The notes beneath the pieces are model-generated. The model was given only the letters and a program-made list of their open reading frames with translations. It was not told the origin of the DNA and ran no database searches. Positions 1-64,000 of a DNA stretch of 64,000 nucleotides are shown piece after piece. Location: contig CBFDEM010000020.1 of assembly GCA_965603825.1 (NCBI GenBank), positions 744,001 to 808,000 of the forward strand. The letters run 5' to 3'. Position 1 is the stretch's first letter. Each line of letters opens with the position of its first letter. Origin of the DNA: Blepharisma stoltei ATCC 30299 (taxonomy: Eukaryota; Protista; Ciliophora). The position numbers and the translations under genes were made by a program.

Positions 1-1234
1 TAGAAGTGCAATAAGTTTTTAGGTCTTCGTAGGACATTTCTAAGTAGCAGTTATAAATCATTTCATGGCCGAAGTTTATAATTGGGGAGTCTGATGTCAA
101 AAGATCGGTATCTACACATTCACCTATAGTGCTTGCCCCTGAAAGAGGAAAACCACCTTCATATACGTTCATGGTGTTATTTGTTTCATTTTTATAGCCT
201 ATTATTAAAGGCTTTCCTGAAATATAACCAATATTCCCTGACCTTATCTGCAAGTCTGCAGTTCCAGTATAAAATTTGATTGAAAATTTCTGCTTGATCA
301 CAATTTGTTCACTAGGACAAGTCGTAGCTGAAAACCCCACATTTCCAATGACAATATTCACCCAAATCTCACTAGGTGTATCTTGAGCAGTATTTGTGTA
401 CACAATATAATTTGCTTCTAATAAAGCATTAGAGCAAAGGCAATTAGCAAAAGTTGTTGTAGCTGTGGTTTGGTCATATTTACGAATACTTTCGTCATCA
501 AGATTTCTAAACGTGATATTTCCTATTGTAATGCTGATATGGTCAGAGTTGCTAGGATAAGGCTGCTTTGAAATAGAGAGGCCTGAAACATAAGTAACAT
601 AATTTAATTCAGTATTGCATAATGATTCTAAGCTAGATGCCATTATTGTCCTTGTACAAGAGTCAAAAGTCTGTGAGTATAACCAACTTGCAGAGTTCAT
701 ATTATTGCATTCTCCAAAAGAGTCAGCAGAAGGCAATGATCATACTCCACTATAAGAATTAACAAGAGCTGCCATGCTGTCTCCAGGAGAAAAAGCATTG
801 CCAGTCGCATTTGGCTGATTAAAATAAATTAAGTCAGAATATTCAGTTGACTTTTCAAGACGGTCTGAGATTGTGCTGGAGTCAATGCTGCTTTCATCAA
901 CTGAGTCATAAGTGTTGAACTGGTCAGGGGAGTTATCATAATAAATGCATAATAAATTGTTAATTGAATCGGTCGCGACTTGCATTGCTCTTCTTCCATT
1001 GTCTATTGAGTGTTTTTGGTTATTTTTGCACCGAGTAGGGTAATTTGTGAATTTTTCAGGTGCACATAGATTATTGCTTGAACTTTGTCATAAACTTATT
1101 ACTGATGAAGAACAGTCAGGATCACAGCAGCAAAAAGCGTCACAGGACTCCGCAGTTAGGTCACAAATGCAGCTACCAGTTGCAGTTTTAAAGCACCCTA
1201 AAACCAAAATTGCCGCTAATTTAATTGAAATCAT
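1..1234 (-). CDS. TCTN: Tectonic family ciliary transition-zone protein (3' partial)
   Basis: ATG at 1234. Signal-peptide-like MISIKLAAILVLG, then CICDLTAESCDAFCCCDPDC (tectonic Cys motif) and later RSGNIGYISGKPL. Open through TGA=Trp codons and in frame with ORF 740..985. Confidence 0.88.
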
Positions 1235-1278
1235 TATTTAATTTAGCACAAATCATACAATATATTTACTTAAGACTC

Positions 1279-2272
1279 TTATTTTTTGAATTTTGCCCTT
1301 GACAACTACATAGAAAATTACCTTAAAATCAATATAAAGCGAGTGCAAATGTCCGACTAAAACACTCAGCCAGCTAAAAGTGAGGTCTAATAATAGATGA
1401 TTCCTAGAAAGTCCTCCTAAAGAGCTTATTCTCAAAAAGCTATAATAATCATGACTTGTTATATGAAAATCACCTGCAGATATTCCATTAAGTAAAATCT
1501 CACACACAGTTTCATGCCTCATTGGAGGGCCTTCTAAGTCTTCAATTTCTTTGGTGCAGGACTGCTTATGCTGATAATATCCAGGTGTGTCCATCGGTCC
1601 AGGAGAAAATAAATATACTTTTACATTGTATCGGGCAAGTTCTGGCCTGATTTCATTCGCCAAACACGATACAGCAGCTCTTGATGCCGCCCATGCACAA
1701 GAGCCAGGGATTGGCAAATACGAATGGGCAGACCCTACCAAGCATATATGTCCCATCCTTATCTTGCTCATCCTTTTGGCTACAGGCATGACTGTATTAA
1801 TAGTTCCTAAATAATTTGTTTCCATCATTTCTTTGAACTTATTCAAGCCAGTTTCTAAAAAATATCCACCTGAAATATTCCCAGCAAATGCAAAACATAA
1901 GAAAATTTCTCCAAATCGATTTTCCGCCCTTTCAATGACAGCTTCCATCTTTTCTGCATTGCTTATATCAACATCAAAAACTTGGACATATTCGCCTTGG
2001 CCTGAATTATCAACGCCTCTGCAGATTTTTTTTGCGGTATCAATTAAGGTTAGCTTGTCACGAGCTATGAGAGTCAATTTTGCACCTTTCATGAAGCATT
2101 CTTGGGCAAGCTCTCGACCTAGGCCAGAACTTGCTCCAGTGATTAAGACGTGCTTGTGATTTAAGTTAAGAGGCCTGAACTGGCCACGAATGTAGAAGTA
2201 GAGCCTGAGACAGAAAATTGTGATAGCAATTGCAACTGCGTAGATAGTAAATCCGCTGCTTTCCTCTTCCAT
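1279..2272 (-). CDS. KDSR: Short-chain dehydrogenase, 3-ketodihydrosphingosine reductase-like
   Basis: N-terminal TM helix, TGASSGLG Rossmann motif, NYLG, C-terminal hydrophobic segment. Splicing the 16-nt intron 1306..1321 gives ...DFKLSRAKFKK* with TAA at 1279-1281. Catalytic YxxxK appears as WAASR. Confidence 0.7.
1306..1321 (-). other. 16-nt spliceosomal intron
   Basis: GTAATTTTCTATGTAG, A at -6. Confidence 0.7.
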
Positions 2273-2890
2273 TTTATAAAGTTAGGTAGGTCATCATATT
2301 GGGATTGGTCATTAAGCTCAACATATTAAATAATTTTATTGGAGTTTTGGGTATAGGAGATTAGATGAAAAATGCATTTAGAAATAATTTTTTCCATTTT
2401 GTTGGAAAAGGATGAAGGGTTTTGGAAATATTAGGTTTTGACAATTTTAATTGTAGGAGCAGATAAATTATTAGTGTGGTTTTATTGTTTTCATTATTAA
2501 ATCAATTTTTGATGGAGATTACAATTTTATTAAATAGGATATGCTTATAATTGTGTAAGAATTGCATTCATCAGTATAAGAAATTAGACTGCTATTAATT
2601 TTAATTCAGAGAGATATCAAATATATTTTCAAGGAAAATTATAATTTATCTCTAATGCAAAACTAATTATTATTGTTATTAAAAAATTCCATATTCCATC
2701 AGGCATTTTATTATCATATCCATCAATAATTTATTCTAATAAGGCAATTCCAATAGATAACCTCAGCTTATGCTGCTTTAAACTCCAAATTTTTAATAAT
2801 CTCTGCAAATTTTTAATTAATTAAATTAGAAAATTAATATGAAAATCCTATTCAGATTGCCTGACAATATTCATTGGCCATAAAATAAAG

Positions 2891-5695
2891 ATGGCAGGGA
2901 GATTATACAGCTCAGGGATTTTTTTAGAAGGCGGAATCCAGCCAAAGCTCGTCAAAGAGAGGTTCTCCCGAAATGAAGTGCAATGCCAGCGCTGCTATCG
3001 GCCCGAATTCACAACTAACCAGCGAGGCGAAGAAGCAAACGAAAAAATTTGGGAACTTATGGCAGAGTACAAAAACACTGAAAAAGACACCATCCAAAAA
3101 TCAATTGTGAACCACGTCGAATACACGCTTGCAAGGACCAGGTTTAATTTCGATAAGAACACTTGCTTCAGAGCAGTCGCTCTATCTGTCAAAGATAGGC
3201 TGATTGAGAGCTGGAATGATACTCAGCAATCATTTACTGCAGAAGACTCTAAAAGAGTTTACTATATGTCAATTGAGTATCTTATTGGGAGATCTCTACA
3301 AAATGCATTAGTAAACTTAAGCTTGGAGCATGGGTATAGAGAAGCTGTACAAGAAATGGGATTTAAGCTGGAAGAGCTATATGAAGAAGAGGTAGATCCA
3401 GGACTTGGAAATGGAGGACTTGGAAGACTCGCAGCTTGTTTTTTGGACTCAATGGCCACTTTAGATTACCCAGCCTGAGGGTATGGTATTAGATATGACT
3501 ATGGAATATTCCGCCAGATGATCTTAAAAGGCTACCAAGTTGAGATGCCTGATTATTGGCTATCACAAATGAACCCTTGGGAAATTGAACGATCAGATGT
3601 CACATATGATATCCATTTCGGGGGAAGAGTTGAAAAAAGATTAGAAAATGGCATCGAAAAAGCCACCTGGTACCCTGTAGAAACCATTAAAGCTGTGGCT
3701 TATGACAATCCGATACCAGGCTACGACACTTTTAACACCATTAATTTAAGGCTTTGAAAATCTTTTCCGACCAATGAATTTGATTTTCAATCTTTTAACC
3801 AAGGAGATTATTTTAGAGCTATTGAGTCCAGACAAAAAGCAGAATATATCACTTCAGTTCTCTACCCAAATGATAGTACTATAGCTGGCAAAGAACTCAG
3901 GCTTCGTCAGCAGTACTTTTTTTGTAGCGCTTCAATACAAGATATCATGCGCAGATTTTTGAAGCGGAAAAGGTCCTGGGATGAGCTTCCTGAAAAAATT
4001 GCGATTCAGCTAAATGACACACATCCTGCAATTTCCATTCCTGAGCTGCTGATGATCCTTGTTGATAAACATGGATTAGATTGGCCGACGGCGTGGAATA
4101 TTTCTTATAAAATTTTTGGCTACACAAATCATACTGTCATGTCTGAAGCTCTAGAAAAATGGAGTGTAGATCTTTTTGGGAAATTACTGCCAAGGCATTT
4201 GGAGATTATTTACACAATAAACCACATTTTTATGAATCAGATAACAGCCAGGTATCTGAATAGCCCCAAGCTTCACGATATGATGGTCGATATGTCTATG
4301 ATTGAAGAATCAAAGCCCAAAATGGTGCGTATGGCAAATCTTTCTATTATAGGCTCTCATGCTGTCAATGGAGTTGCCAAGCTCCACACAATGCTTCTGA
4401 CTGACAAGCTTTTTGAAAAATTCAATGAGTATTTTCCTAATAAATTCCAAAATAAAACAAATGGGGTCACTCCAAGAAGATGGATCCATTGCTCCAACCC
4501 TGAACTTTCTAATCTTTATACTCGTTATCTTGGCTCTTCCTCATGGCTCACAAACCTACATGAGACAAGAAATCTTTTAACTCACCATGAAGACCCAGAA
4601 TTTAGAAACTCATTTAAAGAAATTAAAATGAAAAATAAAGAAAGACTTGCAAAATGGATTGAAAAAGAATGCGGAGTTATTGTACCTGTGGATGCTATGT
4701 TTGATGTTATGGTAAAAAGATTTCATGAATATAAGCGGCAGCATTTGTTAGCATTTTATATGATTTATAGATATCTTAAGCTAAAAGAAATGACTGTTGA
4801 TGATAGGCAGAGGCAAGTTAAAAGGGTTTTTATGATTGGAGGAAAAGCAGCGCCTGGGTATATTACAGCGAAAAGGATTATCAAGCTGATTACTTCTATT
4901 TCAGAAGTCGTCAATAATGACGAAGATATTGGTGACATAATGAAAGTTATTTTCCTTCCAAACTATAACGTATCCAATGCCCAAGTTATAATTCCCGCTG
5001 CAGATTTGACTCAGCAGATTTCTACTGCAGGGACTGAAGCTTCAGGCACCAGCAATATGAAATTCGTTATGAATGGAGCTATTATTGTAGGAACAATGGA
5101 CGGCGCCAATATCGAAATCGTCCAAGAAATAGGAGAAGAAAATGCTTTTATATTCGGAGCCCGGATTCATGAAGTGGAAGCCTTAAAAACAGCTCATGAA
5201 ACAGCTATACCTGAGCTCCAAAAAGTATTTGATGCAATTAGACGTGGAAATTTTGGAAACCCAAAGGAGCTTTCAGTAATTGCTGATAACGTAGAAAACA
5301 ATGATTATTATCTCCTTAAGCATGATTTTATATCTTATATAGAAATTCAGGACAAAATAGATGAGGTTTATAGAAACTATGACCAGTGGCTAACTATGAC
5401 TATTCTAGGGGCACTGCAAATGGGGAAGTTTTCAAGTGACAGAACGATTACTGATTATGCAGAAGAAATATGGGATATTGAAGCTGTGCATTTACCAAGG
5501 CCTGAAACTCAAATTCCGAAGATCAAAAGCAAGCCACATTTAGTACCGGCAGTTAAAGATATTGATGAAAGAAGACAAGAAAATGCTGAATCACAGGAAA
5601 ATATATTGCAGAGCATCCCTATTAATCAGCTGGAAGCAAGTTTACAAAAGCCTGACGACATAGAGAAGATTCCAAGATACTTTTACACGCTTTAA
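2891..5695 (+). CDS. PYG: Glycogen/starch phosphorylase (GT35)
   Basis: GLGNGGLGRLAACFLDS, A(W=TGA)GYGIRY, LRL(W=TGA), QLNDTHP, KRFHEYKRQ, EASGTSNMK (PLP Lys). One frame through TGA at 3476 and 3755. Confidence 0.97.
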
Positions 5696-5891
5696 TAGAA
5701 TCCTTTATTCAAACTTTCTTTCTTGCTATTAAATTCATCATGCATTACTATTAATTCATTATCACTTTTCTTTCGTTTATTAGTATTAAATTTTATTTAT
5801 TTAGTACACAAGATAGTAATGCAATAATTGCATAATCTTATTATATAAATACTCCCTTAATTTATCGAAATGGAGGGATGACAAAATTTAA

Positions 5892-6260
5892 ATGGTAGAC
5901 ACACCTTTCACTCCTTTCACACCTCATACCCCAAGGCCTGCTCTGGGAGATATTTCAAATCACAAACTGCTTTTTAGTGCATACAAAACACCTTTACAGT
6001 TGCCACTCCCTGAATCCGAAGAAGAAATCAAAGGACAAATTCATTTGAATTTAGACGAAATTGAAGAAATCACCCAGGAGAGCTTAGGAATTCAGCTTGA
6101 AAGTCCTATTGAATCCCCTAGAATAAGCATAATCCCTGATAGTATTATAGAAATTGATGAAAACGATGTGTTCGAAGATCTCGACTTTGAAATTGTACAA
6201 AATGAAATTGATCGTTATTTAGATACAAAACCTGATTTATTTCCTAGCATAATTGATTAA
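5892..6260 (+). CDS. Small acidic protein with D-box (securin-like candidate)
   Basis: 122 aa; repeated TP sites, RPALGDISN destruction box, acidic C-terminal half; TAA stop. Confidence 0.6.
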   Translation: MVDTPFTPFTPHTPRPALGDISNHKLLFSAYKTPLQLPLPESEEEIKGQIHLNLDEIEEITQESLGIQLESPIESPRISIIPDSIIEIDENDVFEDLDFEIVQNEIDRYLDTKPDLFPSIID

Positions 6261-6324
6261 ACCTAGTTAATCAAGCTATTTGTTTTATCAAATAAATTAT
6301 TAAGCACAAATTTAAATTTTTTAT

Positions 6325-7782
6325 ATGGAGCTTAACACTTCGATGATCCCAATAAAGGCTGAAATTGAGCAGCTTCGCAGATTTTTGACGACTTCGCTAT
6401 CTAAAAAGGCTGAAACTAAAGACATAGAGAAATTTATGTCAACTTTGGCTCAAAAAGCAGACCACGAGCCTACAATTGAGCTGATTGAAAAAACTAAATC
6501 AGAGGCTAAAGAGCTCATTGGTGAGTGCTTAAGAGATTTGAAAATAGAAAAAAGAAAAAGAATTGAAGAAATGATAGAAATAAAGAGAAGTCTTGAAGAA
6601 GAAATGCACTATATTAGAGAGCAAATGATTAAAGTAATAGAAGACAGAAAAAAAGAGTCAGATGAGCACAGAAAGCTCATAATGCAAGAAACAGCATTTT
6701 TTAAGACTGAAACTCAAAAAGAAATGACCACGATAATTGAAAAATTCAATGATTTAGAAGTCGCTAAAAACCTTCAAAAAGGAAAAATTGATTCATTAGA
6801 GAGATCAGTAGATTTGATGAAGGAAACAAAAGTAGACGTAAAGGATTATACTGAAATTAATACTGATAATAAAAAAGAGATATTTTTATATATTGAAGAG
6901 CTGGAAGACCAAATTAAAGATAATTTATTGAAAATTGAAGCTGACCTTGAAAAGTCTCTAGAAAATAAAGTAAGTGTAGCTGAGCTCTTTAAAGTGCTCG
7001 AGCCTAAGGTAGATGTCAGCATTTTCAATAATTTTTTGGCTCAAAAAGCAGACCAGCAAGACTTTGAAAATCTTTTAACTAGCCTTGATCATTTGCAAGC
7101 CGAAATTCAAAAGAAAAGTAATTTGCACGATCTTAATGCTCATATTTCATACACTAAAACAGCTCTTGAAGAAGTGGCAAGAGATATGCTTGTAAAAGCA
7201 AATATTAAAGATATGTGCACCTTGCTTGATATGAAAGCAAACGTTGATGATGTCAATAAAATCTTAAGCGATATTCATAAAGAACTTGACTCAAAAGCAA
7301 GAGGTGACAACTTTGCATCATACATAAATGAACAGCAAGGAATAATAGAAGCACTATGTGCTGAAAATTGTGTCGCAAGATGAATATGAAAGTCAGGAGA
7401 ATTAGATGGAAATAGCTGTGTGCCATGGGAAGTTCAAAGCGTAAATACTGCTCCAGATAATTATATGTGGGAAAAAGATAAAGCTGTGTTAACTGTGGTA
7501 GCGCCTGGGCTGTATGAAATTATGATTGGATTTTATGCAAGAAAAAAGCCAACTATACAGATTTTAGTTAATGGTGAGCCAATTTTAACAGCAATAAATT
7601 CAGCAAGTTATGCAGTTCATCATAGTTCAGGAAAATTGAGATCTGTAGGAAATCATTCTAATGGAAATATTGCTGGGCTTACATTGATTGATTTTATAGC
7701 TCTTCCTGCAAGAGCTAGAATAACAATTATTTATAATGGAGAGCTGCATGCTGAAGGATTTTTAGGATTAAGAAAATTATAA
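6325..7782 (+). CDS. Coiled-coil protein with C-terminal beta-rich (C1q/TNF-like) domain
   Basis: ORFs 6325..7383 and 7420..7782 join through TGA-ATA-TGA (AR-W-I-W-KSG). C-terminus has WEVQSVNTAPDNYMW...APGLYEI. Confidence 0.75.
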
Positions 7783-7961
7783 TGTGGATAATAAGATAAA
7801 TTCGTCATACTTTCATTTTGCATAAAAGATTGGAAAGCTGTCACATTAAAAGACTATTATAAATGATAGTTTTTAGATCAGAAGAAATTACAAAATATAT
7901 TTATTATCGAAAAATCATTTAAGATACCTCTGAACTGTTTATAATTTCTTAGCGCCAAAAA

Positions 7962-10163
7962 ATGGTAAAAACACAAAAGGCTCCAAATGCAAAAAATTCT
8001 AAACAAAATAGTAAAAAGAAGCTTGATGCTGACCCATTGCAAACAAAAATACCATTTACTGTTAAATCTTCCAAACCTACTTCAAAGACATGCATTAAAT
8101 GCAAAGAAATTGGCTCGCTCATTTCTTGTAAAAAATGCGCTGGATCATTTCATTTAGCTTGCCTAGGTTTGTCAGAAAATCAAGTTACATTTACTAATTG
8201 AATTTGTGTTGAGTGTTTGGGATCATATGATAAGCAATTATCAACTGAGGCAAAACAGCACTTAACTTTACAAAAAAAGGAAAAAGAAAGTTTTTCAGGG
8301 AAAATCTTTAATAAATTGTCAGAAATCAAAGAAGAAACACAAATCCAAAAATTCAAGAATAAATATCCTGAGTACATTAAAGGCGATAAGATTAATTACC
8401 CTATTCCAGATGAGCTATTATGAGAAAACCAAGGAATACATGAGATTTCATTAAAAGAAAAGCCAATCCCAAATAAATCTCATATTGACCCTAAAATCTT
8501 GGGCAATATTTTATTTATTTGTGATTTTCTCTATACCTTTAAAGAAATTCTCCAAATTGATCCAATTAGCTTTGAGGACGTTTACAAAGGATTATCATCC
8601 AAATACGAAAACGAAATTTCCAAAAAAGTTCACGTTTCCTTACTAAGACCTATCTTGCAGCATATGGCAAGAAAAGAAAACACTGATAAATCCATTAACC
8701 GAGGCCTAAGCTATCTTCTTTATAAATCATCCAAAATAATTGACTTGGATGATATCTTAGATTCCTCATATCTTGTTATATATGATTATGCATTGTTTTC
8801 AGGGTTATGAAAAGAAATTATTGAAAGTGCTGGCATCGAAGCAAATGAGTCTTTAAAAGCTTACCCCTTGCTTTCTCAATATAACACAAACTACTCAATT
8901 GAAGATAAAATCCAGCTGATCTCAACCCTCATAATTATTTTGCTTGATTCCTTAGCTTTTTATCAAGAAATCACTGATAGAATTGAAAATTTATCCAACC
9001 TTAAGAAAGAAAAACATGAAATTAATGCTCAACTGAGAGCCATCCAAAAATCACACCCAGAAAAATCACAAAATAAAGAAGAGCTACAATTGCAAGACAG
9101 ACTTAAACAAATATTAGGAGAAATTAAAGAAATTAAAACGAGGACAGAATGCATTGGAAAGGATAGGGATTATAATGAATATTTTATTTTTCCATGGGAA
9201 AAAAGATATATTTTTGTTAAATGCTATAAGCCGATTGAAGATGGAAAGGAATCTGAATCAGGGTATTGGTATTATTATGATAAGAAAAAAGAAGTTAATA
9301 AATTACTAAAATACTTTAATAGTAAGGGTGAAAGGGAAGCAAAACTTACTGAAGCTTTAAATAAAGCTCTTGAAGGCCTTGAATTAACAGAAGATGGACT
9401 CAAATTTTCATCAAAAAGCGAGGAGGTGGAACATTCAGATTTAGAATCAATAATTGAGCTTGAAGACCCAACTGAAGATCTAAAATCCAAGCTCAAAAAG
9501 TTATATGTCTTAATGAAAAATAATCTTGGAGTATGCAACTCGGAAATTGAACTTATACTCAATGAAGAAACAGCCAGTGCAGAATCAATTAAAAAATATT
9601 TCAAAGCAATTTCAGAAATTACAGGCTGCGAACAAATGCTTCAAGAGTCAGATGAAGAAAAAGAAAAAGAAGAAGAGCCTTCAAAGCATAGAAAAATTGA
9701 GCTCCAGATATGGTCAGACTTTAGCGATATTCAATACTACTGGTCCCAATACTTAGAAGAAGCCAAAGACACTCACGAGTTTTTCATCTGCTATCATATT
9801 TTAGCAGAAATTGTCAAAAAATATATAAAAGAGCACCAGCATCACCCAACCCTAAGAGAAGAAAATTCATATAATCTTGCAAGAAAATCTTATAGACTAG
9901 CCAGGCTAAGTAAAATTAAGCATTATGAAGAAGATCGCAACCAAGCGCAGGATGATGAATGCTTTATTTGTGGAGAAGATGACGGAACTTTGCTATGCTG
10001 TGATGGCTGTCCAAAAGTGGTTCATCAAGAGTGTGTTATGCTTGAAAAAATCCCAGAAGGAGATTGGTATTGCAATGAGTGTGTTGAAAAAGCAAATGCA
10101 ATGAGAATGACAAGAGGGAGATTGAAGCTATCAAAGCTTAGAGATAATTTATCAAATAATTAA
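7962..10163 (+). CDS. PHD-DDT-WHIM/WSD-PHD chromatin remodelling subunit (ACF1/BAZ1-like)
   Basis: N-terminal PHD (CIKC..CKKC..FHLAC..W(TGA)ICVEC), DDT (ILFICDFLYTF), WSD (IGKDRDYNEY..WYYY..GEREAKL), C-terminal PHD. Joined through TGAs at 8199, 8421, 8808. Confidence 0.85.
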
Positions 10164-10213
10164 TGAAATTTATTAATAATTTTTATAATTTATTAACAAA
10201 ATAGTTTTGTCAA

Positions 10214-10879
10214 CTAAATATTTCTGACCGCCAAAGCAGGCCGCGGATGGATATTACTTCTATTAACTCTGCCTTTAGAAATGATATTTATTTTTTTCTG
10301 GACAGATAAATAGTCTTTGCAAGCTTCAGTTTTGTCTTGCTCAGAAAAGAATTCAGTGTTTTCTGATGATGTAATATTTTTAATCTGCTTCATGTAAGTT
10401 TCCTGGCATCTTTTAAAAAGGGAGTTTGTGCATTCTTTTTCTTTGCTAAATATTGTTGAAATATGCTTAGATATAGACTCTACAAAGGTTTGATTAACAT
10501 CTTTAGGGCTTAAATTCCCTCTAGACACTGCTGTCGAAATAGTCCCTCTTTTCGCTGAACTTGTTCCTGAGCTGGTAAAAAAATCGGATTCGTTAAGAGA
10601 TCTTCTCTTCATTATTTTTCTTAATCCGATTTTCGCTTCTCTAATCATAAGTTTATTTCTCAAAGGCGACGTATTTTTATATTCTTTTTCAATGTGGAGA
10701 TGAGGCAAAGGTGGTCTTTGGGCTATGATTTGCCTTGGCTGCATTTTACTTAAGTTGCAAGGCTGCGGCTTTTTGTATAAGTAGAAAATGTCATGAGGCA
10801 TCAAGCCTGAGTTCTTCTTAGCTTCTTCAACTAAATCTTTAAACGAAGGCCTCGGAGCGCTTTTCGATCTATCAGTCAT
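10214..10879 (-). CDS. Hypothetical basic protein
   Basis: 221-aa ORF, ATG to TAG, coding-like composition. Confidence 0.6.
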   Translation of the reverse strand: MTDRSKSAPRPSFKDLVEEAKKNSGLMPHDIFYLYKKPQPCNLSKMQPRQIIAQRPPLPHLHIEKEYKNTSPLRNKLMIREAKIGLRKIMKRRSLNESDFFTSSGTSSAKRGTISTAVSRGNLSPKDVNQTFVESISKHISTIFSKEKECTNSLFKRCQETYMKQIKNITSSENTEFFSEQDKTEACKDYLSVQKKINIISKGRVNRSNIHPRPALAVRNI

Positions 10880-10967
10880 TTTTAACGGATCAATATAGAT
10901 AACTCGTTAATTTACTTTTTTCTTATTTATTTATAATAAAATTAGGTGAGAAAATAATTAATGAATT

Positions 10968-12092
10968 TTATTGAAAATAGTAGCCTGGACATAGACAATT
11001 GTTAAGCATCTGGCGGCATTTCAAACAGATTACATAATTGCAAGTCTGACAATGCACTCTCTCAAGTCCATCCCTCACCTGGATGAAATCACGGCAAACA
11101 GGACAATTTTGATAGGTTACAGATGCAAATCCACAAGTGCATTCATTTCTTTTGCTTTCACAAATAGAACAATAATAAATATTGCATCTATCACAATAAT
11201 GGAGTTTAGAATTTGGCACTGATCTTATTATTCTATAGCAGTGTTTGCACAATTTATTTTGTGGAGGTTTGGCTTTTGGCTTTGGGTTGCAGCTGCATAG
11301 ATTTTTCAGTGTCTTGCAGCGGCCACATATTAAGTATTTGCATTTTGGGCACATTGAGTCAACATCAGTTAGTTCGAAAATTTCAGAGCAGAGATTATTA
11401 GGGCATTTTATGATATTTCCGAACTCTCCTTTTAAGAGCCTTTTTTTGAAGGCATAGTCATTGTATATTTTCATTAACTCATTGGATACGTGATTTTGAA
11501 TATCGGCTGGCTGAATACTTTTTTTGCAATTATCTTGAGGGCAGAGGATATCAACAATTTCAGCATTTATTTGGCTTTCAAAGTAACTATTTAAGCAAAC
11601 TCGATGAAAATAGTGAGTGCATGACCTTAAGGAACACCTATTTTCTAAAGGTATGTTGCCTGTGCAGTAGCCGCAATTTGGACCTTTCGGGATTTCAATC
11701 GGCTCAGGAGGGAGTCTTATAACTGGAGCAGGAGGCTTGACTATTGCTGGCGGTCGTGGGATTATAATTGGAATTTCCATAGGACTTGGAATTACAACTT
11801 CTGGCGGAGGCTTAATTGGGATTTTGACTAGAGGCAAAGAATTCAGCATTTCATTTGCCTCACCGATGCTTCCCTGATAAAGCTTGGACTCTATTTTATA
11901 TTGGTTTTCTGCAGATATAGCTCCTGCTTTGACTGATTCGTAGAGTCTATTTATAAAGGTGTAGATGACTTGCGTTCCTAAAAATGTTTTTGTTCTCATG
12001 CACCCAGCTAAGTAAACTGCTCGTGGCTGAAGATTAGTTGAAATTTGGTTTATTGTATTTAACTCTCTGATGATTTCTTCGTCAGATATCAT
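10968..12092 (-). CDS. RBR-type RING1-IBR zinc-finger protein
   Basis: Pro-rich linker, RING1 (CGYC..CTHYFHRVC..CPQDNC), three IBR/RING2-like Cys clusters. Confidence 0.85.
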   Translation of the reverse strand: MISDEEIIRELNTINQISTNLQPRAVYLAGCMRTKTFLGTQVIYTFINRLYESVKAGAISAENQYKIESKLYQGSIGEANEMLNSLPLVKIPIKPPPEVVIPSPMEIPIIIPRPPAIVKPPAPVIRLPPEPIEIPKGPNCGYCTGNIPLENRCSLRSCTHYFHRVCLNSYFESQINAEIVDILCPQDNCKKSIQPADIQNHVSNELMKIYNDYAFKKRLLKGEFGNIIKCPNNLCSEIFELTDVDSMCPKCKYLICGRCKTLKNLCSCNPKPKAKPPQNKLCKHCYRIIRSVPNSKLHYCDRCNIYYCSICESKRNECTCGFASVTYQNCPVCRDFIQVRDGLERVHCQTCNYVICLKCRQMLNNCLCPGYYFQ

Positions 12093-12591
12093 CGGCTGTA
12101 TTTTTTATTATTCTAATCAATAATTTTAGAATTTTTATTATATTTTATGGTATTTTGCTGCAGGTCTTGCTACTCCTAATAAGCAATTGGCTTATTAGTA
12201 TCAAGATATATGAGAAAATTAAAAGAGGTTCTTATTTTATTATTGGTTAAATTTCGAGTAGCAGTTACAGTTATATTTTCATTTAGATAATAAGAAAGCC
12301 ATTATTAGAATATATAAGCCAGCATAAATGCAATGCTGTTATAAGTCAAGCCAAATTTTGCACGATAAATATTTTTCTAATAAACTCAATAAGAACACAT
12401 ATTAAATATGAATAATTTATGTTGTTAATTTTTAAAGTGTATAATTATATATACCATTATAAATTATATTTAAGTCTAATTGCTTAAAATGTAACTAATA
12501 TTATTATTAGCTTATTTATGCGATGCCTATAGATTTATCATTTAGTGCTTAATTATTCAGATTTGGTCTAAAACAGTTTACTTAATCTCTA

Positions 12592-14517
12592 TTAATTTAT
12601 TCATTGTGACATTTTTGTCGAGCTGAATATAAGTGTGAAATCGTTTTTTAGGTTGCATTCCTGGACATAGGTTTTATATTTCTTATGATTTACAAATGGA
12701 GGAAAAAGTGGATCCAAAGCAATTCTAAGCGCATTGTCTAGCATTTCAGGGATTAATTTAGCTAGATAAGATCCACTTAGCTCTAAGCAAGGATTTGTAT
12801 TTGCTTCAATTAGTCACACTTTAAATTGCTGATCAATCATAAAATCATATCCAAATACTTCAAAAGTCTGTTTCTTTTTTTGCAAATTTAATATTTGATA
12901 AGTCGCTGCAATACTATCAAAAATCAATTTTTCAATTTGTGGTAAAATATCTGTATAGAAATCAGTGCCAGAATAGTTCGCGTTTAAATATCTTTGGAAC
13001 TCTGCATATGAAAGTTTATTCCCTGACTCGTATCTTCCATAGTCTTCTGATTTATTTTGTATTGCATCATTCGTTAAATGTACATATTTATCATAATTTT
13101 TTAAAGAAAATTCTTTTGATGAAGTTCGTAAATAGCCTTCTTTGTAAAAATATCCTTGGATTTGGCCTTCAATTCCAGTAATCAAGGCATAGCACCTTAT
13201 ATCGAACTTTCTCTTATTAACAAGAAGCGGGTTTTCTATATATTTTTGTATGATATATGTTCGAGATCCTTCGTTTTTATATATTAAATTCCGAATTTCA
13301 GTTAAATCGCTGGATACCAAAATGCCGTTTCCTCTATTTGTGTTTTCCCCTGGCTTTACAATTCAAAGGCTGCCTGGAGTGTATGAGTTTTCAAATAGTC
13401 TTAAATTGTCGTCATCAAGGCCTTTTTCGATATGAAAAGTTAATGGAATATGGTCAAAAACAGATACACCTTTGGAATGATAATATTTGGAAAGATTTTT
13501 AAAGAGTTTCTTTTTCAGTCCTAAGTTTCCATTATCAGGGAGATGATTATGGATAATTTCATCATTTCCACACAATAGAGATATGATATTTAATTTTGTG
13601 TAACTTCTTGAGTTTGTAATTTTATGATATCCAAGCTCATTTTCAAGATTTTCTGCATTAAATTTGGGCAAAATCGATGTGGCTGAGGGTGTTGAGTCTA
13701 CTATTTTGGAATAATTGTTGCAAGTTGACATTTTTTCTAATACAAGAGGCTGCTTAAGTTGTGTTCATATAAAATTTGCATTAGTTGGAGAGTCCACTCT
13801 TATTCACCATCATCTTTGCTTCATTAGTCGATCTACCAAAGCAGAATTGTTCCCTTTTCCAATAAAATATTTATAAACATGCCCTTGGTTTAGAGACTCA
13901 TAGCCATTGCTGGCTTGAATTAATTTAATCCAGCTATGAAATAAAATCTCTTTGGCATCCTGAATTTGCTTTGAAATTTGTCTTACCTTTGTTATAATTT
14001 GTGAGTTAAACTTTGACTGTGAAATTGATGGTTTGGCTTGCTTTTGGCTAAGTTTCTGAGCTCTAGAGTGCTTAGGAGATTGCATGCCTTCAACAGAAAT
14101 ATCGTGATAGTTGCTTAAAACTTTATTGTAAATACTTTTATCTCCTTTAGTTTGTTTAGCATACAGTGATTCAATTGGTCTTCGAATATATGAATAATCT
14201 AAAGCTTGAGCTTCATGAGAACTTGAATCATAGAAAAACTTGGTCTTCTCATTATTACTAACAGTCCAAAACATTGTTTCTACAGGAGGCTGCAAAATTA
14301 ATGTCTCAAAATTTGTTCCCAAAACAGAATGTCTCTGTAACCGATATGGGGTTACTATTTTTTCGTTAGAATCAAAATCTAGTAATTTTCTTTTTGCCAA
14401 TTCGCTTCCATTATCAGAATACCTTTTGCCTTGCCTCTCATTTTTTGAGACACTTTGAGGTCTTACTTTTAGACTTAAAATTGTCGTTTTCGAAACTAGT
14501 TCATGGTTTTGGTCCAT
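12592..14517 (-). CDS. TTLL: Tubulin-tyrosine-ligase-like enzyme (TTLL, glycylase-type TTLL3/TTLL10-like)
   Basis: GKGNN..RWWW, ANFIWTQ, WIVKPGENTNRGNGI, QKYIENPLL..KFDIR, HLTNDAIQ, FEVFGYDF, WLIEANTNP. Three ORFs joined by TGA=Trp; TAA at 12592-12594. Confidence 0.92.
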
Positions 14518-14581
14518 GATTTGATTTTTACCATCTTACTAAATTCTCTACAGCATAAATAGTGTATTTCACAATAATAAA

Positions 14582-15448
14582 ATGGTTTCTACTTATACAA
14601 CATCAGACTCTTGCTCTGAGATCGGATTTTCCAGATTCCCTTACGTCTCAATCAAGATCTGTGAAGCCAGAAATTTGCAGGCTTATAGTGAATACAGTCA
14701 AGAGCTAAAACCATATATAAAAATTTCGAAGGGCTCTCACAAAAGCCAAACAAAATCTGCAACAACCTCTGATGATGTAATATGGAACGAGAATTTTGAA
14801 GTTTCAGGCGACGGTTTTGATTCTTTGATAATTTGTCTGATGGATCATGATGAATTTGACGGGGATATCGTTTTGGCTGGGTTGTCATTTCCTATGGAGT
14901 TATTAAAACAATGGAGAGAAGAAAAAGTTTTGTGAGTCAGACTTATTGATCCAAAAACTGTGCAGGATTTGGCTGAAGAAGATAATATTCTTACGTTTAC
15001 AGAAGATATGGAAATTTATAACCCGGCGGATACCCAATGTCCTATATTAAAATTAGAAATTTCATATTTTGGGATTGAAAGCTTGAGGGAAATTTCTTCG
15101 AAAATTGTGAATAGTGAGATTATAGAGAGGGATGGAAAAACATATACAGAATATGAAATGGTTTTGACAAGAAAAGATGGATTTAACTGGAAAGTCAATT
15201 TCAGATATTCGCAGCTTAGGAAAGTAAGGAAAAATATGATCAAACGATTCCCTGAGCTGAAAGAACTGAAGTTTCCAGGGAAAACGGCACTTTCTTTTCT
15301 TCATTTGAAACGAAGCAATAAGTTTAGTGAAGAAAGAATTGAACAGAGAAAGCAAGTTATGGAAAAATTTTTGAACTATACGCTTAAATGTCAATATCAG
15401 CAGAAATGTAGCGATTTTTACCAATTTTTGCAAGTTCCCTATAATTAA
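14582..15448 (+). CDS. C2 + PX domain protein
   Basis: C2 (ICEARNL..PYIKI..WNENF..MDHDEF..W(TGA)VRL) followed by PX (YTEYEM..FRYSQL..FPGK..IEQRKQVMEKFL). Confidence 0.85.
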
Positions 15449-15546
15449 TTAAGTTTTTTGATTTGTTATCAAAATTATCTTCATTATTATCAAATATTAA
15501 TAATTTATAAACTTAAAATTATTATAGAATTTTTTTACCATAATAA

Positions 15547-16446
15547 TTAAAGCGGCATTAGCCTTTGAATAATAAAGCTCTGAATGGGGAATGGCAGAAA
15601 AGTTAAAAAGTTCCCAAAAATGAAATGTTTCCAATGCCCATAGCTAACTCCTGTCCTAAGACTTCCTAACAGCGATTTTGCATAGTCATCTGGGAGGACA
15701 GTTAACGGGTATTTTTGAATCTTCATCGTCGCAGACAGGTCAGTAATTACAACTCCTGGCCTTATAGTAGCAGTATCAATACATTGCTTATACTCATACG
15801 CCGTAGCCTCACTGAAAAAATGATTATATTTCTTCGTCGCACTATAAACAGCACTATTCGGAAAATAACCTAACTCCGCGGTTGACGAGAAATTAATGAT
15901 CAACGATCTCTTTTTTCCTACCTCATACCTTTTTAAGAACTCTGGAATTAAGTAATAAGCAAGCAGAGTCGATGGGTAAATGTTTACACCTATTTGGTTC
16001 TCAATAATTCCATCATCTTCATTCAAAAGATCTTTTTTATCTGACACCCCAACATTATTAACCAATACTGATATTTCATAATTTTTTAGCTTTTCATTGA
16101 GACTTGCGAAAAACTCTTCAGCATTTTTGTGAGACATAGAAAAATCAGCTTGAATAAACTGGATTTCTGAGTTTGCGTATAAAGCCTCAATTTCTCTTTT
16201 CACATTTTCAAGCTTCGATTGGTTCCGTGATATCATTAATATTTTAAACCCACGCCTGGCGAACTCTTTGGTAAGTGCTTTGCCAATTCCGTCAGTTGCA
16301 CCAGTAATACAGACATAGCCATCGCTGTATTGCTTTAAATTAATGCAGCAGAATAGTTTCCAATAAAGCCAAGGCAATATTACACAAAGGATTTTAACAG
16401 CCCCAAAGATTGCGAAAGTCAGTCATACAATTTCCCAATCCTCCAT
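15547..16446 (-). CDS. HSD17B12: Very-long-chain 3-oxoacyl-CoA reductase / 17beta-HSD12-like SDR
   Basis: ATG at 16446 (MEDWEIVW...), TM segment, ITGATDGIGKA, LVNNVG, YSATK. Confidence 0.85.
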
Positions 16447-16518
16447 AATTATTATGCTGATTTATTCGCCATTTAGCAAAATTACTATAATCCTAAGCCA
16501 TTTTCTTACAGAATTAAA

Positions 16519-17607
16519 ATGGAAGACGAAACCAATTCAGGATCATCAGGAACTGCATCATGATTCAGTGAAAAAAACTCATCAAACCTCGAAAGGCCAA
16601 TGGACAAAGAAAAATGAAAAAGCGAAAAAAGATGCCAAATCTGCAATGCCCAATTTGGGGTCGTAGGTGTAGTTTACACAAAAAAACAATGCTGCAAATT
16701 TTGCTATAAAGCAGTCTGTGACAAATGTTCAGCACAAAAATCAATGCATCCTGAAACAAATACCCAAGAAAGAATCTGCAGCAGCTGCTATAATGCAGCT
16801 CTGGAAAATAGGTTTTCAGAAAGCATGAGTAATGAAGTTTTAAAAAATCAGGCACAAAAAGAAGAATTAGAGATTAAATTAGAACAAGAAACCAGAAGGA
16901 AAAACGAAATTATCGCAAAAAGGAAAATGCTGGAAGAAAAACTGAATAATTGTGAGGCGGAGTTTTCGAAAAAGAATTCTGAAATGATGTCAAGACTAAA
17001 TGAGCTGGAAAGGAATAAAGGAGATTTACTAATACAGCAGGAAGATTTAAAAGAAAAAAAAAGTGAGGTGGAAGATAGAATTAAGCTAAAAGATGAGAAA
17101 AGAATTATGCTGACTACGAGGATTGAAACAATTAATAAAGAAGTGGCTGAGAAGAAAAATGAGCTAGCAGAGGCAAAAAATAAATTAGAGGAGTATCAAA
17201 ATGAAGGGGAAAAGTTAGAATTGAGGCTGCAGGAATTGTCGAGCTATTTGGAAAGCCATGAAGAGTCTGACTCTGAAGATGAAAAAATGATGGTGAAGCT
17301 GGGGAAATTGGAAGAAAGGGAAAAATTGGAAATGGAAGAAAATCAAGCGCTGAAAAATGAGCTAGGGGAGCTAAAAGGTGAAGTGGAGATGAAAAAGGAG
17401 AAACTGAAAAGTGCGAAAGACAAATATTTAAAGAGAGAGGTGTCGAGATCATCGGAAAAAGGCTTGTTTGCATTAAGCCAAGAGGAAGAGGATAATATAA
17501 GAGAACTTAAAGCACAATTAAAAGAGCAGCACTCTCTTATAGAGAGACTAAGATATGAGCTTGAAAAATCCAAAGAGAAACACGTAGCAAGGAAAAAAAG
17601 AAGATAA
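16519..17607 (+). CDS. FYVE-like zinc finger + coiled-coil protein
   Basis: ATG at 16519, two TGA=Trp; W..KRCQICNAQF...KKQCCKFCYKAVCDKCS...RICSSCY, then long coiled coil. Confidence 0.8.
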
Positions 17608-17846
17608 TCCACCAAATTCAATTTTACTGCTGCGGAAATATTTTAATCAACTGATAAAAAATTTAAAATTTCTTTATTCTAAGTATTTTAAAATTTTATT
17701 AATAATCAGTTTCCACCCTATAATTATTTGCCATTCCAATTTTTTTCCCGATTATTATATTTCCAATACTCACAAGTTAAATTAAGCAATATTTCATTAA
17801 ACATAATTATCCACAATACAGTAAAGTCCATTTTTTAAATAATTAG

Positions 17847-19727
17847 ATGACGGCAATTGAAGATCTTATGTGGAAAAGAGCTTCAAGCTCTGAGCTAACT
17901 CAAAGTTTGGAAGTTATCTTATCCCGAGAGGACTCATCAATTTCTCAGTTACTTGATAACGAAAACGCAGCACAAGAATTAAAAAATAAAAATCCCAGGA
18001 TTATCCAATAGTGAATTTTATGTAGCCTTAATAGTGCAAGACTTGTTGAATTGATTGATATGATAGTGACTATTCCTTCAGAAGACTCAACTGATAAAAG
18101 GAAATTCAAATATCCACTTGACGCTTCAGAGCTGCTTTGTATAGCTGCTTCACCTCTGCATGATAAAATCTTAGCAGATGAGACTATTTTAGATAAAATT
18201 TTTTCGATTTTTGATGGGCCTGATATAAACGATATACTTTCAGGCTATTTTTCAAAGCTAGTGATAGCTTTAATAAGCAGAAATCCAAAGATTATCCTTA
18301 AATATATTTTTGAAAAAAAAATTGACATCAAGATCTTGCAGTTTATCTATATGAGGAGTATGGCACAGGTTGCTCTTCATACTTTACAGCTTGAAGAAGA
18401 TTTAGAGGATTTATTTTTAGAAGAAAGGTCAAACTTAATATCTGATTTAGTAAAGCAACTGAATAATTCCAATATTTTTTCAGCCTTAAATTCTGGAATA
18501 GTAATAAGCCGATTTTTAAGTGGCAGCACAAAAGTGAATTGCTGAAAACAACTTGTATGCTTATTCTTACGAGAAGAAAACTTAAATGCTATTTTTTGCA
18601 AATTTAATGGAAACCATCGAATTAACGGAGAAGCAGAAATACTTAAGAGCTGCCTATCAATGCCAAATCGATCTGAAATAATGAGCATAGGCATCGATGA
18701 AGAAGGAATTTCCCCATTAATGCGATACTTTGTTAACTATTTGTCTGCATTTGCCAACATATTAAGAGCCCCATATGAAAGTAGAATAACAGCTTTTAAA
18801 GAGACTATTGAAATTCTTGGAGAATCAAGATTTATTGTCTTAGAAATAATAGCTACTGCTTTTGATGCTCAATCTGGGTATATTACTTTAGGGCTGATTA
18901 ACCAAGAAATCCTTGATTTATTTATCGAAATATTTTTTAGGTTTGAATGAAACTCGATGCTTCATAATTTATTTTATAATACTGTTCAATCAATAATGAA
19001 CATGAGCTCTTTAGAAGCAGCTAAATATTTGCTGAATAATACAAAATTAATAGAATTTATGGAGACAGCAGGAATCTTAGCAATTACAGTGTCTATTAGT
19101 AACCGGAAAGGCTTATCTGGATATATTACAAAAATCGGAAATTTGATTGCAAAACATATGTCTCCTATAATTAAAGAAATAATTGAAAATAATCCTCTAT
19201 GGAATAATTTTGTGGATAGCTATTTAAAGCCGATGAACCAAATTCAAGAAGCAAAACCTAATTTAGCACAAGCTCAAAAACGATATGACATCAGTACTGC
19301 TGAATTCATGGATTTAGAAGGAGTAGAGAAAAATCCAAAAGAAGAAAACAAAGAAAAGCTTGAAAAAATTGCGAAAACTTTAAAAATCACAAATCCTGCA
19401 TCCAAACCTACAGATAGGATTGTGGAGAGATCACTTTTGACGAGAAATAAACTCATGAATTTAGATACAGAAATAACAAGCCCAAGAAAAGGATCTTCAG
19501 AGGTTTTGAGCACTGAAGCAAATCGTGATCCTGCTGAAGAGTATATTAGAAATATGCTGAATACCCAAGAAAGTAAAACAAATACAGAAGATGAAATGAA
19601 GGTAGAAAGCAATGAATCATTGAGCACGAGTGAGCAAAACTATGAGACTACTGATGCATTTGAATATAATGATATTGAGTATTGGAGAGTGCCTCCAGAT
19701 TATCTTAAAATTGGTGAACTTGATTAA
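17847..19727 (+). CDS. SAPS domain protein (SIT4/PP6 regulatory subunit)
   Basis: KRKFKYPLDASELL, LSGYFSKLV, FE-W(TGA)-NSMLHN, GLSGYITKI. Needs 15-nt intron 18011..18025 and TGAs at 18543 and 18948. Confidence 0.88.
18011..18025 (+). other. 15-nt intron
   Basis: GTGAATTTTATGTAG; removes an in-frame TAG and restores IIQYLN. Confidence 0.9.
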
Positions 19728-19806
19728 TATTAACTAGAATAGCGATTTTCATCATTATGCTCATACATATAAAAAAATCCTTAATTAAATAGGATGATTT
19801 TATTAT

Positions 19807-20907
19807 ATGCAAAATTCTTCTGAATTGCCTAATAAAGCTAGCGACCACGCAGAGTTAGAAATCGTTAAAAATTCTATTTCAGAGATAATCAATAAGAACA
19901 GTAAGTGTTTAGAAAAACTTGAAAACGTAAAAACAGAAACCAAAGCAAGCCTGATTAATTTTCAAATAAATTTCCTTACTAACGATCTCAACAGCAAGCT
20001 CATAGAAACCGAAAACGCTTTAAACGTTCTTAACACCTTAAAAAATAAGACAGCTGAGATTTTGAGTATACCAATCACTCCAATATTAGAGACTGATTTT
20101 AGGGCAACTTGTTCAGCATATCAAAGCTGTCCTAGTATTTATGATCCACCGCTAATGCAAGCTTACCAAGATTATCTTAATGCTTATCAGCAAAAGACAT
20201 CTCTTTATAATCTTTCAGAGTGTAAAAGCAACAAGACTTATTTACATATATATAACACTGAAACTGAAACCAAAGAAGTTAAAATTTTGGAGACTCCACA
20301 ATCACTAAACCATCAAACTAGCATAACTCAACTTCCAAATGGCAAACTATTCTGCTATGGAAAGTATCCATGTTCTGGTATTACAGCGATAGTTGATGTA
20401 AATGGTAAGGTCGAAATTTTGGCGTCTGGGGTTCCTTGCTCTTCCTTATCATGTATCTATTTTGACAATAGCATCTATTGCTTTGGAAGAGCAAATAATT
20501 ACTATTGTCTATCTAGGAGATTTGACTTGGATCAAAATCGGTGAATAAGATTTACCTCAATTCCAAACGTTGAACCTTATTGCATTAGCATAATATTTAA
20601 GCGGAATATTTTGATTTCTGAGTATTTTAATAAAAATCTTTTGCTATACTCAATTGATATTGACTCCTTCTCAATAATTCCTTATAAATTTGCAGCACAT
20701 AAAACAAAGTTTCTGATAAATACAAATAGATTGTATTTAATTGAATGCGGCAATGGATCAATCTATGAAAGTGAAATTGAAAGTTACATAAATTGGCAAC
20801 GAATAGCAGAATCAACAATTGATTTTAGTTCTCAACTGTATTGTTCATATAATAAAGGAGGAATATACATTGGTATGATCTCAAATAATTTCAGTGCATA
20901 CTATTAG
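19807..20907 (+). CDS. Coiled-coil + kelch-like beta-propeller protein (possibly truncated by a premature TAG)
   Basis: TQLPNGKLFCYG, IYFDNSIYCFG, RRFDLDQNR-W(TGA). TAG at 20905 is followed by 12 further sense codons to TAA at 20944. Confidence 0.75.
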
Positions 20908-20999
20908 TTCGATTTGAATAGCAAAGTAATCAGCAAACTACTTTAAAACCTTATTGTTATTATAAAAATCTTATTTTTATTGTTAATATTATATTAAAT

Positions 21000-23900
21000 T
21001 TAGGTTTTTTTAAAAATCTCCCAGTATCTTTTCAACAAATACCTGTTATAAAATTTCACAGAACGCTGAAATCCTATTGAATACAGTTTTAGATGTCATA
21101 TGTTTTCAAGCTTCTTATCATCAGAACTAATACTTTCAATATAGCCTTTTTGAGTCTGTAAATTGATTGGTATTTTAATTGCTTTTGAAGGCTTGTAGTC
21201 TTTCATTGTTATAAAGCTAAAATATTTTAGAATAAATGAAGTCTTTTCTGTAACTCTTTGAAGAGCAGATAGTCCCAGAGAAAATCTCATTGAGATGTCT
21301 TCAAAACTTGTATTGTGCTTGGAAACTGGCTTTGTAGTGTCGTTAGATTTAAGCTTAATTTCAAGTTTTTTTGGTCTAGGAGGTTTCGCATGTGTCTCTG
21401 TTTTGAGGTTTCCAAGTACTTTTGTGCATTTATTTACTAATTGTTCTTCATCATATGTGTTGGATCTTATTGGCTTAGAATTTGAAGTCTGTCTAATTCT
21501 TTTTAATCTTTCCTTCAAATTAAAATCATACTGCTGCCTTAAAGCTGCTGAACTTGCTTGCTCAGATTTCATAGAGCTTGATGATCCAGACCTCGAACTA
21601 CTTTTTGGGGTTAACTTTACTATGGACCTTGGCTCTCTGCTTGGAATATTTGAGCTGCTTCTTGTTGTTTGAGCCTTAGGCTTTGGTGATGATAAATTTT
21701 CACTGTTTCTTTTTGCATGAGGACTAGTAATGATTCTGAGCGGAAGCTTTGGAATAATTTCTCTTTGGTAAGGCTGGTTGATGACTATAATATTTTCATT
21801 GGATTGATCACTGTTTTCTCCTTTTTCTTTATATATTTCTTTATCGATAGCAGAAAATGATGATGACTTTAAAGTCATGTTATTTTGTCCTTTTTCATCA
21901 GAATTTATCGAAAAAATGCTGAAATCATTGTCTGTTTCTTTGTACTTAGAAGATGAAAACTTAGAGAAATCTTCCATTCTAAGGAATTCATAAGATTCGT
22001 CCTTAGAGAAACTTGGAGGACTTAGAACCATTTTCGGGCTTCCAAACGCAAATTTTGAAGAAAAGGTTGTGTTTTCAGTTAAATCTGGATCTGCTATTTG
22101 AAGCTTTGAGTATTTATCTTTGTAATCACAACTATATCTAGAAACACAATTAAATGCTTGATATTTTCTTTTTGAAATTATTTTTTGCACTATTGCTGTA
22201 AAGCAAAGTAAGGATTGCCTACTAATGCTTGCATTTCCAGTGTTTTTGATTAGAATATTTTGATTTTTTAATTTTGGTTTAATATATTTTAAGCGATTTT
22301 CCTTTCATTTTGATATTGCTATCCTAATCAATTTGCTGTATTTTTTCTTCAAAATAATTTCAAGCTTCTTATTCGCATTTCCTTTCAATTTGTATTTATC
22401 AATTTCTCCTTTCAAATTTCTAAAATATCTTTTAAGAATTATTGTTTTTAAATATTTTGCAATATCATATTCTGCAGATTGAAAAACCTTATTTGAAGAA
22501 GTTTTTCTTATTCACTTTGATCATTTTTCTTTTAAAATCCAATAATGTCATTTTTCTGAGTTTTTAAAAATAGTTTCCAACAAATTCTCTTTATATTTCT
22601 CTTTAACAGCACAAGTCTTAAGTGTTTCTATAAAATCAGTTTCTGCTTTATACAGTCTCTTTTTTAATATTTTCTTAATGATTTTCGCTACCAATTTTAC
22701 TCCATTATCCATAAATTCCTGCTGCTTATTTTCCCTTCTTTTTTTATCAGCAATAATTTTTGTATACCAAAAATTTCTTACTGAAGTAAATCCAAGAATA
22801 AGTTTTCTGTTTCTCTCTTTTGTAAATACCCTCAGCAAAATATTAGGTAAGCTTGCATATTTTATAGCTTTATTTAATGCTTGGTTTTTTTCAGAATATA
22901 TTTTAATTCTTCCAAAAATCTCTTTGAATAAAGGTGAAATTAAAGGGGCTAAAGACTTATTGATTTGTTCTCCTCTTTCGTGTTCTAATCTGTATCTGAT
23001 AACTTTATCCATCTCAAAATCAGCTGGATAAAGAGATTCTTGAGAAGCTGTAACAAATCGTTTAGGAGATCCGATATAAGGAGGAGTAGAAAGCAGAGGG
23101 GCATCTAAAGATTCAAAAACGGAATGAACGAGCTGATGAGTGAATAAATCTCTTTTATAAGGATCATAAGTGCCTATTAACTCTCCTAGCCCTACTGGCT
23201 TAAAATTGATTTTTGACTCAAAAATAAATGCAATTCCTCTTTTTTGGTTACTTGCAAAATTTGGCTTGATGTAGGCAGGATCCAATTTGTATTGTGATCC
23301 TGGCCAAGCTGATATTGAGCAAATGCTTTTTCCAGCGATAATTAGAGTGTTAAGCATGTTATTTGCTGAATATTCCATGACTGGCTCAGTCCACTCATAT
23401 AAGCATTGCTCTGAAGTCAGTCCAAAAATAGATCTGTGGCATGCTGCAATTGTTTTTACTTTAGAATTTTCTTCACTTGGCAGCCGATACAGTTCCATGC
23501 AATCATCAAAAGCATAAACAGCTCCTTCTTCTGATAAAACAGCTATAAACTCATTTCCTGCAGATATATCAACAACAAAATGCTGCTCCAGCTCAGGAAG
23601 TGTATATGGAGCATTTTTTATTTCTCGGTTCGGTGAAAGCACTCCTCTTGGGGACTGCATACTTTTTTGCGAACTTCTTAAAAATGCTTCTGATTTTTTG
23701 CTTGATTGATGATGGCTCCCTATAACACCTAATATATAAACGTAGCCTCCACTTGTGCACATACATGTAAAACTGTCTCCACAAATGATTTTTATTACAG
23801 AGAAATTTCTGGCTTTGTCAATTACCAATGGAAGTGCTCTTTCTTCTATTAAGTTTATCCCACCAAGTTCTCCGAATTTCCCGCTGCCTCATGTATAGAC

Positions 23901-24365
23901 TAATCCTTGTTCATCTATTCCAGCTGCATGGCCAGATCCCAGACTTATCTGATTCAATCCATTTGCAGTAAGTCCTTCAATTAGTCGAGGCATTGACGCT
24001 CTATCAAAATTAATAAAAATCCCAGAGCGTAAAGAGTCATTCCCTAATCCATAAACTTCATGATATATAGATAGCAAAAGAGACGCTTCAGAGTTGCACG
24101 AAATGGAGGTTATTTGCCGAGGGATAGTTATTTCTTTATAAATATCATCAATATCTGGATTATCATTGCTATCGGTAGGATTTCCAAGGATTCATACCTT
24201 TCCTTGATGAGTAAGGATTAATGAAAAGAAATCGCTGCTTATAAAATCTTGGATTTGTTGGCTGTCAGGTAGAGAATATATATAAGGGATTGGTAATATT
24301 AGGGAATGAGGTGAAGCTATAGATAAAGCAGCCTATATAGATGTCACTTTTTTATGAGTCTGCAT
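21000..24365 (-). CDS. RCC1-repeat protein with long basic/low-complexity C-terminus
   Basis: ATG at 24365, 15-nt intron 24333..24347, ISLGSGHAAGIDEQGLVYT-W(TGA)-GSGKFGELG, ICGDSFT, ISAGNEF. Continuous frame through TGAs to TAA at 21000-21002. Confidence 0.82.
24333..24347 (-). other. 15-nt intron
   Basis: GTGACATCTATATAG; in-frame TAG if retained. Confidence 0.75.
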
Positions 24366-24591
24366 TTCAAATTTTGAGGTTTGTTATTATTTCAATTTTT
24401 AGCTGATTAAGATCTCTAAAACTAAGAAATTCAATTTAATAATAAACAAGATTTTCAGATAAATTAATTTTAGCAATTTAATTATATTCTTAATGATGCT
24501 GTAATTTTACTGTAAAACTTGTTTATATAAAGCGCTATTTCTGATATATCAAAGATTATATTATTTGCTTAATTAATTTTAGATATGCTAA

Positions 24592-26226
24592 TTAATAGTA
24601 CCCTAGACTTCTTGCTGGCTTCTGCTCTTTTTCTTTTGAAGTTGACAAAGAAGATGAAAGCTCTTCTAACCCTAACAAAGCATCTTCCAAATTTCTTGGT
24701 TTTTCTGTCTTCTGCTGAGTTTGAGGAGCTTGAGATTGAACAAGAGAAGGGCTAAGCTTAAGCTGGCTGATAGAAACCCCAGAAGTAGTATCTAAATTGT
24801 GAGAAACCTTTATATGAGAATTAGATTTCGCAGGAGACAACGGTTGAGTTGGCTGCACATAGGAGGATTGAATATTACTGGGCTGCGGCAAAGGCTGAAA
24901 TAGATCTGGGATATTTTGACTAGATGGAATTGTGGGATGTGCTGGGATATTCTGGGAAATAGAAACAGATGGAAACTCTGGAATGGCTTGAAATTTTGGT
25001 TGAGAAAGAGTTTGGGATTGAGGATTAAGAGATAAATTTGAAATTTCTTGCTCCCAGCTTGACTTAGGAGCTGATGGAGGAGATTTTGTATTTAAGTCTT
25101 TAAATAAGCTTCCTTGCTGCTTTGAAGGAGAAATTACTTGTTTTGGAGCTGTCTGAGTAATTGGCTGAAAATTATTTGTTTGCACTTTCGTAGGAGGAGG
25201 CTTATGAATTGGCTGAAAAACATCACCCATTGGCTTTTTTTGTTCTTGAGGAATAGGAGGGAAATTGTGGTTTCCAGCCTGGGGCTTTTGGAAATGAGTC
25301 GGAATCGGCTGAAAAATATCGTTTGGCTTTTGAAATGGCTCATGGTTAGCATTTCCTTGAAAATTGCTATCTGCTATCAAATCACTTTGCATTTGGTGAT
25401 TTTCTTCTTCGTCTTGAATTAATTCGACCTCATTCACCACATTTCTCTGCTGATAATGATCTGACCTTCGTGCAGGCAAAGGAGCAAAAATATCATGTGA
25501 TGGCTGGCCTTGAATCTCTTGCGCTGGCCAAGAATTTCCATTTGAAGGAATTCTTTGTTCTTGCCTTTGAGGGTGATTTCCTCTATTTTCGCTTGATATT
25601 GCATTCATTCTAGTATTTCTTTGTCTAATTTCTGCAGCGCTGCTTTGATTTCCGAAAATTTGGTCAAATCCTTTATCAATCCTTTCATTGGAAGGTGCTT
25701 GATAATTGTGGCTTTCATTTCTAGGTTCATACGAATTATATTGCGCTTGTGATGAGGGTGCATGCCTTTCTGGGAGTCTTGTTGATTCTCCTCTTTCTTC
25801 TTCAAGAATTCCACTATTTGATAAAAGATAGTTGATTTGACGCGCTTTATCTCTTATAGTGCCTCCTCTTTCAATAATTCCATTTTCCCTATAGCTGAAT
25901 GACTCAAATCCTCTTAAGATGTGTAAGGAGTTTTTCAGCTCGCCTACTAGTTGGTGGCTTCCTGATAAAAGGAGTGTGTGGATTAAGCCTAAAGTTTTAT
26001 TTATTTTTCTCCATTCTCTATCAGGAGCTCTTAGATTTTCGTAAAGCGATTTCATAATAGTTTCGATATCTGTTCCAGAAGTCGTTCTTTGTGCAATTGC
26101 AAGTTGAACATTTTTTGGTGGGGTGTTGTCGTCATCTGTTGTGCAATCTATTATAAGAAGCTCAAGTTCTGATTTGGTTATTCGATTGCTTAAGTTTGTT
26201 GCTGCCTTTGCGACACTCTCCATCAA
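24592..26226 (-). CDS. ENTH-domain (epsin-related) protein
   Basis: EWRKINKTLGLIHTLLLSGS...RGGTIRDKA..LL..LEEER; disordered P/Q-rich tail. Confidence 0.9.
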   Translation of the reverse strand: MMESVAKAATNLSNRITKSELELLIIDCTTDDDNTPPKNVQLAIAQRTTSGTDIETIMKSLYENLRAPDREWRKINKTLGLIHTLLLSGSHQLVGELKNSLHILRGFESFSYRENGIIERGGTIRDKARQINYLLSNSGILEEERGESTRLPERHAPSSQAQYNSYEPRNESHNYQAPSNERIDKGFDQIFGNQSSAAEIRQRNTRMNAISSENRGNHPQRQEQRIPSNGNSWPAQEIQGQPSHDIFAPLPARRSDHYQQRNVVNEVELIQDEEENHQMQSDLIADSNFQGNANHEPFQKPNDIFQPIPTHFQKPQAGNHNFPPIPQEQKKPMGDVFQPIHKPPPTKVQTNNFQPITQTAPKQVISPSKQQGSLFKDLNTKSPPSAPKSSWEQEISNLSLNPQSQTLSQPKFQAIPEFPSVSISQNIPAHPTIPSSQNIPDLFQPLPQPSNIQSSYVQPTQPLSPAKSNSHIKVSHNLDTTSGVSISQLKLSPSLVQSQAPQTQQKTEKPRNLEDALLGLEELSSSLSTSKEKEQKPARSLGYY

Positions 26227-27065
26227 TTATTTATCAATTACGAAAGCAATATAATCTGAATTATGAATTATTTTTACTTGAATATCTATAAGTAAATTAA
26301 GTTAATTATAATTATAAAATTATTTTTTCCTTAGTATTCTAAATTTTTTATGCAAAATAATAATTAATTTAATATTAAAAATTCCTGTTAAATATCTTCA
26401 TGATGATGCTTACTCATTTTTGTTTTATAAAGAAAATCTTTTAGTCAATATTTTGATCTTGCTATGTTCTTATTTACATCCTTAAATTTTTAAAAAAATA
26501 CTTAAATCAGTGTATATAAATTAATACACTAAATAGCTCACACTGCTGCATAAATTTAGTATACCAATAACAATAATTAATGCTATTGTATGCTTTGCAT
26601 ACCCCTCAATATGTATTTTAGATGTTGTTAAAAAGATGCTAAAAGCCTTTTGCTTAATTTATTTTAGCTATGTCTTTAGATTTTGCGTATATAGAAATTA
26701 ATAAATTTCAGGTGTAAGGAAGCACAATAAATGAAAAGCATGTATAAAAATTAAATAGGAAATATATTATTGAAAACGAATATGGATTGTTAAAATGTTT
26801 TGCTCTAATTCATTTAAAATTAATCAATTTTTATTATATTATAAACTCTAAACTCTTATTGTCACGCCTCAAAAAAATCCTATAGAGCAAAATATATAAT
26901 TATAGAGATTGCTTTCTCTTTTTGAATTAAGATTTCACAAAATATCTCTTTTATAATCCACATCAACATTGAAAAGCTAAATTTTATATAAATCATGCTT
27001 AGCTCATTTAAAATTTTTAGAAAAACTCAAAATTTCCAATCAATTTCTATCAGTTATTTATAAAC

Positions 27066-28910
27066 ATGAAACAGTCAAGAAAACTCCAAGCAAGTTCAAC
27101 TGCAGATTTATCTCCTGCAACCCTAAGAAAATCCCCCGCAAATAAAATAGAAGTCCAGCGAGAACCAAGTCCTCCCCATTCTCTTGAACAAGAAGAGTCT
27201 AAAGAAAATTTTGACTTCTGGATTCCTGACCAAGCCCTAGAAATAGAAAATCTAGTAGCTTCCAAGCAAAGAACATTAGACTTATTAAACCCCAAAACTG
27301 AGCATTTAGACCAAGATCTCCAGCTTCAGCTGGAAGCCAGAGACAAATACATAAACGAGCTCAACAAATCAATTTTATCACTAAGAACCAGCCTAAAGCT
27401 TAAAGACGAAAAAATGAAGCAAGCCAAAGAATTAGCCTCAGAAACAAAAAGGCTTGAAGAAGAGCTCACTAATGAGCGAAAAATAAGGCTAAACGAAGAA
27501 AAAAAGTATTATGACTTAAAGCACGATTTCGAAAAAGCCACTGAAGCTTGAAAAGAAGAAAAAGAGTCTCTTCAGCTTCTTCAAGAAGCAGTCACAGAAG
27601 AACTAGAAGGATGCAGAGCTCAAGTCCTAAGTAAACAAAATGAAGTAAATTCAATCAAATCCGATATTATTCAAATATCTAAAATCGTTGATCAAATGAC
27701 AACCCTTAATAAAGATCTACATGAGAAAATTGACAAAATGAACGGAGATATGGAAGAGACAAATAAAAGGTATTATGAAGCTAAAGTTAAAGCTGATAAC
27801 GTAGAGGATTTTGAAAACACAATTGCACAGTATATGTCAGAACAAACCAGGCTGCAAAAAAGCAATGCGAAATTGCTAAGCCAGCAAGAAGACATGAAAA
27901 ATTATTTGGAAAATATTGAAGACACTTTTAATAAAATTAAATCAATAGAAGACAATATTAAGCAGAAGGCACAGAGCTTGCCAGGAATAAAAAGTGAACA
28001 AATTGAAGAAGAATTTCAGCATATTTCTGTTTTCCTTCAAAATATAGGAAAAAGTTTAAATGAGGCAAAATCGTCACTAAAACAAAATATGCCTAAAAGT
28101 TTCAGCATAAGCGATAATGAAGAATCTGTGAGAGAAAGAGTTGTGCAGCTTGAAGAGCAGCTGAAAATCATGAATGATAATATGAAAACTGCATTAACTT
28201 CTCAAGGCCCACTCCTTAGCCAAATCGAAGGACTGAATAATATATTGAAAAAAATGAAAACTGAGTATGACGAAAACACAGCCAAAATCCGAAAACACGC
28301 TGATATAATGAAAGAACAAAACGACTCATTTAGAGAAAAACTGGATTTAGCTAAACAAGAAATAGAAAAAAAGGAATCAGAGCTCCAAAAAACTCTTACT
28401 AAATTAGCGAACACTAATAACAGAGTTGAAACTTTGCTTAAAAGAGCAAGAGAACAGTCAGGAAAAGAAGACGAGCTTAAAAGAGAAATTTCTCAGCTGC
28501 GCACAAAGCAATCAAGCATTGCCCTGGATAAAAGAGGAAGCAATGGAGCTAATGCTCAAAGAGAATTAAAAATCAAGAAAACTATTTATCAGCTGCATGC
28601 ATTAAGAGAAGAAATTTATAAAAAGGATACAGAAGTCATTGCAAGGCAAAAAGAAATAGCTAAGTTAGAGGCTGAGCTGCAAAGTAAAAACGAAAATATG
28701 CAGAAGGCATTTTCTAAAATGAAAACTGTTGAAGCTGACATTTTAAGTAAAGTCAGCAAGGATTTAGATGAAAAAGATAAACAAATTCAGCTGCTGAAAG
28801 AGATGCTGAGAGGAGCTAGCTCAGAAGGAAGAGCGAAAGAAGGGAAAATGAAAAAGAAAGCAGAATCGTATAGTAGCTATCAGACTGATTCAAGCAAGCG
28901 CCGGCTTTAA
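27066..28910 (+). CDS. Long coiled-coil protein
   Basis: ORFs 27066..27551 and 27696..28910 are in one frame via TGA at 27549. Confidence 0.8.
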
Positions 28911-29024
28911 AAAATAATAAATATACAGAATTATGGATAATTATGGTGCTGATATAGAAAATATAATTATTGTTTTGATAAAGATAATCATATAGTAGTT
29001 ATTTTAACAGTTTATAGCAAATAT

Positions 29025-30152
29025 TTAAAACTTATGCCTCCCCATCCCTATTCCTCCATTCTGTCTCCCAATCAAGCTTGCCCCAAACTGTCCTAGCCCT
29101 CCTCCAATTTTTGCTCTGCTCGTCGCTATATTAGTAGCTGGGTTCCTCATTTCTCCAACACCAATTAAAATTCCTGACCTTGTATGAGGTCCATCTGATA
29201 AATTATGCTGATTTTCTGCAGAAAGTGAGTGTACCCTATTAATAGCAGACTTCGGGCCCATATCAACACTTAAAAAGCTAAAATTTTGCTGTACCCTAAT
29301 CCCTCCCGTAAAGAACGGATGCTGCAAACATTGGTCTGCTGATGGTCTATTAGCAGGATCCCACGTAAGAACTTGTTTTATAAAATCAATTGCGTCAGGT
29401 GAAGCATTTGGCATTAACTCATGTAAAGGCATAGGAATATACTGAGGAAAGCAATAACTCAGCTGAGTTGCTAGCCTTTGTCCTTCAGGCCAGTCATTTG
29501 GAGTGCCTAGTACAGAGCATATGCGGTTAAGCTGATCCACTTCATTAGTCCCAGGGAATAAAGGTCTCATCATATATAGCTCAGCCATAATACAACCAAC
29601 TGCATATATATCGACTTGCCAGTTATACCGCCTACTATGCAGTAAAATTTCTGGAGCTCTATACCATCTGGTAGCTACATAATCTGTATAAGGCGGCTGA
29701 CTTCTGATTTCTTTTGCAAGCCCATAGTCTGCGATTTTAAATACCCCTTCACTGACCAAAATATTATCAGGCTTCATATCTCTATGAAAAAAACCATTCT
29801 TATGTATCGCGGAAAGCCCATTCAAGATCTGCCCAATTATATCTCTCACTTGTATATCAGTACAAGGCGTTCCTTGATCTGTCATCAGCTGGACTACGTT
29901 TTTCTCGCAAAATTCAAAAATCAAATGCAAATCGTCGTTGGCCCTGATCACTTCTTTGAGCCTCACTACGTTTGCGTGAGTCACCTTTCTCAGTGCTTTG
30001 ATTTCTCTTAACTCCAAGCATTCTTCCCAGCTGTAAAATTTCTTTTTCATTCTCTTAATGGCAACAATTTCATTGGTTCCTTTTACAACTGCTTTGTAAA
30101 CTGAGCCGAAAGTCCCATCCCCAAGAGTTTTGATAATTTTATATCGGTCCAT
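29025..30152 (-). CDS. MAK: RCK-family Ser/Thr kinase (MAK/ICK-like)
   Basis: GDGTFGSV, KKKFYSWEECLELREIK, HRDMKP, PYTDYVATRWYRAPE (TDY loop). Confidence 0.93.
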   Translation of the reverse strand: MDRYKIIKTLGDGTFGSVYKAVVKGTNEIVAIKRMKKKFYSWEECLELREIKALRKVTHANVVRLKEVIRANDDLHLIFEFCEKNVVQLMTDQGTPCTDIQVRDIIGQILNGLSAIHKNGFFHRDMKPDNILVSEGVFKIADYGLAKEIRSQPPYTDYVATRWYRAPEILLHSRRYNWQVDIYAVGCIMAELYMMRPLFPGTNEVDQLNRICSVLGTPNDWPEGQRLATQLSYCFPQYIPMPLHELMPNASPDAIDFIKQVLTWDPANRPSADQCLQHPFFTGGIRVQQNFSFLSVDMGPKSAINRVHSLSAENQHNLSDGPHTRSGILIGVGEMRNPATNIATSRAKIGGGLGQFGASLIGRQNGGIGMGRHKF

Positions 30153-30270
30153 TTCGGCAACTTATTGTTATAATAAAGATCATATCATTAATTTAAAATT
30201 ACTTAAACAAATGGTTAATGGCATGATAATTTGGGATCTCTTAGTAGCTAAACCCAAGCCTATGTTAATT

Positions 30271-31734
30271 TTACTGGTTTTCAAGCTCAGGGTAGGTTTT
30301 CACTAGCTTGGAATAAATTCTTTTCCCAAATGGACTTCGCTTTAATTCTTCTAATAATGACTTCACTTCTTTTAGCATTTTTTTCAGCAGCTGTGGGGAT
30401 GCTAAACTTAACGCTCTTTGAACGACTACTTAGGAATTACCATAGTTTGCGTATTGGTCAGAAATCATCTTGGCTAGGTTATTTGGCTTTCCAATTTCTT
30501 GGATCATTGCTTGTTGGATTTCTCCTTTGTTTTGCTGGAGGCATTTCTCAATTACATTTGATGAAAACTTCTGAGTAGAGAGTTCTTGTATACTCGCCAT
30601 AAAAATCTGAGCAAGTCTCGCATTGACGTCTGGCCTGTTTAAATCAATCACATACTGCACAACATAATTCCCAAAGGCATCTTGGACCAAAACTACAGCA
30701 TTTTCCAGAATTTTATCAATCAGCATTTCTAATTGTTCAGGAGACGCTGCATCAATACACCTTTGGAGGACACAGCAGCCATGTCTATGTGTCGCTATAT
30801 CAATAACATTGCTGCTTGCAGAAACATAAATAAACTGATTATTTGCAGCTCCAAGAGTATGCAGGCATTTTTGGATGACGTGGTTTCCATTGATATCTTT
30901 AATTAAGTCAATCACCCTTTCTTTTAACCCTTTAACAATGACTTCTATATGAGCTGAGCTTGTTGTAGCAATATCAATAAGTTTTTGTACAGCTCGAGTC
31001 CCATGGGCACTTAAAGATATGGTTGAAATTTTTTCTGAAATATTTTGGATTATCAAGCCTAATGTAGGCTCCTCACAGACCTCAATAAGCTTTTGGAATA
31101 AATAGTTTCCAAAAGGATCTAGCATTAAATCACTTATATTGGCTGCAATTTGGTCATATATTGTCTGCAAGGTAAAAGGGTTTCTTTCTTCTAGTTTTTT
31201 TTGAAGCAGCCTACACCCGAACTGGTCTTTTGCCATTTCTAAAGCTTGGGTGTAGATGTGCTGAGGGGTGAACTGGGAGTAGTTTGAATAGTACTCAGGA
31301 GGGAAATGATTATTGAAATCAGTCATCCCTGAGCTAAAGGGGTTAAAAAACCCGTTCTTGGCTGGCTGTTCTTCATCTTTTATGCATTGATCGACGATAT
31401 CGTTGACTAAATGGCTTGTTGATAACGTAGATGACTGATTTTCATCATAATCTGAAAGCGATGAGTAAGTTCTTGGCTTGGAATCGAGCGATTGGAGCTT
31501 GTCACTAGATGAAGTGTCGCTGAACTGAGTAGAAAGGGTGTATTTGTCGTCAGGGCTCTCAGATTTTTCTTTGATTGAGCGTATATTCCATATATCTGAA
31601 AAGGCTGATGAATACTCTGAGGCCACTGGGAATGCAAAGAGCATGTTGGAGTCCAGTGATGGTGGAGCAGAAATTGATCTAGAAAGAGCCACTTCACCTG
31701 GATCAAGAAACGGTGGGCTATAAGGAACAGACAT
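30271..31734 (-). CDS. Pumilio/PUF RNA-binding protein (Puf4-like repeat signature)
   Basis: Eight PUF repeats (CRLLQ, NYLFQ, TRAVQ, NHVIQ, CCVLQ, NYVVQ, SNVIE, NYVVQ). The last repeat is restored only by removing intron 30426..30440; TAA at 30271-30273. Confidence 0.93.
30426..30440 (-). other. 15-nt intron
   Basis: GTAATTCCTAAGTAG; splicing restores YANYVVQ. Confidence 0.95.
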
Positions 31735-32383
31735 TATTACCTTTCTTAACTAACAGAATATTCGATTTTAGGGTTTAATGGAGCTTTTTTGAATTTTTGA
31801 CAGTAAGAATTCAGAAATTATAAGCAGATTGATAGAAAGGTAGGATATGGCCCTTATAAAATTGAAAAAATTTATTCAAATGAAATTAAAAATCTTATGC
31901 AAAAAACTAGGAATTGAAAATGATGACTAAAAGAAATTAAAATTTTGTGGATATGGAACTGTAAAAGTGATTTTTGGATTTAATTTATAAATACTCAAAA
32001 ATATTGTTTAATAAATGGTCGCAACCAGAATTGACATATTTTTGAGTATCAAAATAAATATTGAATGATGAGTTCCATTTTAAGACGTTTAAAAGTTGAA
32101 TCGTGATTTATTTGAATATAAACCCAATCATAAAACTAGAGTATTCAGAACAATTCAAAAATTTTATTTTAATCAAGTGTTGTAAGAGTAATTATATTTC
32201 TTTAAAACTAAGACAATCACCAGCTTAATTTAATCTGAAAATTTGCTTAAAACAATAAAGCATCTAATTAGTTTTTATTTCTTAAATCTAATAATTTCAA
32301 AACTTTTAGAAAATCAAAAATCAAATTAAACAATTTTTCATTTTATTGATATTTATTGAGGTTCAATTCTAAAGAATAATAAA

Positions 32384-32803
32384 ATGTTTTTACGCAGATT
32401 CTTTTCAAAAAAGATAAAGATACCTGCATATAATGTCCGTCAAAGGCAAACATATCAGCCTCTAGAAAAGGGTTTTATGGAGCCTAAAGATTATTCAAGG
32501 ATCTCAACAGATTTTATGAACAGAATTTTCTTTTCATTAAAAGAGATGCTGGAAGCCAATCCGACTGCTAAATTGCAATGAATCGATAAAGGACTGAAGC
32601 TGGAAGACACAAATTTTCTCCTAGAAGTGACAAAAGACCCTAAAAACCAAGAAATTCATTTGATGGTTGGAGATAGTGTTACACACAGCTATTCCTTTGA
32701 CAAAAATAACGAAAGATGAATAAGCAATCGAGACGGCCATTTAATCGACGAATTGATCTCAAGAGAAATTTCACAAAAATTCAAAGGGTACTTAAATCTT
32801 TAA
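32384..32803 (+). CDS. Divergent frataxin/CyaY-fold mitochondrial protein
   Basis: Presequence MFLRRFFSKK; C-terminus YSFDKNNER-W(TGA)-ISNRDGHLIDELISREIS; 139 aa with two TGA=Trp. Confidence 0.65.
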
Positions 32804-32891
32804 TTAAAGCTAAATTCTCAATTATTTGTTAAGCTATTTTTAGGAATTTGATTAATATATTTGCTAAAATATTCGAATTTTCTATATCTAA

Positions 32892-33357
32892 ATGGAATCT
32901 GGACAGTTATCAAATGTTGAACCTAAAAAGTCTGCTTTAGAAGAAAGGGCTGAAGTGCAAAGCAGAATCGCAGACTCAATATCAGAATTCAAAAGCACTT
33001 TGGAAAGCATGAAAAAATGCAGAGCTGAAAGCCAAGAAGAAAAGCAAAGGAAATTAGAAGAAAAGAAAAAGCAAAAAAGAACACAAAAACTTTTTGCCAC
33101 GAAAATTGATGGCTTGAAGAAAAAGAAAGATTTTCTGGGAACTGTAGCATCACAGTAAGGATAAATTAGGGAAATATTTTCAAAGACAACGTTTTTGGAG
33201 CATGGACCGCTATTTACAGCACATGAAAAAGATATGATTACTTCGCCTGTAAAAATTTGGGAAAAAGGACATACATGGGTTCCTACTGATGATGTAAGCT
33301 AATATGTAGCGGCATGTATATTTTGAAACAACTTTAAGGGCAAAAGAAGGAAAATAG
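32892..33357 (+). CDS. Hypothetical protein (two tiny introns)
   Basis: Introns 33155..33169 and 33294..33309 extend the ORF to ...VYFETTLRAKEGK* (TAG 33355). Confidence 0.6.
33155..33169 (+). other. 15-nt intron
   Basis: GTAAGGATAAATTAG; in-frame TAA if retained. Confidence 0.8.
33294..33309 (+). other. 16-nt intron
   Basis: GTAAGCTAATATGTAG, A at -6. Confidence 0.65.
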
Positions 33358-33809
33358 TTCGTGATGTTCGTTAATAACTTAACAATAAATTAAATATATT
33401 TAGTTTTCATCGATATATAGACCGAAAACAAAATAAATAGGAAAAATATTATTATCTTGCATGATTAAAAAGCAATTATTTTATACAATTAAAAAATAAA
33501 TAATCAATTATAAATTGCAATAATTAGACTTATTTCTTAATCTCTTATCTTTAATCAAAGATCTATCAAAGCTCGTAAAAAGATGGGGTTAAAAGCCTTA
33601 TAAAATATTACTATAAAATAAAATATATGATTTTTATAGATTGAAGGTATTTTTTAATTTATTATATAAATTAAGGGTTAATGAAAATAGAGCCAAACTT
33701 ATTTTTATATCTATTTCACTATAATATGATAAGATTTTAATATCTTATATAAAAGCAATTGATTTTTGACACATTTTCGATTGTTTGCTTCCATTGATAA
33801 TAAATCAAA

Positions 33810-34721
33810 ATGGGAAATAAAAATGTAAAAGCCAAAGAATTAGTGTATGAACTCTGCAAAAATGACATAACGTCTCTAAGTGTCACATTGAAAACCTTTA
33901 AATCTTTAGATTTTTTACTTGATATTCCAAGTGATTTGAGAGAAAAATTTAAGATTCCTTATTATTGGCACCCATCTCCTCTGCACTTGATTTGCTATTT
34001 TAAAAACTATGATTTGCTAGAATTTGTATTTGAAGCATTCGAGCATATTGATTTAAATATCCAAGACAACAATGGCTACACACCATTGATGAGTTCTATT
34101 CGAAAAGAAGACATATATTTTTGTGAAAGGCTGCTAGAATACGGAGCATTGCATACTACCAATAACCAATTTGACAATGGAGATTCTCCTTTGCACTATG
34201 CATGCGACATTGGCAATATAAATATCGTTAAATTACTTCTTGACTATGGAGCAATCATAGATATCCCAAATGCCTTAAAAATTACACCTCTCATGTACGC
34301 AGTCCAAAAAGAGCACTGAAAACTTGTCAAAGTTTTGTTATCATATAAATCAGATCCAACTATTAAAGACATTTACGGAGATACAGCGTTGCATTGGGCA
34401 ATTAAAAAAAAGGCCAAAAAAGCAATTATTGACGAACTGATACGAGGCAGAGATCTAACTGAATTACTATATGATAAAAACGAAGAAGGCATTACTTTGC
34501 TCCAGTTATGAAGAATAAACATGCCCAATGAAGATCCATTATTTTTAAACCAATCAAATACCTCAGAAACAGTTACTGATCGAACTGCATCATTTGAGAA
34601 GTTTGAAGAAGAAAATCCCATTGTGCTTGAGCCAGTTCAAAAGCCAAATATTGTATTGAAAAGTGTTGGAAAAATTATTGATTTTTTTATTACTGATGAA
34701 TTATCATGGACAAATAATTAA
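33810..34721 (+). CDS. Ankyrin-repeat protein
   Basis: SPLHL, GYTPLM, GDSPLHYAC, ITPLMYA, GDTALHWA; reads through TGAs at 34317 and 34509. Confidence 0.9.
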
Positions 34722-34833
34722 GCGGAATATAAAAGCACAGTCAAAGTTTATAAGATTATTAAAATAATACTGAAATGAAATAAGATATAAGCAGCCTTTG
34801 AAAGGCTAATATATAATTTTCTCATATTTTTAA

Positions 34834-36309
34834 ATGTCAAAGTTAAGAATCGAAGTTGACTCTTATTCCGGGCCGAAATTATCACATTCCAACCTCAAAA
34901 TTAATACATCTTATTCTCCTACACAACAGGAAATTTTTTATTTTCCTTCTGGATCTTTAAGTTCACACAAAAATTCTGTCACTTATACAGAAGATGACCT
35001 GGAATCAAATACAGATACCCGTCAAGAACAAAGCCACAATGAAGAAGAAGCTTCTCAGGATTTAAACTTTATAACCTATCTTCCTCAAACCCCAGAAAAT
35101 GAATATAAAGGCTTAATATTTGAAGCTGAAAATATGACTAAATGAGACCAAAATAGCATAAATCAAACTGACTGCATGATGCCAGCAAAAATAATTAATG
35201 CAATGAGCACTGAAAATTGCTTAATCATTGACATTAAGCCGTTGCAAAATACAAAATTAATAAAAGAAGAAAACGAAGCTTTGAAACAGTCATTAGATTT
35301 GTATAAATTTGAATGTGAAAGATATGCCAAAGAAAATTCCCAGCTTATTTGTGAAATCCAGCAAAATTCTAAAGATCTTCAAGATCTGTTGCAGGCGGAG
35401 AAAAAAATAAAGTATGAAATGAGTGGGGTTTTGGAGAGGAAAAAAGTTATGGAGGACGAGATGATAAAAATTTTGGAGCTGGTTGAAGATGCTAGTGAAG
35501 ATGAAGGAGTGACTCAAAGGAGCAAAATGGCAAGACCTGGAGTTCATTTATTTAATCATATTTGCAGCAAATTAGAAATTATAAGGTCAAGGATGCACAG
35601 ATATAGAGCGAAAACTGAGAAATTGCAGCATGATATAAACTTCCTGAACTCTACCATTAAAAATCTTGAAGAAAAACAAAAAAATTCAGACGAAAATTCC
35701 AATTTAGGAATAAAACTAGATTTAATTGAAAAGAAAAATGCTCTTCAAGACGACCAAATCGAAAGTTTGAAAAAGTCTATCAAAAATAAAGATATCTATA
35801 TTTCACAATTAGAAACCCAAATAAAGCATCTTAAACTTGAATCCGAAAAAAATTGTTCTAGCAGGCTATCACTTGCTACTGACGGATCATTAAATGGATA
35901 TAGTGGCAAACAGGCCTTTGAAGAAGAGACTAGAAAGCTAGGGAAAAGAGCTAACAGTGTTGCCCCTGAATCTGAAGAAAGCCTCCACACTGAACATTTC
36001 AACTACAATGATGTATTGAAAGATTTAAGAGAAATTACATCAAGAGCTTCTAGAGCATTAGATCAAAGCAATGTTATGAGAAAATCAAATTCGGTAAAAG
36101 CGTCTCATGCACATAGTGCTTCACCTTTTCTAAAATCAAAAGAGCCATCTCAAGCTAAGCCGCTGGCAAGAAAGCCAACTGAAGAACTCTCTAAAAAGTC
36201 ATCTATTTCTTCAAAGCAGCTTGACTATGAAAGATTAAAAAGGAAATATGGGGGAATCTCTCCTTTTAGCCCAAGGCAGATGATAAGTAAAGGAAAATAT
36301 GATGTGTAA
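34834..36309 (+). CDS. Coiled-coil hypothetical protein
   Basis: Two ORFs joined in frame by TGA at 35143. Confidence 0.75.
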
Positions 36310-36405
36310 TTACAATTTTTAATAAATATTATTTAGGTAATATGACTTATGATATTATCTAAGATCACAAAGAATTAGCTTAAACTCAAATAATTTACAA
36401 TAAAA

Positions 36406-38385
36406 ATGAATAGAGAAGAGCGAAAGTCACATCGACGTATTCCACCCCCAATAATAGAAGCCCACGAAATTCAGCATGGCCAAGGCCAAGAAGCTGCTCC
36501 ACTATATGCAGAAGACCCTATTTCTACTGAGCCTCACGATTTCCGAAATGAAATCCCAACATTGGAAGTCTCATTAGACGCCCAACGAACCCCTCAAAGG
36601 AGTGACCTTTCTCGAAACCCCCTCAGGTCTCACAATCCTCGTTACTCTTACGAACACAGCATTCAAAGTGACAGTGGCAGCATATGAGAAGACCCTCGAG
36701 CTCTGCAATTCGAAGTCAGAAAAAAGCGTAGAGAACTAGAAGAAGTCAAGCGACGCTGCATACAATCAGAAAGCGAACTACAAAACGAGCGTTTAAAATC
36801 AGCTTTACTAGAAGAGGAAAATGAAAATCTCAGGCGAGAAATCAGAAGAAAAGAAAGAGATAAAAGCGGAAATCAAAATACTGAAGGAGAAATAGAAAGA
36901 CTAAAGGCAAATTTAGCAAATAAAATAAAAGAAATTGAATTAATCACAAAAGAACTTCAAAGTAGCAAAAATGAAAGGGAAAAGCTTAAAGAGCATATAA
37001 GAGTGTCATGGCTAGATTTTGAAGCTTTTAAAAAACAAAGCGAAGAAAATGTGAGATTTATTTAGAGAGGAAGGCTGCAGCAGACTTTAGAAGAAGTTTC
37101 GGCTAACCAAAGATTTGGGTCTCAGAGTGAAGCGATTTCTCAGATTACGCAACAGAAAAATAAAATTGCGTCAGAACTGCAAAAAGCGGAGAAAAAGATC
37201 GGAGAGATGAAAAAAGTGATGGAAAATTTAGAGATAGGGAAAACTGAAGAAATGGAGAAAAAAGATAAAGAAATAAGGAAACTTAATGAGATTATATCAA
37301 AACAAGAAGAAATTATGCTATGTACTAAGATTGAGAAGGAGGAGCTCAGCAGAAAAGTGAAAAATGAAAATAAAGAAACCCAAACTTTAGTAGAAAGACC
37401 TCCAGAGGTTATTTTGCCACCGAGTACTGAAGTGGAAGAATTAAAGCCTGAAAAAGTAGTGAAAATTCGTAGTGAAAATGCGCCAGATGCTGAAGAAATA
37501 AGAGAAAGCATAGTAGAAGAAATTTTACCTCCTGAGTCTGAAGAAATGAAATTCGAATTTTCGGCTCCTTCAGAAAATTATTTTGAAAGGATCAGCTATT
37601 CAGACCCTTTTATAGCTAGTAATAATGGAAATAAGAAAAAGAAAGAAAATACCTCACATCAGACTTTTCAGCCAATTTCTAACCTTTTTGGTAGTTTTTC
37701 AACTCCTTTTGAGGAAGATATAAACCCTGAAATAACAAGAATTCCGTCTCATGATGCAATTAAATCTGAGGAACCTGAAATCCAAACTTGGTTTCAGGAG
37801 GAAACTAAAGAAAATGAGAATGAAAAAATTATAGATAATCCTCAAGTGCATTTATTTGAGGAAAAGACTAATTCTGATTATTTTTTTAGTAATGGACCGG
37901 CTGATGTGACAGATTTCTTTAATAATGTCGACCAGCTTAACTCTTGTGAGCCTCAGCCGCTATTAAATCAGAAAAATTTATTTGAAATCCAGCCTCAGCC
38001 GCCTAATCAAAAAAATTTATTTGAAATAAAACCTCAGCCACCCCAAAATCAGAAAAATGTATTTGAAATAAATCCAGCTCAGAAAAAATTAGCCGAAGCA
38101 TCTCAAAGCACAAAACAAGCTAATCAAAAAATGTTTGATGAAAACATAGAAAGTCTATTTAATTTAAACTCAAACCCATCAAGTTTCCCTCAATATAATC
38201 AAAATATTGAAAATAGATTTGAAATTCCCAAAGCTCACAAATCTTCTCAAAGTCAAATAATTACTAAAACTTCTAGCTTTATGCCTGAACCTCAAGAAAG
38301 TGCTGAGGATTTTTTTTCTAATCTAACAAACAACAAAAATCCTGGCTTCGCCTATGGAGGCATCCCAAGCAGCTTATTTGATTAA
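36406..38385 (+). CDS. Coiled-coil protein with disordered acidic, Phe-motif-rich C-terminus
   Basis: TGA at 36685 and intron 37051..37065 join ORFs 36406..36687 and 37207..38385. Confidence 0.75.
37051..37065 (+). other. 15-nt intron
   Basis: GTGAGATTTATTTAG; in-frame TAG if retained. Confidence 0.88.
37951..38091 (+). repeat. Coding tandem repeat of about 39-42 bp (PQPxxNQKNLFEI x3)
   Basis: cctcagcc...aatcaRaaaaatNtatttgaaat occurs three times. Confidence 0.8.
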
Positions 38386-38410
38386 TATATTTTTATGCTA
38401 ATCAAAATAA

Positions 38411-39775
38411 TTAACTTATTAGCCTCATTGCCAATGCAAAATTCGGAATCAATTCAAGTTCTTGCAGCGTTTTTCCATCAGATAAATCAAACACCCTAGC
38501 AGGGAATGTTGACCTTAATTCATATCTTCCTTTTCCTTCTCTATTTTCATCAATATACCTTTTCAGTGTCTGAAGTGTATCAGAGAATCATAATTTTATT
38601 ATAAGATTTCTCATTCCAGTCTCAGTTTTAATCCTCAGCGTTGTAATTGTTTTGGCTGCTTCTTTATTATTAGCGCCCTCAGGAGTTTGAAGATAATTAT
38701 CAATATGGGTTTTTACTTCAATAGTCCCAGCTTTTCCTTTATCAAACATTTTTGATATATCTTCTCTTATAGGAACAATATTGCCATTTCTTATGACGTT
38801 TTCAGGCAGCTGGTCTAAGAATTGGTCTTTTGATAACAGTCCGTTTCCAGGGTCATTTGCCCCAAAAATATTGCTGGAGCCTGCTTTATACATTTCTTCA
38901 GTTTTATCGACAAGCCTGAGAGGTATTCCATCAGGGTATTTTCTTTTTAAATCATAAGGAAAATACCCATCTAAAATATCGCTCAAAATACTTTGGGCTT
39001 CATTAGAAGAGTAAGGTTTAAACTGAAACCCTTGCAGTATTAATCCGTTTTTATAAAACGCTATAGAAATGCTTTCAGGGGCTTTAAAACGGTGAACAGC
39101 CCCTTCAGCGACCCATCTTGCAGCGTCTTTTTCAGCGATCATATTAAGTTCTTGAATTCTTCGTTCAAGCACAATAACATCGATTTCTCTAGGCAAGTTA
39201 TATCTGTATACAGGCTCATTGCTTCCTATATCTTGCTTTAAGCTATTTATATCAAAATTCCCTTCTTTTTGTCCGCCGACCCATTTTAGTCCATAGTCTG
39301 ATAAGAAATGTTCCATTTCACTGATTTGGCTTCTTAATCTATCATTTTCTTGCTGCAGTTTTGTATAGGCATCAACATATTCAGGAGAGCTTGTAATCTT
39401 TAGTGTTTCAATTTCATTTTGGAGACCTGAAATTATTGTACTTTTTTCTTTTATTTCTTTTCTTTGAAGCTCAGAAAGCTTTTCTACTTTAGAGAGTTTT
39501 TGAGCCATTTGGCTGAGGAGATCAGTATCTGAGGCTTTTGGTTTCGCCTGAGGATGAGGAGGATTTGATGATCTTTTTCCTGTATAATTTTGCTGATTTT
39601 GGATTGTTATGGGTTTTGATGCTGGATAAAGATTACCTGGCAATCCTCCTGGTGGGAGAGCTTTTTTAAAATTTTGGACTATTTTATTGGTTGTTTTATC
39701 GTCTAATAAATCAAGAATGTCTTTGTTGTTAACGTTTCTTGAAATTCCTGGGATTCACTCTCCTTCTTTTTCCAT
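38411..39775 (-). CDS. UBXN11: UBX domain protein 11 (Socius-like; coiled coil-SEP-UBX)
   Basis: EMEHFLSDYGLKWVG, SEP (FYKNGL..ILSDILDGYFPYDLKRKYPDG), UBX (LRIKT..YELRSTFP..TLQELELIPN). ATG at 39775, TAA at 38411. Confidence 0.88.
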
Positions 39776-39924
39776 ATTATAATATTCAAATTTTAATTAT
39801 TGAAATTAATATTTTTTCTAATTTAAAACTGCATTAAATCTGTTAATAACACTATTATTTATAACGATAACAATATTTTTAATCTATTTTTGTAGCCATG
39901 ACATCAATATATGTGATATGACAT

Positions 39925-40800
39925 TTAGGCATATTTCACACTAGCTTTCCCAGGACTTTTGCTGCTTCTTCCTCTCGACATTGACAGCGATATTTTTTCA
40001 TTTTGTTTTTTTTCCAAAATTGCAATTGCTTTCTGGTTTTCTTTAATAGCCTTCATCATAAATTCTTGTTTTTCACTAATATCCATCAGCATAGCTTTCA
40101 ATGACTCATAAGACCTCTGCGACTGAGCTGACTCAAACGAAGCGCTATCAATGCTTTGTTGCCTTGACGAAGGCCTATTTCTCGACTCATTTCTCTTCGA
40201 CAGTTGTGTAAGTTCATTCATAAACTGATCGACCTCTTCTTTTAATTGCAATCTTTTCGGAGAAGTATGATTACTAGGCATCTGCTCATAAGCTTGAGGA
40301 TTATTCTGAATGCTAGAAATCGCATTAAACAGCCTATTTCTAGGCCCTATAGGAACATTCATATCATTTAAATCTTCTTTAGTCAAATACTGCAGATCTT
40401 CATAGGAAACCTGATTTGCATCAAAAATCGGCAGCAATTCTTCTAAGCCCAAATCATTTAAAAATTCACTCAGTGGGTCGTCAGCTTTTGTCTTTGTTCA
40501 TCTATCAGGACTATGTTTTTTAGGAGGAGTTCGGGCTCGGATTTCAGATTCTTCATGATTAAATCTCATGGAGCTTGAGCTTAGGTTATTAGGATTGCGA
40601 GCTGGGTATTTTTGGGCATGATTTTCAGGTGTCTGTGGCAGAGATCCGTATTTGGATTTAAGCAAGCTTTGAGATTGCTTCATGGAGGCTGAGATTTGGT
40701 CAACTCTTTCTTTTATGTTAGAGAGACTTTGGTCTTGGCGTGCTGACCTTTGGGATGAAAATGTCCCTCGGCTATGAGCTCCGTTTTGGTAATGAGACAT
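39925..40800 (-). CDS. SAM-domain protein
   Basis: LSEFLNDLGLEELLPIFDANQVSYEDLQYLTKEDLNDMNVPIGPRNRL; joined through TGA at 40498. Confidence 0.85.
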
Positions 40801-41264
40801 AACTTTAATTTTACCGTTTGATCCCTCTTATAAATTAAATGGAATTTTCTTATCTCCATTTGAATTTGATGAAAGAAAAAGCTGGGATATTCAAAAGTTC
40901 CATTAAAATCAATTAAATTGATTTTTTATAATTAGAGATGCATTTTATTGTGGAAAATCTATAATTTATTTGAACTGCTGGGCTATTTCAGTTATTTAGC
41001 CTTTTATTATAATTTATAGATTATCATCAGCAGTCTTATTATAAATAATTATAAATAGTCTATCAAATCATAATTTTTTTCAGATAATAATTAGACAATA
41101 ATTGTAACTTAATTTTATTTGCGTTAATCTCATATAACCTGCATCAAAATTGCTCAATTCATTAGAGTTAGCCTATCATATTATCTTTTACTTATTTTTG
41201 TCGCAAATAACTTAATTGCTTTCCTATTCCTGTCTTATATTTATCAACAACAAATTTTATAAAT

Positions 41265-42386
41265 ATGAATCCCACAGACGATATTGGGAATAGAATTCTT
41301 CGTCTAGTCTTTAACCAGACCAATGTAACCCTTACTCAGTCCAATCTTGTCGCAGGAACTTCTAAAGGTTTCAGAATCGTCCGTCTTGAAGACTGCAAAA
41401 TCACATCTCGTCGTGACAAAGAGTCTGAACTACACTTTCCAGGCGGCTTTACTTGTTTAGCCCCTATGTTTTCTACCCAGCTTATCTGCTTGGTCGGCAG
41501 CCGTGAAAACCCCCGCTACCATCCAAACGTGGTTTATTTTTGGGACGAATACCAAGTAGATATGAAAGGCGAAATCAGATTTAGGTCAGAAGTCAAAAAT
41601 GTGCTTATCAGACGAGATAAAGTCGTCATTATTTTACAAAACATGGTAATTATTACTTAGACATATGTATATGAGCTTAATAATCTCAAGCCAGTTGCTT
41701 CTATTTCTACAATTGATAACACAAATGGGGTTGGCTCGATTTCTTATGATAAAGATAGGTTCGTTTTAGGGACTTTGGATACAAAGCCAGGATGGATTAG
41801 AATAGAAAACTTTTCAGGTGGAGGGTTTAAGACTGCGTCAATTCATGAAAATCCGATAGCAATCCTAAGTATTGATTTTAGTGGGACATATGGAGCTACT
41901 GCAAGTGAACAGGGGACTATTATAAGGGTTTTTGATTGTATTACTTTAGATATATTGCATGAGCTTAGAAGAGGTAGCAGTGCTGCCAAAATTTCGGCCC
42001 TTGTGTTTAGCCCTGATCATAGCTTTCTCATTTCTTCTAGCAATAGAGCTACAATTCATGCTTGAAATATTAAAAATTTCCAATCAGTATCTGTAAGTGG
42101 AGCTATTAGTAAATTATTGCCGACTTATTTTCAGTACCAACGCAGCTTTGCCAAGCTGAATTTGCCGCCTGAGGTAGCTTGAACTTGCCCAACTACAATT
42201 GATGAAGGCCCAAAAGCATGCTTTGCGAATGAGACTGACTTTTTTGTTGCGCATTTGGATGGGAACTTATATAAGTGCCAAATCAATGAGACTCAGAACA
42301 CTATAACTGTGCTAGATACTAAGCCATTTTTAAATTTCAATGAAACTATTGTAGAAGGTGAGAGACAATGGACTTCTTTTGAATAA
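41265..42386 (+). CDS. PROPPIN/WIPI3-4 (ATG18/HSV2 family) WD40 protein
   Basis: FNQ..LVAGTSKGF, VYFWD, ATASEQGTIIRVF, ELRRG phosphoinositide motif; two 15-nt introns; TAA at 42384. Confidence 0.92.
41325..41339 (+). other. 15-nt in-frame, stop-free intron
   Basis: GTAACCCTTACTCAG; removal restores FNQ-x-x-S-x-L-x-x-GT spacing of the ATG18 family. Confidence 0.75.
41646..41660 (+). other. 15-nt intron
   Basis: GTAATTATTACTTAG; in-frame TAG if retained. Confidence 0.92.
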
Positions 42387-42410
42387 ATGTAACTATTAAT
42401 TAAGCCACAA

Positions 42411-43739
42411 TTATGCTGATTCTGTTAATTTAGTTTGCTTATATAAAAGATAGCCATACAGCTTTGACGGCCCTTCACTTTTAGCTATTCCTGCATACTC
42501 CAGCCCATCACGCACAATAAACGCCATACATCCTGCTAATGGGGAACTATCTTTATGATAATTTGGGTTTAATTTTCCATGATGCCCTCTAGCTAATTGT
42601 TCACATTTCTCTATATTTTCAAATGAGAAATCAAAAGTACTCGCTTTTTCTTCAATCATCTCGCTCAATGTTTTTCCATCATGGGCATCTTTATTTCTAA
42701 TATCAGCTAAATATGTTTGACACTGAGCCCAAGCTTCTTCATTACTTTCTGGAAGAGATTGGCCAGCAAGCTGGAAGAATAATCTAAATATTAAAATTGT
42801 GTCTACTGGGGCAAGCTGTGTAAGGTAAAAAAGCTCTTCTTCGATAATATTGATCACTTTAAGGGCTTCTTTGGATTTTGATAAAAGTGTGAATGGAGGA
42901 GGGTCAGGAATTTCAGAGCCATTTTCTGTGAGCTGTTTGAGGGCTTCTTGCACTTCTGCAAGAGTTGAATATGAAGGCCTGTCAATTTTTATTTCAGCAA
43001 CTGGCTCTTCTTTCTTTTCTTCTTCTGCTTTTTTGGTTACTTCTTTTTTCTTTGTAGGGCTAACTTTCTTTTTTTCTTCTTTCTTGTCTTCTTTCTTTTT
43101 TGGCTCCTTTTTCTCTTCTTCTCCAGACTTTTTCTTTTCTTCTTCTTTTTTCTTTTTCTTTTCTTCAATCTGCTTATTCTTTTCTTCCAACTCTTTTCTC
43201 TTTTTCTCAGCTTCCTGGGCTTGTTTTGCCTTAAACTCTTCTTTTTTCTTTGCTTCTTCTTCAACTTTTTTCTTTTTTGCTTCTTCTTTTTTCTTATTTT
43301 CCTCTTCTTTAGCCTTTTCTTTGGCTTCGCGCTTTTTCTCCTCCTGTTCTTTTTTCTTTTCTAGTTCTTCTTGTTTTTTCTTTTTGATTTCATCTTGATG
43401 TTTTTTGATTTCTAAATCTTTTTGCGCTTTGAATTCAGCTTTTTTCTTGGCTTCTTCTTCTTTTTCTTTTTTCACCTCTTCAGTTAAGACTTCTTTTCCT
43501 AAAGAGACTTGTGCAGTTTTAGGCCGCTTTGGGTTATCTGGAGAAGAATGATCTTCGACATTCGGCTTTGGTCTGACTTTGCCAGCTGATCCAGTTCTTT
43601 TTTCAGCTTTCTTAGAAGCTTCTAATTTGTTGATTAGATCTTCGAGATAAATTGTTTGAGCGTGAAAAGCTTCCTGGAGACCTGAAAGCTTTTCAGTAAT
43701 CAATTCATCAACTACTCCTTTGATTGCTGTCCAATCCAT
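42411..43739 (-). CDS. K/E-rich single-alpha-helix protein with C-terminal dynein-stalk MTBD-like domain
   Basis: Likely start MDWTAIKG (ATG at 43739, after AT-rich leader); about 150 aa of EEEK/KKKE; globular C-terminal domain with dynein MTBD-like spacing. Confidence 0.75.
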   Translation of the reverse strand: MDWTAIKGVVDELITEKLSGLQEAFHAQTIYLEDLINKLEASKKAEKRTGSAGKVRPKPNVEDHSSPDNPKRPKTAQVSLGKEVLTEEVKKEKEEEAKKKAEFKAQKDLEIKKHQDEIKKKKQEELEKKKEQEEKKREAKEKAKEEENKKKEEAKKKKVEEEAKKKEEFKAKQAQEAEKKRKELEEKNKQIEEKKKKKEEEKKKSGEEEKKEPKKKEDKKEEKKKVSPTKKKEVTKKAEEEKKEEPVAEIKIDRPSYSTLAEVQEALKQLTENGSEIPDPPPFTLLSKSKEALKVINIIEEELFYLTQLAPVDTILIFRLFFQLAGQSLPESNEEAWAQCQTYLADIRNKDAHDGKTLSEMIEEKASTFDFSFENIEKCEQLARGHHGKLNPNYHKDSSPLAGCMAFIVRDGLEYAGIAKSEGPSKLYGYLLYKQTKLTESA

Positions 43740-44640
43740 ATTTATTATGAATTTTTTGAGACTAAAATAGTCCAATGACTGTATTTTTGATGATTTATAA
43801 GGCATCCGTGTAGATTCCTAGGGTAATAATATTTTCCAAAGTCTTCATAAACAGACTCCTTAAATTACCTTAAAAAATACAATTTTTAATTATTTTTTAT
43901 AGTTAGAACTTGTTCAGATAAAAACTTTTAAAAATTACTTGTTTTATTTTATTATCATTACGTTATTTTAACACAGATTTTTCAGCATTTCTCTTTTTGA
44001 TCTTCATAGCTGCATAAATAAATTCTTTATTAATTGCCAATTTCCTCTACTTTTTTCCTCCATTCTTGATCCATTCCACAAATGTCTGAGAATAAGTGCA
44101 ATTTCACGCATCATGAATCTCTCCCTAATTATTTCTTCAATTACACTACTTTCCTTTAATCTCTATAAAAATTCCACTCTAATATTAGTTTAGATTTATT
44201 TTATATTAAGTAATCAGCATTATATTTATATAATAAAAATTTGTTTTTTATTGAAATTACATTTTGCAGTAGTAATATAGGTCAATAAACTTTAAGGATT
44301 ATCAAAAATTGCCAAATAAATATTCATCTTAATCATAAAGAGAACAAGATCTATGCTGTTGAATTCTCATCAAATCACAATTTTCAGATATTAAATTTCA
44401 GGTAAACAATTTTGGATATCAATTGATTCTTAAGTCTAAAAATTTTCTGAGAATGAAAACCATTCTAACATCTATACTTTATGAAGGTTATAATAGCAGA
44501 ATAAAATTATTATATTAAATAAAAAGCATATTTAGATAAACTGAAATCTATAATTAATCGACAAAATTAGCAAGAAAACATATTTATTGCTGCTAGTTGC
44601 TCTAATTCATTTTAATAGTATAAAAGATACTGTAAAGCAT

Positions 44641-44793
44641 TTAGATTCTTCTTTTTCTTTACTTCATCTTCGGCTTTTCTTCCCTGAAGTCCAGTCCATA
44701 TTTTATTATTAATTTTTAAACTAATAAATTCCGATGACTGTATTTTTACTTTTTTAATTGGGCAGCCTAAGCAAAGGCTATCTAAATAATATT
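44641..44793 (-). pseudogene. Deleted relic copy of the 42411..43739 gene (upstream region + MDWT start fused to an internal fragment)
   Basis: 44691-44793 aligns with 43731-43833 (ccaRtccata..ttattat..atgactgtattttt..ggca..taataatatt); 44641-44682 aligns with 43231-43272. Confidence 0.7.
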
Positions 44794-44843
44794 GAGCTCT
44801 TTATACCTATTAATAAAAAATTAATTATAAAAAAGGATTTCTC

Positions 44844-45626
44844 CTATCTCTCTGAAATATGATTTTTCTTGTATAAAAGATAACCATAAAGCTTTGTAGG
44901 TCCTTCCCCTTTTGCAACGCCTCCATATACTAAAGCATCGCGAACTATAAACGCAATAATTCCAGCTATTATGCAAGTATTTGAATGAAAATTTGGATCT
45001 AATTTCGAATGATGCCCTTTAACCAACGCACCACATCTGCTTATATTGTTAAAAGAAAAATCAAAAGTATTGATTTTTTCTTCAAGTATCTCACTCAACA
45101 ATTTTCCTTCAAGAGCTGCTTTGTTTCAAGTATCAATAAAAAACGCTCTGCACTGTGCCGAAGCTTCATCAATTTTAAACGGAAGTGGTTGGCCTAAAAG
45201 CTGGAAAAAAAGACTGAAAATTGGTAGTGATTCTATTTGGAAAGGCGTATTAAGGCAAAATAGCTCTTCTCCTAAAAAGTTCATAAGTTTAAGCACTTCT
45301 TTTGATTTTGATGATAATGAGAATGGAGGCGGATCTGAAGTATCGCGTCCTTCTTCAATGAATTGTTTTAATCCATCTGTTATTTCTTTTAGTGTTGAAT
45401 AGGAGGGTTCAGCAGTTTCCACAATTTTTGACTCTTCTTTTTGATTTATTTTGTTTGACTTTTTCTGGTTATTTATTTTTGTACGTGGTTTCTGGTGTGC
45501 ATGGATTATGTTGTTTTGTTTTTTTTGGCTTTCATGTTTTTGCTTGATTTTAGGCTCTGTAGTTTTCTTTGACTCTTCTAAAACTTTTTTCTTCGGAATT
45601 ACTGCTTTATTCGTTTTTTTATTCAT
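44844..45626 (-). CDS. Shorter paralog of the 42411..43739 gene (MTBD-like domain)
   Basis: PSYSTL..DPPPF.L.SKSKE..EELF.L..FFQL.GQ.LP..TFDFSF.NI..GHH.KL.PN..AFIVRD..LYGYLLYK shared; TGA at 45126 read as Trp. Confidence 0.75.
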
Positions 45627-46092
45627 GTTAATGTCAACTTAATATTTTAGTATTTGAACAGAAATTATATCATCAAAATGAAATTTAAGTCAGATTAAAT
45701 TTTTGATAGTTTAATCAATCTTTAAAAGCAACTAGTCATAATAAATGATATTAATTTCTAGGCTAGTCGCAATCAAAATGAATTTTATCAATGTTCAGAT
45801 AGTTAATATGTTAATATATAGAAAATTTGCATTTATTTATAATATATGTTTTACTAAGAATGTCATAAAATATTTTGAGTTAAAATGCGCAAAGAAAGAA
45901 AACATTAAGAGCATTCAGATGTAATAAATAAGTATATATTTACGAGATATGCATAATGTTTCATGGGAATGTTTATATTTTAATTGCACTTCAAAGCTAT
46001 AAAATAGTAAATGCAAAGTATGGCAAAAATCTAGACTATTACTTACAAAATAAAAGATTATCAAAATATTTTAAATGCAAAGGCTCAAATGC

Positions 46093-47586
46093 TTACTTTC
46101 TCTTCGTACTGCTCAAGAATGGCATATTATATATAAAATCAGACAAGCAAAAGAATGCTTGCATTTTTCTCCTATAAATAAACTTTTCCAGTCTCGCATG
46201 GCATATTTTATAAGCAGTTTTCTGGCTTTGTGAAGGTGTTGGGTACTCAAACCAAACCGAACTTTCCGGCTCTTTGGTAGCTGGCTCAATAACACTTAAA
46301 TTGCATTTTCTATTATTCTCAAAAGCCCCAAAGGTCCCTGTCATCGTCGGACTATGCAAAATAGAGCTATTCTGTATTTCTTCTTTACTAAAATCAAACG
46401 TTAACGACTGTTCTCCATCATTTCCTAGCGCTTTTTTAAAATTTCCCATACATAATTTCAATCTTTCTTTAAAAATTCCATCAACTATTTTCAATCCTTT
46501 TTTTTGCTCTGCAATACTGCATGCTTTTGATGGATTTTTATTATGCTGTTTTGGGGGTTTTGGAGGTAAAAGCTCGCTGAAATCTAGCTTTGGGACTTTT
46601 ACAGCATTTGATTTTGGCATGCCTTCTAAGCTTAACTCAATATCAAGCTCAAGCCCTTTTGGAAGCTCTGTTATATCAGGGTTAAACTCAAATGATGCTT
46701 CTTCTTTGGGCTTTTTTGACCCAATGGATTCATTGAATCTCAATGTATGCTTTGGCTCGATTTGTCTACTTGACGCAATTCCAGGGGAATCTAATGAAGA
46801 TTCATAGAAATCCAGCTTTATTTCACTGATTTCATTCATATCTGATAAGTTTTTCTTTTTCGAACGCGGAGATGCGACTATTTGATCCTCAGAGTACATT
46901 ACAAGGCTTAATTCATTGTCGTGAATTATCTCTTTTGGCTCTGGAGACCCTCCTTCTTGATAATATAATGACCTTTTTGAAGCATTATGCTCAGTTACTG
47001 CACATGATGTGGTTATATTGCAATCTCTTATCATAGGCTGAGTTCTTACTAATTTTTCTGGTTTTGATGGCAAAATTTGTAAGATTTTTTCGTGAAATCT
47101 TGGTGAGAGCTCTTCTTTGGTGGAACTTGTAAGAAGTGTCAAGGCTACAGCATTGCAATGGCTGCATTTAGTAAATGCTAGAGGATTGTAATTTTGTACT
47201 TGGGTTTTCTCGAGTTTCCGCATAGAATCTCTGGTTCTTTTAAAAACCAGTTTTTCTAAAATTAAGCTTAAAATTTTTATTTCTTTGGAATTATTTTTGG
47301 GATGCTTCCATTCTTTGTTGTATTTTTCATAAAAAGAGAATTCTTTGTTTGCTGCAAATGTACGGTTGTGTCGACTTGTACTGAGAGCATCTAGCTTTTT
47401 TTGCAAAAATGGACTTACGTTACCCAGTTTTTCTTGCAAATTTAGCTTGAAAACTTGTTTGCCTGCTACTTTTGAATTTTGAAAAAGCTTGTTAACTCTT
47501 TCAACAAAACTGTTTTCAGGGATTATATTTTCTGATAGATTTTCTTTTGGCTTCAAAACTCTTATATTGCGTCTATCAGTCGTCAT
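46093..47586 (-). CDS. Hypothetical protein
   Basis: 497-aa uninterrupted ORF. Confidence 0.7.
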   Translation of the reverse strand: MTTDRRNIRVLKPKENLSENIIPENSFVERVNKLFQNSKVAGKQVFKLNLQEKLGNVSPFLQKKLDALSTSRHNRTFAANKEFSFYEKYNKEWKHPKNNSKEIKILSLILEKLVFKRTRDSMRKLEKTQVQNYNPLAFTKCSHCNAVALTLLTSSTKEELSPRFHEKILQILPSKPEKLVRTQPMIRDCNITTSCAVTEHNASKRSLYYQEGGSPEPKEIIHDNELSLVMYSEDQIVASPRSKKKNLSDMNEISEIKLDFYESSLDSPGIASSRQIEPKHTLRFNESIGSKKPKEEASFEFNPDITELPKGLELDIELSLEGMPKSNAVKVPKLDFSELLPPKPPKQHNKNPSKACSIAEQKKGLKIVDGIFKERLKLCMGNFKKALGNDGEQSLTFDFSKEEIQNSSILHSPTMTGTFGAFENNRKCNLSVIEPATKEPESSVWFEYPTPSQSQKTAYKICHARLEKFIYRRKMQAFFCLSDFIYNMPFLSSTKRK

Positions 47587-47886
47587 ATTTTAATTGTTAG
47601 AGTTATACTTCATATATAAATTTAAATTTCTTAAATTGAATAAATCTTCTTAATAAATTAAAATTTTAATATCAGAAGTATATTTTTAGACGATATTTAG
47701 GTAGAAATAATTATCTTGCGTTTAAAAACTTATTATAATGTTAAAAACTGGAATTATAATCTATAAAATAACTTAAAAATACTTAATAAATAATTTTTTT
47801 GATGAAAATCTTAATTAATATAAACTTCAAGTATTAAATGAAAGTTATAAACATAACCATTACTAATTTCATATCTTATACAGCAC

Positions 47887-49248
47887 CTATTGGCTAGCTT
47901 TTCTAGTCAATTTCGCAAAAGTTCTTGAATTTGTTCTTTTGCTTGTGCTTGTAGGTGGATAAGGAACCTGATTTTCCAAATTAAAAGCATCAAAAGCAAT
48001 GCCCACATCAATAATGCTCAAGTTTTCTTCTCCACATATATCAGAAATAATTCAGGGCTCTTCACTTATAAGCTTTGCTGGGTCCTTAGTATTCATCAGA
48101 ACTCTTCTGACTCTTACAAAAATGTCATCGCCCAATTTACTTCTTAGGAAGTCTCCCATTAGCATTGGTCTAATTGGAGAGTTTGGGCACTGTTTTAAGA
48201 TGCTTTCTGAAAATGTAAAGCATTTTTGAGAAGATCTTGATGTAGCAGAACCATCGTTTTTAGATGGAGGAGATTTTTTGCCCTGCTGCAAATGAGTAGC
48301 TGTTTGGACATTTGCTGAGTCCATAGGGGTTTCTGGCTTATGACTTGAAGGAGCTGATGTAGGGTGGACTGGATTTGATTTGTGGGGAATATGGGTAGGG
48401 GTTGGAATATTAATAGAAATTTCTTTTTGATATTTTTTAGTCTTCCTCGTATTTACGCTCAGCTCTTTTCGCTCTTCTGTAGAATTAAATATCGGCATTG
48501 TCCAAATGGCTGCTGCTGAAGGTCTGAGCTCTTTATCTTTGCTCAGCATTGATGACACCAAATTTTTCAAATTCTGACTATACTTGTCTGGAATTGGATT
48601 TGGCTCATTATTTATTATTGAATTTACAACCGCAATCAGATTTTCCCCTTCAAACGGTCTTCTCAATGTACAAAGTTCATATACAATACACCCCAGACTC
48701 CAAATATCAGCTTTATTATCATAAGGTTCTCCTTTACAAATTTCAGGTGCTAAATAATAAGGAGTTCCTACACTAGTGACGGCTAGTTCATCACTAAAAT
48801 TGAGGATTTTTGAAATTCCAAAATCCCCAACTTGGACACCTCCGTCCTTAGTCAAAAATATATTGTGGCTTTTCAAGTCCCTATGGATAATTTTGTTGTT
48901 GTGAATGTGATTTAACGCTTCAGCAAGCTGCCCAATTCACTTCCAAACCTGAGACTCGTTAAAACTGCTGTTTTGGTCTTTCACTGATCGAATTCGAGCA
49001 GCGAGGTCTCCGCCTTCGGCGTAGTCCATAATAATGCACAGATAGCCGTCATCGATAAAGCTTTCGTGATACTGGATGATATATGGGTGGTCAAGCTGCT
49101 CTAATACGTTTACTTCTTTGCAATTGGGCTGCTCTGTCTCTAAAGGTACCTTTTTCATCGCAACCAGAGCCCCGTCTTCTCTTTCGACAAGCCAAACTTC
49201 TCCATAACGACCTCTGCCTAAGTTTCTAAGCTTTCTGTATCGATCCAT
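47887..49248 (-). CDS. NEK: NIMA-related kinase (NEK)
   Basis: GRGRYGEV, IIMDYAEGGDL, QVWK-W(TGA), HRDLKSHNIFL, GDFG, VGTPYYLAPE, YDNKADIWSLG; TAG at 47887. Confidence 0.93.
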
Positions 49249-49925
49249 GTTAAAAATTTATTATACAGAGATGAGAAGATGATTTCATGGATATGGAGAT
49301 ATGGAAATTGCAGGTGTTTACTGCTTAAGCTGTTTTATAGATTTTTTGGGGAGGTTGAAGAATGCCGTTATTGAAAAATATTCAAACGAATTCTTAATTC
49401 TTTAAAAATTGTATAAGTATTTAATCGTCAAAGTACTGTATATAACTCAATAATTGACTAATTAAATCTTGATAATTAGTTTTGGCTAATAATTTATATA
49501 AAAATGCGAATTTTTATAGATTAATTTGGAAGTAAGTAATCAGAATTGCAATTTAGCAACTAATTAAAGTTCTTTTTCTCTTATGAAATTGGCGAAGTTT
49601 TGATTTTGATAACTGTTAATAACAAAATAAAAAATGGAAGACAAATATGAGAGAAAGAGTCATTACTCTCCCTATTTAAATTTCAGCCTCCTGAAGGTAA
49701 AAAAGCTCAAAAAATTGAAACTTTAACCCACTTTCATACTTAAGCTATGCTTTATGATCATTATACACTCCACAAAAACTAAATGATTTATTAAAATGAT
49801 AAATATTGAATTTTAATATCCTAAAAGATTCAATCACATTTAAAATTTCTAAAGGTAATTTCAATTTTCTAATGCTTTTAATTCATTCCCATATTTATCT
49901 CTGTTCTTAACTAATATTTGATAAA

Positions 49926-51056
49926 ATGAGCATGGAATTAGAAGATGAAGTTGTATGCGAGCTTGATGTAGTATTAAACTCCCAATCAGAAGGCCAGCTA
50001 TTTTTAATCCAATACCCTCTTCGACCTCGATACCGACCTTATGGCGACCAAGGCACTCTATCTTCTGGCAAAATCGGAGCCAACTCTTTACAATTAAATT
50101 ATACTCTAAACTCATCTGGTCCTAATTATGATAAAAAATCCAACGAATTCAATCACAAAGAACAGACTCTCCAAAGCAAAACCATTGTCCCTTTAAATGA
50201 CTATTGGATTGGAGTAATCAGAGAAAACACTCTTTCGCTTTCTCCATTAGAAAAAGTCTATCAAATGAGACCTGCAATGGACTATGTTGACGCTTCGACC
50301 AAGACAAGATATATTGAAGACAAAGATGAAGAAGAAAATCTAAAAGCTGAAAAAGAGTCTAAGAAAATGAGGATTTTTAAGAAAAAAGAAGCACATAAGG
50401 TAGAAGAAGAAGAAAAATTGAAGCCTGTCGAAGTTTTAGATATGAATAATGAATCAAGTATAGAAGCTTTTGAAAGCTTGATACCTAAAAATTGTGAAGA
50501 AATTGAAATAACTACAAATTCAGCTGAATATGTGGCTAATCTTTTGCCTGAACAAACAAAAAATTTTGGGTTCAGAAATACATTAAGAGAAATGCCAATA
50601 TCACTTCAGGTTGAAGAAATATTAAAAAAAGCTGAAGTCATTAGTTATGAATTTCTAATTGAAATGTTAGGAAAAAATGACTCAAGAATAGATCAAGCTT
50701 TATCTCAGAAAGCTACAATTATTAGGGGCAGGTGGGTATGCAAAAGTGACTTATTGCAGCTTGGGGATTCTGAAAAAATCAGAGACGTCTGTTTAGCGAT
50801 ATTATTTTCAAAAGGATTTTTAGAAAAATCAAAGTATTTTATATATAGGCTTGTCCAATCATTTAAAGATTTACACAAAATTAGCTCAATAATTACAAAA
50901 ATCGCAGTAAAAGAGGCTTCGAAATGGTTTCTTAAAGGAGAAGAAGGAATGATGTAATCATTATTTAGAGATGAAAGGTTAGAAGCTAAAAGCAATGAGT
51001 ATTGGAAACAAAAAATGAAAACTTTCAAAAAAGAATTTCCTGAGCTTTTTAATTAG
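49926..51056 (+). CDS. POLR3E: RNA polymerase III subunit RPC5 (Sin-like)
   Basis: EDEVVCELDVVL..LFLIQYPLRP..QTLQS..YWIG..LSLSPL..YQMRP; two 15-nt introns; TAG at 51054. Confidence 0.88.
50834..50848 (+). other. 15-nt in-frame, stop-free intron
   Basis: GTATTTTATATATAG, A at -6, AT-rich relative to flanks. Confidence 0.6.
50954..50968 (+). other. 15-nt intron
   Basis: GTAATCATTATTTAG; in-frame TAA if retained. Confidence 0.85.
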
Positions 51057-51232
51057 GCAGAATAATTTTAATTTTATTATACCCAATAAATTTATTATTT
51101 GTTAAACGTAAGGTTAATGCCAGCCATCTTCAGCAAGCCAAACATGGGTTCGGCTTATCACACAAGTCAATACTAGGCTTTTTACTAATAAAGAAAGTCA
51201 AATATGCAAGAATTTAATTTAATTGGCTATTT

Positions 51233-51868
51233 TTAATCGACATGCTGATGAAGAATTGCTGGAATAAGAGTGGACCATCCTAGCTGAATTTTTTCTTTCA
51301 TTGCATCCAAAATGTCTCCACAAGGATCAAGATTAACTAGATATGTAACTTTGCATCTAGTATCGCTAATCGGCTCAATATATAAAGTTGACAGATTGAG
51401 GGTTGCTCTAACGCATCCTTCTGTAATAGGCACTTCAGGCACTTCTAAACTCTTTTCAAATATGACATATGAGTTTCCTCTGGTCCTGTAATCCTGAATG
51501 TAAATAAATTCTCTATTGGTTACTGGCCATTTCATCTGGAGAACAATGAAAATTAATTTTAGACTGCCCTCTTCAGCGACGATTTCAGCACTGGCAGGAC
51601 CGTCATCAGCTATAGGGTTTACAAGGTTTCCTTTGCCCCATCTAGTTTCAAGAGGCATTGAGATGAAAAAGTTAAACATTTCTTCAGCAGAGTGAGCAAA
51701 CTCAGTTTCTCCTTTTCCTGCATGAACTGGGTTGTTAAAAAAAGGTCGAGTGTAAATCTTAGCATTGTGTTTTTCCTCTTCAAATGTCCACTCACTGTTC
51801 TTCAGCTGGTCTGATTCCTTTAATCCATTGCTGATAAGTGCATTTGCACGTGAAACCCAATCCTCCAT
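51233..51868 (-). CDS. START lipid-transfer domain protein
   Basis: KWPVTNREFI, KSLEVPEVP..GCVRA, CKVTYLVNLDPCGDI. Confidence 0.88.
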   Translation of the reverse strand: MEDWVSRANALISNGLKESDQLKNSEWTFEEEKHNAKIYTRPFFNNPVHAGKGETEFAHSAEEMFNFFISMPLETRWGKGNLVNPIADDGPASAEIVAEEGSLKLIFIVLQMKWPVTNREFIYIQDYRTRGNSYVIFEKSLEVPEVPITEGCVRATLNLSTLYIEPISDTRCKVTYLVNLDPCGDILDAMKEKIQLGWSTLIPAILHQHVD

Positions 51869-52149
51869 TTTATAAATAAACGCATAGAATATGATTCTGA
51901 TAGCATAAAAAAATTAAAATATTAATTTATTTGTTTCCTGAGGGTTATTTTTGTGCAAATTTAGGTCAGTTTATAGATTTTAAAATTAAATGATTATGAT
52001 TTAGAATTTTCATTAAAAAAACTCATAAAATAAAAAATCGAATAAATTCAGCTAATAAAAACTATCTTCAGTCCTTTAAGTTTGGTCACACAATACATTT
52101 AAGACTACCAAGTATTATACCGAACAAATGAATATATGACTTTATTAAA

Positions 52150-52545
52150 ATGGATTTAAGATATATATCTGGTAGAAATAGAAGAGTGCACGAAATGCTG
52201 CAAAAGAAAGGCTATGATCTAGAATCTTTATTTTCAGCTTCTGCTGAACTTATAAAATTAATCGAAGTTCTTCAGCTCCCTCGTCAAGACAGTTTAGGTT
52301 TTGTGGAACGCCTTAAAGATGCTTATGACGAGTCTCAAGGAAAAGAAGTCGAAGCTGAAGTTAGTAAAAAGAAATGCAGAGACAGGATTTCTGTTCAAAG
52401 TAAAGCTACAAATCGGATTTATTTTTTCAGAGCCACTGAAAATCCCAATCAGTTTGAATGTGAAAATTGTGAAGAAAGCGTCAAACTCAGTGATAGAGAT
52501 TTAATCTCACACATAAAGTCGAAACACAATGCTGGGGAAGAATAA
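52150..52545 (+). CDS. Small protein with C-terminal C2H2-type zinc finger
   Basis: FECENC...LISHIKSKH. Confidence 0.6.
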   Translation: MDLRYISGRNRRVHEMLQKKGYDLESLFSASAELIKLIEVLQLPRQDSLGFVERLKDAYDESQGKEVEAEVSKKKCRDRISVQSKATNRIYFFRATENPNQFECENCEESVKLSDRDLISHIKSKHNAGEE

Positions 52546-52728
52546 TGCGAATATGAAAGAGAAAATTAATTGCACTAGGTTCTTATAGATTTGGAATAAT
52601 TTCATTTGTTTTCATTAATGTGCAATTATAGTTATCAACCAGAAATAATTTAAGTATGTAGTCTTGATACTTTGTTTATTATAGAGACTTGCAAAAATAT
52701 TAAACATAATAACCTGATATTAATTCTA

Positions 52729-52992
52729 TTAGGATTTTTGCACATATGTTGATTGCACATACTGAAGCAGCCTTATACAAGTTTTAAGCTCCTCTTCCAT
52801 ATCCATGCAGCTGAAAGCATGATCTTTTTCTCTTTGCTCCTTTTTGCAGAGAATAAGTTTTCTCTTTAATGGCCTGCATCCCACTCTCAAAAGCTTTTCA
52901 TTAATATCATATTTATCCCTAGCTGAAGCTTTTCACCATTCAAGCCTTTCGTCTTCTAAAAGTCTGCTTATTTCTTACTGCTCTTTGTCCAT
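52729..52992 (-). CDS. Twin CX9C (CHCH) mitochondrial IMS protein, COA4-like (absent from ORF track)
   Basis: After splicing 52964..52978 and reading TGA=Trp: 82 aa with GC-RPLKRKLIL-C and C-MDMEEELKT-C. Confidence 0.8.
52964..52978 (-). other. 15-nt intron
   Basis: GTAAGAAATAAGCAG; in-frame TAA if retained. Confidence 0.8.
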
Positions 52993-53021
52993 CGATAAAA
53001 TTATGATATGTGATTTTAATA

Positions 53022-54071
53022 ATGGTAAAAGCAAAACTTAATTCTTTAGTACGCTCAACTGAGCACAATGACCTTTTACATATTCACATAAACCGACCGA
53101 AAGCATTAAATGCTTTAAACAAGAAAATCATTAGGGAAATTGCAAGCTTAGTTCGTGAGGCGCATAATCAAAGCAAAAATGTATTATTCACAGGCGAAGG
53201 AAGAGCTTTTTCTGCAGGCGGAGATGTGGTGAGCATTATAAAAGCTGATATAACCCCTGAAGAGTTTTACCAAGAAGAGTTTACCCTGATTTATTTTGTT
53301 TCCAGGATGCTAACTGAGAGAGTTGCCATCATGGACGGCATTGTTATGGGTGGAGGGGTTGGGCTATCTATGGCTTGCTCCATAAGAGTAGCGACCAATA
53401 ATACAGCATTTGCTATGCCTGAAGGAGCTATTGGCTATATCCCTGACGTCGGAGCTTCCTATTTTTTATCTCGTATGAATCCTCCAGAGCTTGGTCTTTA
53501 CTTGTCACTTACTGGTGAAAGACTGAGCGGCGTCGACTGTTATTTATTTGGCCTTGCTCAATACTATATAGAATGTGACACAGATTTAATCATTTCTGGA
53601 CTATACGAAGGGTCAATAGAAAACGTTTTACAAGTATACCACGTAAACCCAAGCTGAGAAAAGTCCTCAATTATCCCTTACTTAGACCAAATCAAGCAGT
53701 GCTTTATTATTGATGGTACCGTAGAACTAGTAGTAAAAAAACTCAGTCAATTAGACACCCCATGGACTGTAAAAACCTTACAAAAAATCCAAACAATGTG
53801 TCCGTTATCTTTGAAAATTTCTTATGAAGCTTTTAGGAGAGGAAAATCAATGACTTATAAGGACTGTCTAGCAATGGAATATAATTTAGTGGTCCAAATG
53901 CAGTCACAGAGGTCAATCAACTTTTTAGAAGGCGTCAGGCACAAGTTAGTAGTCAAAGCAAGCGGGACGCCAAACTGGGTCCCTGACGATTTAATCGAGC
54001 TCGGAGATGGGAGCATTCTTCCGTATTTCGCTAATAAAGAAGGTCCAAGACTGGAACTTCCTAGGCTTTAA
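53022..54071 (+). CDS. HIBCH: 3-hydroxyisobutyryl-CoA hydrolase (crotonase fold)
   Basis: INRPKALNAL, GRAFSAGGDV, MDGIVMGGGVGLS, FAMPEGAIGYIPDVG, CPLSLKIS, NFLEGVR..PNW.P; TGA at 53655. Confidence 0.93.
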
Positions 54072-54105
54072 CTAATTAAATATGAAATAATATTAAGGAA
54101 GAAAA

Positions 54106-55578
54106 TTACATTTCGTTTCCAATTAAATCAGTCGAAGCTAATTCGCCATTTTGGTCTTCTGAAGCATGCAGATTTTCCTTTGGAATCTTATTGATGATGC
54201 TTGATAAGCTCTTTTTTCTGCTTTCTAACAGGGTTTCAAGGGCTTCTTTTCTGTTAAGGCTTAATATAAGGTTAACTTGGTCTTTTATTTTTTCCATAAT
54301 TTCAGAAATTTTTACAGTTTTGTTGTCAGTAGATTCTATGTTTGCGTTGGTGAGGGCATTTATTTTATTTGAAAGCCTGTTTAGCCAGGTCTGGATTTTT
54401 ATTTTTTTTATTTGTAGATCCACTTTTTTGGCTTGGAGTTCAATCACATCTTTTCTTTTATTGTGGATTTCTCCTTTAACATCTACTAGGTTAGCAGGAA
54501 TTTCTGAGTTCTGTATAGCAAAATTTGTTACGAAATCTTGCATTTCGTCTATTTTTCGTCTATAGACATTGCATTCAGCTTCTTTTACCTTAACTGCGTT
54601 CATAAGCTCTTTATAAGTTTGCTCTTTTGTTAAAAAATTGCCTACAATAGATCCAATTTCTTGTAGTCCAGTAGAAATTTTTATTCTCTGATAAGCATTT
54701 TCATAAATGCTTGAATTTTGACGCTCATTTTCAAATCTTTGATTAATATAATTGTGCCACAATCTTTGGACCATCAAAGATTCTCTCAGCCTTTCATCTC
54801 TTTGGCTTCTGTCCTCTATAATTGCTCTTTCTAGCATATCCGCTCTTCTTTGTTTTCATTCATCTTTTCTTGCTACCCCAGCTTGTGCTGTCTGTATTCC
54901 TCTTTCAAGCTTATTCATCTGTAAACTTCTTTCTTTTTGGTCTCTATCCACAATATATTTAAACTGTTTTCACGCATAGTAGCTTTTAGATTGGGACTCT
55001 TTTGAATGGTCAACTCTAGAAATTTCGCTAAAAACTACTGAAATTTGGTTGTTTAAGCTGTGGTTTAGCTTCAGATATTTCATTTCTAGATGAACCCTAT
55101 TTTCTTTCATTCTCTTCAATATATGAATATATATTTCTTTGTTTTCATTTTCTTCTTTCTGTGAAACCAATGCAGCTTCTATACTTTTTTCAAGATTTTC
55201 TATCCGATTTTCGCTTTGTTTCATAAAATTGAGTTTTTTCCTTTCTCCTTGTTCTAAAGATTCAAGCTCTTTTTTCAGTCCTAGAAGCAAATTTGACCGC
55301 TTTGAGCCATGAAGACGATGCTTGTCAAAATTTGTTTTAAAAAGCCGCAGCTGAGTGTTGATTTCAGATTTTTCGTCAATTTTAAACTGAGAAGGGTCAA
55401 ATGTAATTGCAATAGGAGCATCAAGTAGCCTGGAAGTTTCTCTGTCCGTGATGATATCACTTAGCCGCCGCGTATGGTGTATAGATGGGTTTAAGGTCTG
55501 ATTCATACTCAAATGGAGAGGCCGTAGCTTTGGAGTTTTTGGGGCTGATTTTGGAGCAGTTATAGGGAAATGTATCAT
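54106..55578 (-). CDS. Coiled-coil protein, outer-dynein-arm docking complex (ODAD/CCDC114-CCDC151)-like
   Basis: Joined via TGA=Trp; YENAYQRIKISTGLQEIGSIVGNFLTKEQ resembles the ODA-DC signature. Confidence 0.6.
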
Positions 55579-55823
55579 ATAATTTATATATGAAAATTTT
55601 TATATTTTAATGTATTTAATTGCTTGAAGAAAAGACTTATTTAAAGAGTCAGGGTCTTTGAGGATGCCACCTAAGTCACCTATACAGAGTGCACAGGATT
55701 ATCAATGTAAATCGCCTATAACTGATAAAGATAGCAAGTATTGTCCTGGAGAATTTCCTAATAAATCTTAGGCCAAAAAAACATTTTATTTAAAATTTAA
55801 CTACTGTTCATTTTCATAAAAAT

Positions 55824-57362
55824 ATGAACTCAAGTCAATGAATAAAGACATTTTGTATAGTCTCATTTGATGAAGATTTCGGACAAAAACTTGAGTGGCA
55901 ATATCCTGAAATCTTCAATGAAGAACAGCAGCAGGCTATTGCGTTTTTAGCATTCCCTGATTCTAATTCAATGGATAAAATTGGAGACTCTTCATATGTG
56001 TTTAGAATGAAAGAAGAAAATTATTATGGATTTGTATATTTCCGTCAACAAAAGGATACAGGAAATAAACGAGGATACAATCAAAGATCAGTTATTTTAA
56101 TAACCCAAAATCCTTTTATATCGCTGTTTAGGAATATTATCAATATAATTGCCCCAGCTTATTTTGAGGAAGGGAGGAATATATTAAATAGCTCATGGGA
56201 AGAAATTGAAAGCTGGGGAAACTTAAACCCAGGAGAAACTAGAGAGTTTTCTATATTAGGATCGTCAGTAGCTTATTCTATTCCTTCAGAGTCCGAGCTT
56301 TCTTCTCTTCAAGCCTGTGGAAGCAATTTATCGATGAATTTAGACGTCGTGAACCAAGGATACCCTGGCCAGCTGCAGGATATAAATATATACCAAATTT
56401 TTGGGTCACAAAACATAAAAAAATATATTTGGAGGTTATGGGAAATTGTGGTTTTAGGGGAGCCTTTATTGATACTTACTAATTATCCAGAAACCTGCAG
56501 CCTTATGGTTCTGGGATTAGTCTCTTTATTATCACCTTTGAAATATGAAGGAAATTTCCATCCTTATTTTACTATATTTGATAGTGAATTCAGAGATATC
56601 CAACAGATGATAGAAAGCCAAAGCCAAAGCGCCGTCATTTTAGGCGTAACAAATCCCTTCTTTTTAAAAGTAACCATTATTTAGGCTCTCAATACTTGCA
56701 AAAATATTTTTGAATTCGAAGAAAATGGAGAAATTGTGCTAAAGTCAAGGATTTCTAAACATAAAAGCCTTATACATCCTATAAATCAAATTGTATCAGA
56801 ATTTCTTCAGAATGAGTCTGCTGAGACTTCAGCAATCAATAATTCCATAATCAGAAGGCATTTTCGGGAGCTAAACCAAGCTTTGCTTGACCCATTTTCT
56901 CAATACTTTTCCTTAAACCTGCAAAAGTTAAGGGAATCCCCATATATAGAAAGCCCAACATTCAAAGACTTCAGAGATTTTGAATTTTTAAGAGAAATTG
57001 GCTCATCAGACTCTACCGCAGTCCCGCTTTTTAGGTTCATTTCTAAGCAAAATGCGGTGAAATTTTACGAAAAATTCATCAAAACTTCTACATTTAACCA
57101 TTGGTTTGCAGAGCAAAGACAAAAAGCTAATGCGTCTGTCCATATTTTAGTACAAAATGCTATACATAATTTCGATTTAGAAAGGATTTTGCCAACTTTA
57201 GACAGAGAGCAATGCCTGCTAATTTATTCGAAAATAGAATCAAGAATTAAATATGAGGAAACAATTGAAAATAATGAAGCTGTTATAAAGAAGCTGAAAG
57301 ACCAACTAGAATTGTTGGCTAGGGCGCTCTTGAAACTTGACCAGGAATATGTGTTCATTTAA
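55824..57362 (+). CDS. DENND6: DENN domain Rab GEF (DENND6/FAM116-like)
   Basis: W(TGA)IKTFCIVSFDEDFGQKLEWQYP, LAFPDSNS, YGFVYFRQ..RGYNQRS, LWEIVVLGEPL, PYFTIFD, ILGVTNPFF; intron 56670..56684. Confidence 0.92.
56670..56684 (+). other. 15-nt intron
   Basis: GTAACCATTATTTAG; in-frame TAG if retained. Confidence 0.92.
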
Positions 57363-57425
57363 TTTTATGCAAATTTCTATTATTTATATATAGGTTTATA
57401 ATAATCTATTTAATTATATAGCTGT

Positions 57426-58103
57426 TTATCAGCCTAGCTTGAATGAATTAAGTCTTTTGGGAGGTTCAAGATAAGAGCTTCTTAAATTTTTTTCATTTTC
57501 GCCATGAAAATTGTTATTTTTTAAGAGGTATTCTCCGGTTGAGGAATAAGAAGAGCTATTATTCTTAAAAGGGTCATTTGATTTTATTCTTGGTTTTGGG
57601 GATTCGAATGCAGGCTTTTGCTCCAATTTCTGGCAGGGATAAGGATCAGGGGAGTTTTTGAACCTCGTTTCAAGAGATTGCCTTATTCTGTATTCTGGAG
57701 GAGTTTCAGAACGAAAATGCCGCCAGTTGTAAGGTGTTTTATAGTCTTGGAACTTGAAACTCTTTTGGGGAGTCTGAAGCTGATATGCAGATTCTGCTGA
57801 TTCATTTCGTGAGAAAATCATTTTTGGGTAATTTTTTTGAAAAATATTGTCGATGTTGTTTGCATAAATTTGTCCATAATCTGTGTCATCTTTTCATATT
57901 GGAGATTCTGTCCAATCTCTGTCTGGGGATTGAGATATTGGAGGTCTTATTGGAATATCATTAGATTTTTGTGTTTTTGGTAACTTTTTAGGTTTTGGTT
58001 CAGGCTCATATCAGTCTAATTTTAGATTGGAGTAACCTCCAGGGGCATAGTGTACTCTTACTGAAGTAAAATTTGTCCCATACTGAAAATTTGTTTCGCT
58101 CAT
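57426..58103 (-). CDS. Disordered protein with Jupiter/HN1/SPIRAL1-type PGG motif
   Basis: ATG at 58103; TSVRVHYAPGGYSNLKL near the N-terminus; frame continues via TGAs into ORF 57429..57821 and ends TGA-TAA. Confidence 0.7.
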
Positions 58104-58364
58104 ATATAATTCTTAAAATTTTATTTCTCAATAAAAAATTTTATTCTATAATAGCTCCTACATCACTATTTCTATCTTCTATTTATCCTAACTTATTTAC
58201 CAGTTCCTCAAAATCCTCTACTAATATAATTCAATTTTTTTCCTCTTCCTCTCCATTTCCAGTCATTTATTTTCAAATATAAACCGCATCCTTCTATAAA
58301 AACAACAATTGTTATATCAAAAATCCTCTTCCTTCAATATTATCTAAAAATCAAATAATTAAAC

Positions 58365-59828
58365 ATGGCATCTCCAAGACCTACAACTCAACGTCGTAAA
58401 GAAGACCAAGAAAAAATCTCTTCAAACACCCGTGACAAAGCCCAGCTCGCCAAATCTTATATCGAAGGCAAGTACTCCCGTCTTAAACAAAATGAAGAAG
58501 AGCGAAAAGACGGATGGCAAGAACTCACTACCAAAATGGACGAGCTTTCCTTATCTGTCACTGAGCGGCAGCTAATCAAGCAAGAAATCCTTCATCGAGA
58601 AGCCGAACAAATGCGCCAAAAAAGACAAAAAATCACAATTTTCGATTTTGAACCGATTGCGATCATCGGCCGAGGGGCTTTTGGAGAGGTCCGGGTGGTC
58701 CGCAAGAAAAACACAGGCGAGATTTTCGCTTTAAAAAAGATGGACAAAGCTGAAATGCTGCTCAAAAACCAAGTCCAGCACGTCAAAGCAGAAAGAGACG
58801 TCCTTGCGAACTCTGGAAATCCATGAATAGTAGAATTGAAATATTCTTTTCAAGACGAAAAATACCTATATCTTGCTATGGATTACCTTGGAGGCGGGGA
58901 TTTAATGACTTTATTAATCAGAAGAAACGTCCTAACAGAAGCTGAAGGACAGTTTTATATAGCTGAGCTTATTTTAGCTGTTGATTCCATACACAAAATG
59001 AATTATATACATAGAGATCTTAAACCTGACAATATTTTAATAGATAATCAAGGGCATTTAAAACTTTCTGATTTCGGACTGTCAAAGCACGCTGATATAA
59101 ACCCGAGTCAAAGCAGAGAAGCATTGAGAAAACTTGAAGAAGCTAGGATAAAAAGCTATGTGGAAAGGAGAAATGAGTTTCAGAGAAACAGAAAATTGGC
59201 TTTTTCGACGGTAGGGACACCTGATTATATAGCCCCAGAGGTGTTTTCTAGGCAGGGGTACACAGAAACAGTAGATTGATGGTCTGTTGGAGTGATTATG
59301 TTTGAAATGCTGGTGGGGTATCCGCCGTTTTATGCAGATAAGCCGAGAGATGTATGCCAAAAGATCCTTTCGTGGCAGAAATATTTTTCTATACCAAGAG
59401 AAGCCAGGCTTAGCAATGCTACTATAGATCTTATTAGAAAATTAATATGTGAACCCAGCACAAGGCTTGGTATTAGAGGTGTTGCTGAGATTAAGGCACA
59501 TCCGTTTTTTGCTGGGATTGATTGAAATAATATAAGAAGCAGCCAAGCACCATATGTCCCGGAGTTAAATGGGCCTACAGATGTGTCGAATTTTGAGCAA
59601 TATGAAGAGCTGGAACCGTTTTATCCGCCAGTTAGTAATAGAAAACGACCACAGAGAAAAGATGTGAATTTTATTGGATATACTTTTAAGCGAGAAGTAG
59701 AGTTTCAGCAGACTGGACTTACGTCAGCCTTGCAGGAGCTTGACTCAATTAAATCTACAACCTCAAGAGAAAGCCAACCAAAGAACTATATTCCTACATC
59801 AGAAGAGCTCTATAACGGTTTGACATAA
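58365..59828 (+). CDS. NDR: NDR/LATS-family AGC kinase (paralog 1)
   Basis: [47 protein letters not shown]; TGAs at 58824, 59277, 59523. Confidence 0.95.
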
Positions 59829-59871
59829 CTTTAAAGGATTCTAATAAATAATTTATATTGTGTGTAATTGG

Positions 59872-60972
59872 CTACATTATAATATTAAGTGGGACTTCGC
59901 CAACAATGTATAATTTCTTCGGCTCTGTTATGTATTTCTGCTTGATTATGCAAAATCCAATTGTTTTTTTCTGTATTGGGTGATAAACGATTGACAGAAT
60001 TGTTCCAGCCTGTCTTTTAAAGCCGTCAAAAATATTAGATCCATGCAGACCATGATGACTACCATTAATTTCGAATTTTACCAGCTTATCATGGTTTTCC
60101 TTTAATAGCAGCTGTTTAACAGCCTCTGCACCAATCCAACTAGTAGATTTTAGCTTTTCTTCAGTAAGTTTTCAGTTAACTTCTATTGGATTTATCGGCA
60201 CAATCAACTCCTCTTCATTCCAAAATCCTGCTTCAATTCTCATAATCCTTTGAGTTTCCAAGCTAGCTATCTGAGCTTGTTTTTTGCTTATTATTTGCAA
60301 AAAATCAACTAGCATTGGTATTTTTTCTGTTTTCATTGATATCAAAAACCCGCTATGTCTACTAAAATCAAGCCATGTAATAAACGCTCATTCATTATTA
60401 AAAGCTTTAAATGCAGTTAAGAAACAGTGTTTTGAGCTAAATGAGTACGGCCTAATATGCCTTAGTGCTGAGCCTAAGAAAGTTTTTGATTTGGGGCCTT
60501 GTATACTTATAAGACTCTCAGCTAGAGTTTCTACCTCCACATTTTTGCCTTTCTTGATAAAATCTTCTCTGCATTTATATATATACTTTTCTGTGTTTTT
60601 ATTAAAAGAAATAATGCGAGATGAGTCATCGTTCTGAGCTATAATAATTCTATCAAGAATGTGTCCATTATCATTTAACAGTAAAGAATGCGATGGGCAG
60701 CCTGGATACAAAGAGCTAAAATCTGAAACTGATATATGGTTAATAAACTCTAATCTATCTTTTCCAGAGATAACAACTTGCCCCATAGCTCCTTGATCAT
60801 ATATGACTGAATTATTCACACATGATAAATATTCGTCATCTATTTGGGTGCTGTTATAGAATCTTGGCATTCAATAGTCGTTTTTTGTTTCAAACCTCGC
60901 TTCTTTAAGTAAATGCATGTCATATAAAGGGGTTTTTAAACTTACAAATCTCTTTATGAGTCGTCCAGCCAT
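59872..60972 (-). CDS. Divergent GcvT/aminomethyltransferase-fold mitochondrial protein
   Basis: Presequence, KTPLYDMH..Y-W(TGA)-MP..Y, DQGAMG, SLLLNDNGHILD, ISIQGPKS, MRIEAG; TAG at 59872. Confidence 0.8.
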
Positions 60973-61003
60973 AGTAATATTAATTAGAATGGATTATTTA
61001 TAG

Positions 61004-62500
61004 TTAACTTGAGTAAAGTTCTTGGGAATTCATTACAAATTGAGGCTTATTATATTTTTGTACTGGCTGAGAAGCTGGTGCGGGGATTGATGATCTGACT
61101 GCATCAAGCTCTTGGAGGGCTGTGACTAAACTAGTCCTTTGGTTTTCTAGCTCCTTTTTATATGTATAACCAATAAAATTATTGTCTTTTTTTGATTTTC
61201 GCTTTCTTTCGCCTTCGGGAGGATAAAAAGGCTCGACTTCTTCAAATTGGTCGAAATTCGAGGTATCGATTTCACTTTTTAACTAAATAAAAATTACTTC
61301 TGGCACCCAAGGTGCTCTGGAACTTCTTAAGCGTTCCCAATCTATCCCTAAAAAGAAAGGATGCCTCTGAATTTCTTCTACACCATTGACACCAAGCCGA
61401 TTTTGTGGGTCGCATACTAATTTTCTTATAAGATCAGAGACTGATCTACTTAAATTTGCTTCTCGTGGGATTGCTAAAGTTTTACTTCAGTGCAGGATTT
61501 TTTGGCAAGTGATAGAAGGCTCGTCTGAGAAAAATGGAGGATACCCAACGACCATTTCATACAAAATTACTCCTAAGCTTCACCAGTCGACTGTTTCAGT
61601 GTAGCCATTCCTTCCAAACACTTCTGGGGCTATATAATCAGGAGTTCCAACAGTTGAATAAGCTAGGGCTCTATTTCTTTTGTAATCACTTTTTTTTTCG
61701 ATGTATTGTTTAGTTTTTGCATCTTCTTCGATTTTTCGTAAATTTGAGTAAGGGTGGTCAGTTTGGATTTCGCTCATTTTGCAGAGCCCGAAATCTGATA
61801 ATTTTACATGTCCTTCAGAGTCTACAAGGATATTGTCTGGCTTTAAGTCTCTATGTATATAATTTAACTTGTGAACAGAGTCTACTGCCATGATCATTTC
61901 AGCTAGATAAAATCTAGCCTCAGCTTCTGGGAGAATATCACGCTTTATAAGGATTGTCATTAAATCACCTCCAGGGAGATATTCCATAGTTAAATAAAGG
62001 TATCTTTCATCTTGAAATGAATATTTTAACTCAACGATCCAGGGATTATTCGCCAGCGCTAGAACATTTCTCTCAGCTCTAATATGCTGCACTTGGTTTT
62101 TCCTTATCATTTCTGACTTATTCATCTTCTTCATGGCTAAGATTTCACCAGTTATTTTGCTGCGAACAACTCTGACTTCTCCAAAAGCACCTCTCCCTAT
62201 AATAGCAATAGGTTCAAAGTCGAAAACACTTGTCCTTTTTCGCTTTTGTCGTAGCTGTTCAGCTTCCTTGTGGAGGATTTCTTGCTTAATTAGCTCTTGA
62301 TCTGTGGTAGACAGGCTAAGTTCATTCATTTTGCGTGACAGTTCATTCCACCCTTCGCGTTTTTCTGTTTCTTCTCTTTTTAACTTTGAGTATTTTTGTT
62401 CAATATAAGCTTTTGCAGCTTCAGCTTTTTCTCTAGAAACAGCTGAAATCTCAGGTCTTTCACGTGTTTCTGGCTTCTTTGCAGCAGTTCTTTGTTCCAT
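61004..62500 (-). CDS. NDR: NDR/LATS-family AGC kinase (paralog 2)
   Basis: Same motifs ([21 protein letters not shown]); TGA=Trp; intron 61283..61297; TAA at 61004. Confidence 0.95.
61283..61297 (-). other. 15-nt intron
   Basis: GTAATTTTTATTTAG; splicing gives WVPE|LKS, colinear with YVPELNG of paralog 1. Confidence 0.95.
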
Positions 62501-62657
62501 GCTATTAATTAGTATAAGATTATATTATTTGCTCATATTCAGTATATATTACAAAAAATTCTTTATAAATTTGCATTCTTTAAATGATCTATTTTCCTAA
62601 AAAAAATTATATTTGTAATACTTTATAGAAAATTTTTTCTAACTGCGAAATAAAAAT

Positions 62658-64000
62658 ATGAGTGATAAAAGCCCTCAAAGTACTTTGACACAAAGAAGAT
62701 CAATTAGCCGCAAAGACTCAGAGCTACCAGAAAAGGACACTGCAGCTGACGAAGTAATAGCAGAAAGCAAAGGACATATCAACGTTGTCTGCAGATTCCG
62801 CCCTTTCAACGACAAAGAAAAGGAATATGGGGAAAAAACGTCAATTGAATTTAATTCAGATCAAAAATCAGTAGCAGTGATTGGCCACGATACTGCTCCT
62901 TTATTATTTTGCTTCGACAGAGTCTTTCCATCCAGCACACTCCAACAAGAAGTCTATGACGCTGCTGGCAAGCCTATAATCGAATCAGTTCTTGAAGGAT
63001 TCAATGGCACCATTTTAGCATACGGGCAAACCTCATCAGGCAAAACTTTTACCATGAGCGGGCCTAGTGTTGACGACCCCCTCTACCAAGGTATTATTCC
63101 TCGTATGGTAAAAACCATTTTCCAAAACATTGATGAAGCCAGCGAGCATCTTGAATTTACCGTTAAAGTAGGCTATTGTGAAATTTACCTTGAAAAAATC
63201 AGAGACCTGTTAGACCCTTCAAAAAAGTCACTTAAAATAATGGAAGATAAAGTTAAAGGGATTTTTATTGAAGATCTCACTGAAGATTATGTATATCAGG
63301 AATCTGATATGTACCAATTAATGAAATTCGGAACTAGGAATCGAGAAGTCGCTGAAACTCAGATGAATGAAGTAAGCTCTAGGTCTCATGCAATTTTTAT
63401 GATTACCATATCACAAAGCAATACACTTGACCTTTCTGCAAAAACTGGGAAACTTTATTTAGTAGATTTAGCAGGATCTGAAAAAATTAGTAAAACAGGA
63501 GCTGAAGGAAAAAGACTGGATGAGCTTAAAAAAATCAATAGGTCTTTATCCACCTTGGGTCTTGTAATTTTTTCACTAACAGATGGAAAATCTACACATA
63601 TTCCTTATAGAGATTCAAAGCTCACAAGGATTCTTCAAGATTCTCTTGGGGGAAACTCTAAAACATGTTTAATTTTGACCTGCTCGCCATCACTTTATAA
63701 TGAGCAAGAAACAATAAGCACACTTAGGTTTGGAATCAGAGCTAAAGCTATTAAAAATAAGCCAAAAGTGAATAAGGAGCATACAGTGGCTGAGCTGAAA
63801 ATTTTATTAGCAAAAGCTAAAGAAGAAATTATTAAAAAAGACTCAAAAATAACACTATTAGAGAGACATATTAAAGATATAGGAGAAACTTTGCCAAATC
63901 AAACGGAAGATTCTGAAGCATCAAATGAGTTTTTAAAATCTGCTGAATATCAGGAACTTCTACAGGAATTGGAGTTTGAAAGGCAGCAATACTCTAATGA
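62658..64000 (+). CDS. KHC: Kinesin-1 heavy chain (3' partial; absent from ORF track)
   Basis: INVVCRFRP, FNGTILAYGQTSSGKTFTM, SSRSH, LVDLAGSEKISKTGAEG, HIPYRDSKLTRILQDSLGGNSKT, neck coiled coil. Confidence 0.93.
   Translation, partial: MSDKSPQSTLTQRRSISRKDSELPEKDTAADEVIAESKGHINVVCRFRPFNDKEKEYGEKTSIEFNSDQKSVAVIGHDTAPLLFCFDRVFPSSTLQQEVYDAAGKPIIESVLEGFNGTILAYGQTSSGKTFTMSGPSVDDPLYQGIIPRMVKTIFQNIDEASEHLEFTVKVGYCEIYLEKIRDLLDPSKKSLKIMEDKVKGIFIEDLTEDYVYQESDMYQLMKFGTRNREVAETQMNEVSSRSHAIFMITISQSNTLDLSAKTGKLYLVDLAGSEKISKTGAEGKRLDELKKINRSLSTLGLVIFSLTDGKSTHIPYRDSKLTRILQDSLGGNSKTCLILTCSPSLYNEQETISTLRFGIRAKAIKNKPKVNKEHTVAELKILLAKAKEEIIKKDSKITLLERHIKDIGETLPNQTEDSEASNEFLKSAEYQELLQELEFERQQYSN

What the first reader, a model, noticed from the sequence alone, without database searches (positions are those of the whole stretch)
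42411..45626. Motor-less proteins with a stand-alone dynein-stalk microtubule-binding-domain (MTBD)-like module on a K/E helical arm
Seen: two tandem paralogs share a ~130-aa C-terminal domain (about 42488-42882 and 44921-45312). The longer one has ~150 aa of EEEK/KKKE repeats typical of a single alpha helix. No AAA+ ring is present. Recalled knowledge: the metazoan cytoplasmic dynein MTBD reads roughly [69 protein letters not shown]. The domain here reads ALKVI-NIIEEELFYLTQLAP-VDTILIFRLFFQLAGQ..AWAQC..FDFS..LNPNYHKDSSPLAGCMAFIVRDGLEYA. Both ends align without gaps (P, L-x-G, W-x-Q, N..S...G-x-M......L-x-Y-A). Inference: a dynein MTBD detached from its motor and reused as an ATP-independent microtubule tether, cross-linker or dynein competitor, for example in ciliate cortical arrays.
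Basis: partly seen in the sequence, partly recalled or inferred. Interest (0 to 1): 0.8.

Follow-up and report, generated by a model that had tools for sequence, protein, structure and literature searches.

The report
Motor-less dynein-tip-like ciliate proteins
Two neighbouring Blepharisma genes belong to a large, unannotated ciliate protein family whose tail end is predicted to fold like the microtubule-gripping tip of the dynein motor but has no motor attached; whether it still binds microtubules is untested.

Summary
The window is Blepharisma stoltei macronuclear DNA (UGA = Trp). It holds two tandem minus-strand genes, of 442 aa (42414-43739) and 260 aa (44847-45626, one in-frame TGA). They share a ~190-aa C-terminal domain (55% identity). 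Only the longer gene has a ~156-aa K/E-rich arm with single-alpha-helix composition. Neither has an AAA+ domain.

The dynein reading of the fold holds. AlphaFold2 models (pLDDT 83 and 93) searched against 48,161 PDB representatives return only dynein microtubule-binding domains (MTBDs) in the top five (Z 10.7-7.6). Unrelated chains score 3.6 or less. Profile-profile comparison with Blepharisma's own dynein stalks aligns 146-150 columns in the same order (probability 53-58%, score 38 against 15.4 +/- 1.9 for block-shuffled controls). Pfam PF12777 does not match, and no Pfam family covers the domain.

The family is large: 350 cluster representatives, seven paralogs in this genome, and members in Stentor.

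Microtubule binding itself is not shown. The dynein contact helices H1 and H3 are acidic here, and the core net charge is -7 (gene 1) against a mean of +2.7 in the Blepharisma dyneins.

The scan has already noted other, canonical motor-less stalk/MTBD proteins elsewhere in this genome, but not this family. No paper describing it was found.

The parts
42411..43739 (-). Gene 1: 442-aa protein plus TAA stop. The ORF extends upstream to an ATG at 43805, but the family alignment puts the start at 43739 (MDWTAIKG...).
   Evidence: P0001
43614..43739 (-). Gene 1 aa 1-42: conserved N-terminal amphipathic helix (M-D/E-W... motif), acidic (pI 4.3). Present in most full-length family members. Proposed docking or dimerisation element (inferred).
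43488..43613 (-). Gene 1 aa 43-84: basic, Pro/Gly-containing linker (net +6) with an invariant R-P-x-T motif.
43020..43487 (-). Gene 1 aa 85-240: K/E-rich arm (62 K, 47 E, net +14) with ER/K single-alpha-helix composition.
42414..42983 (-). Gene 1 aa 253-442: conserved C-terminal domain. It comprises an upstream helix (CC1-like), a Pro-rich kink loop, a six-helix MTBD-like bundle and a ~15-aa terminal helix (CC2-like).
42444..42896 (-). Gene 1 aa 282-432: the part that superposes on solved dynein MTBDs (model residues 38-188 against mouse dynein 3282-3410).
44844..45626 (-). Gene 2: 260-aa paralog plus TAG stop. It lacks the N-terminal helix and the K/E arm.
   Evidence: P0003
45126..45128 (-). 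In-frame TGA of gene 2, read as Trp167 (the only Trp in the protein). Paralogs have R/K in this column.
45411..45626 (-). Gene 2 aa 1-72: basic K/Q/N-rich N-terminal region (net +14, pI 10.3), probably disordered.
44847..45410 (-). Gene 2 aa 73-260: the same MTBD-like domain. It carries Ser at two of the family's most conserved positions (R75 and W93 in model numbering).

Best explanation
The two genes are members of a Pfam-less ciliate protein family. Its C-terminal domain is a very divergent relative of the dynein microtubule-binding domain: part of stalk helix CC1, the Pro kink, six helices H1-H6 and a stub of CC2. There is no return coiled coil and no AAA+ motor.

In the typical member (gene 1) the parts run in this order:
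- a short conserved N-terminal helix;
- a basic linker;
- a 150-250-residue ER/K-type single alpha helix, about 20-35 nm if fully helical;
- the dynein-tip-like head.

The most likely role is a passive, ATP-independent cytoskeletal strut or tether. The N-terminal helix would dock or dimerise. The charged helix would act as a spacer of fixed length. The head would bind the microtubule lattice, or a lattice-associated partner, in the cortical and ciliary microtubule arrays of ciliates.

Gene 2 is a head-only variant with a basic tail.

Shown here: gene structures, family membership, predicted fold, collinear profile similarity to dynein stalks, and absence of a motor.

Inferred: common descent with dynein (about 0.8), microtubule binding (about 0.45), and the strut role.
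For: Gene structure and family:
- Seven paralogs in this genome share the architecture.
- 350 cluster representatives match at E<=1e-3 and 197 at <=1e-10. The domain is almost always at the C-terminus.
- Stentor coeruleus has members.

Predicted fold:
- AF2 model from 6 paralogs: pLDDT 83, pTM 0.83.
- AF2 model from 61 diverse members: pLDDT 93.3, pTM 0.89.
- Exhaustive alignment to 48,161 PDB representatives puts dynein MTBDs in ranks 1-5: 3err Z 10.7 (127 aa, 3.4 A), 5ayh 10.1, 8i3j 9.9, 6l4p 8.7, 2rr7 7.6. Unrelated chains score <=3.6.
- A second look adds yeast and microtubule-bound mouse MTBDs at Z 8.3-8.7.
- Foldseek's top hits are also dynein MTBDs, probability 0.99-1.0.

Profile similarity:
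- hhalign of the family against Blepharisma dynein stalks gives probability 53-58%, P 1e-4, 146-150 collinear columns.
- The score is 38.2, against 15.4 +/- 1.9 (maximum 18.5) for 60 block shuffles and 13.7 for the reversed alignment.
- Shared landmarks: A-x-x-A-L at the end of CC1, the Pro after H1, the Trp in H3, the F-D...N-I motif, and the aromatic end of H6.

Arm: single-alpha-helix composition.

Precedent: the same genome encodes a canonical stand-alone MTBD mini-protein (PF12777, 64 bits).
Against: - PF12777 does not match either protein, or any of 61 family members.
- Profile-to-sequence scores against dynein stalks are at most about 5 bits.
- A family profile finds no PDB sequence.
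- Foldseek E-values are only 0.02-0.3.
- The tool itself warns that Z below about 13 can be a common arrangement for helical bundles.
- The MTBD-like core is net -7 in gene 1 and -1 in gene 2. The family mean is 0.2. Blepharisma dynein MTBD cores average +2.7, and 16 of 19 are positive.
- The H1 and H3 equivalents are acidic in both genes.
Confidence: 0.5

Rival explanations
1. The domain descends from the dynein MTBD but no longer binds microtubules. It has been re-used as a helical-bundle adaptor for another cortical partner, such as another filament system, a membrane-skeleton protein or a dynein light-chain-like protein. Any lattice affinity would come from the basic linker and arm.
For: - The fold and profile similarity are the same as for the main explanation.
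- The core is acidic or neutral, and the H1 and H3 equivalents are acidic.
- Family-conserved basic residues sit instead in H2 (R75), H6 (K166) and the H6-CC2 loop (K178, R182).
- The basic segments lie outside the head: the gene 1 linker (+6) and arm (+14), and the gene 2 N-terminus (+14).
Against: - No alternative partner is indicated by any result.
- Ranks 6-8 of the fold search, after the dyneins, are all chains from microtubule-bound cryo-EM assemblies (9ya2_L, 9fqr_Xl, 9e5c_2e; Z 4.3-5.5).
- Net charge across the family ranges from -10 to +10, so many members are basic.
Confidence: 0.3
2. The resemblance to the dynein MTBD is convergent. The domain is an unrelated small helical bundle that happens to share the arrangement, and nothing about microtubules follows from it.
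For: - No HMM-level match to PF12777 or to dynein sequences.
- Foldseek E-values are above 0.01.
- Sequence identity in the structural alignments is only 10-19%.
- Helical bundles often give middling Z (tool note).
Against: - All nine best chains are dynein MTBDs from four organisms, and scores then drop from Z 7.6 to <=3.6 for unrelated folds.
- The profile-profile score lies about 12 SD above block-shuffled controls, over about 146 collinear columns.
- The score rose when the family alignment was deepened from 6 to 61 sequences: probability 9.6% to 53%.
- The alignment includes the CC1 kink and the CC2 stub, not only the bundle.
Confidence: 0.12
3. Gene 2 is a decaying tandem duplicate (a pseudogene) and not a working head-only variant.
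For: - It has an in-frame TGA.
- It has lost the N-terminal helix and the K/E arm.
- It has Ser at two of the most conserved family positions, R75 and W93.
Against: - UGA encodes Trp in B. stoltei (PMC9942806).
- The frame is otherwise open, and the rest of the domain is conserved (53-55% identity to gene 1).
- A transcriptome-derived ortholog (P0031, source MMETSP) has the same N-terminal region and the same two Ser residues. Its called ORF ends exactly where gene 2 has the TGA. This suggests that the codon and the substitutions are old and that the gene is transcribed in a relative. The nucleotides of that transcript were not seen.
Confidence: 0.1

Closest known systems
Dynein heavy chain stalk tip / microtubule-binding domain (Pfam PF12777 'MT'; structures 3ERR, 5AYH, 8I3J, 6L4P, 2RR7, 6RZB, 6KJO)
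   Same: - Predicted six-helix bundle entered through a kinked CC1 helix and left through a CC2 helix.
- 123-136 residues superpose at 3.0-4.7 A, Z 7.6-10.7.
- The profile alignment is collinear and shares the Pro after H1, the Trp in H3 and the F-D...N-I motif.
   Different: - No PF12777 match.
- No long antiparallel coiled-coil stalk: CC2 is a ~15-residue stub that ends the protein.
- No AAA+ ring.
- The H1 and H3 contact helices are acidic, not basic.
- The head hangs on a single charged helix instead of a two-stranded stalk, so there is no obvious way for registry sliding to switch affinity.
Canonical stand-alone stalk-tip/MTBD mini-proteins of Blepharisma (for example G000:C46:697643-698212, 225 aa; see also the scan's notes s1-634280 and s1-646657)
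   Same: Motor-less proteins built around an MTBD-type head, in the same genome. The hhalign register against the family is the same.
   Different: - The mini-protein matches PF12777 at 64 bits and keeps both coiled-coil strands.
- The present family is far more divergent and has a different architecture (N-terminal helix, ER/K arm).
- The present family is much larger.
ER/K single-alpha-helix (SAH) spacers, as in myosin VI/X, caldesmon and MAP7-type charged helices (comparison from general knowledge)
   Same: Long Pro/Gly-free stretch that is 60-89% charged, with dense i/i+4 K-E pairs and very few hydrophobic residues.
   Different: The helicity and monomeric state were not measured. Here the SAH leads into a dynein-type head instead of a myosin lever or a MAP repeat.
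Toxoplasma intraconoidal-microtubule MAP, chain 9YA2_L (probably ICMAP2, by residue numbering and resolved length; PMC12819142)
   Same: A globular helical domain of a long alveolate MAP, solved bound to the microtubule surface. It is the best non-dynein match to the model (Z 5.5, 124 aa, 4.1 A).
   Different: - The match is much weaker than to dynein.
- A family profile finds no sequence similarity in the PDB.
- It binds between protofilaments as a dimer.
- The paper does not call it dynein-like.
- The chain's identity is my inference.

Membership tests
Dynein stalk/MTBD (Pfam PF12777) | Sequence match to the PF12777 profile above its gathering score | tested here: not met
   - No hit, even at E<=10, for either protein or the isolated domain.
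- The six-frame genome scan with PF12777 finds 22 loci, none at this locus or its paralogs.
- 0 of 61 family members match.
Dynein stalk/MTBD (Pfam PF12777) | Six-helix bundle (H1-H6) between the CC1 and CC2 helices | tested here: met
   - AF2 models at pLDDT 83 and 93.
- The top nine structural matches are all dynein MTBDs, Z 7.6-10.7, with 123-136 aligned residues.
- This is a prediction, not an experimental structure.
Dynein stalk/MTBD (Pfam PF12777) | Detectable common ancestry by profile-profile comparison | tested here: inconclusive
   - hhalign probability 53-58%, P 1e-4, 146-150 collinear columns.
- The score is about 12 SD above block-shuffled controls.
- This is suggestive, but below the ~90% usually taken as proof.
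Dynein stalk/MTBD (Pfam PF12777) | Long antiparallel coiled-coil stalk linking the tip to AAA4/AAA5, plus an AAA+ ring | tested here: not met
   - The protein ends about 15 residues into the CC2-like helix.
- The arm has SAH composition, not a heptad pattern.
- No AAA+ domain in the proteins or the neighbouring genes.
Dynein stalk/MTBD (Pfam PF12777) | Basic tubulin-contact surface on H1/H3/H6 | tested here: not met
   - Net charge of the H1 and H3 equivalents is -3 and -2 in gene 1, and -2 and -2 in gene 2.
- The core is net -7 (gene 1) and -1 (gene 2), against a mean of +2.7 in 19 Blepharisma dynein MTBDs.
- This is a charge count only. Individual contact residues were not mapped on coordinates.
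Dynein stalk/MTBD (Pfam PF12777) | Binds microtubules | not testable with these tools
   Needs co-sedimentation, TIRF or localisation.
ER/K single alpha helix | At least 100 residues rich in E/K/R with i/i+4 salt-bridge pairs, few hydrophobic residues and no Pro/Gly | tested here: met
   Gene 1 aa 85-240: 61-89% charged, 0-18% hydrophobic, no Pro/Gly over aa 85-196, and 8-14 i/i+4 pairs per 28 aa through about aa 224.
ER/K single alpha helix | Stable monomeric helix in solution | not testable with these tools
   Needs CD, SAXS or AUC.

The most novel reading that the evidence does not exclude
Ciliates carry a large, previously unrecognised family of microtubule-associated proteins made by detaching the dynein stalk tip from its motor and mounting it on a single charged helix. 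These passive dynein heads would occupy or compete for dynein's footprint on tubulin. They would act as fixed-length struts or brakes in cortical ribbons and cilia. That would make them a third class of dynein-derived protein, beside the motors and the canonical mini-stalks also found in this genome.
Probability: 0.35. Interest if true: 0.78.

Novelty: new variant of a known kind. Interest (0 to 1): 0.62.

Why it matters
The dynein MTBD is treated as a part of the dynein heavy chain, with its affinity set by sliding of the two stalk strands. A large motor-less family with the same head on a one-stranded arm would matter in several ways:

- It would show that the head can evolve and work, or be re-used, as an independent module.
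- It would give a natural head with no two-stranded stalk to slide, useful for studying how stalk registry controls binding.
- It would name candidate components of the poorly characterised bridges in heterotrich cortical microtubule ribbons.
- It would assign a fold to at least 350 protein clusters that currently have no annotation.

Tried and rejected
- **Pfam.** Scans of both proteins, the isolated domain, 61 family members and 10 long members found no consistent family. The only hits were DUF285 in P0114 and a B-box in P0140.
- **PDB by sequence.** phmmer and two profiles found nothing significant.
- **ESM Atlas.** Neither the feature search nor the shape search gave a usable hit.
- **Word-indexed protein search.** It found only close paralogs, Stentor proteins and unnamed metagenome proteins.
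- **Contig look-ups.** They gave sample names only: lake, bioreactor and rumen-type metagenomes, and the Stentor assembly. The taxonomic range beyond heterotrichs is therefore inferred, not shown.
- **Expression.** I worked with 42414-43022, 43103-43739 or P0001:245-442 only. Local composition counts were the only use of the full protein.
- **A decayed third tandem copy.** The 1-kb spacer holds an 'MDWT' word and weak collinear tblastn fragments. This is rejected: the family HMM scores -1.0 bits there, against -0.5 +/- 1.8 for shuffles.
- **Spacer RNAs.** No tRNA or Rfam match.
- **Literature.** Searches for MTBD-like, dynein-like stand-alone domains and the Stentor locus tags found no description.
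It was not used. Real dynein sequences from this genome and solved structures were used instead.
Full report
**Source and genes**

The window's assembly is 41.46 Mb in 64 contigs. A paralog carries the database name 'Blepharisma stoltei'. This fits the published macronuclear genome of B. stoltei ATCC 30299: 41 Mbp, 64 telomere-to-telomere contigs, 15-16-nt introns, UGA = Trp (PMC9942806).

On the minus strand lie two genes.
- Gene 1 is open from 43805. All five aligned paralogs and many distant relatives begin M-D/E-W, so the likely start is 43739. That gives 442 aa, ending at the TAA at 42411-42413.
- Gene 2 (44847-45626, TAG stop) is one 260-aa frame if the TGA at 45126-45128 is Trp. The protein database holds exactly this product (P0003).

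The flanking genes are a PROPPIN-type WD40 gene and a 497-aa ORF with no Pfam family. No AAA+ domain is nearby.

**The observation**

The two proteins share a ~190-aa C-terminal domain (55% identity, E 1e-60).

Gene 1 has, in order:
- a conserved acidic N-terminal helix (aa 1-42);
- a basic linker with an invariant R-P-x-T motif (aa 43-84);
- a K/E arm (aa 85-240; 62 K, 47 E; 61-89% charged; 0-18% hydrophobic; Pro/Gly-free over aa 85-196; 8-14 i/i+4 opposite-charge pairs per 28 residues through about aa 224);
- the C-terminal domain.

That composition is typical of an ER/K single alpha helix, not of a heptad coiled coil. At 0.15 nm per residue it would span about 23 nm (inference).

Gene 2 has only a basic 72-aa N-terminus (net +14) before the domain.

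**The family**

The genome has seven paralogs, five of them with the gene-1 architecture.

A profile of six domains, run against 1.84 billion cluster representatives, finds 350 proteins at E<=1e-3, 197 at <=1e-10 and 27 at <=1e-30. The domain is almost always at the extreme C-terminus of 400-900-aa proteins. Examples are P0004 (match to 497 of 501), P0006 (574 of 578) and P0124 (887 of 904). Many of these share the N-terminal helix and a highly charged middle.

Named members are Stentor coeruleus hypothetical proteins SteCoe_23422 and SteCoe_24209. A divergent member lies on assembly GCA_001970955.1, whose contig prefix I recognise as Stentor (from memory). The others come from lake, bioreactor and rumen-type metagenomes. 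AT-rich members that are free of in-frame stops are compatible with other ciliate classes, but this is not shown.

No Pfam family covers the domain in any of 61 members.

**Is it a dynein MTBD?**

Sequence-profile tests fail:
- PF12777 matches neither protein.
- PF12777 finds 22 other loci in this genome, but not this family.
- The family HMM scores at most about 5 bits on dynein stalks.

Structure prediction says yes:
- With only six paralogs as alignment, AF2 gives pLDDT 83 and pTM 0.83.
- With 61 diverse members it gives pLDDT 93.3 and pTM 0.89.
- An exhaustive alignment of either model to 48,161 PDB representatives puts dynein MTBDs in ranks 1-5. For the better model these are 3err Z 10.7 (127 aa, 3.4 A, 19% identity), 5ayh 10.1, 8i3j 9.9, 6l4p 8.7 and 2rr7 7.6.
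- Three chains of microtubule-bound cryo-EM assemblies follow (Z 5.5-4.3). Unrelated folds score <=3.6.
- A second look at Foldseek's list adds yeast low- and high-affinity MTBDs and the microtubule-bound mouse MTBD at Z 8.3-8.7. These values are tied, so no affinity state can be read from the model.
- Foldseek also ranks dynein MTBDs first (probability 0.99-1.0), though with weak E-values of 0.02-0.3.

Profile-profile comparison agrees and improves with depth:
- Six paralogs against six Blepharisma dynein stalks: probability 9.6%, P 0.003.
- 61 members against 6 or 19 stalks: probability 53-58%, P 1e-4, 146-150 collinear columns.
- The score of 38.2 compares with 15.4 +/- 1.9 (maximum 18.5) for 60 block-shuffled stalk alignments, and 13.7 for the reversed one.

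The alignment runs from CC1 through the CC1 proline kink, which here is a Pro-rich loop (PDPPPF in gene 1). It continues through the A-x-x-A-L end of CC1, the Pro after H1, the Trp of H3, an F-D...(D/E)-N-I motif and the aromatic end of H6, and into the first turns of CC2.

I take common descent as likely (about 0.8), with convergence as a minority rival.

**What differs from dynein**

The CC2-like helix is about 15 residues long and ends the protein, so there is no two-stranded stalk and no route for registry-coupled affinity control.

The tubulin-facing helices are not basic:
- H1 and H3 equivalents carry net -3 and -2 in gene 1, and -2 and -2 in gene 2.
- The core is net -7 (gene 1) and -1 (gene 2). 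The family mean is 0.2, range -10 to +10.
- Nineteen Blepharisma dynein MTBD cores average +2.7, and 16 of 19 are positive.

Family-conserved basic residues lie in H2 (R75), H6 (K/R166, followed by an invariant acidic residue) and the H6-CC2 loop (K178, R182). This is a charge count on an alignment, not a mapped interface. It still lowers confidence that the dynein binding mode is kept. The strongly basic parts are the linker, the arm and the gene-2 N-terminus.

**Mechanism proposed**

- The N-terminal helix docks or dimerises (inferred from its conservation).
- The ER/K helix is a spacer of fixed length (inferred from composition).
- The head binds the microtubule lattice or a lattice-bound partner (inferred from the fold).

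This would make a passive strut or tether. Gene 2 would be a head-only form. It has Ser at two of the most conserved positions (R75, W93). A transcriptome-derived ortholog (P0031, MMETSP) has the same two changes, and its called ORF stops exactly where gene 2 has the TGA. That argues for an old, transcribed and maintained variant, not a pseudogene.

**Context in this genome and in the literature**

The scan's earlier notes report other motor-less stalk/MTBD proteins elsewhere in this genome. Independently, I found one canonical example at G000:C46:697643-698212. It is 225 aa, matches PF12777 at 64 bits, and lies between an LRR gene and a kinase gene. Its hhalign register against the family is the same, though weak (P 0.05). 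Blepharisma therefore has both canonical and highly diverged motor-less heads.

The best non-dynein structural match, 9ya2 chain L, is probably the globular microtubule-bound domain of Toxoplasma ICMAP2. That is my inference from residue numbers and resolved length. The paper does not compare it with dynein.

Literature searches found no description of stand-alone dynein-MTBD-like proteins or of the Stentor genes.

**Limits**

- All structural statements rest on predicted models.
- The taxonomic range beyond Blepharisma and Stentor is inferred from sample types.

**Verdict**

The structural interpretation is supported. The functional interpretation is open, with one piece of evidence against a conserved dynein-type interface. 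It is a new, large and unannotated variant of a known fold in a new architecture.

Noticed in passing
window 41265-42386 (+): A PROPPIN/WIPI-type WD40 gene (PF21032, E 5.5e-13 on one exon). The frame is broken several times, probably by the tiny introns typical of this genome.
   Followed up: partly
window 46093-47586 (-): A 497-aa ORF directly upstream of gene 2 with no Pfam family.
   Followed up: partly
window 43806-44846: A 1-kb spacer of 24% GC between the two paralogs, long for this compact genome. It holds an 'MDWT' word on the gene strand (about 44679-44699) and weak collinear tblastn fragments. The family HMM gives no signal above shuffles, and there is no tRNA or Rfam hit.
   Followed up: yes
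G000:C46:697643-698212 (-) = L032:2135-2809 (-): A canonical stand-alone dynein stalk-tip/MTBD mini-protein (225 aa, PF12777 64 bits), flanked by an LRR gene and a protein-kinase gene. No motor is present.
   Followed up: partly
PDB 9ya2 chain L (residues 1208-1457): A microtubule-bound globular domain from the Toxoplasma intraconoidal microtubule structure, probably ICMAP2. It is the best non-dynein match to the model (Z 5.5). The paper does not note any dynein-like fold. It may be another motor-less MTBD-type head in an alveolate.
   Followed up: partly
P0114 (811 aa), P0140 (686 aa): Metagenomic family members that combine the C-terminal head with other domains: DUF285/BspA-like repeats (E 7e-30) in P0114 and a B-box zinc finger in P0140. 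The head has therefore been shuffled into other architectures.
   Followed up: no
P0031 (MMETSP transcript, 196 aa): An ortholog of gene 2 whose standard-code ORF call ends exactly at the position of gene 2's in-frame TGA. This looks like a stop-codon-reassignment truncation in a public transcriptome annotation.
   Followed up: no
L007 = G000:C53:736649-737086 (-): A seventh paralog (450 aa, P0017) also has one in-frame TGA. It has a less charged, more hydrophobic middle region than the others.
   Followed up: no
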